Part shown: one piece after another, positions 1 through 64,000 of the stretch
How positions within the stretch are numbered: the first letter of the stretch is position 1
Layout of the letters: the number at the start of each line of letters is the position of its first letter
From: Bacteroidota bacterium
GTDB lineage: Bacteria; Bacteroidota; Bacteroidia; Flavobacteriales; Flavobacteriaceae
DNA length: 64,000 nucleotides
Direction: 5' to 3'
Assembly (NCBI GenBank): GCA_043783485.1
Contig: JAYVZI010000037.1
Location: 5,813-69,812 of the forward strand
The notes under the pieces: model-generated
Databases searched by the model: none
What the model was told of the DNA's origin: nothing
Seen by the model: the letters and a program-made list of their open reading frames with translations, nothing else
Program-made: the position numbers and the translations under genes

Positions 1-335
1 ATGAGCTCATGGATTTTAATGTAAAAGTTTGTACGGTACAATTTGGGAATACGCCTTCAAATTTTCAGAACAATGTTGTAAAATCAGAAAAAAGCGATAT
101 CAAATCCTACCAAATATTAATGGATAAAATTGATGCAATTCTTGTTAAAAAAACCAATAAAAACAAAGATTTTTGTCCAATAATTTTCAAAAAGTTATTA
201 AAAATTGCCGAAAATCCACCAAAAAATTTCAAAAGATATACTCTTGGTTTTGATGCTAATTTAATGAAAATTTTACTTTCTGTTTTGGGTTACAAATGGT
301 TCAATAAAGTAGTTATTAAATTTGTTTTAAAATAA
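1..335 (+). CDS. C-terminal part of an SDR-family oxidoreductase (5'-truncated by window edge)
   Basis: Frame is open from the window start. ELMDFNVKVCTVQFGNTPSNF resembles the SDR 'EL.pfgi.V..v.PG...T.f' segment; RYTLGFDA tail is typical of 17-beta-HSD-like SDRs. Confidence 0.6.
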   Translation, partial: ELMDFNVKVCTVQFGNTPSNFQNNVVKSEKSDIKSYQILMDKIDAILVKKTNKNKDFCPIIFKKLLKIAENPPKNFKRYTLGFDANLMKILLSVLGYKWFNKVVIKFVLK

Positions 336-336
336 A

Positions 337-373
337 AAATCCGAAAACTAAATTTTCATTAGCTTTCGGATTT
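337..373. terminator. Hairpin between convergent genes, probable bidirectional terminator
   Basis: AAATCCGAAAACTAA...TTAGCTTTCGGATTT inverted repeat with A/T runs on both sides. Confidence 0.65.
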
Positions 374-386
374 AAACCTTTTTTAT

Positions 387-2594
387 TTAAATATTGAAAC
401 TCAACCCAAAAACTAAATTCCGACCAATGTTAGGAATTCCATCGGTTTTTAATCTCGATAAATGCGCAATGTAAGTTTTGTTCAACAAATTATTTCCGTT
501 TAGATTTACATCAAAAACTGTTTTTGCAATTTTCACTTTTCCGCCAATTCCCAAATTTACTAAAGTGTAACCATTAGATTTGGTTTCGAAACCACTTACG
601 TTATTCTGGTTAAAAGTGCTCGAAAAACCAAGTGCTGCAAAACCGTTTTCCAACCATTTTTTGATGTCAAATTCCGTTCTAATCGAATTATTCCAGTTAT
701 TAGCAGGAATTAATGGTAGGAAATCTCCGTTTTGTTTTTTCCCAATAACGGTTTCAAAACTACTTTCTAAGTGCAACCAATCCAACGGATGCGGATGAAA
801 ATGCAAACCAATTTCGCCGCCATACAATTTGGCATTGTTCTGAATGTACTCAAAAACATCGTTTCCGTCAAGAGTAATTCCTGTTGGCGAGGTGTAAATG
901 TAATTGTTTACATGATTGTAAAATCCGTTTGCAAAAAACTCAAAATGGGAATTTTTGTATTCTAAATTCAAATCCGTTTGAATATTTTGTTCGGTTTTTA
1001 GATCATTATTTCCAATTTCGTATCGGTTGGTCCCTCCATGCACGCCGTTTGAAGTTAATTCTGCTAAATTTGGCGCTCGAAATCCTGATGCAATATTTAG
1101 TCGCAAAGTCAAATCGTCCTCCAAATTGGTTTTGTAACCCAACGATGCATTTATGCTATTAAAGGATTTATCAATGGCTTTAAAATAGCCTTCGGTTCCT
1201 AAAACACCATTTTCCTGACTAACTATTTTCCTGTTATCAAACCGCAATCCAGCCTGAATTACATTGGTTTTCCATTCGTAATTTCCAGTTCCAAAAAAGC
1301 CAAAATCATTAGTTGTAGCATTGGGAATTAAATATTCTATCCCAGAATTTTTGTTGGTTTGTTGCATGCCTTGAACTCCAAAAATGGTTTCAATTTTTCC
1401 CAATTTTGGCAAATGAAATTTCGCATCGTAGTTCAAAGTTTTTAATTTTAAATGTAAAACAGCAATATCGCTATCTGCAAATTCGCTTCGATCGTTGGCA
1501 ATATATCCCAAATCGACATCTAATTTAGAGTTTTCAAAGAAAAAAACATTGTTCAAACTCAATAAATTATTATAAACGCCTTGTTTTGGATAAGCCGTTT
1601 TTTTGGTTTTGGTTTGTTCCTCAATCCCATTTTCTGGAATTCCTAAATCTAGTTTATTGAAATTATATCTAAACGTACTTGTAAATTTTTTGTTACTAAA
1701 ACCAATTCCAGTCTTAAAATCACTTTCGTTATAACGTGTATTTGTAACACGATTTTTGTTCGCAATTTGATAATCCGAATGTGTGTTATAACTTCCGCGA
1801 GCTAGAAATTTCCAATTTTCTGATGAGGTTTTCAATCCTAACGAAGTATTGCTTCCCAAAGTATTAGAAAATAATTTTTGACTAAAATCTGCTTTGAAAG
1901 TATTGGTATTTGCAAATTTTTCGGGATTAAAATACAAAACACCGCCAAGCGCATCTGAGCCGTAAAGTAAAGATGCTGGACCTTTTATAACCTCTACACT
2001 TTCTATTCCAGAATCATTCAAACCCAAACCATGTTCATCGCCAAACTGCTGATTTTCTAATCTTACACCCTGCGAATATACCAAAACCCTGTTGCCACTT
2101 AGTCCGCGAATAACTGGTTTTCCTATAGATGTTCCAGTCGAAACTTGCGAAACTCCTGGAATTGTTGCCAAACCTTCTATTAATGTAGCGGTTCCTTTTT
2201 GTTGTAAAGATTTTATGCTTTCGTGCTCGACTTTCATTACGTTTTGCGATTGTAATTTGTTGAAAGCAGTCGAAACAATTACTTCGTCCATCTGAAACGA
2301 GGCTTCCTCGAGAATAATATCCAAAATAGTTTCTTTTTGAATGTTTTCTAAAGTTTTATTTTGGTTAGCAAATCCTACAAACGAAAAACTAATTTTCACA
2401 GTTCCATTCGGAAGATTATTGAAAGAATATTTACCGTTTTCGTCCGATGATGTTCCTTTATGCATTTCGGGTATATAAACCGAAACGTTTTTTAAAGGTT
2501 GATTTTTAGTATCGGTAATGGTTCCCGAAAGGGTGTTTTGAGCATGAATCATGCAGGAAAATCCTAGAATTAGGATTGTTATAATTTTTTTCAT
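387..2594 (-). CDS. TonB-dependent receptor with N-terminal CarboxypepD_reg-like domain, probable metal uptake
   Basis: Signal peptide, plug motifs PVIRGL and VEVIKGPASLLYGSDALGGV, FRAPN barrel motif; His motifs GDEHG, GVHGG, HFHPHP and HLSRLK. Confidence 0.9.
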   Translation of the reverse strand: MKKIITILILGFSCMIHAQNTLSGTITDTKNQPLKNVSVYIPEMHKGTSSDENGKYSFNNLPNGTVKISFSFVGFANQNKTLENIQKETILDIILEEASFQMDEVIVSTAFNKLQSQNVMKVEHESIKSLQQKGTATLIEGLATIPGVSQVSTGTSIGKPVIRGLSGNRVLVYSQGVRLENQQFGDEHGLGLNDSGIESVEVIKGPASLLYGSDALGGVLYFNPEKFANTNTFKADFSQKLFSNTLGSNTSLGLKTSSENWKFLARGSYNTHSDYQIANKNRVTNTRYNESDFKTGIGFSNKKFTSTFRYNFNKLDLGIPENGIEEQTKTKKTAYPKQGVYNNLLSLNNVFFFENSKLDVDLGYIANDRSEFADSDIAVLHLKLKTLNYDAKFHLPKLGKIETIFGVQGMQQTNKNSGIEYLIPNATTNDFGFFGTGNYEWKTNVIQAGLRFDNRKIVSQENGVLGTEGYFKAIDKSFNSINASLGYKTNLEDDLTLRLNIASGFRAPNLAELTSNGVHGGTNRYEIGNNDLKTEQNIQTDLNLEYKNSHFEFFANGFYNHVNNYIYTSPTGITLDGNDVFEYIQNNAKLYGGEIGLHFHPHPLDWLHLESSFETVIGKKQNGDFLPLIPANNWNNSIRTEFDIKKWLENGFAALGFSSTFNQNNVSGFETKSNGYTLVNLGIGGKVKIAKTVFDVNLNGNNLLNKTYIAHLSRLKTDGIPNIGRNLVFGLSFNI

Positions 2595-2602
2595 TTTGAA
2601 AT

Positions 2603-2697
2603 TATTTTATTGTTTTGAGATTTAATAAATTCAGAATCAATGTATAAAGTACACAAGTATGAAAATATTTTTTAAAAATTATTTAAACAATAAAACA
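2603..2697 (-). promoter_or_regulatory. Putative translation-sequestering stem between leader ORF 3' end and TBDR initiation region
   Basis: mRNA arm UGUUUUAUUGUUU (2697-2685) pairs with AAACAAUAAAAUA (2615-2603): 13 bp including one G-U. Confidence 0.6.
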
Positions 2698-3033
2698 GGG
2701 TGGAGCGCGAAGCGAAAAAAGGCTTCCTTTAAAGAATTGAGTTATTTCTTTGGATTTGAAATAAGAATATCCAGAAAAAACGAGGGTATTTTTTAAATTA
2801 TAATGAAAACTATCGGCCGAAATAAAGCTACTTAATGTAAAATCACAAACAAAACAATGATCAAATTTGTGGTGTTCATGAGTAATTTCTAATCGTGAAT
2901 TGTGTTTGTGGAAGCATTTTTTTTCGGTAAGTTGTTTTGCCAAATGCTTATAACTATGCACCGATTGAAATAATATCGAAAACAATATTACTATCGAAAG
3001 TAAAGAATTTATGACAACAAACTTATTTTTCAT
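2683..3033 (-). CDS. DUF2946/CutF-like His-rich leader protein with CxxC and C-terminal RAPP motif
   Basis: N-terminal hydrophobic segment, HKH..HEHHKFDHCFVC, ends LRAPPCFIV. Start moved to ATG 3033 because the ORF-finder TTG at 3042 lies inside the -7 promoter element. Confidence 0.75.
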   Translation of the reverse strand: MKNKFVVINSLLSIVILFSILFQSVHSYKHLAKQLTEKKCFHKHNSRLEITHEHHKFDHCFVCDFTLSSFISADSFHYNLKNTLVFSGYSYFKSKEITQFFKGSLFSLRAPPCFIV

Positions 3034-3039
3034 TTCATG

Positions 3040-3047
3040 CAAATGTA
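3040..3047 (-). promoter_or_regulatory. Bacteroidota sigma-A -7 element (TACATTTG)
   Basis: Matches TAnnTTTG, 6 nt before ATG 3033. Confidence 0.6.
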
Positions 3048-3058
3048 ACTTGAATAAT

Positions 3059-3122
3059 AAAAACTCCGTTTGGATTTAACAAAATTTATGATTTGTCAAT
3101 TACAAACGGAGTTTTTATTTTT
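3059..3122 (-). terminator. Intrinsic terminator downstream of asd
   Basis: AAAAACTCCGTTTG...CAAACGGAGTTTTT inverted repeat. Confidence 0.65.
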
Positions 3123-3126
3123 TGAT

Positions 3127-4116
3127 CTAAACCAAACTATTCTTCACCAAATATTCAGCGATTTGAATTGTATTTGTAGCAGCACCTTTACGTAAGTTAT
3201 CGGCAACAATCCAAAGGTTTAAGGAGTTGGGTTGGCTTTCGTCGCGACGAATTCGACCTACAAAAACATCGTCTTTACCTTCCGCATACAATGGCATCGG
3301 GTAAGTAAATGTATCCAAATTGTCCTGAACAACAACTCCAGATGTGTTGTGTAACAATCGTCTAACTTCGTTTACATCATAATCATTTTCGAATTCTATA
3401 TTTACAGCCTCGCTATGTCCGCCAACAATTGGCACACGAACTGCGGTTGCTGTAACGGCAATGGTTCTGTCATTTAGGATTTTTTGCGTTTCGCGAACCA
3501 ATTTCATTTCTTCTTTTGTGTATCCGTTTTCTTCAAAACTATCACAATGAGGAATTGCGTTTCGGTGAATTGGATATTTGTATGCCATTTCGCCTTGAAT
3601 TCCAGCATATTCGTTTTCTAATTGCTGAACGCCTTTTACGCCAGTCCCAGTTATAGATTGATAGGTGGAAACAATAACGCGTTTTATTTTGTATTTTTTA
3701 TGCAATGGAGCCAAAACCATAACCAACTGAATGGTGGAGCAATTTGCATTTGGGATTATTTTATCGTCTTTGGTTAATATTTCCCCATTTATTTCGGGAA
3801 CGACAAGTTTTTTGGTTTGATCCATTCTCCAAGCAGATGAGTTGTCTATAACGGTTGTTCCTGCTGCGGCAAATTTTGGAGCCCACTCTAAGGAAGTTTC
3901 TCCACCAGCCGAAAATAATGCAATATCGGCTTTCATGTCGATGGCGGTTTGCATTCCTACGACTTTGTATTTTTTTCCTTTAAATTCTATTTCCTTTCCA
4001 ACAGATTTTCCTGAAGCTACAGGAATGAGCTCTGTTACGGGAAAATTTCTTTCGGCTAAAACCTGAAGCATTACTTCGCCAACCATTCCGGTTGCACCAA
4101 CAACTGCTATTTTCAT
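3127..4116 (-). CDS. asd: Aspartate-semialdehyde dehydrogenase
   Basis: VVGATGMVG, DNSSAWRM, NANCSTIQ catalytic Cys, DNLRKGAATN. Confidence 0.97.
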   Translation of the reverse strand: MKIAVVGATGMVGEVMLQVLAERNFPVTELIPVASGKSVGKEIEFKGKKYKVVGMQTAIDMKADIALFSAGGETSLEWAPKFAAAGTTVIDNSSAWRMDQTKKLVVPEINGEILTKDDKIIPNANCSTIQLVMVLAPLHKKYKIKRVIVSTYQSITGTGVKGVQQLENEYAGIQGEMAYKYPIHRNAIPHCDSFEENGYTKEEMKLVRETQKILNDRTIAVTATAVRVPIVGGHSEAVNIEFENDYDVNEVRRLLHNTSGVVVQDNLDTFTYPMPLYAEGKDDVFVGRIRRDESQPNSLNLWIVADNLRKGAATNTIQIAEYLVKNSLV

Positions 4117-4144
4117 AAAGTGCGTTTTTTAATTTTTGGAAATA

Positions 4145-4152
4145 CAAAAGTA
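4145..4152 (-). promoter_or_regulatory. -7 promoter element (TACTTTTG) for asd
   Basis: TAnnTTTG match about 30 nt upstream of the start. Confidence 0.55.
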
Positions 4153-4245
4153 ATAAATATTGTACTGATTTTTATATTTCTATAAAAAAGAAAAACCGCC
4201 TCAATTAAGAAACGGTTTGGTTAGAATATTGTAATGTAGCGGAAA

Positions 4246-4614
4246 TTATTTTTTTAATAAATCTCTAATTTGAGTAAGCAATTCCTCTTGGGATGGTCCT
4301 GCTGGCGCAGCAACTTCTTCCTTTTTAGTAGAGTTTAAGGCTTTAACCAATAAAAAAATCACAAAAGAGATTACCAAAAATCCGATAATTGCAGCCAAGA
4401 ATTTTCCGTATAAAATACCTCCGTCTGTTTTTAGTCCTGCTAAATCTGCTACTTGCGCGGCTTTTAGGGCTGGATTTAAAATGGCTGGTGTAATTACGTC
4501 AGACACTAATGAGGTTACAATACCACTAAATGCACCTCCAATAATAACTCCGACAGCTAAATCCATCACGTTTCCTTTTGCAATAAAATCTTTAAATTCT
4601 GAAATCATTCCCAT
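4246..4614 (-). CDS. mscL: Large-conductance mechanosensitive channel
   Basis: EFKDFIAKGNVMDLAVGVIIGGAF and LLTQIRDLL. Confidence 0.96.
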   Translation of the reverse strand: MGMISEFKDFIAKGNVMDLAVGVIIGGAFSGIVTSLVSDVITPAILNPALKAAQVADLAGLKTDGGILYGKFLAAIIGFLVISFVIFLLVKALNSTKKEEVAAPAGPSQEELLTQIRDLLKK

Positions 4615-4707
4615 AATAATAGTTTTTTAGTTTATAGTTTGTTTTAATAGTATTACGAATTTAGTTAATTTTTTAACAAATCATAATTTTTTTGTGTAGA
4701 ATTAATA

Positions 4708-7182
4708 CTACTCTCTAAAAAATATTCGTTTTACTCTTTGAGAAATGCTGGTCAGGATTTCGTAAGGAATGGTTTGTAGTTTTTTGGCCATTAAATTCAC
4801 GGATGGATTTTCCCCAAAAATTATTACTGGATCACTCTCGTTGCAAACTATTTCGGTTACATCGACCATGAGCATATCCATGCAAACGCTACCAACTATT
4901 GTAGCTTTTTGGTTATTTATGGTAACAAACCCAAGTCCATTTCCCCATTGTCTGGAAATTCCGTCGGCGTAACCAATAGGAATTGTGGCTATTTTTGTAG
5001 TTTTTTCGGCAATAAATCGTCGTCCGTAACCTACACTTTCGCCAGCATCTATAGTTCGGATTTGCGAAATGATAGATTTTAGTGTGCTTACGTTTTCTAA
5101 ATATTTTTGTTCCTCTAAATCGTTCGAAATTCCGTAAAGTCCAATTCCTAAACGAACCATATCATATTGCGCTTTCGGGAAATTACTAATTCCAGACGTA
5201 TTTAATATATGTCTTATAGGATTTATTTTTAATTCGGAAATTAATCTGGAGGATAATTTTTCGAATAATGTAATTTGCGACATTGCAAAAAGATAATGTT
5301 TTCCGTCGTCGCTAGTTGCCATGTGCGATAAAATGCTTTTTACCTGAACTGTTTTATTTTCTTTTAAAATTGAAATTAAATCCTCAATATTTTCTTCCTC
5401 AAAACCCAAACGATGCATTCCTGTATCTATTTTGATGTGAATTGGGAAATTTTTTAGACTTTTTTGTTCAGCAATTTTCAAAAAGGCATTTAATCCTTTC
5501 AAACTATAAATTTCGGGCTCTAAATCGTGCTGAATTATAGCTGAAAAACTTGTATTCTCTGGATTAAGCACCATAATTGGCAAATTTATTCCAGCATTTT
5601 TTAATGAGATTCCTTCGTCGGCAAATGCTACGCCAAGATAATCTACTTTGTGATGTTCCAGTAATTTTGCGATTTCGAAACCGCCATTTCCGTAACCAAA
5701 AGCCTTAACCATTACCATCATTTTGGTTGTTGGGTTTAGTTTTGTTTTAAAGAAATTGAGATTATGACTTATAGCATTTAGATTAATTTCCAGAACAGTT
5801 TCGTGTGTTTTTTCTTCTAGTAAAGATACAATTTGCTCAAACTGAAATTGCCTTGCGCCTTTTATCAATATGGTTTCGTTGGTAAATTCTAAAGTATTAA
5901 AACTTGAAATAAATTCTTCTGTATTTTGGAAAGTTATACAATTTAAAAATTTGTTTTTGAAACCCGAAATAACGGTTCCAATTACAATTACTCGATTTAT
6001 TTTGTTAGAAATAATAAGCTGCGAAACTTTAGAATACAATTCTTCGTTAGATAATCCAGACTGAAAAATATCAGACAAAATCAGTGTTTTTTTCTTGTAT
6101 TGTTTGCTGCGCAAATTCGCCTCTTGGGCTCGGGTTTGGCTTTCCAGAAAATCCAAAGCAATTTTTAGTGATTGAAAATCCGAACTGTAACTGTCGTCAA
6201 TTATGGTTGTGTTGTTTATTCCGTTTTTTAATTTCAATCGCATTTCGACGGGATAAAGCAATTCCATTCGGTTTTCGATGGTTTTATGATCGTATTTTAA
6301 TAACAGTAAAACCATCATGCACGAAATGGCATTTTCTATTGATGCATCATCTTGAAAAGGAATTTTTATCTCGAAAGTTTCATTTCCGTGACGAATATGT
6401 AAAATAGTTTTGTCTAAAATAGATTTTTTTGTAATAAAAATATCTGCATTTTCATCTTTGCAACTCCAAGAAAAAGTTTTTAGTTTTGGATTTAGGAAAG
6501 CATCTATAGTTTTATTTTTATTGTAAATTAAAACTTCGGAATTTACAAAAAGTTTGAGTTTTTCTTTAATTTTATCGCCAATATTTCCAAAACCTTCATC
6601 ATGCGCGGTCCCAATGTTTGTTAGGATTCCGATAGTTGGTTTTATGATTTTTTCGAGTTTTTCCATTTCGGAAATTGTTGAAATTCCAGCCTCGAAAATT
6701 CCTAAATTATGCTTTTCATTTATGGAAATAACGGATAATGGAACGCCAACTTGCGAATTATAACTTTTTGGGGATCTAATAATATTATAATCAGGACTTA
6801 GTAGGAAATTGAGCCATTCCTTTACGATGGTTTTGCCGTTACTACCCGTAATTCCTATAATTGGAAAATCGAAAAGTGATCTGTAATAAGTTGCAAATTC
6901 CTGTAAAGCTAATAATGTATTTTCGACAACCAAAAAATTAGCTTTACTTTCCAGATTTTCGGGAATGTGCGTAACAACAAAATTCCGAATACCTTTTTCA
7001 ATTAATTCTCCTACATATATGTGCGCATTGTTATTTGGACCAACAAGTGCAAAAAACAAAGTGTTTTCGTTATTTTGCAACGACCGACTATCAATAGCAA
7101 TGTTTTCGATTACGGAATCGGGATTTAGTCCAAAAAAATTGGCTTTGAGAATTTGTATGATATTTTTTAGTGGTAAATTCAT
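4708..7182 (-). CDS. murF/alr: Bifunctional UDP-MurNAc-tripeptide:D-Ala-D-Ala ligase / alanine racemase (MurF-Alr fusion)
   Basis: DSRS, ITGSNGKTIVKE, DDSYSSD (MurF); MVKAFGYGNG PLP Lys, HIKIDTGMHRLG, GYADG, CMDM (Alr). Start taken at ATG 7182, which overlaps the upstream toxin stop (ATGA). Confidence 0.93.
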   Translation of the reverse strand: MNLPLKNIIQILKANFFGLNPDSVIENIAIDSRSLQNNENTLFFALVGPNNNAHIYVGELIEKGIRNFVVTHIPENLESKANFLVVENTLLALQEFATYYRSLFDFPIIGITGSNGKTIVKEWLNFLLSPDYNIIRSPKSYNSQVGVPLSVISINEKHNLGIFEAGISTISEMEKLEKIIKPTIGILTNIGTAHDEGFGNIGDKIKEKLKLFVNSEVLIYNKNKTIDAFLNPKLKTFSWSCKDENADIFITKKSILDKTILHIRHGNETFEIKIPFQDDASIENAISCMMVLLLLKYDHKTIENRMELLYPVEMRLKLKNGINNTTIIDDSYSSDFQSLKIALDFLESQTRAQEANLRSKQYKKKTLILSDIFQSGLSNEELYSKVSQLIISNKINRVIVIGTVISGFKNKFLNCITFQNTEEFISSFNTLEFTNETILIKGARQFQFEQIVSLLEEKTHETVLEINLNAISHNLNFFKTKLNPTTKMMVMVKAFGYGNGGFEIAKLLEHHKVDYLGVAFADEGISLKNAGINLPIMVLNPENTSFSAIIQHDLEPEIYSLKGLNAFLKIAEQKSLKNFPIHIKIDTGMHRLGFEEENIEDLISILKENKTVQVKSILSHMATSDDGKHYLFAMSQITLFEKLSSRLISELKINPIRHILNTSGISNFPKAQYDMVRLGIGLYGISNDLEEQKYLENVSTLKSIISQIRTIDAGESVGYGRRFIAEKTTKIATIPIGYADGISRQWGNGLGFVTINNQKATIVGSVCMDMLMVDVTEIVCNESDPVIIFGENPSVNLMAKKLQTIPYEILTSISQRVKRIFFRE
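6106..6135 (-). repeat. 30-bp GC-rich short element inserted in frame in murF-alr (encodes TRAQEANLRS)
   Basis: ACCCGAGCCCAAGAGGCGAATTTGCGCAGC in an AT-rich gene, flanked by CAAA on both sides; similar to 36500-36529. Confidence 0.65.
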
Positions 7183-7496
7183 TTTGTCCTTAAAATTTTC
7201 GATTCGTCTTGTCGGCAATCAAAAACATTAGCAATATTAACCACTGCGTTATTTTCTTCAATCCAATAAATAATTTTATAATTTTTTTCGACCAAATATC
7301 TAAAACCTTCACTTCTGTGTTTTAACGCTTCTTCTGTTTGTCCCAAATAAGGGTTTTTAATTAAGTCTATGGTTCGGTCTAATATTGAGTTTGCTATTTT
7401 ATTGGAAACCTCTGCATTTGCTTTTTCTAAATAATAACCAAAAATATCTTGTAATTGATTTTCGGCAAACTGCGTCCAAGCAATTCTTAGCTCCAT
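7179..7496 (-). CDS. RelE/ParE-family type II toxin
   Basis: 105 aa, WTQFAENQLQDI, PYLG, YKIIY, VFDCRQ pattern. Confidence 0.85.
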   Translation of the reverse strand: MELRIAWTQFAENQLQDIFGYYLEKANAEVSNKIANSILDRTIDLIKNPYLGQTEEALKHRSEGFRYLVEKNYKIIYWIEENNAVVNIANVFDCRQDESKILRTK

Positions 7497-7729
7497 TTTT
7501 TTATTTTTTCCTTGAGTTCAAAGACATCGATAACTCTTCCGTTTTTTGCATCATCAATTGCAATATCTATTTCTTTATTTAATGTTTCGGAATTTTTTGG
7601 ACGAAAATTTTTTTCGAAAAGTTGAATCCGTTCCGTTTTTAAAAAATTTTCCAAACGAGTTACAATTTCTTCACTTTCGATATTAAGAAAATCTCTTACA
7701 AATGATATTTTTCGAGTTTGTAAATCCAT
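7487..7729 (-). CDS. Putative antitoxin (addiction-module partner)
   Basis: 80 aa, overlaps toxin start; DAKNGRVI...W tail typical of addiction-module antitoxins; own -7 element TAAATTTG at 7754-7747. Confidence 0.7.
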   Translation of the reverse strand: MDLQTRKISFVRDFLNIESEEIVTRLENFLKTERIQLFEKNFRPKNSETLNKEIDIAIDDAKNGRVIDVFELKEKIKKWS

Positions 7730-7781
7730 ATTTTTTTGTTTTAATTCAAATTTAGCAAAAAATCATACACAATATTATACT

Positions 7782-8396
7782 TTATGATTTTTTGTTGGGA
7801 GTAATTTCTTTCTCCTGATTTTTTTTCATGGCGTTGTAATATGCTGCGCGGCTCAAAGGTTCGTATTCCTCGGTTTCGCCAAGCATAACTAGTTTTTCGT
7901 TATCGGTTTTACGGAAACTATAATTCGCTAAATTTCCAGTTCGGGTACAAACGGCATGCACTTTTGTAACATATTCGGCCGTTGCCATAAGCGCGGGCAT
8001 TGGGCCAAAGGGATTTCCTTTAAAATCCATATCTAATCCTGCCACAATTACTCTAATGCCAGAATTGGCTAGATCATTACATATTTTAACGATTTCGTCA
8101 TCAAAAAATTGTGCTTCGTCAATACCAACTACATCGCAGCCTTGCGCCAAAATGGCAATATTTGCAGCAGCAGGAACTGGGGTAGAACGAATTTCGTTAC
8201 GATTGTGCGAAACGACCATTTCCTCATCATAACGCGTATCGATTGATGGTTTGAAAATTTCGACTTTTTGCTTGGCAAATTGTGCGCGTTTTAGTCTGCG
8301 AATGAGTTCTTCGGTTTTGCCCGAAAACATCGATCCGCAAATTACTTCGATCCAACCAAATTGTTCTTTATGATTTACTGTATTTTCGAGAAACAT
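7782..8396 (-). CDS. tdk: Thymidine kinase
   Basis: [25 protein letters not shown]. Confidence 0.97.
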
Positions 8397-8497
8397 TTTG
8401 TAATTTTCGTGCTTAAAAAGGATTAGTTTATTTTACTTTGTAACCGAAACAAAAATATTAAAAATCAATTGCTTTACTCACTATAATTCTAAAAGTT

Positions 8498-9391
8498 ATG
8501 AAGAAAAGATTAGAAGCCGAATTAATTAGCATTGCACACCGAATTTTGAAGCTTAGAGGCAAATCAGAATTGGTACAATTGCATCTGGAAACTCAAAAAC
8601 TATACGAGACACTATCGGTTTTGAAATTTGTTGAGGAAAATTTAGAAATTATTCAGCCAAAAATAAATGTAGAACAAGTAGAAGAAAAACTCGAAAAAGC
8701 ATTTGATAAAAAAGAAAAAAAAGACAAAAAATCTAAATTAAAAGAAATTCCTGTTTTATCCGACGAAGTTTTTGATGATGTAAACCAGGATACGGAACCA
8801 GAATTGAAAGAAAATTTTGAAGAAATAGTTGAAGTAGAAATACCCAAAGAAGAAGTTCAAGAATCGATTCCTGAAGCAGAACCCGAAGTTATTATTCCAG
8901 CTTTCGAAATCCAAAAAGAAGAAGAAGTAGAGCAAGAATTAGAGATCGAAAAGGAAACAAAACCAACTCAAATTTCTTTTGAAGATTTATTAGGTCAAAA
9001 TTACAGCGAGCCAATTTTCGAAAAAGTTTCCGATAAAAAAGAAGTTCCTCAATTTATTTCAGAAATTAAAAACGAAGAAATTCCAGAACAAATTATCATT
9101 GAAAACGAACCAGTTTTTGAAGAAAAAGTTCCAGAAAATGAAGTTTTAATAGAAAAATCGGCAACAGGAATAAGTTTTGGATTAAATGATCGAATTGGTT
9201 TCGAAAAACAATTATTTGATGGTAGCACCGAGGATATGAACAGAGTAATTTCGCAATTATCGACTTTCAATTCCATGCAAGAAGCACAAGATTTTATCGA
9301 AGATATGGTCAAACCAGATTACAACAATTGGAAAGGAAAAGAAGATTATGAGGAACGTTTCATGGAAGTTGTTGCCAGAAAATTTGCATAA
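8498..9391 (+). CDS. Hypothetical protein with Glu-rich linker between two probable folded ends
   Basis: 297-aa ORF; N-term ELISIAHRILKL, C-term GLNDRIGF...W...ERF; apparently co-transcribed with rsmI. Confidence 0.7.
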   Translation: MKKRLEAELISIAHRILKLRGKSELVQLHLETQKLYETLSVLKFVEENLEIIQPKINVEQVEEKLEKAFDKKEKKDKKSKLKEIPVLSDEVFDDVNQDTEPELKENFEEIVEVEIPKEEVQESIPEAEPEVIIPAFEIQKEEEVEQELEIEKETKPTQISFEDLLGQNYSEPIFEKVSDKKEVPQFISEIKNEEIPEQIIIENEPVFEEKVPENEVLIEKSATGISFGLNDRIGFEKQLFDGSTEDMNRVISQLSTFNSMQEAQDFIEDMVKPDYNNWKGKEDYEERFMEVVARKFA

Positions 9392-9397
9392 ATAAAC

Positions 9398-10072
9398 ATG
9401 GGAAAACTATATATTGTTCCAACGCCAATTGGCAATCTCGAGGACATGACTTTTCGTGCCATTCGAATTTTGAAAGAAGTCGATTTAATTCTTGCCGAAG
9501 ATACACGAACCAGCGGGAAACTCCTTAAACACTACGAAATTGGCACGCACATGCACAGCCATCACATGCATAATGAGCACAAAACCATCGAAAATATTAT
9601 ATCCAGATTAAAAGCTGGCGAGAATATTGCCTTAATTTCCGATGCTGGAACTCCAGCAATTTCAGATCCGGGATTTTTGCTCACTCGAGCTTGCGTAGAA
9701 AATAAAATTGATGTAGAATGTTTGCCCGGAGCAACCGCTTTTGTACCAGCGTTAGTAAATAGTGGTTTGCCCAATGATAAATTTGTTTTCGAAGGATTTT
9801 TGCCTGACAAAAAAGGAAAGCAAACCCGATTTTTGGCGCTTGCCGAAGAAACCCGGACCATGATTTTATATGTTTCGCCACACAAATTAGTAAAAACTTT
9901 AGCCGAATTTATTACCTATTTTGGCGAAGACCGACCAATTTGCGTTTCTCGAGAATTATCCAAACTTCATGAAGAAAATGTACGAGGAACGGTTCGCGAA
10001 GTTTTAACACATTTCGAAAATAAACCCCCAAAAGGAGAAATTGTTGTTGTAGTTGCTGGGAAATCTAAATAA
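9398..10072 (+). CDS. rsmI: 16S rRNA (cytidine1402-2'-O)-methyltransferase
   Basis: LYIVPTPIGNLED, AEDTR, SDAGTPAISDPG, RELSKLHEE. Confidence 0.96.
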   Translation: MGKLYIVPTPIGNLEDMTFRAIRILKEVDLILAEDTRTSGKLLKHYEIGTHMHSHHMHNEHKTIENIISRLKAGENIALISDAGTPAISDPGFLLTRACVENKIDVECLPGATAFVPALVNSGLPNDKFVFEGFLPDKKGKQTRFLALAEETRTMILYVSPHKLVKTLAEFITYFGEDRPICVSRELSKLHEENVRGTVREVLTHFENKPPKGEIVVVVAGKSK

Positions 10073-10097
10073 ATTAATTTTCAATTTTTAATAAAAT

Positions 10098-11786
10098 ATG
10101 CGCTGGACTATAAAACCAAAACCATCACAAGAAAAAATCGAAAATTTAGCTCAAGCTTTAAATATTGAAAATTTTGTTGCTTCATTATTAATTCAGCGTG
10201 GGATCGAAACTTTTGACCAAGCGCGACAATTTTTTAGACCAACTTTGCAAGATTTGCACGATCCATATTTAATGAAAGATATGGAAAAAGCCGTCGAACG
10301 AATCGAAAAAGCCATCGAAAATCAGGAAAATATTTTGGTTTTTGGCGATTACGATGTAGATGGAACAACGGCAGTCTCCTTGGTTTCCAGTTATCTAAAA
10401 ACCTATTATCCAAACGTAGCGACTTATATTCCAGACAGATATGACGAAGGTTATGGAATATCTTACAAAGGAATCGATTTTGCAGATGACAACCAATTTT
10501 CGTTAATAATTGCTTTAGATTGCGGTATAAAATCCATAGATCATGTAGCTTATGCCAAAGAGCGAAACATCGATTTTATTATTTGCGATCACCACAGACC
10601 AGGCGATATTTTGCCAAATGCAGTTGCAGTTCTTGATCCAAAACGGGACGATTGCAATTATCCATACGATGAACTTTGCGGTTGCGGAATTGGTTTTAAA
10701 CTCATTCAAGCTCTTGGTGAAAATCGTGGAGAAAACATAGATGATTTGATTCCTTATCTAGATTTAGTTGCTACGGCAATTGCTGCGGATATTGTTCCTA
10801 TGACTGGCGAAAATAGGGTTTTAGCTCACTTTGGATTGCAAGTTATCAATCAAGATCCACGACCAGGAATTCAAGCATTAATTCAAAATATTAAGAAAAA
10901 AGAACTAACAATAACCGATGTCGTTTTTATAATTGCACCAAGAATAAACGCTGCGGGACGCATAAAACATGGCAACGAAGCAGTTGCATTATTGTCGGAA
11001 TTTGATTTTGATCAAGCACAACAATTTGCATCGGAAATAGAATTATACAATTCCGAAAGGAAAGATCTAGACAAGCAAATTACCTTCGAAGCGCTCAATC
11101 AAATTGAAGAAAATAACGAACAAAACCGATTTACAAACGTAGTATTTCAGGAAGATTGGCACAAAGGGGTTATAGGAATTGTGGCTTCTAGATTAATAGA
11201 AACGTATTACAAACCAACATTAGTCTTCACGAAAAGTGGCGATAAGTATGCTGCATCGGCACGTTCCGTAAAAGGGTTTGATGTTTACAATGCTTTAGAA
11301 AGTTGCGCGGAACATCTTGAGCAATTTGGCGGACATATGTATGCCGCAGGAATGACTTTATTGCCAGAAAATTATCAGAATTTCAAGAATGCGTTCGAAA
11401 AAGTGGTTCAAGAAACTATTCCCCCAGAATTACTAATTCCAGAAATTGCAATCGATGCCGAAATAGATTTTGCAGATATTACTCCAAAATTGACTAGAAT
11501 CCTAAAACAATTCGAGCCTTTTGGACCGCAAAATATGACGCCAGTTTTTTTAACCAAAAACATAAAAGACACTGGTTACGGTAAGACCATGGGAAAGGAG
11601 GAGGAGCATCTTAAACTTTTTGTAAAACAAAATAACTCCGACGGAATTGCAGCTATTGGTTTTGGATTAGGAAAAAAATTAGAGATTACAAAAAACCAAA
11701 ATCCTTTCGAAGCAGTTTACAATATTGATGAAAATGAGTTTAACGGAAAAGTTGATATTCAGCTAAAATTGAAGGATTTGAAATAA
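10098..11786 (+). CDS. recJ: ssDNA-specific exonuclease RecJ
   Basis: GDYDVDG, DCG, DHH, PRINAAGR, GGHMYAAG, LxxFEPFG. Confidence 0.96.
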   Translation: MRWTIKPKPSQEKIENLAQALNIENFVASLLIQRGIETFDQARQFFRPTLQDLHDPYLMKDMEKAVERIEKAIENQENILVFGDYDVDGTTAVSLVSSYLKTYYPNVATYIPDRYDEGYGISYKGIDFADDNQFSLIIALDCGIKSIDHVAYAKERNIDFIICDHHRPGDILPNAVAVLDPKRDDCNYPYDELCGCGIGFKLIQALGENRGENIDDLIPYLDLVATAIAADIVPMTGENRVLAHFGLQVINQDPRPGIQALIQNIKKKELTITDVVFIIAPRINAAGRIKHGNEAVALLSEFDFDQAQQFASEIELYNSERKDLDKQITFEALNQIEENNEQNRFTNVVFQEDWHKGVIGIVASRLIETYYKPTLVFTKSGDKYAASARSVKGFDVYNALESCAEHLEQFGGHMYAAGMTLLPENYQNFKNAFEKVVQETIPPELLIPEIAIDAEIDFADITPKLTRILKQFEPFGPQNMTPVFLTKNIKDTGYGKTMGKEEEHLKLFVKQNNSDGIAAIGFGLGKKLEITKNQNPFEAVYNIDENEFNGKVDIQLKLKDLK

Positions 11787-11787
11787 A

Positions 11788-12543
11788 TTATCCAAACTTT
11801 TTAAGTTCAAACTTTTCGCCATCAAAAACGCCATAAGTAAAATATCCAATCCAATCGCCAAGATTTACATATTCGGAGTTTTCGCCAACTTTTAGAACCA
11901 TTGGCAAATGTCGGTGCCCAAAAATCAAGTAATTATAATGTTTGGTTTCGAGTTTTCGTTTGGAATAAATGACCAACCATTCGTTTTCTTCGCCAAGAAA
12001 TTTCACGTCTTCATCGCCCGAGATTAGTTTGTTTTTTACAGATAGGTATTGTGCTAACTTCATTCCAATATCTGGATGCAACCATCGATAAACCCATTTA
12101 GAAACAGGATTTGTAAACACTTTTTTCATGCGTTTGTAACCTTTGTCGCCAGGTCCTTTTCCGTCGCCATGTCCAATTAAAAAAGTTTTTTCGCCAAAAG
12201 TAAATTCTTGATTGTCATGAAAAACAGGAATGTTGAGTTCTTTCTGGAAATAATTATCCATCCATAAATCGTGGTTTCCAACAAAAAAATAAATGGGAAT
12301 TCCGCTGTCTCTAATTTCTGCAAGTTTGCCAAGAACACGAACAAAACCTTTTGGAACAACGGTTTTGTATTCGAACCAAAAATCGAATAAATCTCCAAGA
12401 AGAAAAATAGCTTCGGCATCTTTTTTTACTTCGTCAAGCCAAGCAACAAATTTTTGTTCACGAGGAAAACTCAATTCCGGAGTTGGCGCTCCAAAATGTT
12501 GATCAGAAGCAAAGTATATCTTTTTGTGGTTTGGTAACTGCAT
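11788..12543 (-). CDS. lpxH: UDP-2,3-diacylglucosamine diphosphatase (metallophosphoesterase)
   Basis: SDQHFG, GDLFDFW, GNHD, HGDG, GHRH, NLGDW. Confidence 0.85.
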   Translation of the reverse strand: MQLPNHKKIYFASDQHFGAPTPELSFPREQKFVAWLDEVKKDAEAIFLLGDLFDFWFEYKTVVPKGFVRVLGKLAEIRDSGIPIYFFVGNHDLWMDNYFQKELNIPVFHDNQEFTFGEKTFLIGHGDGKGPGDKGYKRMKKVFTNPVSKWVYRWLHPDIGMKLAQYLSVKNKLISGDEDVKFLGEENEWLVIYSKRKLETKHYNYLIFGHRHLPMVLKVGENSEYVNLGDWIGYFTYGVFDGEKFELKKFG

Positions 12544-12755
12544 TTTGAAAATTGAAAAATCAAATGTATGAAATGTTGTTCACTTTTTGAATATATATTA
12601 AACAGGATTTGATTTTAAAAAAAGATTATTAAATAGTTATAAAAAATAAATACTTAAATATTCGTTAAAAAAAATGTAAATTGCGCAGCTAAAAAAAAAT
12701 CAGCACAAATAATTTTTTAAAATAAGCCCGAAATTAACCTAATAAGAATGCTTTT

Positions 12756-15700
12756 ATGACAAAAAAAATATATTTTTTAGTTTTTTTAAATTTATTTATA
12801 TTTCAAAAATCCTTTTCACAATGTTTTGAAATAGAAAGTATTTTAGTTGATGCTTGCGATTCAGGAACGACCCCAACCGATGAAGGTTATAATGAAATGG
12901 TTCGTTTTAAAGTTGGTACATCTGCAATAAATACTAGTACATTAAATGTGAATTGGCCTAGTAATTCTTGGCTGGGTCTCATTCAAAACGCAACAACAGC
13001 TAGCAATGTAGCGGCATTAAATGCTCAAATAACCGCTGCTGGTGGTTGTGGTCAATTAATACAGCCAGTGGGCAGTGTCTTGCCTGCAAACGCGCAAGTT
13101 ATTTTAGTAACTAGTTATAAACTTAACATAGCTTTGAATTATTTTGGTGCAATTACTCAAAACATATATATAATTTTTCAAAATAACGCAACCACTAACT
13201 CAGGTCATTTTGGAAATTACAATGTAACTCCTGCTTTGCGAACTTTGGTTATTAATTTTGGAGCTTGCAGTGATACTGTTACCTATCAAAGAGCTTCATT
13301 AGTAAATACATCTGGAACAACTGGAGGAACATCTGCCCAAAATAACGGAGCAACTGTGAACTTTACTCCATCGGGAACTGCGACTTACACCAATAATGGT
13401 TGTGTTGCTCCAGTAAATGTTTTTACGGTAGATGCAGGAAATAATACATTAAATGCTTGTGCAGGAGAAACTATTTCCTTGTTAGGAACTGCTTTTGGAC
13501 AACAAAGTGTATTGTGGACAGCACCAAGCGGAACTTTTTCAACGCCAAATGCACTAAGTACAAATTATACTTTGAGCGCAACTGCAAGCGGAACTGTTAT
13601 ACTGACTTTGACGGCCACAAACACTTGTTTGAAAACAAAATCTAGTACAATAACTGTAAATGTAAAACCATCAACAATACCAACATTTTCAGCCTTAGCT
13701 CCAATTTGTTCCGGAGATCCTGCGCCAGTTTTGCCTCCAACTTCCAGTAATGGAATTACAGGATCTTGGTCGCCAGCAGTTAATAATACAGCATCTGGTA
13801 CTTATACTTTTACTCCAGATCCAGGACAATGTGCTGCTTCTACAACCCTTGATGTAGTCGTAAACACAACATGTGCTTTTGGTAGTTATGCAAGTGCGGT
13901 TTGGATTACTAACTGTGCTACATCTGATTTTTATAATACAGTTGGAGCTGGAACAAGCCTTATTGGCCCTGCGGCAAATACTTTTACAAATAATTATTTC
14001 GGTACGTTTATTCAAAATTCGAGTGCTTTGAAATTGAGAGGTGCTGAGATAAAAACTTTCAAATCTGCCTCATCTAATGTTTGTAGTGCAAGCTTAAATT
14101 ATAGAGTTTATGCTCAATCGGCAACGCCAGGAACATTTACCGTACTGAACTTGCCTTTTTTCGAAAATTGTGGAGCTGGAACTTTCCCAAGTGGAGGACC
14201 TTGTACTCCTGGTGATCAAAAATGGCAAAGAGTTCTTACAGATGCGCAATCTCCAGTTGATTTGACCGCATATCCTCCGGGTAATTATGTTGTCGAAGTT
14301 TTTTATGATGTTACAGGAGATTTGAGTTCAACAACTTTGTGTCGTGATACGATTTTGATCGATAATAACGGAGTCAATTTCAAAGCGACATTTACCATTC
14401 AATCCACACCAACTTATACCTTTACTAATCCTACAACTTGTAACGGAACAAATGGGTCGATTACTATTTTTGGTTTGGCTCCAAACACGACTTATAGTTT
14501 GACTTATTTGTTTGGAGCAACAACGGTTGGCCCAACAGATTTTTTATCGGATGCATTAGGGCAAATTGTTATTAATGGTTTAGGAATAGGTTCGTATTCT
14601 AATTTTGCATTAACAGCAAATAGTTGTACAGATACAAACCCTGCGATAATTACGCTTTCTAATCCTGTTATCACTCCAACATTTACGGCAGTAGCAGCAA
14701 TATGTTCTGGAGATTTACTAGATCCATTACCAACAACTTCGGATAACGGAATAACAGGTTCGTGGTCACCAGCATTAAGTAATACAGCAAGCGATGTTTA
14801 CACTTTTATGCCAGATAACGGACAGTGTGCCACAACAACTACTTTATCTATTACTGTAAATGCAAAGGTTACACCAACATTTACGGCAGTAGCGCCAATT
14901 TGTTCAGGAACTGCATTAGCAGCATTGCCTCTAATTTCTAACAACGGAATTACAGGATCTTGGTCACCAGCATTAAGCAATACAGCAAGCGATGTTTACA
15001 CTTTTATGCCAGATAACGGGCAATGTGCCACATCAACTACTTTATCTATTACTGTAAATGCTAAGGTTACACCAACATTTACAGCAGTGTCGCCAATTTG
15101 CAACGGATCATTGCCAATACCATTGCCAACTACATCCAATAACGGAATTACGGGTTCTTGGTCCCCAGCATTGAGCACTACGGCAAGTAATACGTACACA
15201 TTTACTCCATCTGGTGGTCAATGTGCAATTGCTACAACTCTGGCGGTAACGGTTTTAGATGCTTTCGATTTTGAAATTACGGGCGGATGTTTAGATAATA
15301 AATTTGTGCTTCAAGTTGCGTCATTAGCAGGAACGTTCGATGTTAATAATGCAAGTTACAACTGGCAAGATAACGCAACAAATGTGGGAACAAATGATCC
15401 AGTTTTTGATGTTTCTGAATATTTAAATTCAACTCCTGCAACGGAATTATTACCAATCATGTTTTCTGTAACCGTCACAAAAGATGGTTGTCCTAAAACC
15501 AAAACTTTTGATGTAGTTAAGGTTTATTGCGATATTCAAAAAGGGATTTCTCCTAATAATGATAATAAAAACGACTTTTTTGATTTGAGTTTATTAAATG
15601 TAAAAAATCTTGAAATATTTAATCGTTACGGAACCAAAGTGTACAGTAAATCGAACTATTCTAAAGAATGGATTGGTCAAGCCGATAACGGAAACGAATT

Positions 15701-15785
15701 GCCAGACGGAACGTATTATTATGTTATAGATTTAGGCAACGAAACCAAAACAGGTTGGATTTATATCAACAGAGAACGTAAATAA
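12756..15785 (+). CDS. T9SS type-B CTD (gliding-motility-associated C-terminal domain) surface protein with tandem repeats
   Basis: Signal peptide; Thr/Ser/Cys-rich repeats; C-term GISPNNDNKNDFF..IFNRYG..W.G..LPDGTYYY. Confidence 0.9.
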   Translation: MTKKIYFLVFLNLFIFQKSFSQCFEIESILVDACDSGTTPTDEGYNEMVRFKVGTSAINTSTLNVNWPSNSWLGLIQNATTASNVAALNAQITAAGGCGQLIQPVGSVLPANAQVILVTSYKLNIALNYFGAITQNIYIIFQNNATTNSGHFGNYNVTPALRTLVINFGACSDTVTYQRASLVNTSGTTGGTSAQNNGATVNFTPSGTATYTNNGCVAPVNVFTVDAGNNTLNACAGETISLLGTAFGQQSVLWTAPSGTFSTPNALSTNYTLSATASGTVILTLTATNTCLKTKSSTITVNVKPSTIPTFSALAPICSGDPAPVLPPTSSNGITGSWSPAVNNTASGTYTFTPDPGQCAASTTLDVVVNTTCAFGSYASAVWITNCATSDFYNTVGAGTSLIGPAANTFTNNYFGTFIQNSSALKLRGAEIKTFKSASSNVCSASLNYRVYAQSATPGTFTVLNLPFFENCGAGTFPSGGPCTPGDQKWQRVLTDAQSPVDLTAYPPGNYVVEVFYDVTGDLSSTTLCRDTILIDNNGVNFKATFTIQSTPTYTFTNPTTCNGTNGSITIFGLAPNTTYSLTYLFGATTVGPTDFLSDALGQIVINGLGIGSYSNFALTANSCTDTNPAIITLSNPVITPTFTAVAAICSGDLLDPLPTTSDNGITGSWSPALSNTASDVYTFMPDNGQCATTTTLSITVNAKVTPTFTAVAPICSGTALAALPLISNNGITGSWSPALSNTASDVYTFMPDNGQCATSTTLSITVNAKVTPTFTAVSPICNGSLPIPLPTTSNNGITGSWSPALSTTASNTYTFTPSGGQCAIATTLAVTVLDAFDFEITGGCLDNKFVLQVASLAGTFDVNNASYNWQDNATNVGTNDPVFDVSEYLNSTPATELLPIMFSVTVTKDGCPKTKTFDVVKVYCDIQKGISPNNDNKNDFFDLSLLNVKNLEIFNRYGTKVYSKSNYSKEWIGQADNGNELPDGTYYYVIDLGNETKTGWIYINRERK
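14676..15252 (+). repeat. Three tandem 198-bp (66-aa) intragenic repeats; a fourth copy starts at 13680
   Basis: PTF..V..IC.G...LP..S.NGITGSWSPA units start at 14676, 14874 and 15072. Confidence 0.9.
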
Positions 15786-15838
15786 AAAAAATCCGAACTG
15801 AGTTTTAAAATTTAGTTCCGAAACATAAAAAAAATCAA

Positions 15839-16762
15839 ATGAAGAAAATATATGTTGTTATTCTGATAACATTTACGGGGTTATTTGAGGTTCAAGCACA
15901 GCAAGATCCGCATTATACTCAGTACATGTACAATATGAATGTCGTCAATCCGGCTTATGCAGGATCTAAGGAAAACCTAACTTTTGGATTATTATACAGA
16001 AAACAATGGATAGAAATTGAGGGTGCGCCATCCACATTTACCTTCTCGGGATCAACCCCTGTTGGTAAAAATGTTGGAGTTGGATTGTCTGTAATTTCAG
16101 ATATAATTGGTCCGGTCGAAGAAAATAATATCTACGGAGATTTTTCATATACCTTAAATCTTGGAGGCGAACGTCGATTGGCTTTTGGAGTAAAAGCTGG
16201 AGCAACATTACACAGAGTAGGTTTGTTTAGCAAGATAGGAAACGGATATGTTCCTAATGCTGGCGATGACGGATTTGCAGAGGATACAAGCAATTCATTT
16301 TTCAATGTGGGATCAGGATTGTTTTATTATACAGATAAATATTACTTAGCAATTTCAGTTCCAAATATGCTAAAATCCACTTATTTGGATTACAATGGCA
16401 GAAGATTTGGAACCCAAACCCCACATTATTTCCTAACAGGAGGATATGTTTTCGATTTGTCACCAACGCTGAAATTCAAGCCATTTACAATGATAAAATC
16501 TGCAATTGGAGCGCCAGTTTCGGTTGATTTATCTACTAATTTCTTGTTTAATGAAAAATTCGAAATAGGAGCAACTTACAGGCTTCAGGACAGTTTTGGC
16601 GCTATAGTAAACTATACAATAAATCCTAGTTTAAAGATAGGATATGCTTACGATCACATAGTTTCGGATCTAAAAGTTACCACGCCATCATCTCACGAAA
16701 TTATTCTTTTGTTTGATTTAAATTTTCCTAAAAAAATATCTCGTTCACCAAGATACTTCTAA
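15839..16762 (+). CDS. PorP/SprF-family T9SS membrane protein
   Basis: QQDPHYTQYMYN..NPAYAG, YRKQW, GYAYD, SHEI, SPRYF; follows a type-B CTD gene. Confidence 0.93.
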   Translation: MKKIYVVILITFTGLFEVQAQQDPHYTQYMYNMNVVNPAYAGSKENLTFGLLYRKQWIEIEGAPSTFTFSGSTPVGKNVGVGLSVISDIIGPVEENNIYGDFSYTLNLGGERRLAFGVKAGATLHRVGLFSKIGNGYVPNAGDDGFAEDTSNSFFNVGSGLFYYTDKYYLAISVPNMLKSTYLDYNGRRFGTQTPHYFLTGGYVFDLSPTLKFKPFTMIKSAIGAPVSVDLSTNFLFNEKFEIGATYRLQDSFGAIVNYTINPSLKIGYAYDHIVSDLKVTTPSSHEIILLFDLNFPKKISRSPRYF

Positions 16763-16780
16763 TATAAAGCCACCATAATA

Positions 16781-18655
16781 ATGAAAAACATATATATAGC
16801 ATTTTGTTTCCTAGCAATAAGTCTGTCGATAAATGCACAAAATAAAGCAACAAAAAATGCGGATAAATTATTCAATCAATTCGAATATATTGCAGCAACT
16901 AATGCTTATCTAAAATTAGTAAACGCTAATAATGCCGATGCTTATGTTTATAAACAATTAGCAGATTGTAATTTCTTTTCGGGAAATAATATCGAGGCCG
17001 AAAAATTTTATGCACTTGCAACCAAAACAACTCAAAATCCAGAAACCTATTTTCGATTTGCCCAAACGCTAAAAAGTAATAAAAAATACGAGGAAGCAAA
17101 CAAACAAATGCATCAATTTGCAGCCAAATCGCCAAATGATTCGAGAGCAAAAGCATTTAATTCAAATCCAGATTACATACAGAAATTGCTTGCTTTAGAA
17201 AAAGGTTACGACATAAAATCTTTAGATGGAAACAACGAAAAATCTGATTTTGGAGGATTAATAAACAACGATTCTTTTTATTTTGTAAGCGCCAGAAATA
17301 CCGCAAATAAAACGTATGGTAGAAATAACGAACCTTTTTTAGACATTTATAAAGAAAGTTACAATGCCGATGGATCAATTGCAAAAGCAATTTTAGTTTC
17401 GGAGCTAAACTCAAAATACCATGACGGACCCGTAACGCTATCAAAAGATGGAAAAACCATATATTTTGCAAGCGAAAGTTTTAGAGTAAACAACTTTCAA
17501 AAAGATCCATTATATAAAAACAAAATGGGTCAAATTTATCTTTTTAAAGCCACAAAAAATGGAGATAAATGGGAAAACATTTCGTCATTATCAATCAATA
17601 ATCAAGCCTATTCAAACAGTAATGCAAGCCTAAGTCAAGACGGAAAAACATTGTATTTTTCATCAAACAGACCAGGAAGTATAGGCGGATTTGATATCTG
17701 GAAAGTTGCCGTAAATCAAGACGAAACTCTAGGAAATCCAGAAAATTTAGGAGCTAAAATAAACACCGAAGGCGATGAAACATTTCCATTTATTTCGGAT
17801 GACAACAAAACATTGTTTTTCTCATCAAATGGGCTGCAAGGACTTGGCGGATTTGATGTTTTTCAGTTGGATTTGACCAAATCTAATTCGGAGGTTTTAA
17901 ATCTTGCAAAACCCGTAAATAGCGAAAAAGATGATTTTTCGTTTAGTTTTAATAACCAAAAAAACATGGGATTTTTCTCCAGTAACAGATCGGGTCAAGA
18001 CGATATTTATCAAGCCAATCCAATTTGCAAATTAGATATTGAAACTATTGTTAGCAACGCAAAAACGGGAGCAATTATCACAGATGCGAAAATTTCTATT
18101 TTAGACGAAAACAAAACAATTGTTGCAAAAGGAATTAGCGATGCAAATGGCGCGTATTTATCAAAGTTAGAATGCGAAAAGATGTACACAATTCAAGCAT
18201 CAAAAGACGGATTTGAAAACAATGCTTTTGTAGTTTCTAAAACTAGCAAAGCAACTCAAATCAAAGCCGATATTGCGCTACAAACTATAGATGTTGTGGT
18301 TACCGAAACCGAAATTATTCTAAAACCTATTTATTTCGAACTCAACAAAAGCAATATTACAAGCCAAGGCGCAGCCGAATTAGATAAATTGGTTCTTGTA
18401 ATGAAAAACAATACGGAGTTGATTATCATGGCAAATTCCCATACTGATAATAGAGGCGATGACAATTATAACTTGGATTTATCCCAAAAACGAGCCAAAT
18501 CTACAGTAGATTATATACTTTCGAAAGGCATTGAAGCGGCCAGAATTTCTGGAAAAGGATTTGGAGAAACTAAACCAAAGGTAGATTGTCAAGGAAAATG
18601 TTCGGACGTAGAATATGCACTAAACAGACGTTCGGAGTTTTTAATCGTGAAATAA
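16781..18655 (+). CDS. OmpA-family protein (TPR, PD40 propeller, CarboxypepD-like and OmpA domains; PorE-like)
   Basis: LYFSSNRPG..GGFDIW repeats, IYFELNKS, SHTDNRG, LSQKRA, NRRSEF. Confidence 0.9.
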   Translation: MKNIYIAFCFLAISLSINAQNKATKNADKLFNQFEYIAATNAYLKLVNANNADAYVYKQLADCNFFSGNNIEAEKFYALATKTTQNPETYFRFAQTLKSNKKYEEANKQMHQFAAKSPNDSRAKAFNSNPDYIQKLLALEKGYDIKSLDGNNEKSDFGGLINNDSFYFVSARNTANKTYGRNNEPFLDIYKESYNADGSIAKAILVSELNSKYHDGPVTLSKDGKTIYFASESFRVNNFQKDPLYKNKMGQIYLFKATKNGDKWENISSLSINNQAYSNSNASLSQDGKTLYFSSNRPGSIGGFDIWKVAVNQDETLGNPENLGAKINTEGDETFPFISDDNKTLFFSSNGLQGLGGFDVFQLDLTKSNSEVLNLAKPVNSEKDDFSFSFNNQKNMGFFSSNRSGQDDIYQANPICKLDIETIVSNAKTGAIITDAKISILDENKTIVAKGISDANGAYLSKLECEKMYTIQASKDGFENNAFVVSKTSKATQIKADIALQTIDVVVTETEIILKPIYFELNKSNITSQGAAELDKLVLVMKNNTELIIMANSHTDNRGDDNYNLDLSQKRAKSTVDYILSKGIEAARISGKGFGETKPKVDCQGKCSDVEYALNRRSEFLIVK

Positions 18656-18672
18656 AAATTAATATATAAACC

Positions 18673-18705
18673 AAAAAAACCGAGTATATCGCTCGGTCTT
18701 TTTTT
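18673..18705. terminator. Bidirectional terminator
   Basis: AAAAAAACCGAG-TATATCG-CTCGGTCTTTTTT between convergent genes. Confidence 0.7.
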
Positions 18706-18720
18706 GATATTTTTTAAAAA

Positions 18721-19173
18721 CTATTCATTATCAATAGCAAACCATTCCGCGAACGAAGTTTCGGTTTCCTGAAGCCTCAAGGAATGTAAACTTACATTAC
18801 TTGGCAAACGATTTTTTATTTTTTGAGCAAAATCTACAACCATGTTTTCGCTAGTTGGCTGATAATCAACTAAAATAACGTGATGTCCACGTGTTTTTAA
18901 CTCATGAGCCAATTCTAAGTGAGGCGTTGTTTCGTTAAAAACAGTTGCGTGATCAAATTGATCTACGATTTCTTCTTTTACAATTTTTTTTAAATCAGAA
19001 AAATCAATTACCATTCCAAACTTTACATTATTTCTATCCTCAATCGGGGTTCCAATTACGGTAACCGAAAGTTTATAACTATGACCATGAACATTTTTGC
19101 ATTTCCCGTCATAACCATAAAGTGCGTGGCCAGTTTCGAAACTAAATTGCTTTGTAATTCGGATTTTACTCAT
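18721..19173 (-). CDS. queD: 6-carboxytetrahydropterin synthase (PTPS/QueD family)
   Basis: GHAL..CKNVHGHSY, DH, PTSEN, ETE. Confidence 0.9.
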   Translation of the reverse strand: MSKIRITKQFSFETGHALYGYDGKCKNVHGHSYKLSVTVIGTPIEDRNNVKFGMVIDFSDLKKIVKEEIVDQFDHATVFNETTPHLELAHELKTRGHHVILVDYQPTSENMVVDFAQKIKNRLPSNVSLHSLRLQETETSFAEWFAIDNE

Positions 19174-19259
19174 TATCGATTTATTTTAATGCAAATTTAG
19201 TGAATTGATAGGATTTTAATAGCATTTTGTTTTTTTGCTTTTTTAAAAATAAAAAATAC

Positions 19260-19267
19260 TATATTTG
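19260..19267 (+). promoter_or_regulatory. -7 element (TATATTTG) for tRNA-Ala
   Basis: TAnnTTTG 10 nt upstream of the tRNA; a divergent TAAATTTG at 19199-19192 serves queD. Confidence 0.6.
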
Positions 19268-19277
19268 CCTTAAGTTT

Positions 19278-19351
19278 GGGGGATTAGCTCATTTGGCTAG
19301 AGCGCTTGCCTGGCAGGCAAGAGGTGGTCGGTTCGAATCCGATATTCTCCA
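19278..19351 (+). tRNA. tRNA-Ala (anticodon GGC)
   Basis: Cloverleaf: GGGGGAT/ATTCTCC acceptor with G3-U70, GCTC/GAGC D stem, CTTGC-CTGGCAG-GCAAG anticodon arm, GTCGG-TTCGAAT-CCGAT T arm; CCA not encoded. Confidence 0.97.
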
Positions 19352-19352
19352 C

Positions 19353-19392
19353 AAAAAAACGCACTGCTTTTTTGCAGTGCGTTTTTGTTTTT
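19353..19392. terminator. Bidirectional terminator
   Basis: AAAAAAACGCACTGC-TTTTTT-GCAGTGCGTTTTT. Confidence 0.75.
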
Positions 19393-19406
19393 AGGGCAAA
19401 AAAGGT

Positions 19407-20039
19407 TTATTTATCGTCAGAAATATATGTTTTGTTTCCGTTTTTGTTGATGTAATATCTACCTCCTCTTGGTCCTGTAAATACTTTTTTACCGTTGTAT
19501 TCGCCAGTTACTTTGTCGGCTACTTTTTTCTCAGCAGCTTTTGAAGCAGGAGTTTGTTTTAAGTTTTCTTTTTCTTCGGCAGCTGTTGCTTTTTTTACTT
19601 TTGCTTTTGGAGTCGCAGCTGTTTCTTTTTTAACTTTCTCTACTTTTGCATCAGCTACTTTTTTAGTTTTTGTAATTTTTTCAGTTGCATCAACTTTAGT
19701 TTTGGCTGCTTTTTCCTCAGTTGTTTTTTTTACTTTAGCAACTTTTTCTTTAGGTTCGGCTTTTATTTTATCCGCTTTTTCTTTTTTAGCATCTGCGGCT
19801 TTTTGTTTTTTAGCATCCGCTTTTTCGGCTTTGGCTAAATCAGCTTTTTCTTTTTTTGCTGCTGCTGCTTTTTCTTTTTTTGCTGCTGCTTTTTCTTCTT
19901 TTAGTTGATCTGCTTTCGCTTTTTTTGCAGCGGCAGCTTTTTCAGTTTTAGCTTTAGCTTTTTTCTCGGTAGCTGTTTCTTGTGCGTAAAAGCTATTAGA
20001 AAAAACAAAAATCAAGCATAATAACATTAATTTCTTCAT
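19407..20039 (-). CDS. Secreted Lys/Ala-rich protein with C-terminal basic adaptor-like motif
   Basis: Signal peptide, (A)AAKKEKA repeats, C-term YNGKKVFTGPRGGRYYINKNGNKTYI resembling the PBCV-specific basic adaptor domain. Confidence 0.7.
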   Translation of the reverse strand: MKKLMLLCLIFVFSNSFYAQETATEKKAKAKTEKAAAAKKAKADQLKEEKAAAKKEKAAAAKKEKADLAKAEKADAKKQKAADAKKEKADKIKAEPKEKVAKVKKTTEEKAAKTKVDATEKITKTKKVADAKVEKVKKETAATPKAKVKKATAAEEKENLKQTPASKAAEKKVADKVTGEYNGKKVFTGPRGGRYYINKNGNKTYISDDK

Positions 20040-20134
20040 GGGTACAATTTTTTAAAATTTTTAAATTCAATATAAATGTAATAATTTTTTTATTACAATC
20101 AATTTTTATCAAAAATAAAGCCAATTTTTTTCTT

Positions 20135-23100
20135 TTAAAAGAAAGCCCTCAATTGCACATTTCCTGTATGAATGGTTTTGCTGGTTTCGGATTTTCGTCC
20201 TTGATAATTAATGTTTATATCTAAATATTGCGTTAAGTTTTTTTGCAAAAGCAAGCGCCAAGTCAGGTTTTTTCCAGCCTGCAAGCCTTCTAACATCTGG
20301 AAAGCAACTGGCGATAACTGATCTCCAACAAAATTATTATTGTACAACGAAAATTCTCCATTAGTAGAAAAACTTTTAGAATTTGCATAACTAAACGAGG
20401 TTCCAAACCTACTTTGTTTCAAAGTTTCGAGGTTTCCAATTGTATTTTTTTTATCCTGAAATTCATAAAAAACATCTAAACTTGCATTTTTTGTAAACAA
20501 ATACGAAATTTTTGGAGCCAACTGAAACCCTTTTATTTCGAAATTCCTGCTTGCATAATTCTCCGAAACCGTTGCTGATTTTATGGTTTTTCCGTTTAAA
20601 CCAAAAAGCCAAGTTTGCACGACCAAATGTGCATATTGTAATTGATGCGAACTCGAAAAATTTTCTAAACTCCCAACAGAAAGTAAGTTTTTTGCTCTAT
20701 TGTTCAAAAAAGTATAAGTAACGGAATGCCTTTGTTTTCCGCGATTGTAAAACAAACTATTTCTGAAATTAGAATTCAAACCTAATAAATCATCTGAATT
20801 TTTGAAAGGATTTAAATCAAAATTATCAGAATTTCGGACTATTTTTCTTTCCATTAAAAACGAAGTTTGATTGTAAAAATAAGACAGTAATTTTCTGAAA
20901 CCCTTTTCGTTTTGCCAAATATTTGGATTTAAAACAACGGATTGTGAAAACTTATTTTGATGCGTTTTTATAAAAATTTGATTGGGCAAAAACACACGAA
21001 CATATTTGGCTTGATCAGGAAACGGAGCAACTTCAAACTCCTGCAATTCCTGAATTCCGTTACCGTTATAATCATTCCAAGTATAAACTCCTTGTCCAGG
21101 CTGCACCTCTAAATACGTAAATTCCTGCTGCGGAATTGCTCCAGATGTAGTCTCGAAAGCAGTTGTGGATTGCACCAAATCATGAAAAAATCTATCATTA
21201 TACAACAATCTTGAGTTTAGCGAATTTTCGTTTTTTATTAATGGATTTTTATATTTTAAAGTGCGATAATTCACAAAAATCGATAAATCACTTTTTTCGG
21301 TTTGAATTAATTTCGACTTAACATAATAGGAATTAGATTTGTTTACGCGTTGCAAAATACCAGACTGCAAACTGTCGTTCGCTCTTTTTAGAAAACCCAA
21401 TTCTACAAAAACTTTAGTAGAATCTCCACGACCAATAAAGGTTCCGAACTCAGTAAATTTTTGGGTTAATGCCGAAAATTGATTGGTCGAAACTAATTTT
21501 TCGTTATTATTTTCGGTTCTAAAACTCGAACCAATCCAATTTTTATGGAAATGATATCGAAGCTGCGAATGGTTTCTCAAAAATTCCGATTTTGCAAAAT
21601 CGCCATCGCTTTGCAAGTAACTTCCTTGATTCTGTATCGAGAAATTTTTTAATTTAAACAATCCATCAATTACATGTCGGTTTCCCGAAAAACTATTCGA
21701 AAAATCTAGTTTTTCAAATTGATAGGTTAGTTTTCCTTTTTTTGGTAATTCGAAATTTAATCCAGTAATCAGGTAACTTTGGTTTCCCGAAAAATTGGTT
21801 AAATTCCAATCTCGATTAAATTCGATTGTAAAAAGCCTTTCTATTGTCGAGAAATTTTTCTGTACAAATTGGTAATTTCCAAAACCATCAATTTGCCATT
21901 TTTTGGAAGATAATCGTTGTTTGAAATTTATTTTTCCAGCCAAACCTTGATTATTCGAATCATCTAAACCAGAAAAAAGATTTTTGTCATTATTGCTAAG
22001 ACCAATTTCGAAATCTACCGAAGTTTTTTCCGATGGATTAAATTTTCCTAAAACGGTTGCAATTTGAATTTTTGTTGGCGCAACTAATCTAGTAATGGGT
22101 TCATAATTTCCTTGTGGAATCCCTAAAACTGGAGCAATATATTGATAAATTTTTCCAATTGCCGAGGAATTTTTTAAGGTATAATTTCCTAAATTATTTC
22201 CAACCAAAGTAAATTTTACATTATACAATTCATCTGTTGAAACATTGGAATATTCGAAATAATTTTCGGTTCCAGAGATGATTTTTTTATATAAAATTTT
22301 GTTTGCAGAATAGGAATCTAAAAAGGCAGATTGCGAAAACATCAAGTTTTGATTGTCGCCAGCATTGGCTAAAATTTGCGCTTGAGCTGCAGATAAATTT
22401 TGTTGCAAAGATTGATTTTTTACATCATTTTCCGAATACAAATAGCCGCCAATGCTCCATTTTTTGCTTTCGTGAGTTGCTCCGGCATAAGTTAAAAAAC
22501 GAGTATAATTTCTGTCGGAATATTGATATTCGATTACAATTCGCATTTCGGAAGTTATCGGGAAAAGCGAGGTAAACTTAATTTCTCCGGCATTATAATC
22601 AATAGTATAATCATTGTTTTCGCCCCGTTTTAGCAAAATTCCATTTACATAAACGCGCTCTGATCCAGAAATTACCAAAACATACAATTCTCCGTTTGTT
22701 CCTCGCAATTTATATGGTCCTTGATTGCCTTCCTGACCTGTAAAATTACTTTTTGCGTATTGACCGCGAACCAATGCGCCTGAGGCAAAAACGGTTGTTT
22801 TATTTTCGGGAGTTCCAAAAGTGAAATTGGTCGATAATCCTTGAACTTTTTTGTTGAAATTCATGAATTTTGAAGTCCTGTTTTCCAGAAATAAATCGCC
22901 TGCACGAACATTCCATTTATCCGAAAAAAGCTCAATAAAAAGCTGATCGAACTCATCTAATTTCTGAGAATATCCGCCGTTTTGCAACGGAATATTACTG
23001 TCTTGAATCGAAGCTCGTAAACTCACTTTATCCGAAATTTTTCCTGTAATTTGAAGATCAAGATTAGAGTTTACAACGGCATTTTGATTGTTTCCCACCG

Positions 23101-23542
23101 TAATTCCTCGCGTAATACTTCCTGATGTGTTAAGTCCATCAAAAGGAACAAATTTTCTGGTAGTTTCGGTCTGTAATTTGTATAAATTGGTTTGCCCGTT
23201 TTCGTTACTAACCACTCGACTTGCATCGTAAATAGTATATTCTTTGGTCAAATAATCAGGAAGTTGAAGGTAATTTACAATTACTGTATCTGGAGTTTCT
23301 AGAAAATTATCTTTAAAAATTAAAGTTCCTTTTTTGAAATTTACTTTATAAAAAGAGGAATCAATCGGAATATTTTTTTGGTCAAAAATCTTAAAAAAAC
23401 TTTCGTTAATACTTTTGTTTTCTATTAAGATAGTGTCTTTTGAAAAAACAATTTTTTTGGATTTGTATGGCGCATTTATTTCCTGAGCTTGTAGTCCAGA
23501 AAAACTCCCGATAATCAACCAAAAAAGTATTTTTTTAAACAT
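20135..23542 (-). CDS. Large outer-membrane protein of unknown function
   Basis: 1135 aa, signal peptide, beta-strand pattern, YTIDYNAGEI motif, C-terminal QLRAFF. Confidence 0.75.
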   Translation of the reverse strand: MFKKILFWLIIGSFSGLQAQEINAPYKSKKIVFSKDTILIENKSINESFFKIFDQKNIPIDSSFYKVNFKKGTLIFKDNFLETPDTVIVNYLQLPDYLTKEYTIYDASRVVSNENGQTNLYKLQTETTRKFVPFDGLNTSGSITRGITVGNNQNAVVNSNLDLQITGKISDKVSLRASIQDSNIPLQNGGYSQKLDEFDQLFIELFSDKWNVRAGDLFLENRTSKFMNFNKKVQGLSTNFTFGTPENKTTVFASGALVRGQYAKSNFTGQEGNQGPYKLRGTNGELYVLVISGSERVYVNGILLKRGENNDYTIDYNAGEIKFTSLFPITSEMRIVIEYQYSDRNYTRFLTYAGATHESKKWSIGGYLYSENDVKNQSLQQNLSAAQAQILANAGDNQNLMFSQSAFLDSYSANKILYKKIISGTENYFEYSNVSTDELYNVKFTLVGNNLGNYTLKNSSAIGKIYQYIAPVLGIPQGNYEPITRLVAPTKIQIATVLGKFNPSEKTSVDFEIGLSNNDKNLFSGLDDSNNQGLAGKINFKQRLSSKKWQIDGFGNYQFVQKNFSTIERLFTIEFNRDWNLTNFSGNQSYLITGLNFELPKKGKLTYQFEKLDFSNSFSGNRHVIDGLFKLKNFSIQNQGSYLQSDGDFAKSEFLRNHSQLRYHFHKNWIGSSFRTENNNEKLVSTNQFSALTQKFTEFGTFIGRGDSTKVFVELGFLKRANDSLQSGILQRVNKSNSYYVKSKLIQTEKSDLSIFVNYRTLKYKNPLIKNENSLNSRLLYNDRFFHDLVQSTTAFETTSGAIPQQEFTYLEVQPGQGVYTWNDYNGNGIQELQEFEVAPFPDQAKYVRVFLPNQIFIKTHQNKFSQSVVLNPNIWQNEKGFRKLLSYFYNQTSFLMERKIVRNSDNFDLNPFKNSDDLLGLNSNFRNSLFYNRGKQRHSVTYTFLNNRAKNLLSVGSLENFSSSHQLQYAHLVVQTWLFGLNGKTIKSATVSENYASRNFEIKGFQLAPKISYLFTKNASLDVFYEFQDKKNTIGNLETLKQSRFGTSFSYANSKSFSTNGEFSLYNNNFVGDQLSPVAFQMLEGLQAGKNLTWRLLLQKNLTQYLDININYQGRKSETSKTIHTGNVQLRAFF

Positions 23543-23632
23543 AAATAGTATAACGCTGGGAACTGAAAAGTAGTATTTTTATAATATTTTCGGCTTGATA
23601 TTTTGTTTAAATTTCTTTTACAAATTTAGATT

Positions 23633-24151
23633 TTACAAATCAATTTTCATTAGTAAATCCGTTTGCTCGTCGGTTCCTAAAGTAAAAATGTGTTTGTCGA
23701 AAATATAAAAACCATTTTTTTCGTAAAATTTCAATGCTTTAAAATTATTTTCCCAAACGCCCAACCATAAATATTGAGCTTTGTTATTTCTGGCAATTTG
23801 TAATGCTTTTTCTAATAATAATTGCCCGATTTTTTTTCCATAAAATTCATTTAAAACATAAATTCTTTCTAATTCTATTGTTTTTTTATCTTGGATTTCG
23901 GTTTGTGCTTCTCCGAAATTAACTTTCAAAAAACCAATAACTCTTTCCTCAAGAAAAGCCAAATAAAATTCCGAAAGCGGATTATTTATTTCTAAAGTTA
24001 AGTTGGCTTTCGAGAAATTTTCGGCTAAATAATCCTTCATGTTTTCCTCGGAATTGGTCGATGCAAATGTTTCGGAAAAAGTAATTTTCCCAATTTCGAG
24101 TACACTTTCCCAATCATTTATAGTTGCTTTTCGGATTTGAATCGTTTCCAT
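23633..24151 (-). CDS. GNAT N-acetyltransferase (PaiA-like)
   Basis: ELERIYV..GKKIG, WLGVWENN..A.KFY.K.GF. Confidence 0.88.
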   Translation of the reverse strand: METIQIRKATINDWESVLEIGKITFSETFASTNSEENMKDYLAENFSKANLTLEINNPLSEFYLAFLEERVIGFLKVNFGEAQTEIQDKKTIELERIYVLNEFYGKKIGQLLLEKALQIARNNKAQYLWLGVWENNFKALKFYEKNGFYIFDKHIFTLGTDEQTDLLMKIDL

Positions 24152-25408
24152 TTAGTTTTCCTTGGTTACAATTTGCATGGTTTCGCGGCTCACTTGTTTG
24201 AGCAAAACGTTTTTGTTTTCCTCGACCATTTTTGCAGCATTTTCATCAAAATGTCGAATTGTATATAGAGAAACATTTTCGTTATAGGAAACTTTGAATT
24301 TTTTGGAAAGAAGGTTTTTTAATTCATTAAAATTCCCAAATTTATCATCTACACAAACCGAAAAACTTATAGCCGAATTCTGAATCAGACTCACTTTCAT
24401 TTTGTATTTATGCAATAATCCAAAAATTTCGCTAATGTTTTCTTCCATTATAAACGAAAAATCTATGGAGGAAAGCGAAACCAATAACTGATTTTTTTTG
24501 ACAATAAAACAAGGTAAATGCGGTTCTAGATCTTCGCCTTTTGAAACGCTTGTTCCAGGTAATAAAGGATTTATAAAGGATTTTACATAAAGTGGAATTT
24601 CCTTTTTTTGTAAAGGTTGCAGGGTTTTAGGATGAATTACACTTGCTCCATAAAAAGCCAATTCAATAGCTTCGCGGTAGGAAATTTGGTTTAGTAAAGT
24701 TGCATTTTCAAAATATCTTGGATCGGCATTCATCACTCCGGGAACGTCTTTCCAGATGGTAACACTTTCGGCATTAAGGCAATAGGCAAAAATGGCTGCG
24801 GTATAATCCGATCCTTCGCGACCAAGAGTTGTAGTAAAACCGTTTTCGTCGGAACCTACAAAACCTTGAGTAATATTGAGCACTTTTTTCTTAACGTTTT
24901 TTGCAATATTTTTTTGAGTCAATTCCCAATCTACTTCTGCATCACGGTAATTAGAATCTGTTTTTATGAAATTTCGAACATCAATCCAATTGGTTTTTAT
25001 GTTCATAAAATTCATGAAATGCGAAAGAATTGTGGTCGATATTAATTCTCCAAAACTCACGATTTGATCATAAACAAAATTATAATTGGGCGATTTATTA
25101 TGATTTAGGAAATATTCTAATTCAGCGAATAAAGCGTTTACGGCGGTGAAAACTTCATTTTTTTCGTCCTCGAACAAATCCATCAAAATCTGATTGTGGT
25201 ACTTTTTTACTTCTTGAACCGATGATTGCAGGGCTGCCGATTTTTCGAAATAGTCTTTTATAACAATTTCCAAAGCATTTGTGGTTTTTCCCATTGCCGA
25301 AACAACTAGCAAAACATCCTCATAACCTACTTTTTGCAAAACATCATAAACATTTTTTATACCATCGGCATCTTTTACAGAAGCGCCACCAAATTTGAAT
25401 ATTCTCAT
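24152..25408 (-). CDS. lysC: Aspartate kinase
   Basis: FKFGGASV, VVSAMGKTT, TTLGREGSDYTA, DVPGVMNADP. Confidence 0.93.
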   Translation of the reverse strand: MRIFKFGGASVKDADGIKNVYDVLQKVGYEDVLLVVSAMGKTTNALEIVIKDYFEKSAALQSSVQEVKKYHNQILMDLFEDEKNEVFTAVNALFAELEYFLNHNKSPNYNFVYDQIVSFGELISTTILSHFMNFMNIKTNWIDVRNFIKTDSNYRDAEVDWELTQKNIAKNVKKKVLNITQGFVGSDENGFTTTLGREGSDYTAAIFAYCLNAESVTIWKDVPGVMNADPRYFENATLLNQISYREAIELAFYGASVIHPKTLQPLQKKEIPLYVKSFINPLLPGTSVSKGEDLEPHLPCFIVKKNQLLVSLSSIDFSFIMEENISEIFGLLHKYKMKVSLIQNSAISFSVCVDDKFGNFNELKNLLSKKFKVSYNENVSLYTIRHFDENAAKMVEENKNVLLKQVSRETMQIVTKEN

Positions 25409-25417
25409 CTTAAAAAA

Positions 25418-25897
25418 TTAGGATTTTTGATTATTTAAAAAAACTTCGATTCCATTTTCGTCCATTTGAGCAACAAGCCAATCTTTTAGGACTTTTGCCC
25501 CAGATTTTTCGTAAAAATTAATTGCGGGTGTGTTCCAATCCAGAACATTCCATTCAATTCTGCGCACATTATCTCTTTTTCCTTGAGCCATAATTTCGGA
25601 ATAAAGCGCAAAACCGCAACCCGAACCGCGCATTTTTTCTTTCACAATAAGATCTTCCAGATGAATTGTTCTGCCTTTCCAGGTCGAATATCGATGATAA
25701 TAAAGTGCCATTCCCACAATTTCATCATCCATTTCGGCTACAAAAGTATGAAATAACGGATTTTCCGAAAATCCATCGCGCTCTAAATCCGCAACAGTAA
25801 CCACAACCGCATCTGGTTCTTTCTCAAAAATGGCCAATTCTTTTATTAATCCTAAAACTGCTGGCATATCGCTTTTTAAACCTTTTCTAATTTTCAT
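25418..25897 (-). CDS. GNAT N-acetyltransferase (diamine acetyltransferase-like)
   Basis: IKELAIFEK, YSTWKG..LEDL.V, VLDWNTPAINFY. Confidence 0.88.
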   Translation of the reverse strand: MKIRKGLKSDMPAVLGLIKELAIFEKEPDAVVVTVADLERDGFSENPLFHTFVAEMDDEIVGMALYYHRYSTWKGRTIHLEDLIVKEKMRGSGCGFALYSEIMAQGKRDNVRRIEWNVLDWNTPAINFYEKSGAKVLKDWLVAQMDENGIEVFLNNQKS

Positions 25898-25904
25898 ATT
25901 TCTT

Positions 25905-26017
25905 GGAGCTTTTTCCCGCTATCCGTTGCAATCTGCCATTGCGAGAAAGAAATTCGTCTTAAGATTGAATTTCTAGGATTGTCGCAATAACAGGATTTTC
26001 ACTACTATCGGGGCTAG
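25905..26017 (+). repeat. Intergenic modular repeat, copy A (MITE/REP-like)
   Basis: GGAGCT..CCCGCTATCCGTTGCAATC-[hairpin]-AGGATTTTCACTACTATCGGGGCTAG; flanks shared with 33840, 36490 and 38364. Confidence 0.75.
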
Positions 26018-26128
26018 TTGGTAAACATTATAAAACAAATATACAAATCCCATAAACTATTCCGCAAAAAACGTTTCAATTTCACAAAATAACCGATATT
26101 TGCGCAAAATAACTACATCGATTTCGCA

Positions 26129-27148
26129 ATGGAAGAACGCAACAAAACCCTTGGAGAGTTTATTATCGAAAACCAAAACGCTTTTCAATATTCCTCTGGA
26201 GAATTATCCCGAATTATAAACTCGATTCGGTTGGCAGCAAAAGTGGTCAATTATAAAGTAAATAAAGCGGGTTTGGTAGATATAGTTGGTGCCGCTGGAG
26301 AGCAAAATATTCAAGGCGAAGACCAACAAAAGCTGGACGTTTATGCCAACGAAATTTTTATACAAACCTTAATAAATCGCGAAATTGTTTGCGGAATTGC
26401 CTCCGAAGAGAACGATGATTTTATTACAGTTTCGGGTTCGGACAATAGCAACAATAATAAATATGTTGTTTTGATGGATCCTTTGGACGGTTCCTCAAAT
26501 ATTGATGTAAATGTTTCGGTAGGAACCATTTTTACAGTTTACAGACGAATCACTCCAGTTGGAACTCCAGTAACAATAGAGGATTTTCTTCAGCCAGGAA
26601 TCAATCAAGTGGCAGCTGGATATGTTATTTACGGAACATCTACAATGTTGGTTTACACAACTGGTCATGGCGTAAACGGATTTACATTGAACCCTGCAAT
26701 TGGAACTTTTTATCTATCGCATCCCAACATGAAATTCTCCGAGGACGGAAATATTTATTCCATAAACGAAGGAAATTATGTTCATTTTCCGCAAGGAGTA
26801 AAGGATTATCTCAAGTATTGTCAGCTCGAGGAAGGAGATCGCCCCTATACATCGCGTTACATAGGAAGTTTAGTTTCTGACATTCACCGAAATATGATTA
26901 AGGGCGGAATTTACATTTATCCAACCAGTTCCAAATCACCAAAAGGGAAATTACGATTGTTGTACGAATGTAATCCAATGGCGTTTATAGCGGAACAAGC
27001 AGGCGGAAAAGCCTCTGATGGTTTTGGACGAATCATGGAAATACAACCGAATGAACTTCATCAACGGGTTCCTTTTTTCTGCGGAAGCTATAATATGGTC
27101 GAAAAAGCAGAGGAATTTATGCATAAAGCAAAGCTCAGCAAATACTAA
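26129..27148 (+). CDS. fbp: Class 1 fructose-1,6-bisphosphatase
   Basis: [30 protein letters not shown]. Confidence 0.96.
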
Positions 27149-27156
27149 TATATACC

Positions 27157-27187
27157 AAAAAAGCTTCTCGATCGAGAAGCTTTTTTT
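27157..27187. terminator. Bidirectional terminator
   Basis: AAAAAAGCTTCTCGATCGAGAAGCTTTTTT. Confidence 0.75.
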
Positions 27188-27204
27188 ATATAAAATAAGG
27201 AATA

Positions 27205-27636
27205 TTATTTATTCATATGTTGCATTTCGAAAAGGAAAGTATCTAAATCGACATCTAAAACCAATAACGACAATGCTTTATCTACAATATAATGCACGTT
27301 TCCCGGAGTAAAACCTAGTGCTAATGCAAATCGAGTTAGGATTTCTTTTTGTTTTGGACCCAAAATATGATCCGCATAAACCATTCTTGACAAATCGAAC
27401 AAACGTTCTAATCGTTGTGAATGTAAATATGGAGGATTGATAGGATATTTTAGTGGGTTTTCTAATATCTCAGCATATTCTGCAGCCGAAATTTCTAATC
27501 TTACAGCTAGTTTGTCTAAGAAATCTTTTTCTTCTTTGCTCAAATCACCATCTGCAATTGCAACGCGAACGATTGATGAAAAATGACCTTTGTTTCTGCT
27601 TTTGAACTCGCTATCAAATAAATCTGAAAATGACAT
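27205..27636 (-). CDS. TerB-family protein
   Basis: VAIADGDLSKEE and MVYADH duplicated TerB-like motifs. Confidence 0.75.
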   Translation of the reverse strand: MSFSDLFDSEFKSRNKGHFSSIVRVAIADGDLSKEEKDFLDKLAVRLEISAAEYAEILENPLKYPINPPYLHSQRLERLFDLSRMVYADHILGPKQKEILTRFALALGFTPGNVHYIVDKALSLLVLDVDLDTFLFEMQHMNK

Positions 27637-27798
27637 AATTATGTTTGTTTTATTTAGACTACAAATGTAAATTTATTTAGATTATTAATAAAATTATTTT
27701 CTAGATATTAATTTTTATTATTTATGTTAAGGATTTGGAACAATTTTTCAGAATAAAAAAATAAATTGTAAGTTTACATTCCCTAAATCAGAAGAGTT

Positions 27799-28392
27799 AT
27801 GTCAGAGTTTTGGATTTACTACGAAATTGGATTAAGACACGTTCTTAATATTCATGCTTACGATCATGTTTTGTTTCTAATAGCACTAACGGTTCCTTAT
27901 GCTTTCAAAGATTGGAAACGCTTGCTGTTACTCATATCATTATTCACAATTGGACATACTTTAGCGTTGCTTTTATCTGTTTTTGGAGTTGTTTTTATAA
28001 AAGTAAATTTTATAGAATTCCTGATTCCGATCACCATTTTGATCACCGCAGTTTTTCATTTATTTACGGCAGGAAAATCATCTAAAACAGAAAGTATAGG
28101 AATTATTGGATTTATAACGTTGTTTTTTGGAATAATTCACGGATTGGGATTTGCAAATTATTTCAAAACCATTCTTGGAGGATCACCACAATCCAAACTA
28201 ATTCCGTTGGGAGAATTTGCATTGGGAATAGAATCTGCACAAATTGTTGTTGTTTTTGTTGTTTTAATATTGTCATATATAGTACAAACCGTTTTTAGAT
28301 TCTCTAAACGCGACTGGACTTTGGTCATGTCCTCCTTTATAATAGGAGTAGTTTTGCCATTAATAATCGACAGCCCAATCTGGAAAAGATAA
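27799..28392 (+). CDS. HupE/UreJ-family membrane protein
   Basis: H....YDHVLFL, FTIGH, FGIIHGLGF. Confidence 0.85.
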   Translation: MSEFWIYYEIGLRHVLNIHAYDHVLFLIALTVPYAFKDWKRLLLLISLFTIGHTLALLLSVFGVVFIKVNFIEFLIPITILITAVFHLFTAGKSSKTESIGIIGFITLFFGIIHGLGFANYFKTILGGSPQSKLIPLGEFALGIESAQIVVVFVVLILSYIVQTVFRFSKRDWTLVMSSFIIGVVLPLIIDSPIWKR

Positions 28393-28394
28393 TC

Positions 28395-28823
28395 ATGGAA
28401 AAAACAAAACAAAACAAATATGATAAAGCTTATCTCAGGATTGCAAAGGAATGGGGGCAACTTTCCTATTGCAAGCGCAAGCAAGTTGGAGCAATTATTG
28501 TTCGCGACCGAATGATTATTTCCGATGGATATAACGGAACGCCATCTGGTTTCGAAAATTGTTGCGAAGACGAGGAAGGTTTAACACGTTGGGACGTACT
28601 TCATGCCGAGGCAAATGCGATTTTAAAAGTAGCACGATCAACCCAAACTTGCGAAGGGGCAACATTGTACATCACGCTTTCACCATGCAAGGATTGTAGT
28701 AAACTCATCCATCAATCGGGGATAAAAAGAGTGGTTTACAAAGATGGTTATCGCGATACTTCGGGAATAGATTTTCTTGCAAAAGCAGGAATTATAGTAG
28801 AACAAATTGAGGTTTTAGAATAA
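28395..28823 (+). CDS. dCMP deaminase family protein
   Basis: GYNG.P, HAEANA, SPCKDC. Confidence 0.92.
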   Translation: MEKTKQNKYDKAYLRIAKEWGQLSYCKRKQVGAIIVRDRMIISDGYNGTPSGFENCCEDEEGLTRWDVLHAEANAILKVARSTQTCEGATLYITLSPCKDCSKLIHQSGIKRVVYKDGYRDTSGIDFLAKAGIIVEQIEVLE

Positions 28824-28830
28824 CATTGTA

Positions 28831-30402
28831 ATGAAAATCAGATCTATATATTTTCCAATTCTAATATTTTCGTTTTTAGCGTTGGGGATTTATATTGGAA
28901 AATTTCTTGATTTTCCTGTCGATACGGCATCGATTTCTAAAAACAATCACAAAAACAAGCTCAATAAACTCATCGATTTTATCAATAATGAATACGTGGA
29001 TAATGTAAACACAGATTCGATTGTAGATACAACCGTAGATAATATTCTTGCCAAACTCGATCCACATTCGGTTTATATTCCGTCAAACGAACAAGAAATA
29101 GAAGCCCAAAGTATGAAAGGCGATTTTGTGGGGATTGGCGTAAACTTTTATATGTACAATGATACCGTTGCGATTATAAAACCAATAGAAAACGGTCCAG
29201 CAGAAAAAGCAGGATTACTTGCTGGCGATAGGATTTTGTTCGCCAATAAATTTAAATTATTTGGCAAAAAAATATCAAACGATACCTTGTTTTCCAAACT
29301 CAAAGGAATAGAAAACTCATTAGTCGAGCTTACCATTTACAGAAAAAATATTCACAAAACTTTAAAAATAAAGGTAAAAAGACAAGTTGTACCCATAAAA
29401 AGTGTAGATGTTTCTTTGCTTCTAAATCCAACAACAGGTTACATAAAAATAAATCGTTTTGCAGAAACCACTTATGATGAATTTAAATCTGGCTTAGACA
29501 AATTGCAAAAACAAGGTGCCAAATCTTTAGTGATTGATCTTAGGGATAATGGCGGAGGATTTTTAGAAATTGCTTCAGAAATTGCCGACGAATTACTCAA
29601 AGACAAGCAACTAATTGTTTTCACAAAAAATAAAAAAGGTCGAATAGACAAAACTTTTGCAACCAATAAAGGAAGTTTCGAGACAGGAAAAGTATCTGTT
29701 TTAATTAATGAAAACTCCGCATCGGCAAGCGAAATTTTGGCAGGAGCCATTCAGGATAATGACCGCGGAACCATAGTTGGTCGGCGTTCCTTTGGGAAAG
29801 GATTGGTACAACGCGAAATGGATTTTGATGACGGTTCCGCAGTTAGATTAACAATCGCGAGATATTACACGCCAACCGGGCGCTCAATCCAAAAGCCATA
29901 TAATAAAGGAAAAGAAGAATATTTCAAGGATTTCGATAAGCGTTTTGCCAGTGGCGAATTGTACAAAAAAGACAGTATAAAAGTAAATGATTCTCTAAAA
30001 TTTAGAACTCCAAAAGGAAAAATTGTTTTTGGCGGCGGCGGAATTGTGCCAGATATTTTTGTTCCTCTCGAAGGAAAACATGGCGACGAAGGTTTAAATT
30101 ACTTGTTGCAATCTGGAATTATTGGACATTTTGTTTTCGAAAAACTGGATAAAAACCGAAACGATTTCATTGGGATTACTTTTGAGCAATTGATTTCTAA
30201 AATGGATAAAAACGACATTTATTTCAATGATTTTCAGAGATATTTATCCAAAAACGGACTCGAATTAGATTTGTCTAAAAGCAAGTTTTTGGTAAAACGT
30301 TTTCTTACAGCGGAATTGGCACGACAACTATTTGATGAAAATAAATACTATCAAATTGTTCTCAAAGAAGATGCAATGATTAAAAAAGTAACCGAAAATT
30401 AA
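28831..30402 (+). CDS. S41-family C-terminal processing peptidase
   Basis: LDPHS, PDZ GIGV, DLRDNGGG, SASASEI, FGKG.VQ. Confidence 0.93.
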   Translation: MKIRSIYFPILIFSFLALGIYIGKFLDFPVDTASISKNNHKNKLNKLIDFINNEYVDNVNTDSIVDTTVDNILAKLDPHSVYIPSNEQEIEAQSMKGDFVGIGVNFYMYNDTVAIIKPIENGPAEKAGLLAGDRILFANKFKLFGKKISNDTLFSKLKGIENSLVELTIYRKNIHKTLKIKVKRQVVPIKSVDVSLLLNPTTGYIKINRFAETTYDEFKSGLDKLQKQGAKSLVIDLRDNGGGFLEIASEIADELLKDKQLIVFTKNKKGRIDKTFATNKGSFETGKVSVLINENSASASEILAGAIQDNDRGTIVGRRSFGKGLVQREMDFDDGSAVRLTIARYYTPTGRSIQKPYNKGKEEYFKDFDKRFASGELYKKDSIKVNDSLKFRTPKGKIVFGGGGIVPDIFVPLEGKHGDEGLNYLLQSGIIGHFVFEKLDKNRNDFIGITFEQLISKMDKNDIYFNDFQRYLSKNGLELDLSKSKFLVKRFLTAELARQLFDENKYYQIVLKEDAMIKKVTEN

Positions 30403-30411
30403 GCCAAAAAA

Positions 30412-31026
30412 TTATTTTCCTCTAACGCTATCATGACTTTGAGATTGAATTCCATCGTTCCAAAAAGTCAGTAAATCCGTAGCTACAGCGGCGCCACTTC
30501 CTGCGGCGATTGCCAACTGACTGCGCCAACCTGCAAGTGTTCCGGTTACAAAAATCCCATCGGTAACTTTATGATCTTGGTTTTGTAATTGAATTCGATT
30601 TTTTTCGGGAATTGTTTTTTTGTGCGGTTCTACATATTGCATCAAACCTTGAATGTCAAAAGTATTAGCATTTCCAATGGCAACAACAATATTTTTGGTT
30701 TGATAGGAGTTTTTGTTGGTTGTAATTGTAAAATTCGGAAAAAACCCATCAATTTTCATGACTTTTTCACCATCAATTTGGTAAATATGTGGATAAATAT
30801 CATTAAGTTGTTTTGTGCTTTCGGAGAGTAATTCCGATCCAAGTTTTCCAGATGGAATTCCGTAAGCATTGTAAAATATAGCTTCTTGAAGCGAAGAGTT
30901 TTTTTGATGTGTAAAAATTCCAATTTTTTTGTCAAGCATAAAAGCCTTGTTTTTTGCAGAACCCAAAACCATTGCGCATGAAACTCCCGAAACACCTCCG
31001 CCAATAATCAAAACATCAAAAATCAT
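30412..31026 (-). CDS. FAD-dependent oxidoreductase (short thioredoxin-reductase-like)
   Basis: DVLIIGGGVSG, SQLAIAAGSG. Confidence 0.8.
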   Translation of the reverse strand: MIFDVLIIGGGVSGVSCAMVLGSAKNKAFMLDKKIGIFTHQKNSSLQEAIFYNAYGIPSGKLGSELLSESTKQLNDIYPHIYQIDGEKVMKIDGFFPNFTITTNKNSYQTKNIVVAIGNANTFDIQGLMQYVEPHKKTIPEKNRIQLQNQDHKVTDGIFVTGTLAGWRSQLAIAAGSGAAVATDLLTFWNDGIQSQSHDSVRGK

Positions 31027-31226
31027 TATTGATTTTTAGTTTTTTCGACAATTGCTTTCGACATTCTAAAAATTAGAAGAATTAAAACAGCACAAATAGA
31101 AGCCACAATTCCAATAAGCGCCACTAAACTATTTCCCTCCATCAAATTTTTGAAATCAAGTAAAGTAATGTTGAAAACAATCAATCCAACCGCTAGAAAT
31201 ATCAATATGTAGGTAAAATTTTTCAT
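31026..31226 (-). CDS. Small two-TM membrane protein
   Basis: 66 aa with two hydrophobic helices; stop overlaps next start. Confidence 0.65.
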   Translation of the reverse strand: MKNFTYILIFLAVGLIVFNITLLDFKNLMEGNSLVALIGIVASICAVLILLIFRMSKAIVEKTKNQ

Positions 31227-31263
31227 AAGCTTAATTTAGGGTATAAAAATACCAAAAAGGATT

Positions 31264-31839
31264 TTAAGCAAAAAGCGCTTTAACATTAGTTGCAAATAAT
31301 TTAACAGCAATTGCAAGCAGCACAACCCCAAAAACTTTCCTGATGATGCTTAATCCCGTATTTCCTAGTATTTTTTCGATTTTCGAGGACGATTTTAGCA
31401 CGGCATAAACCAATATAATGTTCAACAAAATAGCAATAATAATATTAATATCGTTGTATTGCGCTTTGAGCGACAAGAGCGTTGTCATTGTTCCGGTTCC
31501 AGCAATTAGCGGAAAAGCAATTGGTACTATCGACGCCGTACTGGCTTCCTCATCGCGATACAAACGGATGCCTAAAATCATTTCTAAAGCCAAGAAAAAC
31601 AAGACAAACGATCCTGCTACTGCAAAAGAATTTACAGAAATCCCAATCAAATTCAGTAATTGTTTCCCGATAAACAAAAAAGTAATCATAATAAACAAGG
31701 ATACTATCGATGCTTTTTCGGATTGAATATGTCCTACTCGGTTTCGTAAACTAATAATTACCGGAATGCTCCCAATAATGTCAATTACTGCAAAAAGGAC
31801 CATTGTTACTGTAAAAATTTGCTTGAAATCTATTTCCAT
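31264..31839 (-). CDS. MarC-family membrane protein
   Basis: LFAVIDIIG, F.VAG, VPIAFPLIAG.G. Confidence 0.88.
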   Translation of the reverse strand: MEIDFKQIFTVTMVLFAVIDIIGSIPVIISLRNRVGHIQSEKASIVSLFIMITFLFIGKQLLNLIGISVNSFAVAGSFVLFFLALEMILGIRLYRDEEASTASIVPIAFPLIAGTGTMTTLLSLKAQYNDINIIIAILLNIILVYAVLKSSSKIEKILGNTGLSIIRKVFGVVLLAIAVKLFATNVKALFA

Positions 31840-31952
31840 AAACGTTTAATTTACTTGTAAAAGTAATTTAATTTTAATGTTTTAAAACCTTAAACATACA
31901 AATTTTTATTTCATTTGATAATTAGCATCAATAAAATCAGCGTAAATTTACT

Positions 31953-31960
31953 TATATTTG
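31953..31960 (+). promoter_or_regulatory. -7 element (TATATTTG) 4 nt before ATG, candidate leaderless transcript
   Basis: TATATTTG-CAAA-ATG. Confidence 0.55.
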
Positions 31961-31964
31961 CAAA

Positions 31965-32531
31965 ATGTTTCAACTAGGAAAAACCATCGTTTCGGAAGAC
32001 ATTCTTCAAAAAGATTTTGTTTGTAATCTCTCTGCTTGCAAAGGTGCATGTTGCGTAGATGGCGATGCGGGAGCACCATTAACAGAGGAAGAAACCAAAA
32101 TCCTTGCCGATATTTATCCAAAAGTAAAACCGTTTTTACGCAAAGAAGGCATTGCAGCAATCGAAGCCCAAGGAACTTCCGTAATTGGAACCGACGGAAC
32201 GCTAGAAACCACCTTAATAGACAATAAAGATTGTGCTTACGTAATTTTTGACGGAAAAACAGCACTTTGCGGAATCGAACAAGCCTACAATCAAGGCGAA
32301 GTAAGTTGGAAAAAACCAGTTTCTTGTCATTTATATCCAATTCGTGTTAAGGATTTTACCGAGTTTGCAGCCGTAAATTATGACAAATGGGATATTTGCG
32401 ATCCGGCCTGTTCGTTAGGTCAAGAGTTGGAAGTCCCAGTTTACAAATTTGTAAAAGAAGCACTCATTCGTCGCTTTGGCGAAGATTGGTATATGGAGCT
32501 CGAAAAGGTAGCTCAAGAACTAAAAGGATAG
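31965..32531 (+). CDS. DUF3109-family Cys-rich protein
   Basis: C...CKGACCVDGDAGAP, KPVSCHLYP, C.PAC. Confidence 0.8.
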   Translation: MFQLGKTIVSEDILQKDFVCNLSACKGACCVDGDAGAPLTEEETKILADIYPKVKPFLRKEGIAAIEAQGTSVIGTDGTLETTLIDNKDCAYVIFDGKTALCGIEQAYNQGEVSWKKPVSCHLYPIRVKDFTEFAAVNYDKWDICDPACSLGQELEVPVYKFVKEALIRRFGEDWYMELEKVAQELKG

Positions 32532-32689
32532 TTTCTAGACTGCAAATTTTATTATTTTTTCCTCGTTTCTAAAGCCCTATGTTTACGGTACTTTACGTTT
32601 TTTATTTTTTATAAAAACCTGATTTTTAGCACTTTAAATTAAAAATAATTTTCTTTATTTTTAAAGCATTGTTAAAAACTAAAGGCGAT

Positions 32690-32698
32690 TGTGAATAA
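32690..32698 (-). promoter_or_regulatory. DnaA-box-like site upstream of nrdB
   Basis: TGTGAATAA, reverse complement TTATTCACA, fits TTATNCACA. Confidence 0.4.
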
Positions 32699-32792
32699 GT
32701 TTGACTTTCTTTTTACGTTCTAATTGATAATCTTTGTAGTCTACGAAAAACAAAAAATTTCGTTAAAATTTTAATAAAAAACAAACAAAGCC

Positions 32793-33770
32793 ATGTCTCA
32801 AATAGAACCAATTTTACAGGAAAACAAAAATCGTTTCGTAATTTTCCCAATCAAACATCACGATATTTGGGAATGGTACAAAAAAATGGAAGCCAGTTTT
32901 TGGACTGCCGAAGAAATTGACTTGTCGCAAGATCTTAACGATTGGAATAACAAATTAAATAATGACGAACGCTATTTTGTAAAACATATTTTAGCTTTTT
33001 TCGCAGCTTCGGACGGAATTGTAAACGAAAATCTTGCCGAAAACTTTGTATCAGAAGTTCAATATGCTGAAGCAAAATTCTTTTATGGTTTTCAAATCAT
33101 GATGGAAAATATACATTCTGAAACTTATTCTTTATTAATTGATACTTACGTAAAAGACGAAGCCGAAAAAACAGAATTATTTAATGCTTTAGAAGTTTTT
33201 CCAGCCATCAAGAAAAAAGCCGATTGGGCTCTGAAATGGATTGAATCGCCATCGTTCGCAGAAAGATTAATTGCTTTTGCAGCAGTAGAAGGAATATTTT
33301 TCTCGGGTGCGTTTTGTTCTATTTATTGGTTAAAAAAACGTGGATTAATGCCAGGATTAACCTTTTCGAACGAATTAATTTCGCGTGACGAAGGAGTTCA
33401 TTGTGATTTTGCGGTTCATTTACACAACCATCATTTGATAAACAAAGTACCAAAAGAAAGAATCCGAAGCATTATTGTTGATGCGTTAAATATTGAAAGA
33501 GAATTTATTACAGAATCGTTGCCAGTTTCTTTAATTGGTATGAATGCTGGATTAATGACGCAATATCTGGAATTTGTTGCCGACAGATTATTAGTAGAAC
33601 TGGGTTGCGATAGAGAATACAATACTTCAAATCCTTTTGATTTTATGGATATGATTTCGTTGCAAGGAAAAACCAATTTCTTTGAGAAAAAAGTAGCCGA
33701 ATACCAAAAAGCAGGTGTTATGAATACGGATACCGAAGCCCAAAAAATCACATTTGACGCTGATTTTTAA
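32793..33770 (+). CDS. nrdB: Ribonucleotide reductase class Ia beta subunit
   Basis: [21 protein letters not shown] radical Tyr, EGIFF, DEGVH, NFFE. Confidence 0.96.
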
Positions 33771-33839
33771 ATAAAAAAACAAACCGCTACCAAATAAAAA
33801 CCGAAATTTTCAGTAAGCCCCCAAATCTGAAAACTAGCT

Positions 33840-33941
33840 TAGCCCCGATTGAAGGGAAAATCCTTTTTGAAATTGTCACACTGAGCCTGTCGAAGTGTTA
33901 CAATTTTAAAAAGATTTGGAATGAAAGCGGGATTAGCTTCC
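33840..33941 (-). repeat. Intergenic modular repeat, copy B
   Basis: Reverse complement GAAGCTAATCCCGCTTTC..AAATCTTTT-[hairpin with CTTCGACAGGCTCAGTGTGAC]-AAAAGGATTTTCCCTTCAATCGGGGCTA. Confidence 0.75.
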
Positions 33942-34008
33942 CAAAAAAAATAAACAAATTCACTAAAATAGCGAAGGGATTTTCTATTTTAAAAAAAACA
34001 AAAAAATT

Positions 34009-36423
34009 ATGTACGTAGTAAAAAGAGATGGGCACAAGGAGCCAGTAATGTTCGACAAAATCACAGATAGAATCAAGAAACTGTGTTACGGTTTGAACGA
34101 TTTGGTTGATGCAGTTAAGGTTGCCATGCGAGTTATTGAGGGGTTATACGACGGTGTTTCGACATCGGAATTAGATAATTTGGCGGCAGAAACCGCAGCA
34201 TCGATGACCATTGCGCACCCTGATTATGCTCAGTTGGCGGCTAGAATTGCAATTTCGAATTTGCACTCTAACACCAAAAAATCTTTTTCGGAAACAATGA
34301 ACGAAATGTATCATTATGTAAACCCGAGAAATGGTCAGGAAGCACCACTTTTATCTGAAGAAGTACATAAAGTTATACAAGAAAACGCTGAATTTTTAGA
34401 TTCGCACATTATATACAACCGAGATTTTAATTACGATTATTTTGGTTTCAAAACTTTGGAGCGTTCGTATTTATTGAAAATAAACGGAAAAATAGTTGAG
34501 CGTCCGCAACATATGTTGATGAGAGTTTCGGTTGGAATTCACTTAGACGATTTGACTTCGGTAATAGAAACATACGACTTAATGTCGAAAAAATTCTTTA
34601 CGCACGCCACTCCAACATTGTTCAATGCAGGAACGCCAAAACCACAAATGTCAAGTTGCTTTTTATTGGCAATGCAAGACGATAGCATCGACGGGATTTA
34701 TGACACGTTGAAACAAACGGCAAAAATCTCGCAATCGGCTGGAGGAATAGGTTTGTCTATTCATAACGTTCGTGCAACGGGAAGTTACATTCGAGGAACA
34801 AACGGTACATCGAATGGAATTGTGCCAATGTTAAGAGTTTTCAATGATACCGCTCGTTATGTAGATCAAGGCGGTGGAAAACGTAAAGGAAGTTTTGCTA
34901 TTTATATAGAAACTTGGCACGCAGATATTTTCGAATTTTTAGATTTGAAAAAAAATACAGGAAAAGAAGAAATGCGCGCCAGAGATTTGTTTTTTGCGAT
35001 GTGGACTTCGGATTTGTTCATGAAACGTGTCGAAGAAAACGGAAATTGGACCTTGATGTGTCCAAATGAATGTCCAGGTTTGTATGACGTTCATGGAGAG
35101 GAATTTGAGGCACTTTACACATCTTATGAAGCGGCAGGAAAAGGTAGAAAAACCATCAAAGCGCACGAATTGTGGGAAAAAATTCTGGAATCGCAAATCG
35201 AAACCGGAACACCATATATGTTGTACAAAGATGCAGCGAACAGAAAATCAAACCAGAAAAACTTGGGAACCATTCGTTCATCGAATTTGTGTACCGAGAT
35301 TATGGAATACACTTCGAAAGACGAGATTGCGGTTTGTAACCTTGCATCACTTTCGTTGCCAATGTTTGTCGAAAACGGAAAATTCAACCACGATTTATTT
35401 TTCACGGTTACCAAACGCGTAACTCGAAATTTAAATAAAGTTATCGACAGAAATTATTATCCGGTTATTGAAGGCGAAAATTCTAACAAACGCCACCGTC
35501 CAATTGGACTTGGAGTGCAAGGTTTGGCCGATGCATTTATCATGATGCGACTTCCGTTTACAAGCGATGAAGCCAAAACATTGAACCAAGAAATCTTCGA
35601 AACCATGTATTTCGCAGCCGTAACGGCATCTATGGAAATGGCAATCGAGGAAGGACCTTATTCTAGTTTTGAAGGTTCGCCAATATCTAAAGGAGAGTTT
35701 CAATATAACCTTTGGGGATTAAAGGATGAAGAACTTTCTGGTCGTTGGGACTGGGCAAGTTTGAGAAAAGAAGTCATGAAAAACGGAGTTCGAAATTCAT
35801 TGTTAGTTGCGCCAATGCCAACGGCTTCGACATCGCAGATTTTAGGAAACAATGAGGCTTTCGAACCTTATACCTCAAATATTTATACTCGTCGTGTTTT
35901 ATCTGGCGAATTTATTGTAGTAAACAAACATTTACTAGAGGATTTAGTGAAATTAGGACTTTGGACCGAAGATTTAAAACAAGAATTAATGCGCGAAAAC
36001 GGATCGGTTCAGAACCTGAATATTCCGCAAGATTTGAAAGAATTGTACAAAACCGTTTGGGAAATGAAGATGAAGGATATTATTGATATGTCGCGTCATC
36101 GTGGCTATTTTGTAGATCAATCACAGTCGTTAAACTTGTTTATGCAAGATGCTAATTATTCTAAACTTACATCTATGCACTTTTATGCTTGGAAATCAGG
36201 TCTAAAAACAGGAATGTATTATTTGAGAACAAAAGCTGCTGTCGATGCGATTAAGTTTACATTAAACAACGACAAAAAAGCCGAACCGATCCAAGTAATA
36301 GAACAACCTATTTTAGCACAAGTCGAAGTAGAAACCACTGCAATGTCTAACGAAGAATACCGCGCCATGATCGAGTTAGCAAAAAATGCTGGTCCAGATG
36401 AGTGTGAAATGTGTGGGAGTTAA
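34009..36423 (+). CDS. nrdA: Ribonucleotide reductase class Ia alpha subunit with ATP-cone
   Basis: VVKRDG ATP-cone, SSCF, SNLCTEI, VCNL, APMPTAS, GMYYLR, C-term CEMC. Confidence 0.97.
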
Positions 36424-36460
36424 TAAATTAAAAATTGAGAATTAAAAATTAAAAATAATT

Positions 36461-36489
36461 ACAGCTGTCAAATGATGGCTGTTTTTTTT
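36461..36489 (+). terminator. Intrinsic terminator of nrdBA
   Basis: ACAGCTGTC-AAAT-GATGGCTG followed by a T run. Confidence 0.7.
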
Positions 36490-36602
36490 GAAGCTATTTG
36501 CTTCGCTAGTCGCTCTTTCAGGCTCGAGTCCAGCTTTATGTTGTAATCCTTTTTATACCTGTCAGGTTTTCAAAACCTGACAGGTGTAAAAAAGATTTCT
36601 TC
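36490..36602 (+). repeat. Intergenic modular repeat, copy C, with nested 30-bp element (36500-36529) and REP-like palindrome (36557-36585)
   Basis: GAAGCTATTT[GCTTCGCTAGTCGCTCTTTCAGGCTCGAGT]CCAGCTTT..GTAATCCTTTT-ACCTGTCAGGTTTTCAAAACCTGACAGGT-AAAAAAGATTTC. Confidence 0.7.
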
Positions 36603-36672
36603 TGAAAACCAAGTTCAAGGAACTCTTTTTAAAATAAAAATTAAGTAAAGTATTCTTGTCTAAAAAAATAAA

Positions 36673-37131
36673 ATGAATAAATTAAAAAGAACCACCTCCA
36701 AAAACCAAGATTTTCAAAAGCTAACCGCACTTTTTGACGAATATCTTATTGATATCGATGGAGATGAAAAAGATTTTTTTGCGCAATACAATCAAGTATA
36801 TCTAGAAAATGTAGTTGTTTGTTATGAAGATGAAATTGCAGTAGGTTGCGGAGCTTTCAAAAAACACGAAAATAATACCGTCGAAATAAAAAGAATGTTT
36901 GTTCATCCTGATCATCGAGGAAAAAGTATTGCAAAAATAATTCTTAACGAACTCGAACTTTGGGCAACCGAATTAAATAATAAAACAATTATTCTAGAAA
37001 CATCCCTAAAACTTGAGGCTGCAATTGCTTTATATTCTAAATCAGGATATGTTCCTATTAGCAATTACGGTCAATATGTTGGCGTAGAGAGCAGTTATTG
37101 CATGAAGAAGGTTTTAAAAAAATCAGTTTAA
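36673..37131 (+). CDS. GNAT N-acetyltransferase
   Basis: VGCGAFK, EIKRMFV..RGK, LET...A..LY.K.GY. Confidence 0.88.
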   Translation: MNKLKRTTSKNQDFQKLTALFDEYLIDIDGDEKDFFAQYNQVYLENVVVCYEDEIAVGCGAFKKHENNTVEIKRMFVHPDHRGKSIAKIILNELELWATELNNKTIILETSLKLEAAIALYSKSGYVPISNYGQYVGVESSYCMKKVLKKSV

Positions 37132-37146
37132 CAACTTATTTTCTTA

Positions 37147-38352
37147 CTACTTCAAGGATTTATAAGCAATTCCCAAGCTAACCAACATTAATATTCCGCC
37201 CAAAACAAATGGCGCTCCAGCAAACTGAAATGGTGCCGATTTGTGGGTAAAATAATAAAAAACATTTGTCATCATCAATGGTCCTATGATAGACGAAGCA
37301 CTCATTAAACTAGTAAGAGTTCCCTGAATTTCTCCTTGCTCACTTGCTGGAACCTGACCAGAAATAACCGACTGCAATGCGGGTCCAGAAATCCCACCCA
37401 AACAGTACGGAATCAAAAACACAAACATCATCCAACTTTTAGAGGCAGCAGCAAATAAAAACATTCCTAAACAATAAAGAAAAATCCCAATAATAATACT
37501 TTTTTTATTCCCTAATTTTGGGTTGGTATATCGTATCAATCCACCTTGCACCGCACCAACCAAAAGGCCTACAACTCCTAGCGAAATTCCAACCATTTTT
37601 TCGTCCCAACCAAATTGATAAATCGTAAAATAACTCCAGTTGCTTTGCACCGCATGAGAGGCTGTGTATAAAATAAAAACGGCAACAATTAATCCAATTA
37701 AACTAGGATGTTTTTTCAGATTAAAAATGGCACCAACAGGATTAGCACGTTTCCAACTAAAATCCCTACGATTTTCTTTAGCCAAAGATTCCGGTAAGAT
37801 AAAAAATCCATACAAAAAGTTAATCATGCACAAAATTGCAGCTGCATAAAACGGAACTCGAGCACCATATTGTCCCAAAAAACCACCAATTACAGGACCT
37901 GTAATAAAACCCAATCCAAACGCTGCGCCAATTAACCCAAAGTTTTTCGCTCGGTTTTCAGGTGTACTCACATCGGCAATGTACGCTGATGCCGTTGTAA
38001 TACTCGCTCCTGTAATTCCCGCAATTATTCGTCCTACAAAAAGCCAAGTAATGGTTGGAGAAAAGGCTAAAAGCAAATAATCCAACGAAAAACCAAATAA
38101 CGAAATCAAAATTACAGGTCTGCGTCCGTACTTATCGCTCAAATTACCTATCAATGGCGAAAAAATAAACTGCGTAATAGCATAAGCAAACAACAACCAA
38201 CCACCATATTTAGCCGCTTCGCTAATGTCGCCATGAATTAATTCTTTTATTAATTTAGGAATAACAGGAATAATAATTCCTAGTCCAATAATATCAATAA
38301 GCATGGTAATAAAAATAAAACCAATAGCAGGAGATTTTTTGTTTTCTTTCAT
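37147..38352 (-). CDS. TCR/Tet-family MFS transporter
   Basis: [36 protein letters not shown]. Start taken at MKENKK because the upstream codons lie in repeat copy D. Confidence 0.9.
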
Positions 38353-38363
38353 ATTTTTTATTT

Positions 38364-38466
38364 GGGCGTGACCCAAAAAGGGTCAGGCTGTGCGCTACAA
38401 TCTTTTGCGTTGTCACTTCGCAAGCTCAGGACAACCCAAAAGGATTTCCACTTCCATCCTTCACGC
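38364..38466 (+). repeat. Intergenic modular repeat, copy D (variant ends)
   Basis: GGGCGTGACCC..GGGTCAGGCTGTGCGCTACAATCTTTT-[hairpin with CTTCGCAAGCTCAGGACAA]-AAAAGGATTTCCACTTCCATCCTTCACGC. Confidence 0.7.
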
Positions 38467-38554
38467 GGAATCGGTCATATATATAAACCAATAAATCCCA
38501 AATTCAACCGAATTTTCGGAATAGAATATGGGATTTATTTTTTTTATAAATTTT

Positions 38555-38587
38555 AGACCTGACAGGTTTTTAAAACCTGTTAGGTCT
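38555..38587. repeat. Free-standing REP-like palindrome
   Basis: AGACCTGACAGGTTTTTAAAACCTGTTAGGTCT; same family as 36557-36585. Confidence 0.7.
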
Positions 38588-38595
38588 TTAATTAT

Positions 38596-39819
38596 TTATA
38601 ATTCCAACGCTTTCAATGCATTTCCACCCATCAATAATTCTAAAGGATTTTCTAGTGCTTCTTTCACAGCAACCAAAAACCCAACTGACTCACGACCATC
38701 AATAATTCTGTGATCATAAGAAAGTGCTACATACATCATTGGGTGAATTTCCACTTGACCATTTACAGCAATTGGACGTTCAATAATATTGTGCATTCCC
38801 AAAATTCCTGATTGTGGTGGATTGATAATTGGCGTAGATAACATACTGCCAAAAACCCCACCGTTTGTGATTGTGAAAGTTCCGCCAGTCATATCATCAA
38901 CCGTAATTTGCCCGTCACGAGCACGAATTGCTAAACGTTTTATTTCGGCTTCTACACCTCTAAAAGTCAATAATTCTGCGTTGCGAACAACAGGAACCAT
39001 CAAACCTTTTGGTCCAGAAACTGCGATAGAAATATCTGCAAAGTCATAAGCAACTTTGTAATCTCCATCCATCATCGAGTTTACATCTGGAAAAAGTTGT
39101 AAAGCACGAGTAACCGCTTTGGTAAAAAACGACATATAACCCAAACCAATACCATTATGTTTCGCTTTAAAAGCATCTTTATATTGATTTCTGATGTTGT
39201 TTATTGGCGTCATATTTACTTCGTTGAACGTAGTAAGCATGGCAGTTTCGTTTTTGGCAGCCACCAATCTTTCGGCAACTTTGCGACGCAACATCGATAG
39301 TTTTGTACGTTCTGAACCACGGGAACCACCAGTTGGTGTTCCCATCGATGGTACTGCGTTTAGAGCATCTTCGGTAGTAATTCTTCCTGCTTTTCCTGTT
39401 CCAACAACATCTGTTGGTTGAATATTTTTTTCGTCTAATATTTTTCTAGCCGCAGGAGATGGTGTTTGTGCAGCATAAGTTTTTTCGGCTACAGGAGCCG
39501 CTTTTACGTCAGCTTTTGGAGCTTCTACAACTGGTTTTGCTTCTTCTTTTGCTGGAGCTGGAACATCACCTGCTGGTTTAGCTGCACTTGTATCAATTAA
39601 ACACACTACGGCTCCAACAGCAACTGCATCGCCTTCTTCCGCTTTTAGCGTAATGATTCCGCTGGCTTCTGCTGGCAATTCTAGCGTTGCTTTGTCCGAA
39701 TCGACTTCGGCAATTGCCTGATCTTTTTCTACATAATCGCCATCTTTTACTAACCAAGTTGCGATTTCAACTTCTTTGATTGATTCCCCTGGTGATGGGA
39801 CTTTCATTTCTAAAATCAT
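38596..39819 (-). CDS. sucB: 2-oxoglutarate dehydrogenase E2 (dihydrolipoamide succinyltransferase)
   Basis: Lipoyl [32 protein letters not shown]. Confidence 0.96.
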
Positions 39820-39857
39820 TGTATATTTATTTTAAATGATGAATTTTATATTTTAAA

Positions 39858-40010
39858 TTATGGTTTTATTCGAACAATTTTGTCATCTTTCAAAACGACT
39901 AATTCGCTATTCATTTTCTTTTTGAATTCGATTAATTTTTCATGGACTTTTTCCATAGCGTCTATTATTTTTTGACCATTTTCAGATCTTTTATATTCTT
40001 TAATTACCAT
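39858..40010 (-). CDS. Small 50-aa basic protein not in the ORF track; probable partner of the zeta-like ATPase
   Basis: ATG 40010 to TAA 39858: MVIKNIKRSENGQKIIDAMEKVHEKLIEFKKKMNSELVVLKDDKIVRIKP; overlaps the ATPase stop. Confidence 0.7.
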   Translation of the reverse strand: MVIKEYKRSENGQKIIDAMEKVHEKLIEFKKKMNSELVVLKDDKIVRIKP

Positions 40011-40575
40011 AGTTTTTTAATTTATCAAATTTTACTTTATTGAAAACCTTTAAATCTAAACCGATAGATTTTTCAGCAATTAATTCTTGATTTTCATAAG
40101 AATTATCAAAAATATAAACCTCATCTACTATTGGAATATAAATTTCAAATAAATTCTGAATTCCTCTACTGTACCTGCGTTTAATAATTGTTGTATCTAT
40201 ATTATGACCGCCTTCTTTGACTCTAGTTTTTACTCTTTCGATAGCCAAATCTACATTTTGTAACCAAAAGAACAAAAGGGTTACTTTATAATTTTTGCTT
40301 TGTGCTTCTTTAACTTTTGATTTATAACTTTTTGATGCTAATGTGGTTTCAAAAGCAAAATTTTCATTACTTTCTAAAAGTTCATTGATTCTTTTAAGCA
40401 TAATTCTACCTGATTCAAATGCTACTTTTTCAGGTTGAAATGGCGATAAACCCTTAGCAATTTCGTCAGCATTTACAAATTCTTTACATTCTAAAATTTC
40501 AGGTAAAATTGTAAAAGAAGCGGTTGTTTTACCTGCTCCATTACAACCTGCAATTATGTAAAGATTTTTATCCAT
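40000..40575 (-). CDS. Zeta-toxin-like P-loop ATPase/kinase
   Basis: IAGCNGAGKTT, FVNADEIA, FETTL, RV..GGHNI. Start at MDKNLY, 1 nt after the sucA stop. Confidence 0.85.
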   Translation of the reverse strand: MDKNLYIIAGCNGAGKTTASFTILPEILECKEFVNADEIAKGLSPFQPEKVAFESGRIMLKRINELLESNENFAFETTLASKSYKSKVKEAQSKNYKVTLLFFWLQNVDLAIERVKTRVKEGGHNIDTTIIKRRYSRGIQNLFEIYIPIVDEVYIFDNSYENQELIAEKSIGLDLKVFNKVKFDKLKNYGN

Positions 40576-40576
40576 T

Positions 40577-43348
40577 TTACCTAAACAAATCCTTATCAAA
40601 AACCATTCTCAAAGCATCGGCGTGACGGCGTTTTGCTCTTGTATAACTTCCTGCCGCTGGTGCTGCGTAGGCTTTTAGTGATGCCAATCTCCATTTTATA
40701 AAATCGAAATTCATGAGCATAAAACTATACGCACCCATATTTTTTGGCTCTTCTTGCGCCCAAACATAATCATCTACATTAGGATAACTCGCCACAATTG
40801 CTTTCAATTGCTCGACTGGCAACGGAAACATTTGTTCGATTCTGACAACTGCAACATCATTTCTTTTTAAGTTTTCTCTTTCGGCAGTAATATCGTAATA
40901 GAATTTTCCAGTACAGAAAACTAAGGTTTTAATATCAGCTTTATTTACCGAAATATCATCAATAGTTTCTTGAAATTGTCCGTTTGCGATTTCATCTTGC
41001 GTAGAAACGCATCTTGGATCACGAAGCAAACTTTTTGGAGTAAAGACAATCAGCGGTTTGCGGTATTTTGTAAGCATTTGTCGTCTTAACAAATGGAAAA
41101 AATTCGCAGGAGTAGTACAATCGGCAACGACCATATTATGTCTAGCACAAAGTTGCAGGTAGCGTTCCATTCGGCCTGACGAGTGTTCTGCACCTTGACC
41201 TTCGTAACCGTGAGGCAATAGCATTACGATACCATTTTGGTTGTTCCACTTATCTTCGCCACACGAAATGTATTGGTCTATCATGATTTGTGCTCCATTA
41301 CTGAAATCGCCAAATTGGGCTTCCCAAATTGTTAAAGAGTTAGGGTTTGCTAAGGCATAACCATAATCAAATCCTAAAACCCCGTATTCTGAAAGCAATG
41401 AATTGAAAATATTGAAATTTCCTTTCTTACCTTTTATATCGTTTAATAAAATTACTTCTTCTTCCGAATCTTCTACTTTTACAACGGCGTGACGATGCGA
41501 AAATGTTCCTCTTTCGACATCTTGACCCGAAATACGAACATCATAACCTTCGGTCAAAAGTGAGCCATAAGCCAATGTTTCGGCGGTTCCCCAATCGATG
41601 GTGTTGTTGTCGTACATCGTTTTACGGTCATTGACAATTTTCGAAATTTTATTGATAAATTTCTTGTCTTTTGGCAATGTCGAAACCGTTTCTATAATCG
41701 AATCGAGCGTATTTTTATCAAATTTAGTATCCACTTTTTGAAGCATTACATCATCAGAAACTTGATTAAATCCAACCCATTCATTTTGCATAAATGGTGT
41801 AATTATGGTTAATGATTTCTTACGAGATGCCTCTAAATTATCATCTAAATCGTCTTTGTATAACGTTTCTAATTCTTTTACAAAATTACCATCAATAATA
41901 TTTTGTGCCAATAGTTTTTCGGCATAAATATCTCGAGGATTTTTATGTTTTGCGATGATTTTGTATAATAATGGTTGTGTAAAACGAGGTTCGTCGCCTT
42001 CGTTATGACCATATTTTCGGTATCCTAATAAATCTATAAATACGTCACGACCAAATTGCATTCTGAAATCTAATGCAAAAAGCATTGCGTGCACAACTGC
42101 TTCAGCATCATCAGCATTGACATGCAAAACTGGAGAAAGTGTAACTTTAGCTACATCAGTACAATAAGTTGAAGACCTTGCATCATGATAATTGGTTGTA
42201 AAACCTACTTGATTATTGATTACAATATGAATGGTTCCGCCCGTTTTGTAACCGTCTAGTTGTGCCATTTGGATTATTTCGTACAAAATTCCTTGTCCAG
42301 CTATGGCAGCATCTCCGTGAACGGCAATTGGCAATACTTTCGAGAAATCGTTCGGGAAATATTTGTCTTGTTTGGCACGAGTAATTCCTTCTATAACAGC
42401 TCCAACGGTTTCAAGATGCGAAGGATTTGGTGCAAGATTGATATTAATGTTTTTTCCAGAACGGGTTTTTCTGTCTGATGTTAAACCTAAATGGTATTTT
42501 ACATCGCCATCAAAATATTCTTTATCGTAATCTTTTCCGTCAAATTCCGAGAAAATATCTTGGGTCGATTTTCTAAAAATATTGGCTAAAACATTCAAAC
42601 GACCACGATGAGCCATTCCCATTACAAATTTTTCGACGCCTTTGTCGGCAGCAGCTTCAATAAGTGCATCTAATCCAGCAATTATAGTTTCTCCACCTTC
42701 TAACGAAAATCGTTTTTGTCCTACATATTTAGTATGCAAGAAATTTTCGAACGAAACGGCTTCGTTTAATTTTTCAAGAATAATTTTCTTTTGATGAATA
42801 TCAAAATTAGGCTGATTATCGTTTATATTTAATTTATTTTGAATCCATTGAATTACTTCTGGATTTCTCATGTACATATATTCAATACCAATGTGTTGGC
42901 AATAAACGCTTTTGAGATGTGCGACAATTTCCTGTAACGTTGATGGTTTATGACCAAGTATTTTTGCAGCATCGAAAACGGTGTTCAAATCGGCATCGGT
43001 TAAACCAAAATCTGACAATTCTAAAGTTGGTGTGTAATGTCTTCGTTCACGAACGGGATTGGTTTCGGTAAACAAATGTCCGCGAGTTCTATAACCGTCT
43101 ATGAGTTTCAAAACATTGAATTCTTTTAGAATTTTATCCGAAACTTGACCGTTACCAACATTCGCCGTAGCGATATTCGACATCTGACTTACAGCGTTTT
43201 CTTCGTTGTAAGTTGTCATTCCAAAATCGAAACCCTGAAAAAAACTTCTCCATGATGGCTCAACGCTATCTGGGTTTTCTAAATATTGGTCGTATAATTG
43301 AGCGAAAAATTCGGTGTGAGCTGCGTTTAAAAATGAAAACCTATCCAT
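40577..43348 (-). CDS. sucA: 2-oxoglutarate dehydrogenase E1
   Basis: KRFSLEG, GMAHRGRLN, HGDAA..GQG, WEAQFGDF, HGYEGQGAEHSS. Confidence 0.97.
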   Translation of the reverse strand: MDRFSFLNAAHTEFFAQLYDQYLENPDSVEPSWRSFFQGFDFGMTTYNEENAVSQMSNIATANVGNGQVSDKILKEFNVLKLIDGYRTRGHLFTETNPVRERRHYTPTLELSDFGLTDADLNTVFDAAKILGHKPSTLQEIVAHLKSVYCQHIGIEYMYMRNPEVIQWIQNKLNINDNQPNFDIHQKKIILEKLNEAVSFENFLHTKYVGQKRFSLEGGETIIAGLDALIEAAADKGVEKFVMGMAHRGRLNVLANIFRKSTQDIFSEFDGKDYDKEYFDGDVKYHLGLTSDRKTRSGKNININLAPNPSHLETVGAVIEGITRAKQDKYFPNDFSKVLPIAVHGDAAIAGQGILYEIIQMAQLDGYKTGGTIHIVINNQVGFTTNYHDARSSTYCTDVAKVTLSPVLHVNADDAEAVVHAMLFALDFRMQFGRDVFIDLLGYRKYGHNEGDEPRFTQPLLYKIIAKHKNPRDIYAEKLLAQNIIDGNFVKELETLYKDDLDDNLEASRKKSLTIITPFMQNEWVGFNQVSDDVMLQKVDTKFDKNTLDSIIETVSTLPKDKKFINKISKIVNDRKTMYDNNTIDWGTAETLAYGSLLTEGYDVRISGQDVERGTFSHRHAVVKVEDSEEEVILLNDIKGKKGNFNIFNSLLSEYGVLGFDYGYALANPNSLTIWEAQFGDFSNGAQIMIDQYISCGEDKWNNQNGIVMLLPHGYEGQGAEHSSGRMERYLQLCARHNMVVADCTTPANFFHLLRRQMLTKYRKPLIVFTPKSLLRDPRCVSTQDEIANGQFQETIDDISVNKADIKTLVFCTGKFYYDITAERENLKRNDVAVVRIEQMFPLPVEQLKAIVASYPNVDDYVWAQEEPKNMGAYSFMLMNFDFIKWRLASLKAYAAPAAGSYTRAKRRHADALRMVFDKDLFR

Positions 43349-43466
43349 AATGAGTAGTTAATAACCTGATTTGTTGAAAATAGTTTCGCAAAAGTACGAT
43401 AAATCGTTAAAAATATTAAATCTTTTTAGATACTTTTATCTTTTTAAAATTAAACAAAAATAAATT

Positions 43467-44015
43467 ATGAAAAAATTTTATTCTATTGCAAATTTCAAAA
43501 TGGTTTTTAGTGTTTTAGTGTTATTGATTTCGGTCTTTTCTTTTTCGCAAGATCAGCCTGATTCTCCCAAAGTAAAAAGCGAATTTTGGAAAAAAGTTCA
43601 GTTTGGTGGAGGATTAGGGTTGGGAATCGGGTCGGATTATACCGATATTAGTGTATCGCCAACGGCAATTTATAACGCCAATAAATATTTTTCGGTTGGA
43701 ACTGGATTACAATTAAGCTATTCTAAAGCAAAAAACGTTTACAGTTCAGTAATTTATGGAGGAAGTTTAATAGGTTTGGTAAATCCTATCGAGGAAATTC
43801 AGCTTTCGGTAGAGTTAGAACAATTAAGAGTAAACCGATCTTTCCAAGCGATTCCGAATAACATAAAAGATAATTTTTGGAGTACAGGACTTTATCTTGG
43901 TGCGGGTTACAGAACCAATAATGTAACAATTGGCGCAAAATACAATGTTTTGTATGACAAAAACAAAAGCGTTTACAGCAATGCTTTTATGCCCTTTGTT
44001 AGGGTTTTCTTTTAA
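43467..44015 (+). CDS. Small outer-membrane beta-barrel protein
   Basis: Signal peptide, amphipathic strands, C-terminal VRVFF. Confidence 0.7.
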   Translation: MKKFYSIANFKMVFSVLVLLISVFSFSQDQPDSPKVKSEFWKKVQFGGGLGLGIGSDYTDISVSPTAIYNANKYFSVGTGLQLSYSKAKNVYSSVIYGGSLIGLVNPIEEIQLSVELEQLRVNRSFQAIPNNIKDNFWSTGLYLGAGYRTNNVTIGAKYNVLYDKNKSVYSNAFMPFVRVFF

Positions 44016-44353
44016 TTTAATTTTTTTTCTAAAAGTTCAATTAATTTATCCATCTTATCAAATAAGCCATCAATTACATAGTTTGGAGTTTTTATTGTGA
44101 TTTCAAAACCTGCAACATTATTAGTTGCGTTTTCTGTATTAGTTTGATTTATACTAATTTGTTTTTCTTCTAACAAATAATCTAAAGGCACATCTAAAGC
44201 ATCAGCCAATGTTTTTAGATGGTCGTGTTTTATACTTGTTCCTTGTTCCCATTTGCCAATGGTAACTTGGCTTACTCCAATTTTCTGAGCTAATTCTTCT
44301 TGAGAGAATTTCTTTTTTTCTCTCAATTTACGCAATTTAATTACAGTGTTCAT
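44012..44353 (-). CDS. XRE-family HTH transcriptional regulator
   Basis: LRKLREKKKFSQEELAQKIGVSQVTIGKWEQG; start taken at MNTVIK, downstream of a TATATTTG element. Confidence 0.88.
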   Translation of the reverse strand: MNTVIKLRKLREKKKFSQEELAQKIGVSQVTIGKWEQGTSIKHDHLKTLADALDVPLDYLLEEKQISINQTNTENATNNVAGFEITIKTPNYVIDGLFDKMDKLIELLEKKLN

Positions 44354-44422
44354 AATGAATTTTTGTTGGTACAAATATAAGATTAGTTTTAAAATTTAAA
44401 CGATTTCTTTTTTAAATTAAAG

Positions 44423-44448
44423 TTTTATGTTTAGTAATAAACATAAAA
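44423..44448. promoter_or_regulatory. Perfect 11-bp inverted repeat in divergent intergenic region, candidate XRE operator
   Basis: TTTTATGTTTA-GTAA-TAAACATAAAA. Confidence 0.45.
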
Positions 44449-44534
44449 TAGACTCATTTTTGTAAAATCAAAAACAATCTCGAGAAATGTTTTGTTAAAA
44501 ATAAATAAATTATTAAAATTAAAAATTATTTAGA

Positions 44535-45206
44535 ATGAAAAAATTATTATTTGGATTGATTATTGCCTTTATATTTTCAACATCGTCATTTGGACAAAAA
44601 GCTAATGAAAATAAAGTAAAGCTTTTGTGTTACAGTACAAGTTGTTGTCATTTTGTTATTGATATTGATATTTGGAGTACAACTCATTGTTTTTATGGTT
44701 CTGTTGAAAAAAACGGGAATATGGTTGGAAGTTATTCGATGACGCTTGAATCTAAAAACAATCCTAAGGAATTTGTTAATGTCGATGAGGATATTATTCT
44801 CCCAGAATTTTCTTCCGATTTCGGTGGAGTGTTAGCATTGCCAAAAGGGAATTATAAAGTAGTTGACAATAAGATTTTTTATACTCCAATAAAAATATCA
44901 AGTGCAAAAAAATATTGTTTAACCGAACATGTAACTGGAACTGTTTTAGGTCACGATGTGGATTATTCAATGACAATTTGTGCGTATTGGTTTTTTAAAA
45001 ATGGTAAAATCAGTAAAGGAGGAATGAAAATCACACCTGAATTGTCTTTTGATCAACTTGAGGAAGTAAAAGACAATAATAATAAAATTTCATTTTCAAA
45101 ACAAACAAAGTTTAAAACTCCGGATTTTATTTATACATTAGATGCCGGAGATTATTTTCTTAGCGAGGACGGAAATATTTATTTAGAAAATGTTAAATTA
45201 GATTAG
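44535..45206 (+). CDS. Secreted Cys-containing hypothetical protein with apparent internal duplication
   Basis: Signal peptide; two halves each with C..C hairpin then L.(K/A)G(N/D)Y....(N/G)(K/N)I(F/Y). Confidence 0.65.
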   Translation: MKKLLFGLIIAFIFSTSSFGQKANENKVKLLCYSTSCCHFVIDIDIWSTTHCFYGSVEKNGNMVGSYSMTLESKNNPKEFVNVDEDIILPEFSSDFGGVLALPKGNYKVVDNKIFYTPIKISSAKKYCLTEHVTGTVLGHDVDYSMTICAYWFFKNGKISKGGMKITPELSFDQLEEVKDNNNKISFSKQTKFKTPDFIYTLDAGDYFLSEDGNIYLENVKLD

Positions 45207-45251
45207 TAATTAATCAATCAGGGCTCTAAGCCCTGATTATTTGAAAAATTT

Positions 45252-45797
45252 ATGAAAAAAGGGATTGTTGGTTTTTTTTTAGTTTTGATTGTTGTAATTG
45301 TTGTTTTGTCACAATTTAGTATACAAATTGGTAATGTTAGGATAGGTAAACAAATTGATTTAAAAATAAAACAAAATAAAAATTTTGAAGAAAGTTACTT
45401 CTACCAATCACATTTTTCAAAAGAAAATTTAGTTGTGATAAATCTTTGGGCAACATGGTGTAAACCATGCATTAAAGAAATGCCTGAGTTGAATTCAATT
45501 AAAGAAACTTATAAAAAAGAAAATGTGGATTTTTTGTCATTATCAATAGATACAGACTCTATAGATTTAATTAAATTCAATAATACTGAGAAGTTTAGAT
45601 TTAAGGATATTACATTGTTAGATCTAAAATACAGAAATGCTATATTAAACACATTAGAAGGAAACAAAACTGACAAGTGGATTACTTCTACAATTATTCC
45701 AGTCACATATTTAATTAAAAATAAAAAAATAGTTAAAAAATTTACTGGAGAAATAGCAAAGGAGGAGCTTGAACAAGCAATCTCTTTATATAAATAA
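45252..45797 (+). CDS. TlpA-family thiol:disulfide oxidoreductase
   Basis: NLWATWCKPCIKEMP, cis-Pro IPVTY, N-terminal membrane anchor. Confidence 0.88.
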   Translation: MKKGIVGFFLVLIVVIVVLSQFSIQIGNVRIGKQIDLKIKQNKNFEESYFYQSHFSKENLVVINLWATWCKPCIKEMPELNSIKETYKKENVDFLSLSIDTDSIDLIKFNNTEKFRFKDITLLDLKYRNAILNTLEGNKTDKWITSTIIPVTYLIKNKKIVKKFTGEIAKEELEQAISLYK

Positions 45798-46026
45798 TTC
45801 TCTTTTAGGAACTAAGTATTTGTCATTTTTAAAGCAAAAAAATATTAAAATCTACAAATTTGTTTATTGTTATTATTTGTGTAATTAACATTTATGGTTA
45901 TACTTTATGATTAAGTAATAGAAATTATCCATTAAAGTATCTAGAGTATTAATTTGCACTTATTTATTGCGTCATAATACAAAAAGTAATTTTCCCTTAA
46001 ATGCTTTATTTTAAAAATAAAAAAAC

Positions 46027-46428
46027 ATGAAAAAATTATGTTATTTGTTAATATTACTATTACCTTATTCAATCTTCGCGCAATCTACATTTGAAACAGC
46101 ATTAAAAGCTGGGGAATTAATAATGAGCGGTTTTACAATATTAAAAGCTTCAAAAACGGATATTCAAAAACAGAGTAAATTTGTAGAAAGTGTATGTGTA
46201 AAAAATAAACTTTCTGATAAAATTACTTTTGTCATTGATGGTGAGACGGAAGATGGTGAGAAAATAAAAAAAGACTTGGTAGTTCAAGTAGATGGTAAAG
46301 AATGTTTTTTAGAATTGCCAAAAGGCATTTATACCTATCAAGTAATTCTTTCGAATAAGGAAATTTACAAAAAAGGCAATTACAAGTTTGAAGATAACAT
46401 TGTCATTACGATTAAGAAAGATGATTAA
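46027..46428 (+). CDS. Secreted hypothetical protein
   Basis: Signal peptide, 133 aa, CVKN and C..LPKG.Y beta-sandwich-like segment. Confidence 0.65.
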   Translation: MKKLCYLLILLLPYSIFAQSTFETALKAGELIMSGFTILKASKTDIQKQSKFVESVCVKNKLSDKITFVIDGETEDGEKIKKDLVVQVDGKECFLELPKGIYTYQVILSNKEIYKKGNYKFEDNIVITIKKDD

Positions 46429-46462
46429 AAAAAGGCGGAACCAAATTTGGTTCCGCCTTTTT
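46427..46462 (+). terminator. Intrinsic terminator
   Basis: AAAAAAGGCGGAACCAAATTTGGTTCCGCCTTTTTT. Confidence 0.8.
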
Positions 46463-46579
46463 TATTTATTGCCAAACTACCATGTATTTATATGTTAAAA
46501 TAACAATAAATATGTTGTTAAATAATTATGATATTCATTGGTGTAAGTTTCTTTATTTAAAATATTGTAATTTTACAAA

Positions 46580-47902
46580 ATGAAAAAAACATTTAGTTTC
46601 CTACTTATATTATTAGCCACTTTTGCATTTTCGCAAAATTCTACATTACAATCAGGGCCAATGGTTGGTTATTGCGAAATGAAAGAAGCCATGATTTGGT
46701 TGCAAACTACAAAACCTGCAACTGTCAAAATTGAATATTTTGCTATTGATAAACCTTCGGAAGTTTTTGTTTCGGATAATTATACAACTACTAAAGATGT
46801 TGGTTTTACCTATCATATTATATTGGATAAATTACAGCAAGGCAAAAAATACAATTACACTGTTTTTATAGATAATAAAAAAGTTGTTTTTCCTTACGAA
46901 ACTTCATTTTCATCTAAAAAATTATGGCAATGGCGCGAGGATGCACCCGATTTTACCGTAGCTTTTGGAAGTTGTAATTACGTAAACGAACCCGAAGTAG
47001 ACCGTCCAGGAAAAGGCTATGGTAGCAACCACGAAATTTTTGGTGCCATTGCCAATAAAAACCCCGACATTATGATTTGGGGCGGAGATAATATGTATTT
47101 GCGCGAAGTAGATTTTGATTCGAAAACTGGAATTTATTACCGAAGCACGCATTCTCGTGCTATAAAAGAGATTCAACCCCTATTGGCAAAAACACAAAAT
47201 CAAGCCATTTGGGACGATCACGATTATGGGAATAACGATTCCGATCGCAGTTTTTATAACAAATATGTAACCCAAAAAGCATTTAAGGATTTTTGGGCAA
47301 ACAAAATGTACGGATCCGATGCGAGTCAAAACGAAGGCACTTATTCGACTTTCAATTGGGGCGATGCACAGTTTTTTATGCTTGATGATCGATTTTTTCG
47401 CTCGCCAAATGACAGGATTACTGGCGATCATACTATGTTGGGAACAACGCAATTCAATTGGTTAATTGATGCTTTATCGGCATCTAACGCAAGTTTTAAG
47501 ATTATTGTAATTGGCGGGCAAGTGTTAAACTCGGTTCCCGATACCGAAAATTATGGACATTATCCAGAGGAAAAAGCAAAACTTTTAAAGGAACTTTTGG
47601 ATAATAAAATAAAAGGCGTTTTGTTCCTAACAGGCGATCGTCATTATGCTGAATTGGCAAAAATGGATCGAGAAAATACCTATCCTTTATACGATTGGAC
47701 CGTTTCGCCATTTACTTCTGGAGTGGCATCAGAAAGAGAAACCAATCCGTTAAAAGTAAATGGAAGCACATTTTTTACGCATAATTTTGGAATAATTTCG
47801 TTTTCTGGAAACAAAGCAAACCGACAAATAAAATTAACGTTGTTTGACAAAGACGGAAAAGAATTATGGAATAAAGTGATTTTGAAAAAAGAGTTGGAAT
47901 AA
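46580..47902 (+). CDS. phoD: PhoD-family alkaline phosphatase
   Basis: FGSCN, GDNMY, WDDHD, LDDR, LTGDRH. Confidence 0.88.
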   Translation: MKKTFSFLLILLATFAFSQNSTLQSGPMVGYCEMKEAMIWLQTTKPATVKIEYFAIDKPSEVFVSDNYTTTKDVGFTYHIILDKLQQGKKYNYTVFIDNKKVVFPYETSFSSKKLWQWREDAPDFTVAFGSCNYVNEPEVDRPGKGYGSNHEIFGAIANKNPDIMIWGGDNMYLREVDFDSKTGIYYRSTHSRAIKEIQPLLAKTQNQAIWDDHDYGNNDSDRSFYNKYVTQKAFKDFWANKMYGSDASQNEGTYSTFNWGDAQFFMLDDRFFRSPNDRITGDHTMLGTTQFNWLIDALSASNASFKIIVIGGQVLNSVPDTENYGHYPEEKAKLLKELLDNKIKGVLFLTGDRHYAELAKMDRENTYPLYDWTVSPFTSGVASERETNPLKVNGSTFFTHNFGIISFSGNKANRQIKLTLFDKDGKELWNKVILKKELE

Positions 47903-47939
47903 AAACACGAATTTCACTAATTTTCACATATCAAATAAA

Positions 47940-48055
47940 TTAATATCTGTTCCTAAACCAAACTTTCATCCATTCACGTTTCAGAATCAAAAAAGCCACT
48001 TGTTTTGCAAGTTCTGAAATATCCGAACCATCGAGTTTTTTGATTTGATCTTCGG
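47940..48055 (-). repeat. Duplicated 3' end (116 bp) of the gene at 49651-50004; left boundary of insertion
   Basis: Aligns to 49651-49766 with 5 substitutions, all synonymous in the gene's frame. Confidence 0.9.
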
Positions 48056-48424
48056 AGAATTTATTTTGAATAATTCGATTGTTTTTTATTTATAAATTTA
48101 ACCAAAAGCAAAGGTGTTAAAAAAACGTTAAAATTTTGTTTTTTTTATTTTCGACTAACAGTAAATAACATCGATAAAAAACACTGTTTTTATTTACCCC
48201 CCGCCCCTCTTATTATTGTATGTTTGCGGCAACGAATTCAAATTTAATATCCGTTTGAATTGCTAATTAGAGATGGCCATCTCAATGAGATTTATCAAAT
48301 TATTTTTATGGGTTTATTATTAATTTGAAGTATAAAAAAATGAACCAAAAAAAAGCAGCCTTACCTTTATAATGTTTTCGATGACATAAGTAAGACTGCA
48401 ACAATTAAAATTATTTACAAATTT

Positions 48425-49144
48425 ATGAAAAAAATTAATCTATTACTTGCTTTATTTGTTTTTGTATTCTTAACTATTTTTTTTGTTACTTCTTGTAACA
48501 AAGAAGACCAAGAAAAAGATGTAAAAGTAAATTTAGAAGAATATGGTTTTTACCACAATGAAGCAATTAGGTTGTATACCCAAAATGACAATTCTAGAAA
48601 AGTAAATTTAAAGAACAAGAGTTATAATCAGGTAATGACTGAAATATTAAGCTTAATGAAAGACAAATATCCGAGTGTCTACAACAGTACAGATATTCAT
48701 GATATTTCACCTTTTTTTTTAAGCTATAAATCTTCTTTAGATTATAGTTTTAACGATCAGTGGTTAAAAATTAAAGATAATCTATTACAAGATGGTAAAC
48801 TATCATTGCAAACAATCGAATTCATTAATAGTGTTTTAAATGACAAAGATGAATACATTAAAATTAAAGAAAAGTTAGAAATTTTAAAGTCTAACAAATT
48901 TATTCATGGAAATGATAAAAAATTCATAGTTGTATTTGAGAGTGTATTAGAATCTTCAAATAAACTTTGGTTTACAGAAAATCCAAATCTTGATTCAAAA
49001 AAACTAAAAAACTATTGCAATCATCAAATGATAATAGCTGACGCTGGTGCAGCTGGTTGTTTTCTTTGGAGCGGACCGGTTGCCGCTATTGCAGGCGCCG
49101 CAGCTTCTCTGATTGCTGCATCTACTGGTGATTGTGCTCAATAA
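48425..49144 (+). CDS. Lipoprotein with Gly/Ala-rich hydrophobic C-terminal tail (bacteriocin/toxin-like)
   Basis: Lipobox FVTS-C followed by NKED; G..HN motif; tail ADAGAAGCFLWSGPVAAIAGAAASLIAASTGDCAQ. Confidence 0.7.
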   Translation: MKKINLLLALFVFVFLTIFFVTSCNKEDQEKDVKVNLEEYGFYHNEAIRLYTQNDNSRKVNLKNKSYNQVMTEILSLMKDKYPSVYNSTDIHDISPFFLSYKSSLDYSFNDQWLKIKDNLLQDGKLSLQTIEFINSVLNDKDEYIKIKEKLEILKSNKFIHGNDKKFIVVFESVLESSNKLWFTENPNLDSKKLKNYCNHQMIIADAGAAGCFLWSGPVAAIAGAAASLIAASTGDCAQ

Positions 49145-49153
49145 AATATATAT

Positions 49154-49553
49154 ATGAAAATAAAATTTAAAAAATCAAACAGTATTGATTTTCATAATTA
49201 TTATGTTTTTTTAAATAATAAAAAATATAATTTAAATCAAGAATTGAATTTAAATCTCATAGATAATAATAACTCCTTTTATGTCATAAAATTGATTTAA
49301 AACAAAATGTCATAAAATTGATTTAAATCATAAAGAGTGTACAGTTAATATTGAATTTATAATAAGCAAAAAGCAATATTTTATACTAATGTCTGTATTT
49401 GTAATACTAATCATGTGTTGTATTATTTTTGATAATTATTTTATGTGGACGTTTACTACTTTTCTATCATTAGTGTGGTTAGTTTTTCAATTTTATATTT
49501 ACACTTTTGGACATAAATATTATATAAAAACAGTGATTAACTATAATGATTAA
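49154..49553 (+). pseudogene. Frameshifted small membrane protein (possible immunity gene)
   Basis: MKIKFKKS...FYVIKLI* stops at 49300; another frame continues KTKCHKIDL...two TM helices...YND* to 49553. The break coincides with a 21-bp direct repeat (49281-49301 and 49307-49327). Confidence 0.55.
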
Positions 49554-49622
49554 AAACATAATCACATTTTAATAAATTGGGCTGTATTAAAAATAGACAG
49601 CCCATACTTAGGAATAGATATT

Positions 49623-49652
49623 AAAAAACGGAGCCAATTGGCTCCGTTTTTT
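49623..49652. terminator. Bidirectional terminator
   Basis: AAAAAACGGAGCCAATTGGCTCCGTTTTTT. Confidence 0.75.
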
Positions 49653-50004
49653 AATATCTGTTCCTAAACCAAACTTTCATCCATTCACGTTTCAAAATCA
49701 AAAAAGCCACTTGTTTTGCAAGTTCCGAAATATCCGAACCGTCAAGTTTTTTGATTTGATCCTCGGGAACATCAACAATATATAGCAAATTGAGATATTC
49801 GGCAAATTTGTATTGAATTAATCGATATACTTTTTCGTGCAACTGAATTTTGAGTTCTTCAGGCAAAGTGCTCATCGGAAAATCGATTCCCTCGTTTGCC
49901 AAATTGAAATCTTTGTTAATTTGCTCAATTAATTTTAGATACAAGTTTTCGCTTTCGGCTCCGGAAAGTAGTAAATCGGTATTTTGTGGAGTTATAAAAT
50001 TCAT
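49651..50004 (-). CDS. Hypothetical protein (target of the insertion)
   Basis: 117-aa ORF, QINKDF, LLYIVDV.E, ILKREWMKVWFR; downstream of the polyprenyl synthetase gene. Confidence 0.75.
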   Translation of the reverse strand: MNFITPQNTDLLLSGAESENLYLKLIEQINKDFNLANEGIDFPMSTLPEELKIQLHEKVYRLIQYKFAEYLNLLYIVDVPEDQIKKLDGSDISELAKQVAFLILKREWMKVWFRNRY

Positions 50005-50091
50005 TTTTTAATTTCAAAGTTCAAAAAGTCAATTTCAAAAGTCAATGTGAAAATAGGATTGATTTTTGAAGTTGTTTTTTGAAGTTGTTTT

Positions 50092-51066
50092 TTAAACCTT
50101 TCTTCCCATTAAATTCTCTCCAAACGATCGCAAAATATCTTTCTTTTCGTTGTCAATGCTAATGTTTTGCAAAGTGTCAAATGCCTTTAAAGTAAAATCT
50201 TGAATTGCTTTTTGTGTTGCTTTTGATGCTCCAGAGGAATTGAAAAGGGCTTTTACAGACTCAATTTTATCTGAATTATCAGTCGGATGAATCGAAAATA
50301 AATGTAACAATTGTTCTTTTTCGGAAGCCGATGCAAATTCGATTGCTTTTAGGTACAAATAGGTTTTTTTATTCTCAATAATATCTCCGCCAACTTGTTT
50401 CCCAAAAGTTTCTGGATCTCCAAAACAATCTAAATAATCATCTTGCAATTGAAATGCCAAACCAAGATTTAATCCAAAATCATAAATCAAATCGGCATTT
50501 TTTGCAGAAGTTTTGGCAACAATTGCTCCCATTTTCATTGCAGCGGCGACCAAAACTGCGGTTTTGTATTCGATCATTTTCAAATATTCAGGAATCGAAA
50601 CATCGTCGCGGGTTTCAAAATCCACATCCCATTGTTGGCCTTCGCAAACTTCGAGAGCCGTTTTGCTAAACAATTTTGCCAAATCTCTAAAAACATCAGT
50701 ATTGTATTTCTCGAAATATTGATATGCCAAAATCAACATCGCATCGCCAGAAAGGATAGCTGTGTTGGTATTCCATTTTTCGTGAACCGTTTCGTTTCCT
50801 CGTCTGAGTGGCGCATCGTCCATAATATCGTCGTGAACCAATGAAAAATTATGAAAAACCTCTACTGCCAAGGCTGCTGGCAAAGCCAATTTATAATCGC
50901 CATCAAAAACCTCGGCACTCATTAATGTTAAAACTGGGCGCATGCGTTTTCCTCCCAATTTCATGATGTAATGTATTGGTTCGTAAAGATTTAGAGGTTC
51001 TTTGGTTTCGTATTGTGTGAGTAAATAATCGGAAATAAATTCTTGGTATTGGTATATTGAGTGCAT
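50092..51066 (-). CDS. Polyprenyl diphosphate synthetase
   Basis: GGKRMRP, HDDIMD...RRG, GQQWD, KTA, FQLQDDYLD, KKT. Start taken at MHSIYQ. Confidence 0.93.
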   Translation of the reverse strand: MHSIYQYQEFISDYLLTQYETKEPLNLYEPIHYIMKLGGKRMRPVLTLMSAEVFDGDYKLALPAALAVEVFHNFSLVHDDIMDDAPLRRGNETVHEKWNTNTAILSGDAMLILAYQYFEKYNTDVFRDLAKLFSKTALEVCEGQQWDVDFETRDDVSIPEYLKMIEYKTAVLVAAAMKMGAIVAKTSAKNADLIYDFGLNLGLAFQLQDDYLDCFGDPETFGKQVGGDIIENKKTYLYLKAIEFASASEKEQLLHLFSIHPTDNSDKIESVKALFNSSGASKATQKAIQDFTLKAFDTLQNISIDNEKKDILRSFGENLMGRKV

Positions 51067-51241
51067 TTTCTTGAAAAAGGTTATGAGGTTTATTAGTTTA
51101 AAAGGTTTAGCAATGAAAGTCAGAAAACCAATTATTTTCATTAACAACAAAAGTATATTTTTTTAATATTCCAACCTAAACTTCTAAACTTTTTCTAAAC
51201 CTTCTAAACTTCCTCTAATGTTAAATTTATGTAAATACTTA

Positions 51242-51281
51242 GGAAACTATTTTGGTATCTAAAGTTTCCATTATATATTTG
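51242..51281 (+). promoter_or_regulatory. TetR operator-like inverted repeat overlapping the efflux operon promoter
   Basis: GGAAACT(51242-48)-N14-AGTTTCC(51263-69) spanning TTTG (-33); TATATTTG at 51274-81. Confidence 0.55.
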
Positions 51282-51300
51282 CACAAGATTTAAAAATATT

Positions 51301-51897
51301 ATGAAAGATAAAATAATATCTAAAGCTACAGAAATGTTTATGAAACTTGGTTTCAAGAGCGTTACTATGGATGATATTGCTTGCGAAATGTGTATTTCTA
51401 AAAAAACAATATACAAATATTTTCACAACAAAGAAGTGCTTATTGAACAAGGAACCGAGATTATTCATCAAAAAATTCACATAATAATCGATGAAATTGT
51501 CGCTAAAGATTACAATGCAATTGAAGAGAATTTTGAAATTAGACGCATGTTCAAGGAAATGTTTCAAACCATAAATGATTCTCCGATTTATCAACTAAAA
51601 AAACATTATCCCGAGATTCATTCCAAAATGATTGCCAACGAACTGGAAGATTGCAACACTATGTTCAAGCAAAATATCGTGAAAGGCATTGCGCAAGAAT
51701 TATACAGAAAAGATTTAGATATAGATATTTATGCCAAATTTTATTACATGCTCATTTTTTCTATAAAAGAAAACACACAGTTGGAAACCGAAGCAAATAA
51801 GTTAGAAACCCACGTATTAGAATATCATACCAGAGCCTTGGCAACGCCCAAAGGAATTATCGAACTCGAAAAACAATTACTAAACCTCTACATATAA
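51301..51897 (+). CDS. TetR/AcrR-family regulator
   Basis: GFKSVTMDDIA....SKKTIYKYF.NKE. Confidence 0.93.
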   Translation: MKDKIISKATEMFMKLGFKSVTMDDIACEMCISKKTIYKYFHNKEVLIEQGTEIIHQKIHIIIDEIVAKDYNAIEENFEIRRMFKEMFQTINDSPIYQLKKHYPEIHSKMIANELEDCNTMFKQNIVKGIAQELYRKDLDIDIYAKFYYMLIFSIKENTQLETEANKLETHVLEYHTRALATPKGIIELEKQLLNLYI

Positions 51898-53237
51898 TGA
51901 AGAAAATTTTTTCAATACTAATTTGTGTTTTTTCGCTCACGGCAAATGCACAGCAGCCAACCAAACAAAACTTTAGTTTTTCGTTACTACAAGCCATAGA
52001 TCATGCGTTGCAAAACAATTATTCTGCAATAAATTCGGGTCGTGACATCGAAATTTCTAAACAAAAAAAATGGGAAACAACCGCAAGTGGATTACCACAA
52101 ATTAGCGGAAATGTAAACTATCAAAACAATTTGAAATTACAAAAATCCCTAATTCCAGCCGAAATTTTTGGAGGAACTCCAGGAACTTTTCAGGAAGTGG
52201 CTTTTGGAACCAAACAAAATATGGGCGCAAGTGTAACCTTGAGCCAATTGATTTTTGACGGTTCGTATATAGTTGCGCTTCAGGCATCTAAAGCGTATTT
52301 GGAGTATTTTGTAAATGCAAAAAAGAAAACCGATTCCGATATTCGCGAAATGGTTATTAATTCCTACGGAAATGTTTTATTGGCCGAGGAAAGCATAAAA
52401 ATCCTAGAAAGCAACAAAACAATTCTCGAAAAAAATTATAACGACATCAATCAGATTTTCAAAAACGGATTGGGCGAACAGGAAAGCGTAGAGCAAATTT
52501 CGATAACACTTGCAACCGTAAAAAGTAATTTGAATAATGTAAAAAGATTAAGAGAAATTTCCTTGAAAATGCTAAAATTGAATCTCGGAATGGAAATTAA
52601 TGACGATTTGGTATTGACTGACAATTTGGATAATTTATCTAAATCTAACTTGGATTTAGCAGCCCAAACATCAGAATTTAATGTCGAAAATAATATCGAT
52701 TATCAAATAGTTACCAGTTTAGTAACTCAGAAAAAACTGTTGTTAAAACTCGAAAAAAGTAAAGCATTACCAAGTTTAGGAGCAGCGTTAAATGTTGGCT
52801 CTAATGCTTTTAGTCAAGATTTCTCTTTCTTTTCGGGCAATCAAAAATGGCTTTATTATTCTAATGTTGGAGTTAGTTTGCATGTTCCAATATTTTCGAG
52901 TTTTGGTCGAAATGCAAAAACCCAACAAGCCAAAATTAGCCTAGATCAAGCCAAAACCCAACAAACCGAAGCCGAACAAAGATTGAAATTATTATACGAA
53001 AAATCTAAATCCGATTTCGAGTTTAGCATTGAGCAATACGCAACTTCTAAAAGCAATTTGAACCTTGCCGAACGCATCGAAAAAAAGCAACAAATCAAGT
53101 TTAAAGAAGGTTTATCGACCAGTTTCGAATTCAGCGAAGCCCAACGACAATTGTATGCAGCGCAACAAACGTATTTGCAATCTATGGTCGATGTAATTAA
53201 TAAAAAAGCGGCTTTAGAGAAATTAACTATAAAGTAG
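51897..53237 (+). CDS. TolC-family outer-membrane efflux protein
   Basis: Signal peptide, ALQNN, LP.I, QLIFDG, PIFS; located in an RND operon. Confidence 0.9.
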   Translation: MKKIFSILICVFSLTANAQQPTKQNFSFSLLQAIDHALQNNYSAINSGRDIEISKQKKWETTASGLPQISGNVNYQNNLKLQKSLIPAEIFGGTPGTFQEVAFGTKQNMGASVTLSQLIFDGSYIVALQASKAYLEYFVNAKKKTDSDIREMVINSYGNVLLAEESIKILESNKTILEKNYNDINQIFKNGLGEQESVEQISITLATVKSNLNNVKRLREISLKMLKLNLGMEINDDLVLTDNLDNLSKSNLDLAAQTSEFNVENNIDYQIVTSLVTQKKLLLKLEKSKALPSLGAALNVGSNAFSQDFSFFSGNQKWLYYSNVGVSLHVPIFSSFGRNAKTQQAKISLDQAKTQQTEAEQRLKLLYEKSKSDFEFSIEQYATSKSNLNLAERIEKKQQIKFKEGLSTSFEFSEAQRQLYAAQQTYLQSMVDVINKKAALEKLTIK

Positions 53238-53296
53238 GTTATTTGGTTATAAGTATATATGGTTAGCCTAAATAAATGACTTTTTAATATCATAAA

Positions 53297-53668
53297 ATGA
53301 AGATATATACATTCGAAAAATTAGTTGTTTGGCAAAAATCTATCAGTTTATCTGTTATGATTTACAAACAAACGCGTGGTTATCCTAAAGATGAATTATT
53401 TGGATTAGTCAGTCAAATGCGAAGATGCTCGGTTTCAATCTCTTCGAATATTGCAGAAGGTTCCGGAAGAAAATCGCCGAAAGACAAAGCAAGATTTACA
53501 GAAATTGCATACGGATCTGCATTAGAGTTAATTAACCAACTTTTTATTTCTAAAGAACTAGAATATCTATCAAACGAAGATTATTTTAAATCAAGAAATG
53601 AATTAGAACAAATTACTTTAATGCTCGACGCTCTTCATAAATCACAAATAAAAAACGAAAACAAATAA
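53297..53668 (+). CDS. Four-helix-bundle protein (23S rRNA IVP / bAvd-like family)
   Basis: FEKLVVWQKS, P.DE.FGL.SQMRR.SVSI.SNIAEG.GR, IAYGSA.E. Confidence 0.92.
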   Translation: MKIYTFEKLVVWQKSISLSVMIYKQTRGYPKDELFGLVSQMRRCSVSISSNIAEGSGRKSPKDKARFTEIAYGSALELINQLFISKELEYLSNEDYFKSRNELEQITLMLDALHKSQIKNENK

Positions 53669-53715
53669 TCTTAAATACTAAACTAATAAACCCATCACCC
53701 TTATAAACTAAAAAA

Positions 53716-54858
53716 ATGAAACATTTATTTATAGTATTCGCAGCAACATTATTATTTATTGGATGCGGAAAAAAAGAAGACAACTCTAATATAGATGACT
53801 TAGTTGCATCAAAAAACCTAGTAAACATAAAAGCAAAAAGAGATTTATTGCAAGCCGATTTGTCTAAACTCGACGCAGCTTTAGCAACTTTAGATGTAAA
53901 AAAAGCCGAGGAAGCATTGGTTTCGATTTTAACAGTAAAAGATACCGTTTTTAATCATTATCTTGAAGTTCAAGGAAATGTAAACACTAAGGAAAACATC
54001 CTAATTCAGCCAGAAATGCCAGGAACATTGGTTACATTAAATGTAAAAGCTGGACAAAGAGTTACAAAAGGTCAAGTTCTTGGTCGTACGGACGATGGCG
54101 GAATGAGCCAACAATTGGCATCGGTCGAAAATCAATACAATTTAGCAAAAACTACTTTCGAGCGTCAAAAAAACCTTTGGGATCAAAAAATTGGTTCGGA
54201 AATTCAGTTTCTACAAGCAAAAACACAAATGATTGGTTTGCAAAAATCGGTTTTGCAAATGAAAGCACAATTGTCTAAAACATTAATAAAAGCACCATTT
54301 ACAGGAGTTATAGACGCCGTTTTTGTAGAGCGAGGACAAGTTGTTGCACCAAGCCAACAAGGATTAATGCGTATTGTAAACCTATCTAACATGTATGTTT
54401 CTACTGAAGTTCCAGAGAGTTACATTGGTAAACTAAAAGTAGGAACGATTGTAAATGTTAGATTAGAAAGTTTAGGAAAAAACTATATTGGTCACGTTCG
54501 TCAAGTTGGAAACAACATTAATCCCGCAAACAGAAGTTTCTCTATCGAGGTCGCTGTGCCAAACCCAGAAAATTTATTGCGCCCAAACCAAGTTGCAAAA
54601 CTTCAAATTATAGATTACACCAAGAAAAATGCTATTGTAGTTCCTACAAATGTAATCTTGTCGAACGGCGACGGAACCAAGTTTGTTTTTATAGCCGATA
54701 AAGTAAACGGAAAAACTGCGGTTGCCAAAAAAGTAGTTGTAACTTTAGGTCAAGCATCGGAAAACGTAACCGAAATCCTTTCTGGACTTAATGCTGCCGA
54801 TGTAATTGTAACCGAAGGATTAAATACTTTAGAAGAAGGAACGAAGTTAAATTTCTAA
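53716..54858 (+). CDS. RND efflux periplasmic adaptor (MFP), lipoprotein
   Basis: Lipobox IG-C, V..GQ.V.KG, IKAPFTG, VPT. Confidence 0.92.
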   Translation: MKHLFIVFAATLLFIGCGKKEDNSNIDDLVASKNLVNIKAKRDLLQADLSKLDAALATLDVKKAEEALVSILTVKDTVFNHYLEVQGNVNTKENILIQPEMPGTLVTLNVKAGQRVTKGQVLGRTDDGGMSQQLASVENQYNLAKTTFERQKNLWDQKIGSEIQFLQAKTQMIGLQKSVLQMKAQLSKTLIKAPFTGVIDAVFVERGQVVAPSQQGLMRIVNLSNMYVSTEVPESYIGKLKVGTIVNVRLESLGKNYIGHVRQVGNNINPANRSFSIEVAVPNPENLLRPNQVAKLQIIDYTKKNAIVVPTNVILSNGDGTKFVFIADKVNGKTAVAKKVVVTLGQASENVTEILSGLNAADVIVTEGLNTLEEGTKLNF

Positions 54859-54939
54859 TAAAAGGTTAGAACGTTTATAAGTTTAGGAGGTTTAGGCTCA
54901 ACCAGACTTTAAACAATAAAAACTTTAAACTAAAAGCAA

Positions 54940-57900
54940 ATGGAACACAAAAATCACGAATTCAGCATATCAAGTTGGGCTGTCGATAACCGAATTACGG
55001 TTTACATCTTAACTTTAATAATCATCGTAATGGGAACAATGGCATACATAAATATGCCACGAGAGGATCTTCCAGAAATTTTAGAAAACAAAATTTATGT
55101 TTCATCTATTTTCCCAGGAAATTCATCGCAAGATGTCGAAAAACTAGTTGTAAAACCACTCGAAGATCAGTTTAAAGGAATTTCTGGAGTCGAAAAAGTA
55201 ACTTCAAGCTCATTTCAAGATTACGGAATGATAGTGGTCGAATTTGATCAAAAAGTTACGCTAGAGGAAGCAAAAATTAAAATAAAGGATAAAGTCGATC
55301 AAACAAAAGCCAAGACCGATTGGCCAAATTTAGACAACGGAAGTAAGGTAGAACCTAGTGTTTTTAACATCAATATTTCCGAGGAAGTTCCTATTTTAAA
55401 CATCAATCTGAAAGGAAATTATACCACACAACAACTCAAAAAATACGGAGAATACCTTCAAGACGAAATCGAGAATGTTCCCGAAGTAAAAAAAGTAGAT
55501 ATTCTTGGTGTCGATGATAAAGAAGTCGAAATTGCCATTGATGTTTTCAAAATGAGTGCTGCTCAAGTTAGTTTTGATGACATTCAAAACGCTGTGAAAT
55601 ACGAAAACATGACGCTATCGGGCGGAAATTTAGTATCTCAAGGATCTAGAAATAATATCCGAATTGTTGGAGAAATTTCTAATCCAGCCGAGCTCAATAA
55701 TATTGTTGTAAAATCGCACAACGGAACGGTTTATCTCAAGGATATTGCAGTTGTGAGTTTCAAAGAAAAAGAAAAAACAACTTATGCCAGAGAAAAAGGT
55801 CAGGAAGTTGTCATGCTCAATATCAAAAAACGTTCTGGTCAAAATATGATTTCGGCTTTAGATCAAGTCAAAGAAATTGTTGCAAAAGCACAAAAAAATG
55901 TCTTGCCTAAAGATCTGGATCTCAAAATGACAAATGATCAATCCGATAGAGTAGAACACCAAGTAAACGAACTTTCTAACCACATTATTTTTGGTATTGT
56001 TCTGGTAATGATTGTGTTAATGTTTACCATGGGACTCAGAAATTCGTTGTTTGTAGGAGCCGCAATTCCTCTTTCTATGTTAATGGCATTTGCAATATTA
56101 TCGGCATTTGGATTTACATTAAACACAATGGTTTTATTTGGATTAGTAATGGGATTAGGACTTCTTGTCGATGACGGAATTGTTGTCGTCGATAACGTTT
56201 TTGCCAATATGCGAAAAGGAATGGACAGAGTTCAAGCCTCAAAAATTGGTATTGGAGAAATCGCTTGGCCTGTAATTTCATCAACAGCAACAACCTTGGC
56301 AGCTTTTATTCCGTTGGCATTATGGCCAGGAACGGTTGGTAAATTCATGGTTTATTTTCCAATAACTTTATCATGTGTTCTTGGAGCATCGTTGTTTGTA
56401 GCAATGGTTATCAACGCAGCAATGACGGGTGGTTTTATGGATATTGAGGACAGAAATATATCTAAATCAGCCTTAAAAAAATATACAATAATATTCATAG
56501 CATCTGGATTATTATTTGCCGTTCCGGGTTATATTTCCAATACAGTTTGGATGCGAGCTATTGGGCATTTATTATTAATTTCGTTAGGATTTATGTGGGC
56601 TTATCATTTATTTTTGTTCAAAGCAACACAAGATTTTCAACATAGTTTTTTCCCGAGATTAGAAGCCAAATATCAAGTATTTTTGGGTAAAATCCTTAAC
56701 GGAAAACGTGCCGTAATTGCATTGGTATCAATCATAGGGTTATTATTTTTCTCGGTAGCATTATTGTTTGTTTTTCCTAGACAAACGTTTTTCTTCCCAA
56801 ACAATATCCCAAAACAAAACATTGTTTATATCGAATATCCACAAGGAACCGATATTGCAAAAACCAACACCGCTACTTTATTTGTAGAGAAACAGGTAAT
56901 CGACATCATGAAAAAATATGTTGATCCTGCTACAAAAGAAAATTTCCTAGCAGAGAGCATAGTTGCGCAAGTAGGAACGGGTGCCGGAAACCCAAATGTA
57001 GATGCCGGAAACCAATCCGAAACGCCGTATAAAGGGAAAGTTACCGTAAATTTTTCGGAGTTTAAGTTCCGTCGCGGAGTAAATACAAACGATGTTTTAG
57101 GAGAAATTCGTAGTAAAGTAAAAAATATTGCTGGAGCAAAAATCACTGTCGAAAAAGATGCTGCCGGACCGCCATCTGGTTATCCAGTAAGTTTGCAATT
57201 GTCGGGATCAGATTATGATCAGATGCTCTTAGAAGCCGATAAAGTAATAGCATTTATTAATTCGAAAAATATTTCGGGTATTGAGAAATTAAATATTGAT
57301 GTTAATAAAGAATCACCAGAACTAGAAGTAAAAATAGATAGAGTTGGAGCAGGAAGTTTAGGAGCAACAACGGGACAAGTAGGTTTTACAATGCGTAGAG
57401 CAATTTATGGTCAGGAAATTTCTAAGTATAAAGAAGGAAAAGACGATTATAATATTGTAATGCGTTTGCAGGAAGACCAGCGCAAAAACGAAAGTGTATT
57501 GTTTAACCAGCCCGTAACTTTCCGAAACCAGAACAACGGACAAATCATGCAAGTTCCTATTTCGGCATTGGCAAAAACCGAAAAAACATATACTTTTAAT
57601 CAAATAAAACGCAAGCAATCTAAACGGGTAATGACTATTTACTCTAATGTTTTAGAGGGTTACACGGGCGATGGGATTACAAATAATATAAAATCGGCTT
57701 TAGAAAACGCCAATTATAAAATGGCTGGCGATATTACTTATGATTTTTCGGGCGAGCAAGAACAACAAAAAAAGGATTCGAGTTTCCTATTCGGAGCTTT
57801 GCTTTTGGAATTAGCAAGTATTACAATAATTATTGTTTTACAATTTAATTCGATCTCAAAAACTTTAGTAATTATGTTTACGGTTTTGCTAAGTTTTTCA

Positions 57901-58413
57901 GGAGTTTTCTTTGGATATGTTTTTGCAGGAATGGATTTTGTAATCCTTATGACCATGATGGGAATTATTGCGCTGTCAGGAATCGTTGTAAAAAACGGAA
58001 TTGTATTAATGGATTTCTTCGTGTTATTATTAGACGAAAAAGTTCGAGTAAACAAACAAAATTCTCATGACGATTTAACGATTCTTGAGATAAAAGAAGT
58101 AATCATCAAATCAGGAAAATCGCGTTTGCGACCCGTTTTATTAACTGCACTTACAGCAATTTTAGGATTAATTCCTTTGGCAATTGGTCTAAATTTCGAT
58201 TTCTTTGGATTAATAACCGATTTGAATCCACATCTTTACATTGGTGGAGATAATGTAATATTCTGGTCACCATTGGCTTGGACTATTATTTTCGGGTTGA
58301 GTTACGCCACGATTTTAACTTTGGTTATGGTTCCTGTAATGTTTTATTTGGTTAAACGAATGAAATATTGGCTGCGTGATCGTAGTGCCAAAAAACAGGT
58401 TGTTGGTTTATAA
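54940..58413 (+). CDS. RND efflux permease
   Basis: GLLVDDGIVV, GIVVKNGIVL, RLRPVLLT, multiple TM segments. Confidence 0.94.
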   Translation: MEHKNHEFSISSWAVDNRITVYILTLIIIVMGTMAYINMPREDLPEILENKIYVSSIFPGNSSQDVEKLVVKPLEDQFKGISGVEKVTSSSFQDYGMIVVEFDQKVTLEEAKIKIKDKVDQTKAKTDWPNLDNGSKVEPSVFNINISEEVPILNINLKGNYTTQQLKKYGEYLQDEIENVPEVKKVDILGVDDKEVEIAIDVFKMSAAQVSFDDIQNAVKYENMTLSGGNLVSQGSRNNIRIVGEISNPAELNNIVVKSHNGTVYLKDIAVVSFKEKEKTTYAREKGQEVVMLNIKKRSGQNMISALDQVKEIVAKAQKNVLPKDLDLKMTNDQSDRVEHQVNELSNHIIFGIVLVMIVLMFTMGLRNSLFVGAAIPLSMLMAFAILSAFGFTLNTMVLFGLVMGLGLLVDDGIVVVDNVFANMRKGMDRVQASKIGIGEIAWPVISSTATTLAAFIPLALWPGTVGKFMVYFPITLSCVLGASLFVAMVINAAMTGGFMDIEDRNISKSALKKYTIIFIASGLLFAVPGYISNTVWMRAIGHLLLISLGFMWAYHLFLFKATQDFQHSFFPRLEAKYQVFLGKILNGKRAVIALVSIIGLLFFSVALLFVFPRQTFFFPNNIPKQNIVYIEYPQGTDIAKTNTATLFVEKQVIDIMKKYVDPATKENFLAESIVAQVGTGAGNPNVDAGNQSETPYKGKVTVNFSEFKFRRGVNTNDVLGEIRSKVKNIAGAKITVEKDAAGPPSGYPVSLQLSGSDYDQMLLEADKVIAFINSKNISGIEKLNIDVNKESPELEVKIDRVGAGSLGATTGQVGFTMRRAIYGQEISKYKEGKDDYNIVMRLQEDQRKNESVLFNQPVTFRNQNNGQIMQVPISALAKTEKTYTFNQIKRKQSKRVMTIYSNVLEGYTGDGITNNIKSALENANYKMAGDITYDFSGEQEQQKKDSSFLFGALLLELASITIIIVLQFNSISKTLVIMFTVLLSFSGVFFGYVFAGMDFVILMTMMGIIALSGIVVKNGIVLMDFFVLLLDEKVRVNKQNSHDDLTILEIKEVIIKSGKSRLRPVLLTALTAILGLIPLAIGLNFDFFGLITDLNPHLYIGGDNVIFWSPLAWTIIFGLSYATILTLVMVPVMFYLVKRMKYWLRDRSAKKQVVGL

Positions 58414-58436
58414 CATTCGGTTATCTAAGCATTTAG

Positions 58437-58466
58437 AAGCGGTTTTTTAATTAAAACCGCTTTTTT
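58437..58466 (+). terminator. Intrinsic terminator of efflux operon
   Basis: AAGCGGTTTT-TTAATT-AAAACCGCTTTTTT. Confidence 0.75.
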
Positions 58467-58554
58467 ATTTTTATAATTCAAATATTATAACTATTTTGGT
58501 TTAAAATTAAAATGTCCTAGATTTTTATTTAAAAATACTTTAACCTAAGCGAAC

Positions 58555-60639
58555 TTGAATACAAGCTACCTCAAAAAAAAGTGGAAAGCCACGCTAAATA
58601 TTGGCCGTCTAAAAGAGCAACATTATTTAGAAGTTCAACGTAATGCATTAATGAATGCAATGGCTATTTTGTCAATATCCATAGGCGTTATTGTTACTGT
58701 AATTTATACTATTTTGGGCTTTAACCATTCCTATAATACATTGCTAATGCTGCCAATAGGCTTAAGCATTTTGTGGTTTAATAAACAAAATAAATACAAA
58801 CTTGCTCGAAACATAGCTTTTTTCGGATGTTTATTTGCCATTACATTTTGGGCAATTTCTATAAGGAGATCAGGAACGGAACTTTTGTACATAACATTAG
58901 CTTGCAGTTGCGCATCAATATACAAACAAAGAAAAATAATTATTTATTCAATGATTATTTGTTCTGTATTTTTTTTCGTTTATAAATTTTATGACTTCAC
59001 AACCCCTTTTGTCCCTGATCCTACGATAAATTATTTGCTTATAAATATGATTTTGGCCTATTCAACAGCAGGACTTATTTTTTTCCAGATTATGTTGTAT
59101 GTAGATCTTACTTTAAATTTTTCTAAATCAATAGATAAAAGATACGAAGAATTAAATGCGGCTTTCGATAAACAAAAAGATACCGAAATCGAATTGCAAA
59201 AATCGAATTACGAATTAGTTACCTTTAATACAAAACTAGACACATTAGTAAAAGAGGCAAATGAGGAAATAAACTCCTATCAATCTGCCATAAATGATAA
59301 TCTTTACTCGGTAGTTACAGATAGTAACGGGCTAATTTTAAAAATTAATGACATCTACCTTTATAAAACGGGTTATAAAAAAGAGGAAATTTTAGGGCAA
59401 AACATAAACATTCTAAAATCGGATTACCACAGCGATAATTTTTACGAAAACATAGACAAAACCCTCTCTTCCGGAAATGTTTGGAGAGGCGAATCTAAAA
59501 TAAAAACCAAAAGCGGAAACTCCTTTTGGATTGTATCATCAATATTACCAGTTTTAAATCCAGACGGAAGCATAACAAAATATTTAACCGTTTCTGCCGA
59601 CATAACCGATAAAAAACTTGCCGAGGAAAAAGAAAGATCCGCAATAGATAAACTAATAAAAAACGAAAATAGATTGCAGTTTTTGCTCGAAAACCAATTA
59701 GATCTTATTGTAATTACCGATAAAACCGGAACTAGAAAATACGTAAACCAATCGTTTTGTAATTTTTTCGGAAAGGAAAAAAATTACTATATAGGAACCA
59801 ATTACAAAACGCTAGATCCAGAAAACGTAATCGAATCCTACGTAAAAACCTTCGAAAGCTTGTCTTATAATAACCCAAAAATCACAACTCTAGATGTTTT
59901 AGATAACATAAACGGCGAAACTAAATGGATCGAGTGGAACGAAGTCGCTTTTTTTGATTCCGAAAAAAATATTACCGAAATACTATCTATTGGTCACGAT
60001 GTTTCGGAACTTAAACAAATGGAATTTCAAAACGCCAATTATATTGCACAGTTCGAGGAAATGGCTTTCAAGAATTCGCATAAATTTCGCGGGCCACTTA
60101 GTAATATTATAGGAATCACAAATCTTTTCGATGACAACAGTCTTAAGGATGATGAAATTAAAGAATTTGCCAATCTCATAAAAATTTCGGCCGATAATCT
60201 CGATGCAGCCTCTCAGGAAATGTCATTGTTTATTAATATGTATCATTCCGATAAAAATCATCAAAAAGACAAACCAAATATCGATGTCGATTTTGATGAT
60301 GCAAGATCCAAACATTTAAATTGGAAATACAAAATCCGAAATTTCCTAGACGGAACAGGAAGTTTAACAAGTAAACAAGCCATTTCGCACATTAATTGCG
60401 ATACTGGAAAATGGTATTATAGCCAAGGAAAAGTAAAATATGGCCATATAGAATCCATGCAAAAATTTGAATTAGAGCACAAAAAAATACACAATCAAGT
60501 TATCGAGATATTAAATCTAAAATCTATCGACGAAAATGATTTAGCCGAAAACAAGTACAAAGAACTACTCCAAACCTCAGATAAAATCATATTATTACTT
60601 GATGAAGCAGAGGCAATTGTAAAAAAATCGATATCGTAA
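58555..60639 (+). CDS. Membrane sensor: multi-TM, PAS-PAS, HisKA-like helix and C-terminal CZB domain
   Basis: PAS motifs (GY..EEILG, W.GE...K.G..FW; Y.N..FC..FG); H-box-like SHKFRGPLSNI; CZB HLNWK..H.NC..GKW..EH..IH. Confidence 0.75.
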   Translation: MNTSYLKKKWKATLNIGRLKEQHYLEVQRNALMNAMAILSISIGVIVTVIYTILGFNHSYNTLLMLPIGLSILWFNKQNKYKLARNIAFFGCLFAITFWAISIRRSGTELLYITLACSCASIYKQRKIIIYSMIICSVFFFVYKFYDFTTPFVPDPTINYLLINMILAYSTAGLIFFQIMLYVDLTLNFSKSIDKRYEELNAAFDKQKDTEIELQKSNYELVTFNTKLDTLVKEANEEINSYQSAINDNLYSVVTDSNGLILKINDIYLYKTGYKKEEILGQNINILKSDYHSDNFYENIDKTLSSGNVWRGESKIKTKSGNSFWIVSSILPVLNPDGSITKYLTVSADITDKKLAEEKERSAIDKLIKNENRLQFLLENQLDLIVITDKTGTRKYVNQSFCNFFGKEKNYYIGTNYKTLDPENVIESYVKTFESLSYNNPKITTLDVLDNINGETKWIEWNEVAFFDSEKNITEILSIGHDVSELKQMEFQNANYIAQFEEMAFKNSHKFRGPLSNIIGITNLFDDNSLKDDEIKEFANLIKISADNLDAASQEMSLFINMYHSDKNHQKDKPNIDVDFDDARSKHLNWKYKIRNFLDGTGSLTSKQAISHINCDTGKWYYSQGKVKYGHIESMQKFELEHKKIHNQVIEILNLKSIDENDLAENKYKELLQTSDKIILLLDEAEAIVKKSIS

Positions 60640-60648
60640 AATTAGTCC

Positions 60649-60682
60649 AAAAAAAAAACCTGCTCATTGAGCAGGTTTTTTT
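60649..60682. terminator. Bidirectional terminator
   Basis: AAAAAAAAAACCTGCTCATTGAGCAGGTTTTTTT. Confidence 0.8.
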
Positions 60683-60696
60683 TAAGATATTTTTTT

Positions 60697-61047
60697 TTAG
60701 TTTCTTACAGCAAGACCATTATCTTGTTTCCAAGTTTTTATTGCGGCAATATTACTATTATCGTAATCTACTTCGCTAAGACTTAATCCAGACCAAAAAA
60801 GCCATTTTCCAGTTTTTTGTCCGTTTTTATATTCTCCTACCGATTGTTTGTTTCCATTTACATCAAACGAAGTCCAAACTCCATCAAGTTTTCCGTCTTT
60901 AAAAAAACCTTCTTGCTGCATTTTTCCATTTTCGTAAAAATAAGTTGCTTTAACTAATTGACCAACAACTTCTAATTTGGGTTCTTTACTTTGTGCAAAA
61001 ATCATTCCTGAGATCAACACCGCTCCGATAATCATATACTTTTTCAT
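60697..61047 (-). CDS. Secreted MORN-variant repeat protein
   Basis: YFYENG..QEG.F.DGKLDGVW..F..NG repeats; signal peptide from MKKYMII. Confidence 0.78.
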   Translation of the reverse strand: MKKYMIIGAVLISGMIFAQSKEPKLEVVGQLVKATYFYENGKMQQEGFFKDGKLDGVWTSFDVNGNKQSVGEYKNGQKTGKWLFWSGLSLSEVDYDNSNIAAIKTWKQDNGLAVRN

Positions 61048-61275
61048 AGTGTAGGTTTTTAAATTTTCATAATAACATAACAAATATATATATTATTTTA
61101 CAATAAAAAAACTTTTACATAACAATTTAGTAACATTGACTAAAAATTTAACATTGATAATTAATGGTTTAACTTTTTTAATAAAAATAAATGGTTATTT
61201 ATTATTGATTTTGATAATAAAATTAAACAAAAAAATGCCCGTTAATTAAAAACGAGCATTATGTATAATGTTTTT

Positions 61276-62274
61276 TTATTTTAATAATTTATCTAAAATC
61301 TCTGTTAGCATAGGATCGGATGGTCTTGGAGCATCGGCGGAAACCACATTTCCTTTTGGGTCTATTAATATAAATCTTGGAATACTTTTTATATTGTATT
61401 GTTTAATAAAATCGGAGTTCCAATTGTTGTCTGCAAAAACTTGTATTCCGCCAAGTTTTTTGTCGCCTACAAATTTTTTCCATTTCTTAAAATCTTTTTT
61501 CACATCTATAGATATGCTTACAAATTCAATATTTTTTCCGTCGTAACGCTCCTCTGTTTTTTTAAGAAAAGGAATTTCCGCTCTACAAGGTCCGCACCAA
61601 GTTGCCCAAATATCTATATAAACATATTTTCCTGCAAAATCCTCTAGTTTGGTTTTTGTGCCAGCAAAATTTACGTAATCAAAACCTGGCGATTTTATGT
61701 TATTAAGCTTATTATTAGCTTTTTTCTGGTTGTAATAGGTTGTAAAACCTTTTAAGTCTGCCTCTATGTTTTCCTTTTCGAGCTTAATAAAATTTTCATC
61801 TAATTTCGAATCTTCTAATTTTTTAAAATCGGAAGCCTTCTTATCTACCATTATTTTTTTAAACTCAACTTCATTCGCCGATAACAATTGGGTTCCATTA
61901 TCTTTAGAATCTGAAATTGTTTTCTGAGCCAAAAAATTATTTTCGCCAGCGCCAATTCCAGAATAAACTATAGATTCGTCAAATTTTTTGGCATCCATAG
62001 TAAGCTTCAAGTCAAATCCGTTTTTTAGGTATAAACTAGTATATTCAACACCATCAAAAAGCATAAACATTCCTTCTTTTACATTCAATGTGTCTTTAAA
62101 AATCCCAGTTTTATCAACAGTAATTTTCTTTACCAATTTATTACCGCTAACTATCGATAGGGCATTGCCGTTTTTATTTGCAATATTTGCTTCAAACGAC
62201 ACATATTCCTTAGTTTGTCCAACAATAGCATTCGAAATTAAAAATATAAATGCTACAATAAATGTTTTTTTCAT
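61276..62274 (-). CDS. TlpA-family disulfide reductase with N-terminal extension
   Basis: DIWATWCGPCRAE, IPRFILID; signal peptide from MKKTFI. Confidence 0.88.
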   Translation of the reverse strand: MKKTFIVAFIFLISNAIVGQTKEYVSFEANIANKNGNALSIVSGNKLVKKITVDKTGIFKDTLNVKEGMFMLFDGVEYTSLYLKNGFDLKLTMDAKKFDESIVYSGIGAGENNFLAQKTISDSKDNGTQLLSANEVEFKKIMVDKKASDFKKLEDSKLDENFIKLEKENIEADLKGFTTYYNQKKANNKLNNIKSPGFDYVNFAGTKTKLEDFAGKYVYIDIWATWCGPCRAEIPFLKKTEERYDGKNIEFVSISIDVKKDFKKWKKFVGDKKLGGIQVFADNNWNSDFIKQYNIKSIPRFILIDPKGNVVSADAPRPSDPMLTEILDKLLK

Positions 62275-62417
62275 GGTGTTCAAAAATTTAAATTTATTCA
62301 TCAAACATAATTTTAATTTTTCAAATTTTTAAAATCTAAATAAAATATTGTGAAGTTTTTATGATTTTAATGGAAATACAATATTTGTTTTTACTTTTGC
62401 AGTTCAAAATCAAAACC

Positions 62418-64000
62418 ATGTACAGAAGTCATAATTGCGGCGAACTAAACGCAACACATATCAATACAGAAGTTACTCTTGCAGGCTGGGTTCAAAAATC
62501 TCGTGATAAAGGATTTATGAATTGGGTCGATTTGCGCGATCGTTACGGAATTACACAACTAATGTTCGACGAAAGCCGATCTGACAAAACTGTTTTCGAA
62601 TTGGCTAAAACTTTAGGTCGCGAATTTGTAATTCAAGTAAAAGGTAAAGTAATTGAGCGCGAAGCAAAAAATAAAAATATCCCAACTGGCGAAATTGAGA
62701 TTTTGGTAACCGAAATGACAATCCTAAACGCATCGCTTACGCCACCTTTTACAATAGAGGACGAAACCGATGGCGGCGAAGATATTCGTATGAAATACCG
62801 TTATCTTGACATTAGAAGAAATCCTGTAAAAAACAGTTTGCTTTTTCGTCATAAAGTAGCGATGGAAGTCCGAAAATATCTTTCAGATTTAGATTTTTGC
62901 GAAGTAGAAACACCTTATTTAATAAAATCTACTCCAGAAGGTGCAAGAGATTTTGTCGTGCCAAGTCGTATGAACGAAGGACAATTTTATGCCTTGCCAC
63001 AATCACCACAAACCTTTAAACAATTATTGATGGTTGGTGGAATGGACAAATATTTTCAAATCGTAAAATGTTTCCGCGACGAAGATCTTCGTGCTGATAG
63101 ACAACCAGAATTTACACAAATAGATTGCGAAATGGCATTCGTAGAACAAGAAGACATTCTTGATGTTTTCGAAGGATTAACACGCCATTTGCTAAAAGAA
63201 ATAAAAGGAATCGAAGTAGATAAATTCCCTCGAATGACTTATGCACACGCGATGCGAACCTACGGAAACGACAAGCCAGACATTCGTTTCGGGATGGAAT
63301 TTGGTGAACTGAACGAATTTGCAAAACACAAAGATTTCCCAGTTTTTAATGCAGCCGAATTGGTTGTAGCAATTGCCGTTCCTGGAGTTGGCGAATATTC
63401 TCGCAAAGAAATCGATGCACTTATCGAATGGGTAAAACGCCCACAAGTTGGAGCGTCAGGAATGGTTTATGTAAAATGTAACGAAGACGGAACCTATAAA
63501 TCATCGGTAGATAAATTTTACGATCAAGGCGATTTATCCAATTGGGCAAAAATGACTGGTGCACAAAAAGGCGACATGATTTTCGTGCTTTCTGGCCCAG
63601 CCGATAAAACCAGAACACAACTTTCTGCACTTAGAATGGAATTGGCAACACGATTGGGTCTCAGGAATCCAGCCGAATTTGCGCCACTTTGGGTGGTTGA
63701 TTTCCCTTTATTAGAATTTGATGAAGAATCCGGTCGTTACCACGCAATGCACCATCCATTTACATCACCAAAACCCGAAGACATGCATTTGTTAGAAACC
63801 GATCCAAAATCGGTTCGAGCCAATGCTTACGATATGGTATTAAACGGAAACGAAATAGGTGGCGGATCTATCAGAATTCATGATAAAGCCACACAAGCTC
63901 TAATGTTTAAATATTTAGGATTTACCGAAGAGGAAGCTCGAAATCAGTTTGGTTTCCTAATGGATGCTTTCCAATTTGGCGCGCCACCACACGGCGGTTT
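62418..64000 (+). CDS. aspS: Aspartate--tRNA ligase (3'-truncated by window edge; absent from ORF track)
   Basis: [65 protein letters not shown]; TACTTTTG promoter at 62392-62399. Confidence 0.97.

Follow-up and report, generated by a model that had tools for sequence, protein, structure and literature searches.

A short translated leader lies directly upstream of a TonB-dependent receptor gene in the 64,000-nt stretch of Flavobacteriaceae DNA analyzed here (the window), and we propose that it controls this gene after transcription has begun. The most probable reading, to which we give a probability of roughly 0.7, is that the leader acts as a metal-sensing translational switch. The nucleotides that follow its predicted arrest motif pair with the start region of the receptor gene, and this helix, which links the footprint of a modelled stalled ribosome to the downstream start region, is kept through sequence changes in orthologues and paralogues. 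The features of the locus, all on the minus strand, are as follows, in the order in which they would be transcribed.

3059..3116, minus strand: hairpin of the terminator type that follows the asd-like gene upstream; its arms are 3116-3103 and 3072-3059, with a T run behind them.
3040..3047, minus strand: Bacteroidota −7 promoter box, TACATTTG (consensus TAnnTTTG), 6 nt ahead of the leader ATG.
2683..3033, minus strand: leader ORF of 116 aa (ATG at 3033, stop codon 2685-2683), a predicted divergent arrest-peptide gene of the CruR/DUF2946 type.
2962..3018, minus strand: N-terminal hydrophobic segment (approximately residues 6-24), predicted from sequence to be a signal peptide or membrane anchor.
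2845..2958, minus strand: putative metal-sensing segment, residues 26-63 (H26, H30, C40, H42, H52, H54, and C60-x-x-C63).
2698..2736, minus strand: arrest module FFKGSLFSLRAPP, residues 100-112, with the RAPP codons at 2709-2698 (residues 109-112 of 116).
2685..2697, minus strand: 5' arm of the switch helix (UGUUUUAUUGUUU), made up of the CFIV codons and the first base of the stop codon, and beginning right after the second Pro codon.
2603..2615, minus strand: 3' arm of the switch helix (AAACAAUAAAAUA), at −21..−9 of the receptor start and including A-12 and A-13.
387..2594, minus strand: TonB-dependent receptor of 735 aa (ATG at 2594) with a CarboxypepD_reg-like domain, plug, and barrel (Pfam PF13715, PF07715, and PF00593).

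The leader begins with MKNKFVVINSLLSIVILFSILF, continues with CFHKHNSRLEITHEHHKFDHCFVC, and ends with FFKGSLFSLRAPPCFIV. Although a TTG at 3042 opens a frame of 119 aa, this codon sits within the promoter box, and the ATG at 3033 gives the 116-aa product. The Lys-rich N terminus is followed by an 18-residue hydrophobic stretch, and the Lys residues ahead of the hydrophobic segment suggest an N-in orientation. The initial annotation had described a leader with a hydrophobic N terminus, a His/Cys segment, and a RAPP-CFIV end, and the sequence confirms each of these: the CxxC is C60-F-V-C63, it lies 45 residues from RAPP, and CFIV completes the peptide. The His and Cys residues of positions 26-63 are predicted to bind metal. 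An AlphaFold2 model of the leader, built on a 29-sequence alignment, was poor (pLDDT 54), with no metal site visible; a helix over residues 2-37 was its sole confident part, and the remainder was predicted to be disordered.

On its upstream side, the leader promoter is bounded by the hairpin of the asd-like gene. A simple terminator scan did not call this hairpin because its loop exceeds 8 nt, and an Rfam search returned only weak chance matches, which fell on the hairpin, and none on the switch region. A hairpin of −12 kcal/mol or stronger is present at −120..−20 in 71 of 79 loci, with stems that vary in sequence and retain pairing. The −7 box ends 5 to 7 nt ahead of the leader ATG in 75 of the 79. 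In Flavobacterium johnsoniae, 4 to 5 nt separate the −7 box from the transcription start (PMC6847099). The predicted start of transcription lies 1 to 2 nt ahead of the leader ATG, so that the leader mRNA would be nearly leaderless.

Next, the leader family was examined. Homologues of the leader numbered 162 (55 to 97% identity), its relatives formed 263 clusters at 50% identity, and 80 + 30 loci out of approximately 477 species-level loci were analyzed. One to four copies were present in each of 15 sampled Flavobacterium genomes (15/15), including those of fish pathogens such as F. psychrophilum, and nearly all of these copies had a receptor gene 36 to 160 nt downstream. At loci for which downstream DNA was available, the receptor gene lay 52 to 123 nt past the leader in 71 of 75. 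Some paralogues precede a COG0523 GTPase gene, ABC ATPase and receptor genes, or DUF4625 genes.

Invariant leader residues are C60, C63, R109, P111, and P112. Among 95 diverse relatives, C60 and C63 were invariant and H26, H30, H42, and H54 were at least 90% conserved; among close relatives, every His and Cys of residues 26-63 (H26, H30, C40, H42, H52, H54, C60, and C63) was invariant. The segment FFKGSLF[AS]LR[AG]PP is nearly invariant in the family, and R-[A/G]-P-P is invariant, standing 2 to 5 codons ahead of the stop at all loci. The spacing from CxxC to RAPP was 43 to 46 residues in 29 paralogues and distant relatives.

Pfam and NCBIfam scans of the leader found no family above threshold, and a PDB profile search found no match. 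DUF2946 (PF11162; gathering score, 23.7 bits) did not match the window leader at an E value of ≤1, and a PF11162 search of the window's own genome gave no match. Among relatives, DUF2946 was the most recurrent family, with sub-threshold matches in 7 of 29 and in 30 of 95 (best E value, 1.1e-4). On the strength of its CxxC, the spacing of 43 to 46 residues, the N-terminal hydrophobic segment, and the operon headed by the leader ahead of a TonB receptor, we assign the leader to a predicted CruR-like branch that Pfam misses, in agreement with the likeness to CruR and CutF drawn by the initial annotation.

The first claim made about the RNA was that the 13 nt immediately after the RAPP codons are complementary to −21..−9 of the receptor start. 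This is correct: 2697-2685 and 2615-2603 form 12 Watson-Crick pairs and one G-U pair. In the main class of loci, the 3' arm is AAACAAUAAAAU at −21..−9, without a Shine-Dalgarno sequence. Bacteroidia ribosomes do not use Shine-Dalgarno sites, and in F. johnsoniae A-12 and A-13 are positive determinants of initiation, which is also tuned by secondary structure in the start region (PMC6847099). The leader-receptor intergenic region of the window is 88 nt long and very AT-rich, with 9 C. The minimum-free-energy fold of the region includes the 13-bp helix, but it is only modestly better than that of shuffled sequences (z = −1.9). When the 48 gene starts of the window were ranked by how well they pair with the 5' arm, the receptor start came 2nd, slightly behind that of an unrelated RND pump (∼54905-54920). 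Because of this rank and this z-score, the single window sequence by itself leaves room for an AT-rich chance match, but comparative tests exclude one.

In minimum-free-energy folds of nearly all loci, the nucleotides after PP pair with the region of the receptor start and enclose an inner hairpin that varies. The tails fall into classes (xFIV, xV, xFKLF, HSLVS, AIVS, VNV, NFI, and LNLK) whose arm sequences differ while complementarity is kept. Each of 19 arm classes with different tails pairs best with its own receptor start. When receptor starts were permuted across these classes, own-start pairing (mean, −8.34 kcal/mol) was stronger than pairing with permuted starts (−5.68 ± 0.52 kcal/mol; z = −5.1, p ∼1e-5), and pairing between classes was weaker than with the own start. 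A null that used every ORF start at the retrieved loci was rejected, because internal Met codons of a truncated neighbouring gene recurred in it so often as to dominate it. Paralogues L087, L091, L095, and L110, which have unrelated tails, carry perfect 11- to 12-bp complements. In the xV class, a GGAA tract adjoining the AUG pairs with CCUCC of the Pro codons. The stem, whose covariation across Flavobacterium loci the initial annotation had proposed as a check, is kept in orthologues and paralogues with different arms.

The tail codons were constrained as well. The tail hardly admits synonymous change (UUU in 52 of 52, AUU in 94%, and GUU in 93%; p from 7e-7 to 3e-14), unlike the third positions of the leader's Pro codons, which vary freely; the codons after PP are conserved as RNA and not as protein. 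Per-pair covariation was modest in the xFIV class because the helix core hardly varies in this commonest class: both partners had changed in five pairs, and the covariation score was reached by 29 of 500 shuffles, as counted on a MAFFT alignment that mis-registers the 3' end. A covariance model (R1) of the xFIV-class helix missed the other classes, an expected outcome given their different sequences. At a few loci (L077, L092, L093, L097, and L085), no convincing helix was found. In long-spacer paralogues (intergenic regions of 209 to 352 nt, including those before ABC, COG0523, and DUF4625 genes), the 3' arm could not be placed at the called start, and these represent either mis-called starts or a different design.

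To model the effect of arrest, a stalled ribosome was placed on the leader at 89 loci, and the unpaired probability of −22..−6 rose from 0.29 to 0.62. With a control footprint 27 nt upstream, it stayed at 0.29, and at the window locus it was modelled to rise from 0.18 to 0.73 with the ribosome at the stall site. The suggestion that a RAPP-stalled ribosome frees the receptor start therefore holds in thermodynamic models, and the other parts of the initial reading that are open to sequence analysis were likewise borne out. When CruR arrests at RAPP in vitro, one Pro codon occupies the P site and the other the A site, and Bacteroidota proteomes contain far fewer RAPP and RGPP motifs than expected (observed/expected ratios of 0.14 and 0.17, respectively) (PMC12992588). 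Arrest of ApdA and ApdP also places the Pro codons in these two sites. RAPP and RGPP are avoided in Bacteroidota proteomes save in such leaders. For the leader studied here, this avoidance and the invariance of the motif lend indirect support to a stall.

These results suggested a working model. Transcription from the −7 box 6 nt ahead of the ATG would yield a nearly leaderless mRNA. The hydrophobic segment would target the nascent chain to the membrane, so that the His/Cys part (HxxxH, CxH, HxH, and CxxC) would already lie outside the cytoplasm at a time when the ribosome tunnel still holds the C-terminal FFKGSLFSLRAPP. The ribosome would then stall, its P and A sites occupied by the two Pro codons, and cover approximately 10 nt downstream, that is, the 5' arm of the 13-bp helix, whose 3' arm is the A-rich tract at −21..−9. 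During the stall, the start would be open and the receptor made. Upon release, four more codons would be read before termination, the helix would re-form, and Shine-Dalgarno-less initiation would be blocked. Release would most likely be triggered when the exported sensor segment binds metal, a trigger that has been proposed for CruR, and uptake would therefore be off when metal is plentiful. As to the metal, ZnuD (168 bits against a cut-off of 950) and heme receptors were the best NCBIfam matches of the receptor, each below its cut-off; all receptor classes scored far below the cut-offs of the ZnuD, heme, and copper receptor models. Our first guess is zinc, and our second is copper.

A RAPP-stalled ribosome might act on transcription instead, as in CruR, by blocking Rho loading; release would then lead to Rho termination between leader and receptor, and the helix would be secondary or otherwise used. 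Such a mechanism has been demonstrated for the closest characterised relative, CruR-BfrG, in which the intergenic region is 162 nt long and GC-rich (PMC9426467), whereas the regions here are short (median, 72 nt) and very AT-rich, albeit with more C than G (14.5% versus 9.8%). Rho control leaves both the class-specific complementarity and the frozen synonymous sites unexplained, and no intrinsic terminator was found. Untranslated receptor mRNA would be exposed to Rho anyway, so that both layers could coexist; as the switch itself, Rho termination is in our judgment unlikely.

Control might also have the opposite sign: metal bound to the exported segment would bring about or lengthen the stall, and receptor synthesis would then depend on the presence of metal. 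CutF, which belongs to the same broad family, works in this way, and there the cutO ribosome-binding site is shielded by a stem-loop (bioRxiv 10.1101/2025.02.05.636593). We consider such control of the Flavobacterium leader quite unlikely, since the target is an uptake-type receptor, as with CruR, and RAPP and RGPP are intrinsic stallers, not the EF-P-sensitive PPP of CutF. Some paralogues do precede ABC ATPase genes and not receptor genes, which would fit such a sign; one, however, precedes a COG0523 GTPase gene, and genes of this type are usually induced by metal shortage, which points the other way.

The conservation of all 116 residues, beyond the tail, could also indicate a stable membrane or periplasmic metal-binding protein that partners with the receptor, with RAPP merely a conserved C-terminal feature and the helix an element of operon or mRNA stability. 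A chaperone function of the conserved His and Cys residues is conceivable, and regulatory and protein roles are compatible. A protein role as the sole explanation is nevertheless improbable: R-[A/G]-P-P is invariant, always 2 to 5 codons from the stop and at a fixed spacing from CxxC, in proteomes that otherwise avoid RAPP and RGPP; the post-PP codons are kept as RNA, not as protein; and the predicted structure is disordered outside the N-terminal helix. Finally, a chance match of a U-rich tail with the A-rich tract before most Bacteroidota genes, for which the window's rank, the RND pump start, and the fold z-score would leave room, has a negligible probability in view of the permutation result, the weaker cross-class pairing, the perfect complements of unrelated tails, and the suppressed synonymous variation.

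If the translational switch is confirmed, arrest-peptide control by metals, as in CruR and CutF, would extend to Bacteroidota, and a stall-operated RNA switch would be seen to work without a Shine-Dalgarno site, by masking an A-rich tract upstream of the start. Every Flavobacterium genome sampled carries the family, which therefore probably has a role in shaping trace-metal uptake across the genus. The leader is a compact module that is directly testable in F. johnsoniae, where reporters and ribosome profiling exist. More tentatively, the Flavobacterium branch may sense a non-copper metal, most likely zinc, from a leaderless mRNA and control initiation by hiding the A-rich −12/−13 tract. Were this possibility true, it would provide a natural on/off handle on Shine-Dalgarno-independent start selection, expanded to one to four copies per genome over different receptor classes and a COG0523 metallochaperone-type gene.

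The novelty implied by the initial annotation was too high, since both CruR and CutF have already been described and published source data include members of this very family. A 2025 survey from the Chiba laboratory of "TonB-related" RAPP/RGPP upstream ORFs (PMC12992588, Fig. 4 and source data) includes, for example, WP_066079479.1, whose C-terminal end is FFKGSLFALRAPPAV and which is followed by a TonB-dependent receptor, and WP_163391918.1, which is followed by a DUF4625 gene. The survey lists the family by motif and downstream annotation only, without analysis of the family, RNA helix, promoter, or sensor residues.

Among characterized systems, CruR (Bp2923) of Bordetella pertussis is a DUF2946 protein whose gene precedes that of the TonB-dependent transporter BfrG, and its copper-sensing family is defined by a CxxC-to-RAPP spacing of 45 ± 2 residues (PMC9426467); its arrest has been observed in vitro (PMC12992588). 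The window leader resembles CruR in the 45 residues between motifs and in heading an operon whose next gene encodes a TonB-dependent receptor. Downstream expression requires the stall in CruR, as we propose here. Unlike CruR, the Flavobacterium branch is sub-threshold in Pfam and has additional invariant residues (H26, H30, H42, and H54), and its short AT-rich intergenic region with a start-masking helix, in a phylum without Shine-Dalgarno sites, differs from the 162-nt GC-rich region and Rho-dependent termination of CruR. CutF, a DUF2946 protein of Rhodobacter capsulatus, precedes cutO (PMC9973294, bioRxiv 10.1101/2025.02.05.636593) and has CxxxC and an EF-P-sensitive PPP; it stalls when copper is bound, the shielded element is a Shine-Dalgarno site, and a detoxifying oxidase is controlled. 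The leader family differs in its RAPP/RGPP, in the masking of an A-rich tract without a Shine-Dalgarno site, and in its target, an uptake receptor. SecM-secA, ApdA, and ApdP likewise combine an N-terminal localisation signal with a C-terminal RAGP or RAPP, and in these systems stalling of the ribosome opens a helix in which the start of the downstream gene is otherwise hidden (PMC7897499, PMC10951233); they monitor Sec or YidC and control genes for localisation machinery, whereas the Flavobacterium leader carries a putative His/Cys sensor ahead of a receptor gene. The principle itself is known, and what is new is the conserved stem that masks a Shine-Dalgarno-less start, together with the predicted near-leaderless promoter and the His-rich putative sensor.

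The leader is preceded by an asd-like gene and followed by a TonB-dependent receptor gene, with all features on the minus strand, as listed here in the direction of transcription.

3127-4116, minus strand: end of the asd-like gene
3116-3059, minus strand: long hairpin followed by a T run
3047-3040, minus strand: Bacteroidota -7 promoter box, TACATTTG
3033-2683, minus strand: leader ORF of 116 codons, its ATG six bases past the promoter box
Leader to receptor, minus strand: AT-rich spacer of 88 nt
2594-387, minus strand: TonB-dependent receptor gene, 735 residues

Translation reproduced the leader as initially annotated (MKNKFVVINSLLSIVILFSILFQSVHSYKHL...CFHKHNSRLEITHEHHKFDHCFVC...FFKGSLFSLRAPPCFIV). 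The receptor consists of a CarboxypepD_reg-like domain, plug, and barrel, and its best NCBIfam matches were ZnuD and heme receptors, with scores far under the cut-offs. The hairpin and T run between asd and the leader promoter (3059-3116, minus strand) are probably the asd terminator; the lower stem differs between species with pairing kept (e.g., CCGATTGAC/GTTAATCGG, CCAGTTGAC/GTTAGCTGG, and CCGTTTGG/TCAAACGG), and the upper part (such as CAAATCATAAAATTTGTTAAA) is conserved.

Leader relatives numbered 162 among 5.8 billion proteins searched (55 to 97% identity; nearly all of 116 residues and from Flavobacterium), and 263 clusters matched a leader profile run against 1.84 billion cluster representatives. 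Among close relatives, Q23, H26, H30, C40, H42, H52, H54, C60, C63, and the block FFKGSLF[AS]LR[AG]PP were invariant. Across 95 diverse relatives, C60, C63, R109, P111, and P112 remained invariant, and H26, H30, H42, and H54 were at least 90% conserved. When 401 Bacteroidota genomes were searched with the profile, all 15 from the window's genus gave matches (1 to 4 copies each), and the 13 genomes representing 12 further genera of this family gave none; three weak matches occurred elsewhere. The window's own genome (∼70% complete) contains one copy.

Among the 75 fetched homologous loci having downstream DNA, a receptor gene began 52 to 123 nt past the leader stop in 71, and the receptors fell into length classes of 666, 670, 735, 739, 794, and 814 residues. 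Paralogous leaders preceded other genes: a COG0523 (CobW/ZigA-like) GTPase, an ABC ATPase followed by another receptor, or DUF4625 lipoproteins (loci L107, L083/L084/L086/L100, and L105/L108/L109). The spacers of these paralogues were longer (222 to 352 nt), and a 3' arm could not be placed at their called start codons. Downstream of the 793/794-residue receptors (L044, L045, L048, L054, L069, and similar loci) there is usually a conserved gene for a lipoprotein of ∼185 residues, and some distance downstream of the 735-residue receptors there is often a membrane protein gene of ∼126 residues (MNSMFTKIVR...); neither product matched a Pfam or NCBIfam family.

The proposed complementarity between the bases after the leader Pro codons (2697-2685, 5' arm) and positions -21 to -9 of the receptor start (2615-2603, 3' arm) comprised 12 Watson-Crick pairs and one G-U pair. 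The initial annotation had itself named an AT-rich chance match as its refutation, and the window alone is compatible with one: the helix was contained in the minimum-free-energy fold with a z-score of only -1.9, and when the 5' arm was paired against the 40 nt upstream of every long ORF in the window (n = 48), the receptor start ranked second. Across loci, however, the complementarity was conserved. The top-ranking start, with UUUAAACAAUAAAAAC at 54905-54920 (plus strand), is unrelated and precedes ORF 54940-58413 (plus strand, 1157 residues), presumed to encode an RND-type transporter. This tract matches the consensus 3' arm and pairs with the leader 5' arm at -11.7 kcal/mol versus -11.4 kcal/mol for the receptor's own start; it is most likely a chance match in an A-rich start region.

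When the RNA spanning the Pro codons through the receptor start was folded, almost every locus formed the same long-range helix. Its 5' side is made of the bases that directly follow the Pro codons (one class includes these codons as well), its 3' side is the tract immediately before the receptor AUG, and it encloses an inner hairpin that differs in length and sequence between loci.

Helix arms by leader tail class (residues after PP) or single locus
xFIV: 5' arm UUUUAUUGUUUAA; 3' arm UUAAACAAUAAAA
xV: 5' arm GUUUAAAAUA (plus CCUCC); 3' arm UAUUUUGAAC (plus GGAA adjoining AUG)
xFKLF: 5' arm UUCAAAU; 3' arm AUUUUGAA
L087 (tail HSLVS): 5' arm AUUCUUUAGUU; 3' arm AACUAAAGAAU
L091 (tail VNV): 5' arm AAUGUUUAAUA; 3' arm UAUUAAACAUU
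L095 (tail NFI): 5' arm AUUUCAUUUAAU; 3' arm AUUAAAUGAAAU
L110 (tail LNLK): 5' arm AAUUUAAAAUA; 3' arm UAUUUUAAAUU

The last four are paralogues with tails unrelated to the main class, and their arms are perfect 11- to 12-bp complements. Compensatory changes were also found within the main class, where the x codon is AGU, AUU, or GUU against partner U/C, A, or C, and where GUU→GCA is matched by A→U in the partner; in L034, AUU→AGU was accompanied by changes in the partner bases. In a permutation test with one representative per 5'-arm class (19 distinct), receptor starts were reshuffled among arms with composition and context fixed. Pairing with the own start averaged -8.34 kcal/mol versus -5.68 ± 0.52 kcal/mol for permuted starts (z = -5.1; ∼1 in 100,000 permutations was as good). 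Per-pair counting within the main class (MAFFT alignment), which is modestly informative because the helix core never varies, gave 78.9% of cells paired versus 41 to 57% with the partner slid by 1 to 3 columns. Across Flavobacterium loci, pairing was kept through sequence change.

Two features of individual helices were also observed. In the xV class (L044, L045, L048, L066, L069, L074, and L082), CCUCC of the Pro codons, the same sequence as the anti-Shine-Dalgarno core, pairs with GGAA or GGGAA 1 to 3 nt before the receptor AUG; therefore, the presumed stall codons themselves belong to the masking helix. A GC-rich palindrome (AGACCUGACAGGUUUU...AAAACCUGUCAGGUCU) recurs in the loop in several species (L001, L003, L005, L006, L032, and L039) and resembles a small repeated element whose insertion would leave the outer helix intact.

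For 52 distinct xFIV-class genes, tail codons were compared with codon use in the remainder of those genes; the genes are sufficiently diverged for this purpose, as the third positions of the two upstream Pro codons occur in 15 different combinations. Phe was UUU in 52/52 tails (74% elsewhere), Ile was AUU in 94% (45% elsewhere), and Val was GUU in 93% (35% elsewhere), with Fisher p values from 7e-7 to 3e-14. As the tail residues would not yet have joined the peptide at the stall, the helix offers the best explanation for their conservation.

Toeprinting placed the two Pro codons of stalled CruR in the P and A sites (PMC12992588). Since the 5' arm starts at the first base past the A-site codon, a stalled ribosome would hold the greater part of it within its mRNA channel. 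For each of 89 loci, base-pair probabilities were calculated for the free RNA and for RNA in which a footprint spanning -15 to +15 of the P site was forced to stay single-stranded. The mean unpaired probability of -22 to -6 was 0.29 in free RNA, 0.62 with the footprint at the stall site, and 0.29 with a control footprint 27 nt upstream; it rose by >0.2 in 68 of 89 loci, and in the window copy it went from 0.18 to 0.73. Start-region structure and adenines at -3, -6, -12, and -13 modulate initiation in F. johnsoniae (PMC6847099); -12 and -13 of the receptor start lie within the 3' arm. The feature is real, and the initially proposed mechanism, a stalled ribosome freeing the receptor start, is well supported in silico by the conserved helix, the tail codon constraint, and the footprint model.

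TAnnTTTG ends 5 to 7 nt upstream of the leader ATG in 75/79 loci (same relative position in L001 to L080). Transcription in F. johnsoniae starts 4 to 5 nt downstream of the -7 box (PMC6847099), and therefore the leader mRNA should be near-leaderless, with a predicted 5' untranslated region of 0 to 2 nt. This would be unusual by F. johnsoniae standards, where leaders of ≤10 nt are predicted for only 13% of transcripts and >10 nt for 87%.

As to the metal sensed, the 735- and 670-residue receptor classes (best match, ZnuD), the COG0523 GTPase gene downstream of one paralogue, and the His-rich putative sensor segment weakly suggest zinc; the CxxC motif and the CruR precedent would point to copper.

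The window leader had no Pfam match to DUF2946 at threshold, and DUF2946 was the most recurrent family among sub-threshold matches (30/95 relatives; best E, 1.1e-4). Roy et al. define the CruR family by CxxC, RAPP 3 to 4 residues from the C terminus, ∼45 residues between these motifs, and a position heading a TonB-dependent receptor operon (PMC9426467). All of these features were found in the leader (CxxC-to-RAPP distance of 45 residues, and 43 to 46 in 29 paralogues and distant relatives), and we therefore read it as a divergent CruR-family branch not captured by the Pfam model. CruR control involves Rho-dependent termination within a GC-rich 162-nt spacer (PMC9426467), whereas the Flavobacterium spacers (median, 72 nt) contain 14.5% C and 9.8% G. 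Because these spacers are short and AT-rich, no intrinsic terminator was found in them, and the helix evidence is strong, we favor control of translation that follows the logic of CruR: metal would relieve the stall and turn the receptor off. Rho could conceivably act on the untranslated receptor mRNA as a further layer, and also conceivable is the opposite sign of control, that of CutF, in which a stem-loop shields the ribosome-binding site (bioRxiv 10.1101/2025.02.05.636593). This kind of control is already established by CruR (2022) and CutF (2023, 2025), and family members (e.g., WP_066079479.1 and WP_163391918.1) appear, as list rows only, in the Fig. 4 source tables of a survey of RAPP/RGPP upstream ORFs (PMC12992588); the leader is thus already catalogued. 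To these systems the present analysis adds comparative evidence for a stall-operated helix masking a start without a Shine-Dalgarno site, a near-leaderless promoter as predicted, and the genus-wide spread of the family with several paralogues.
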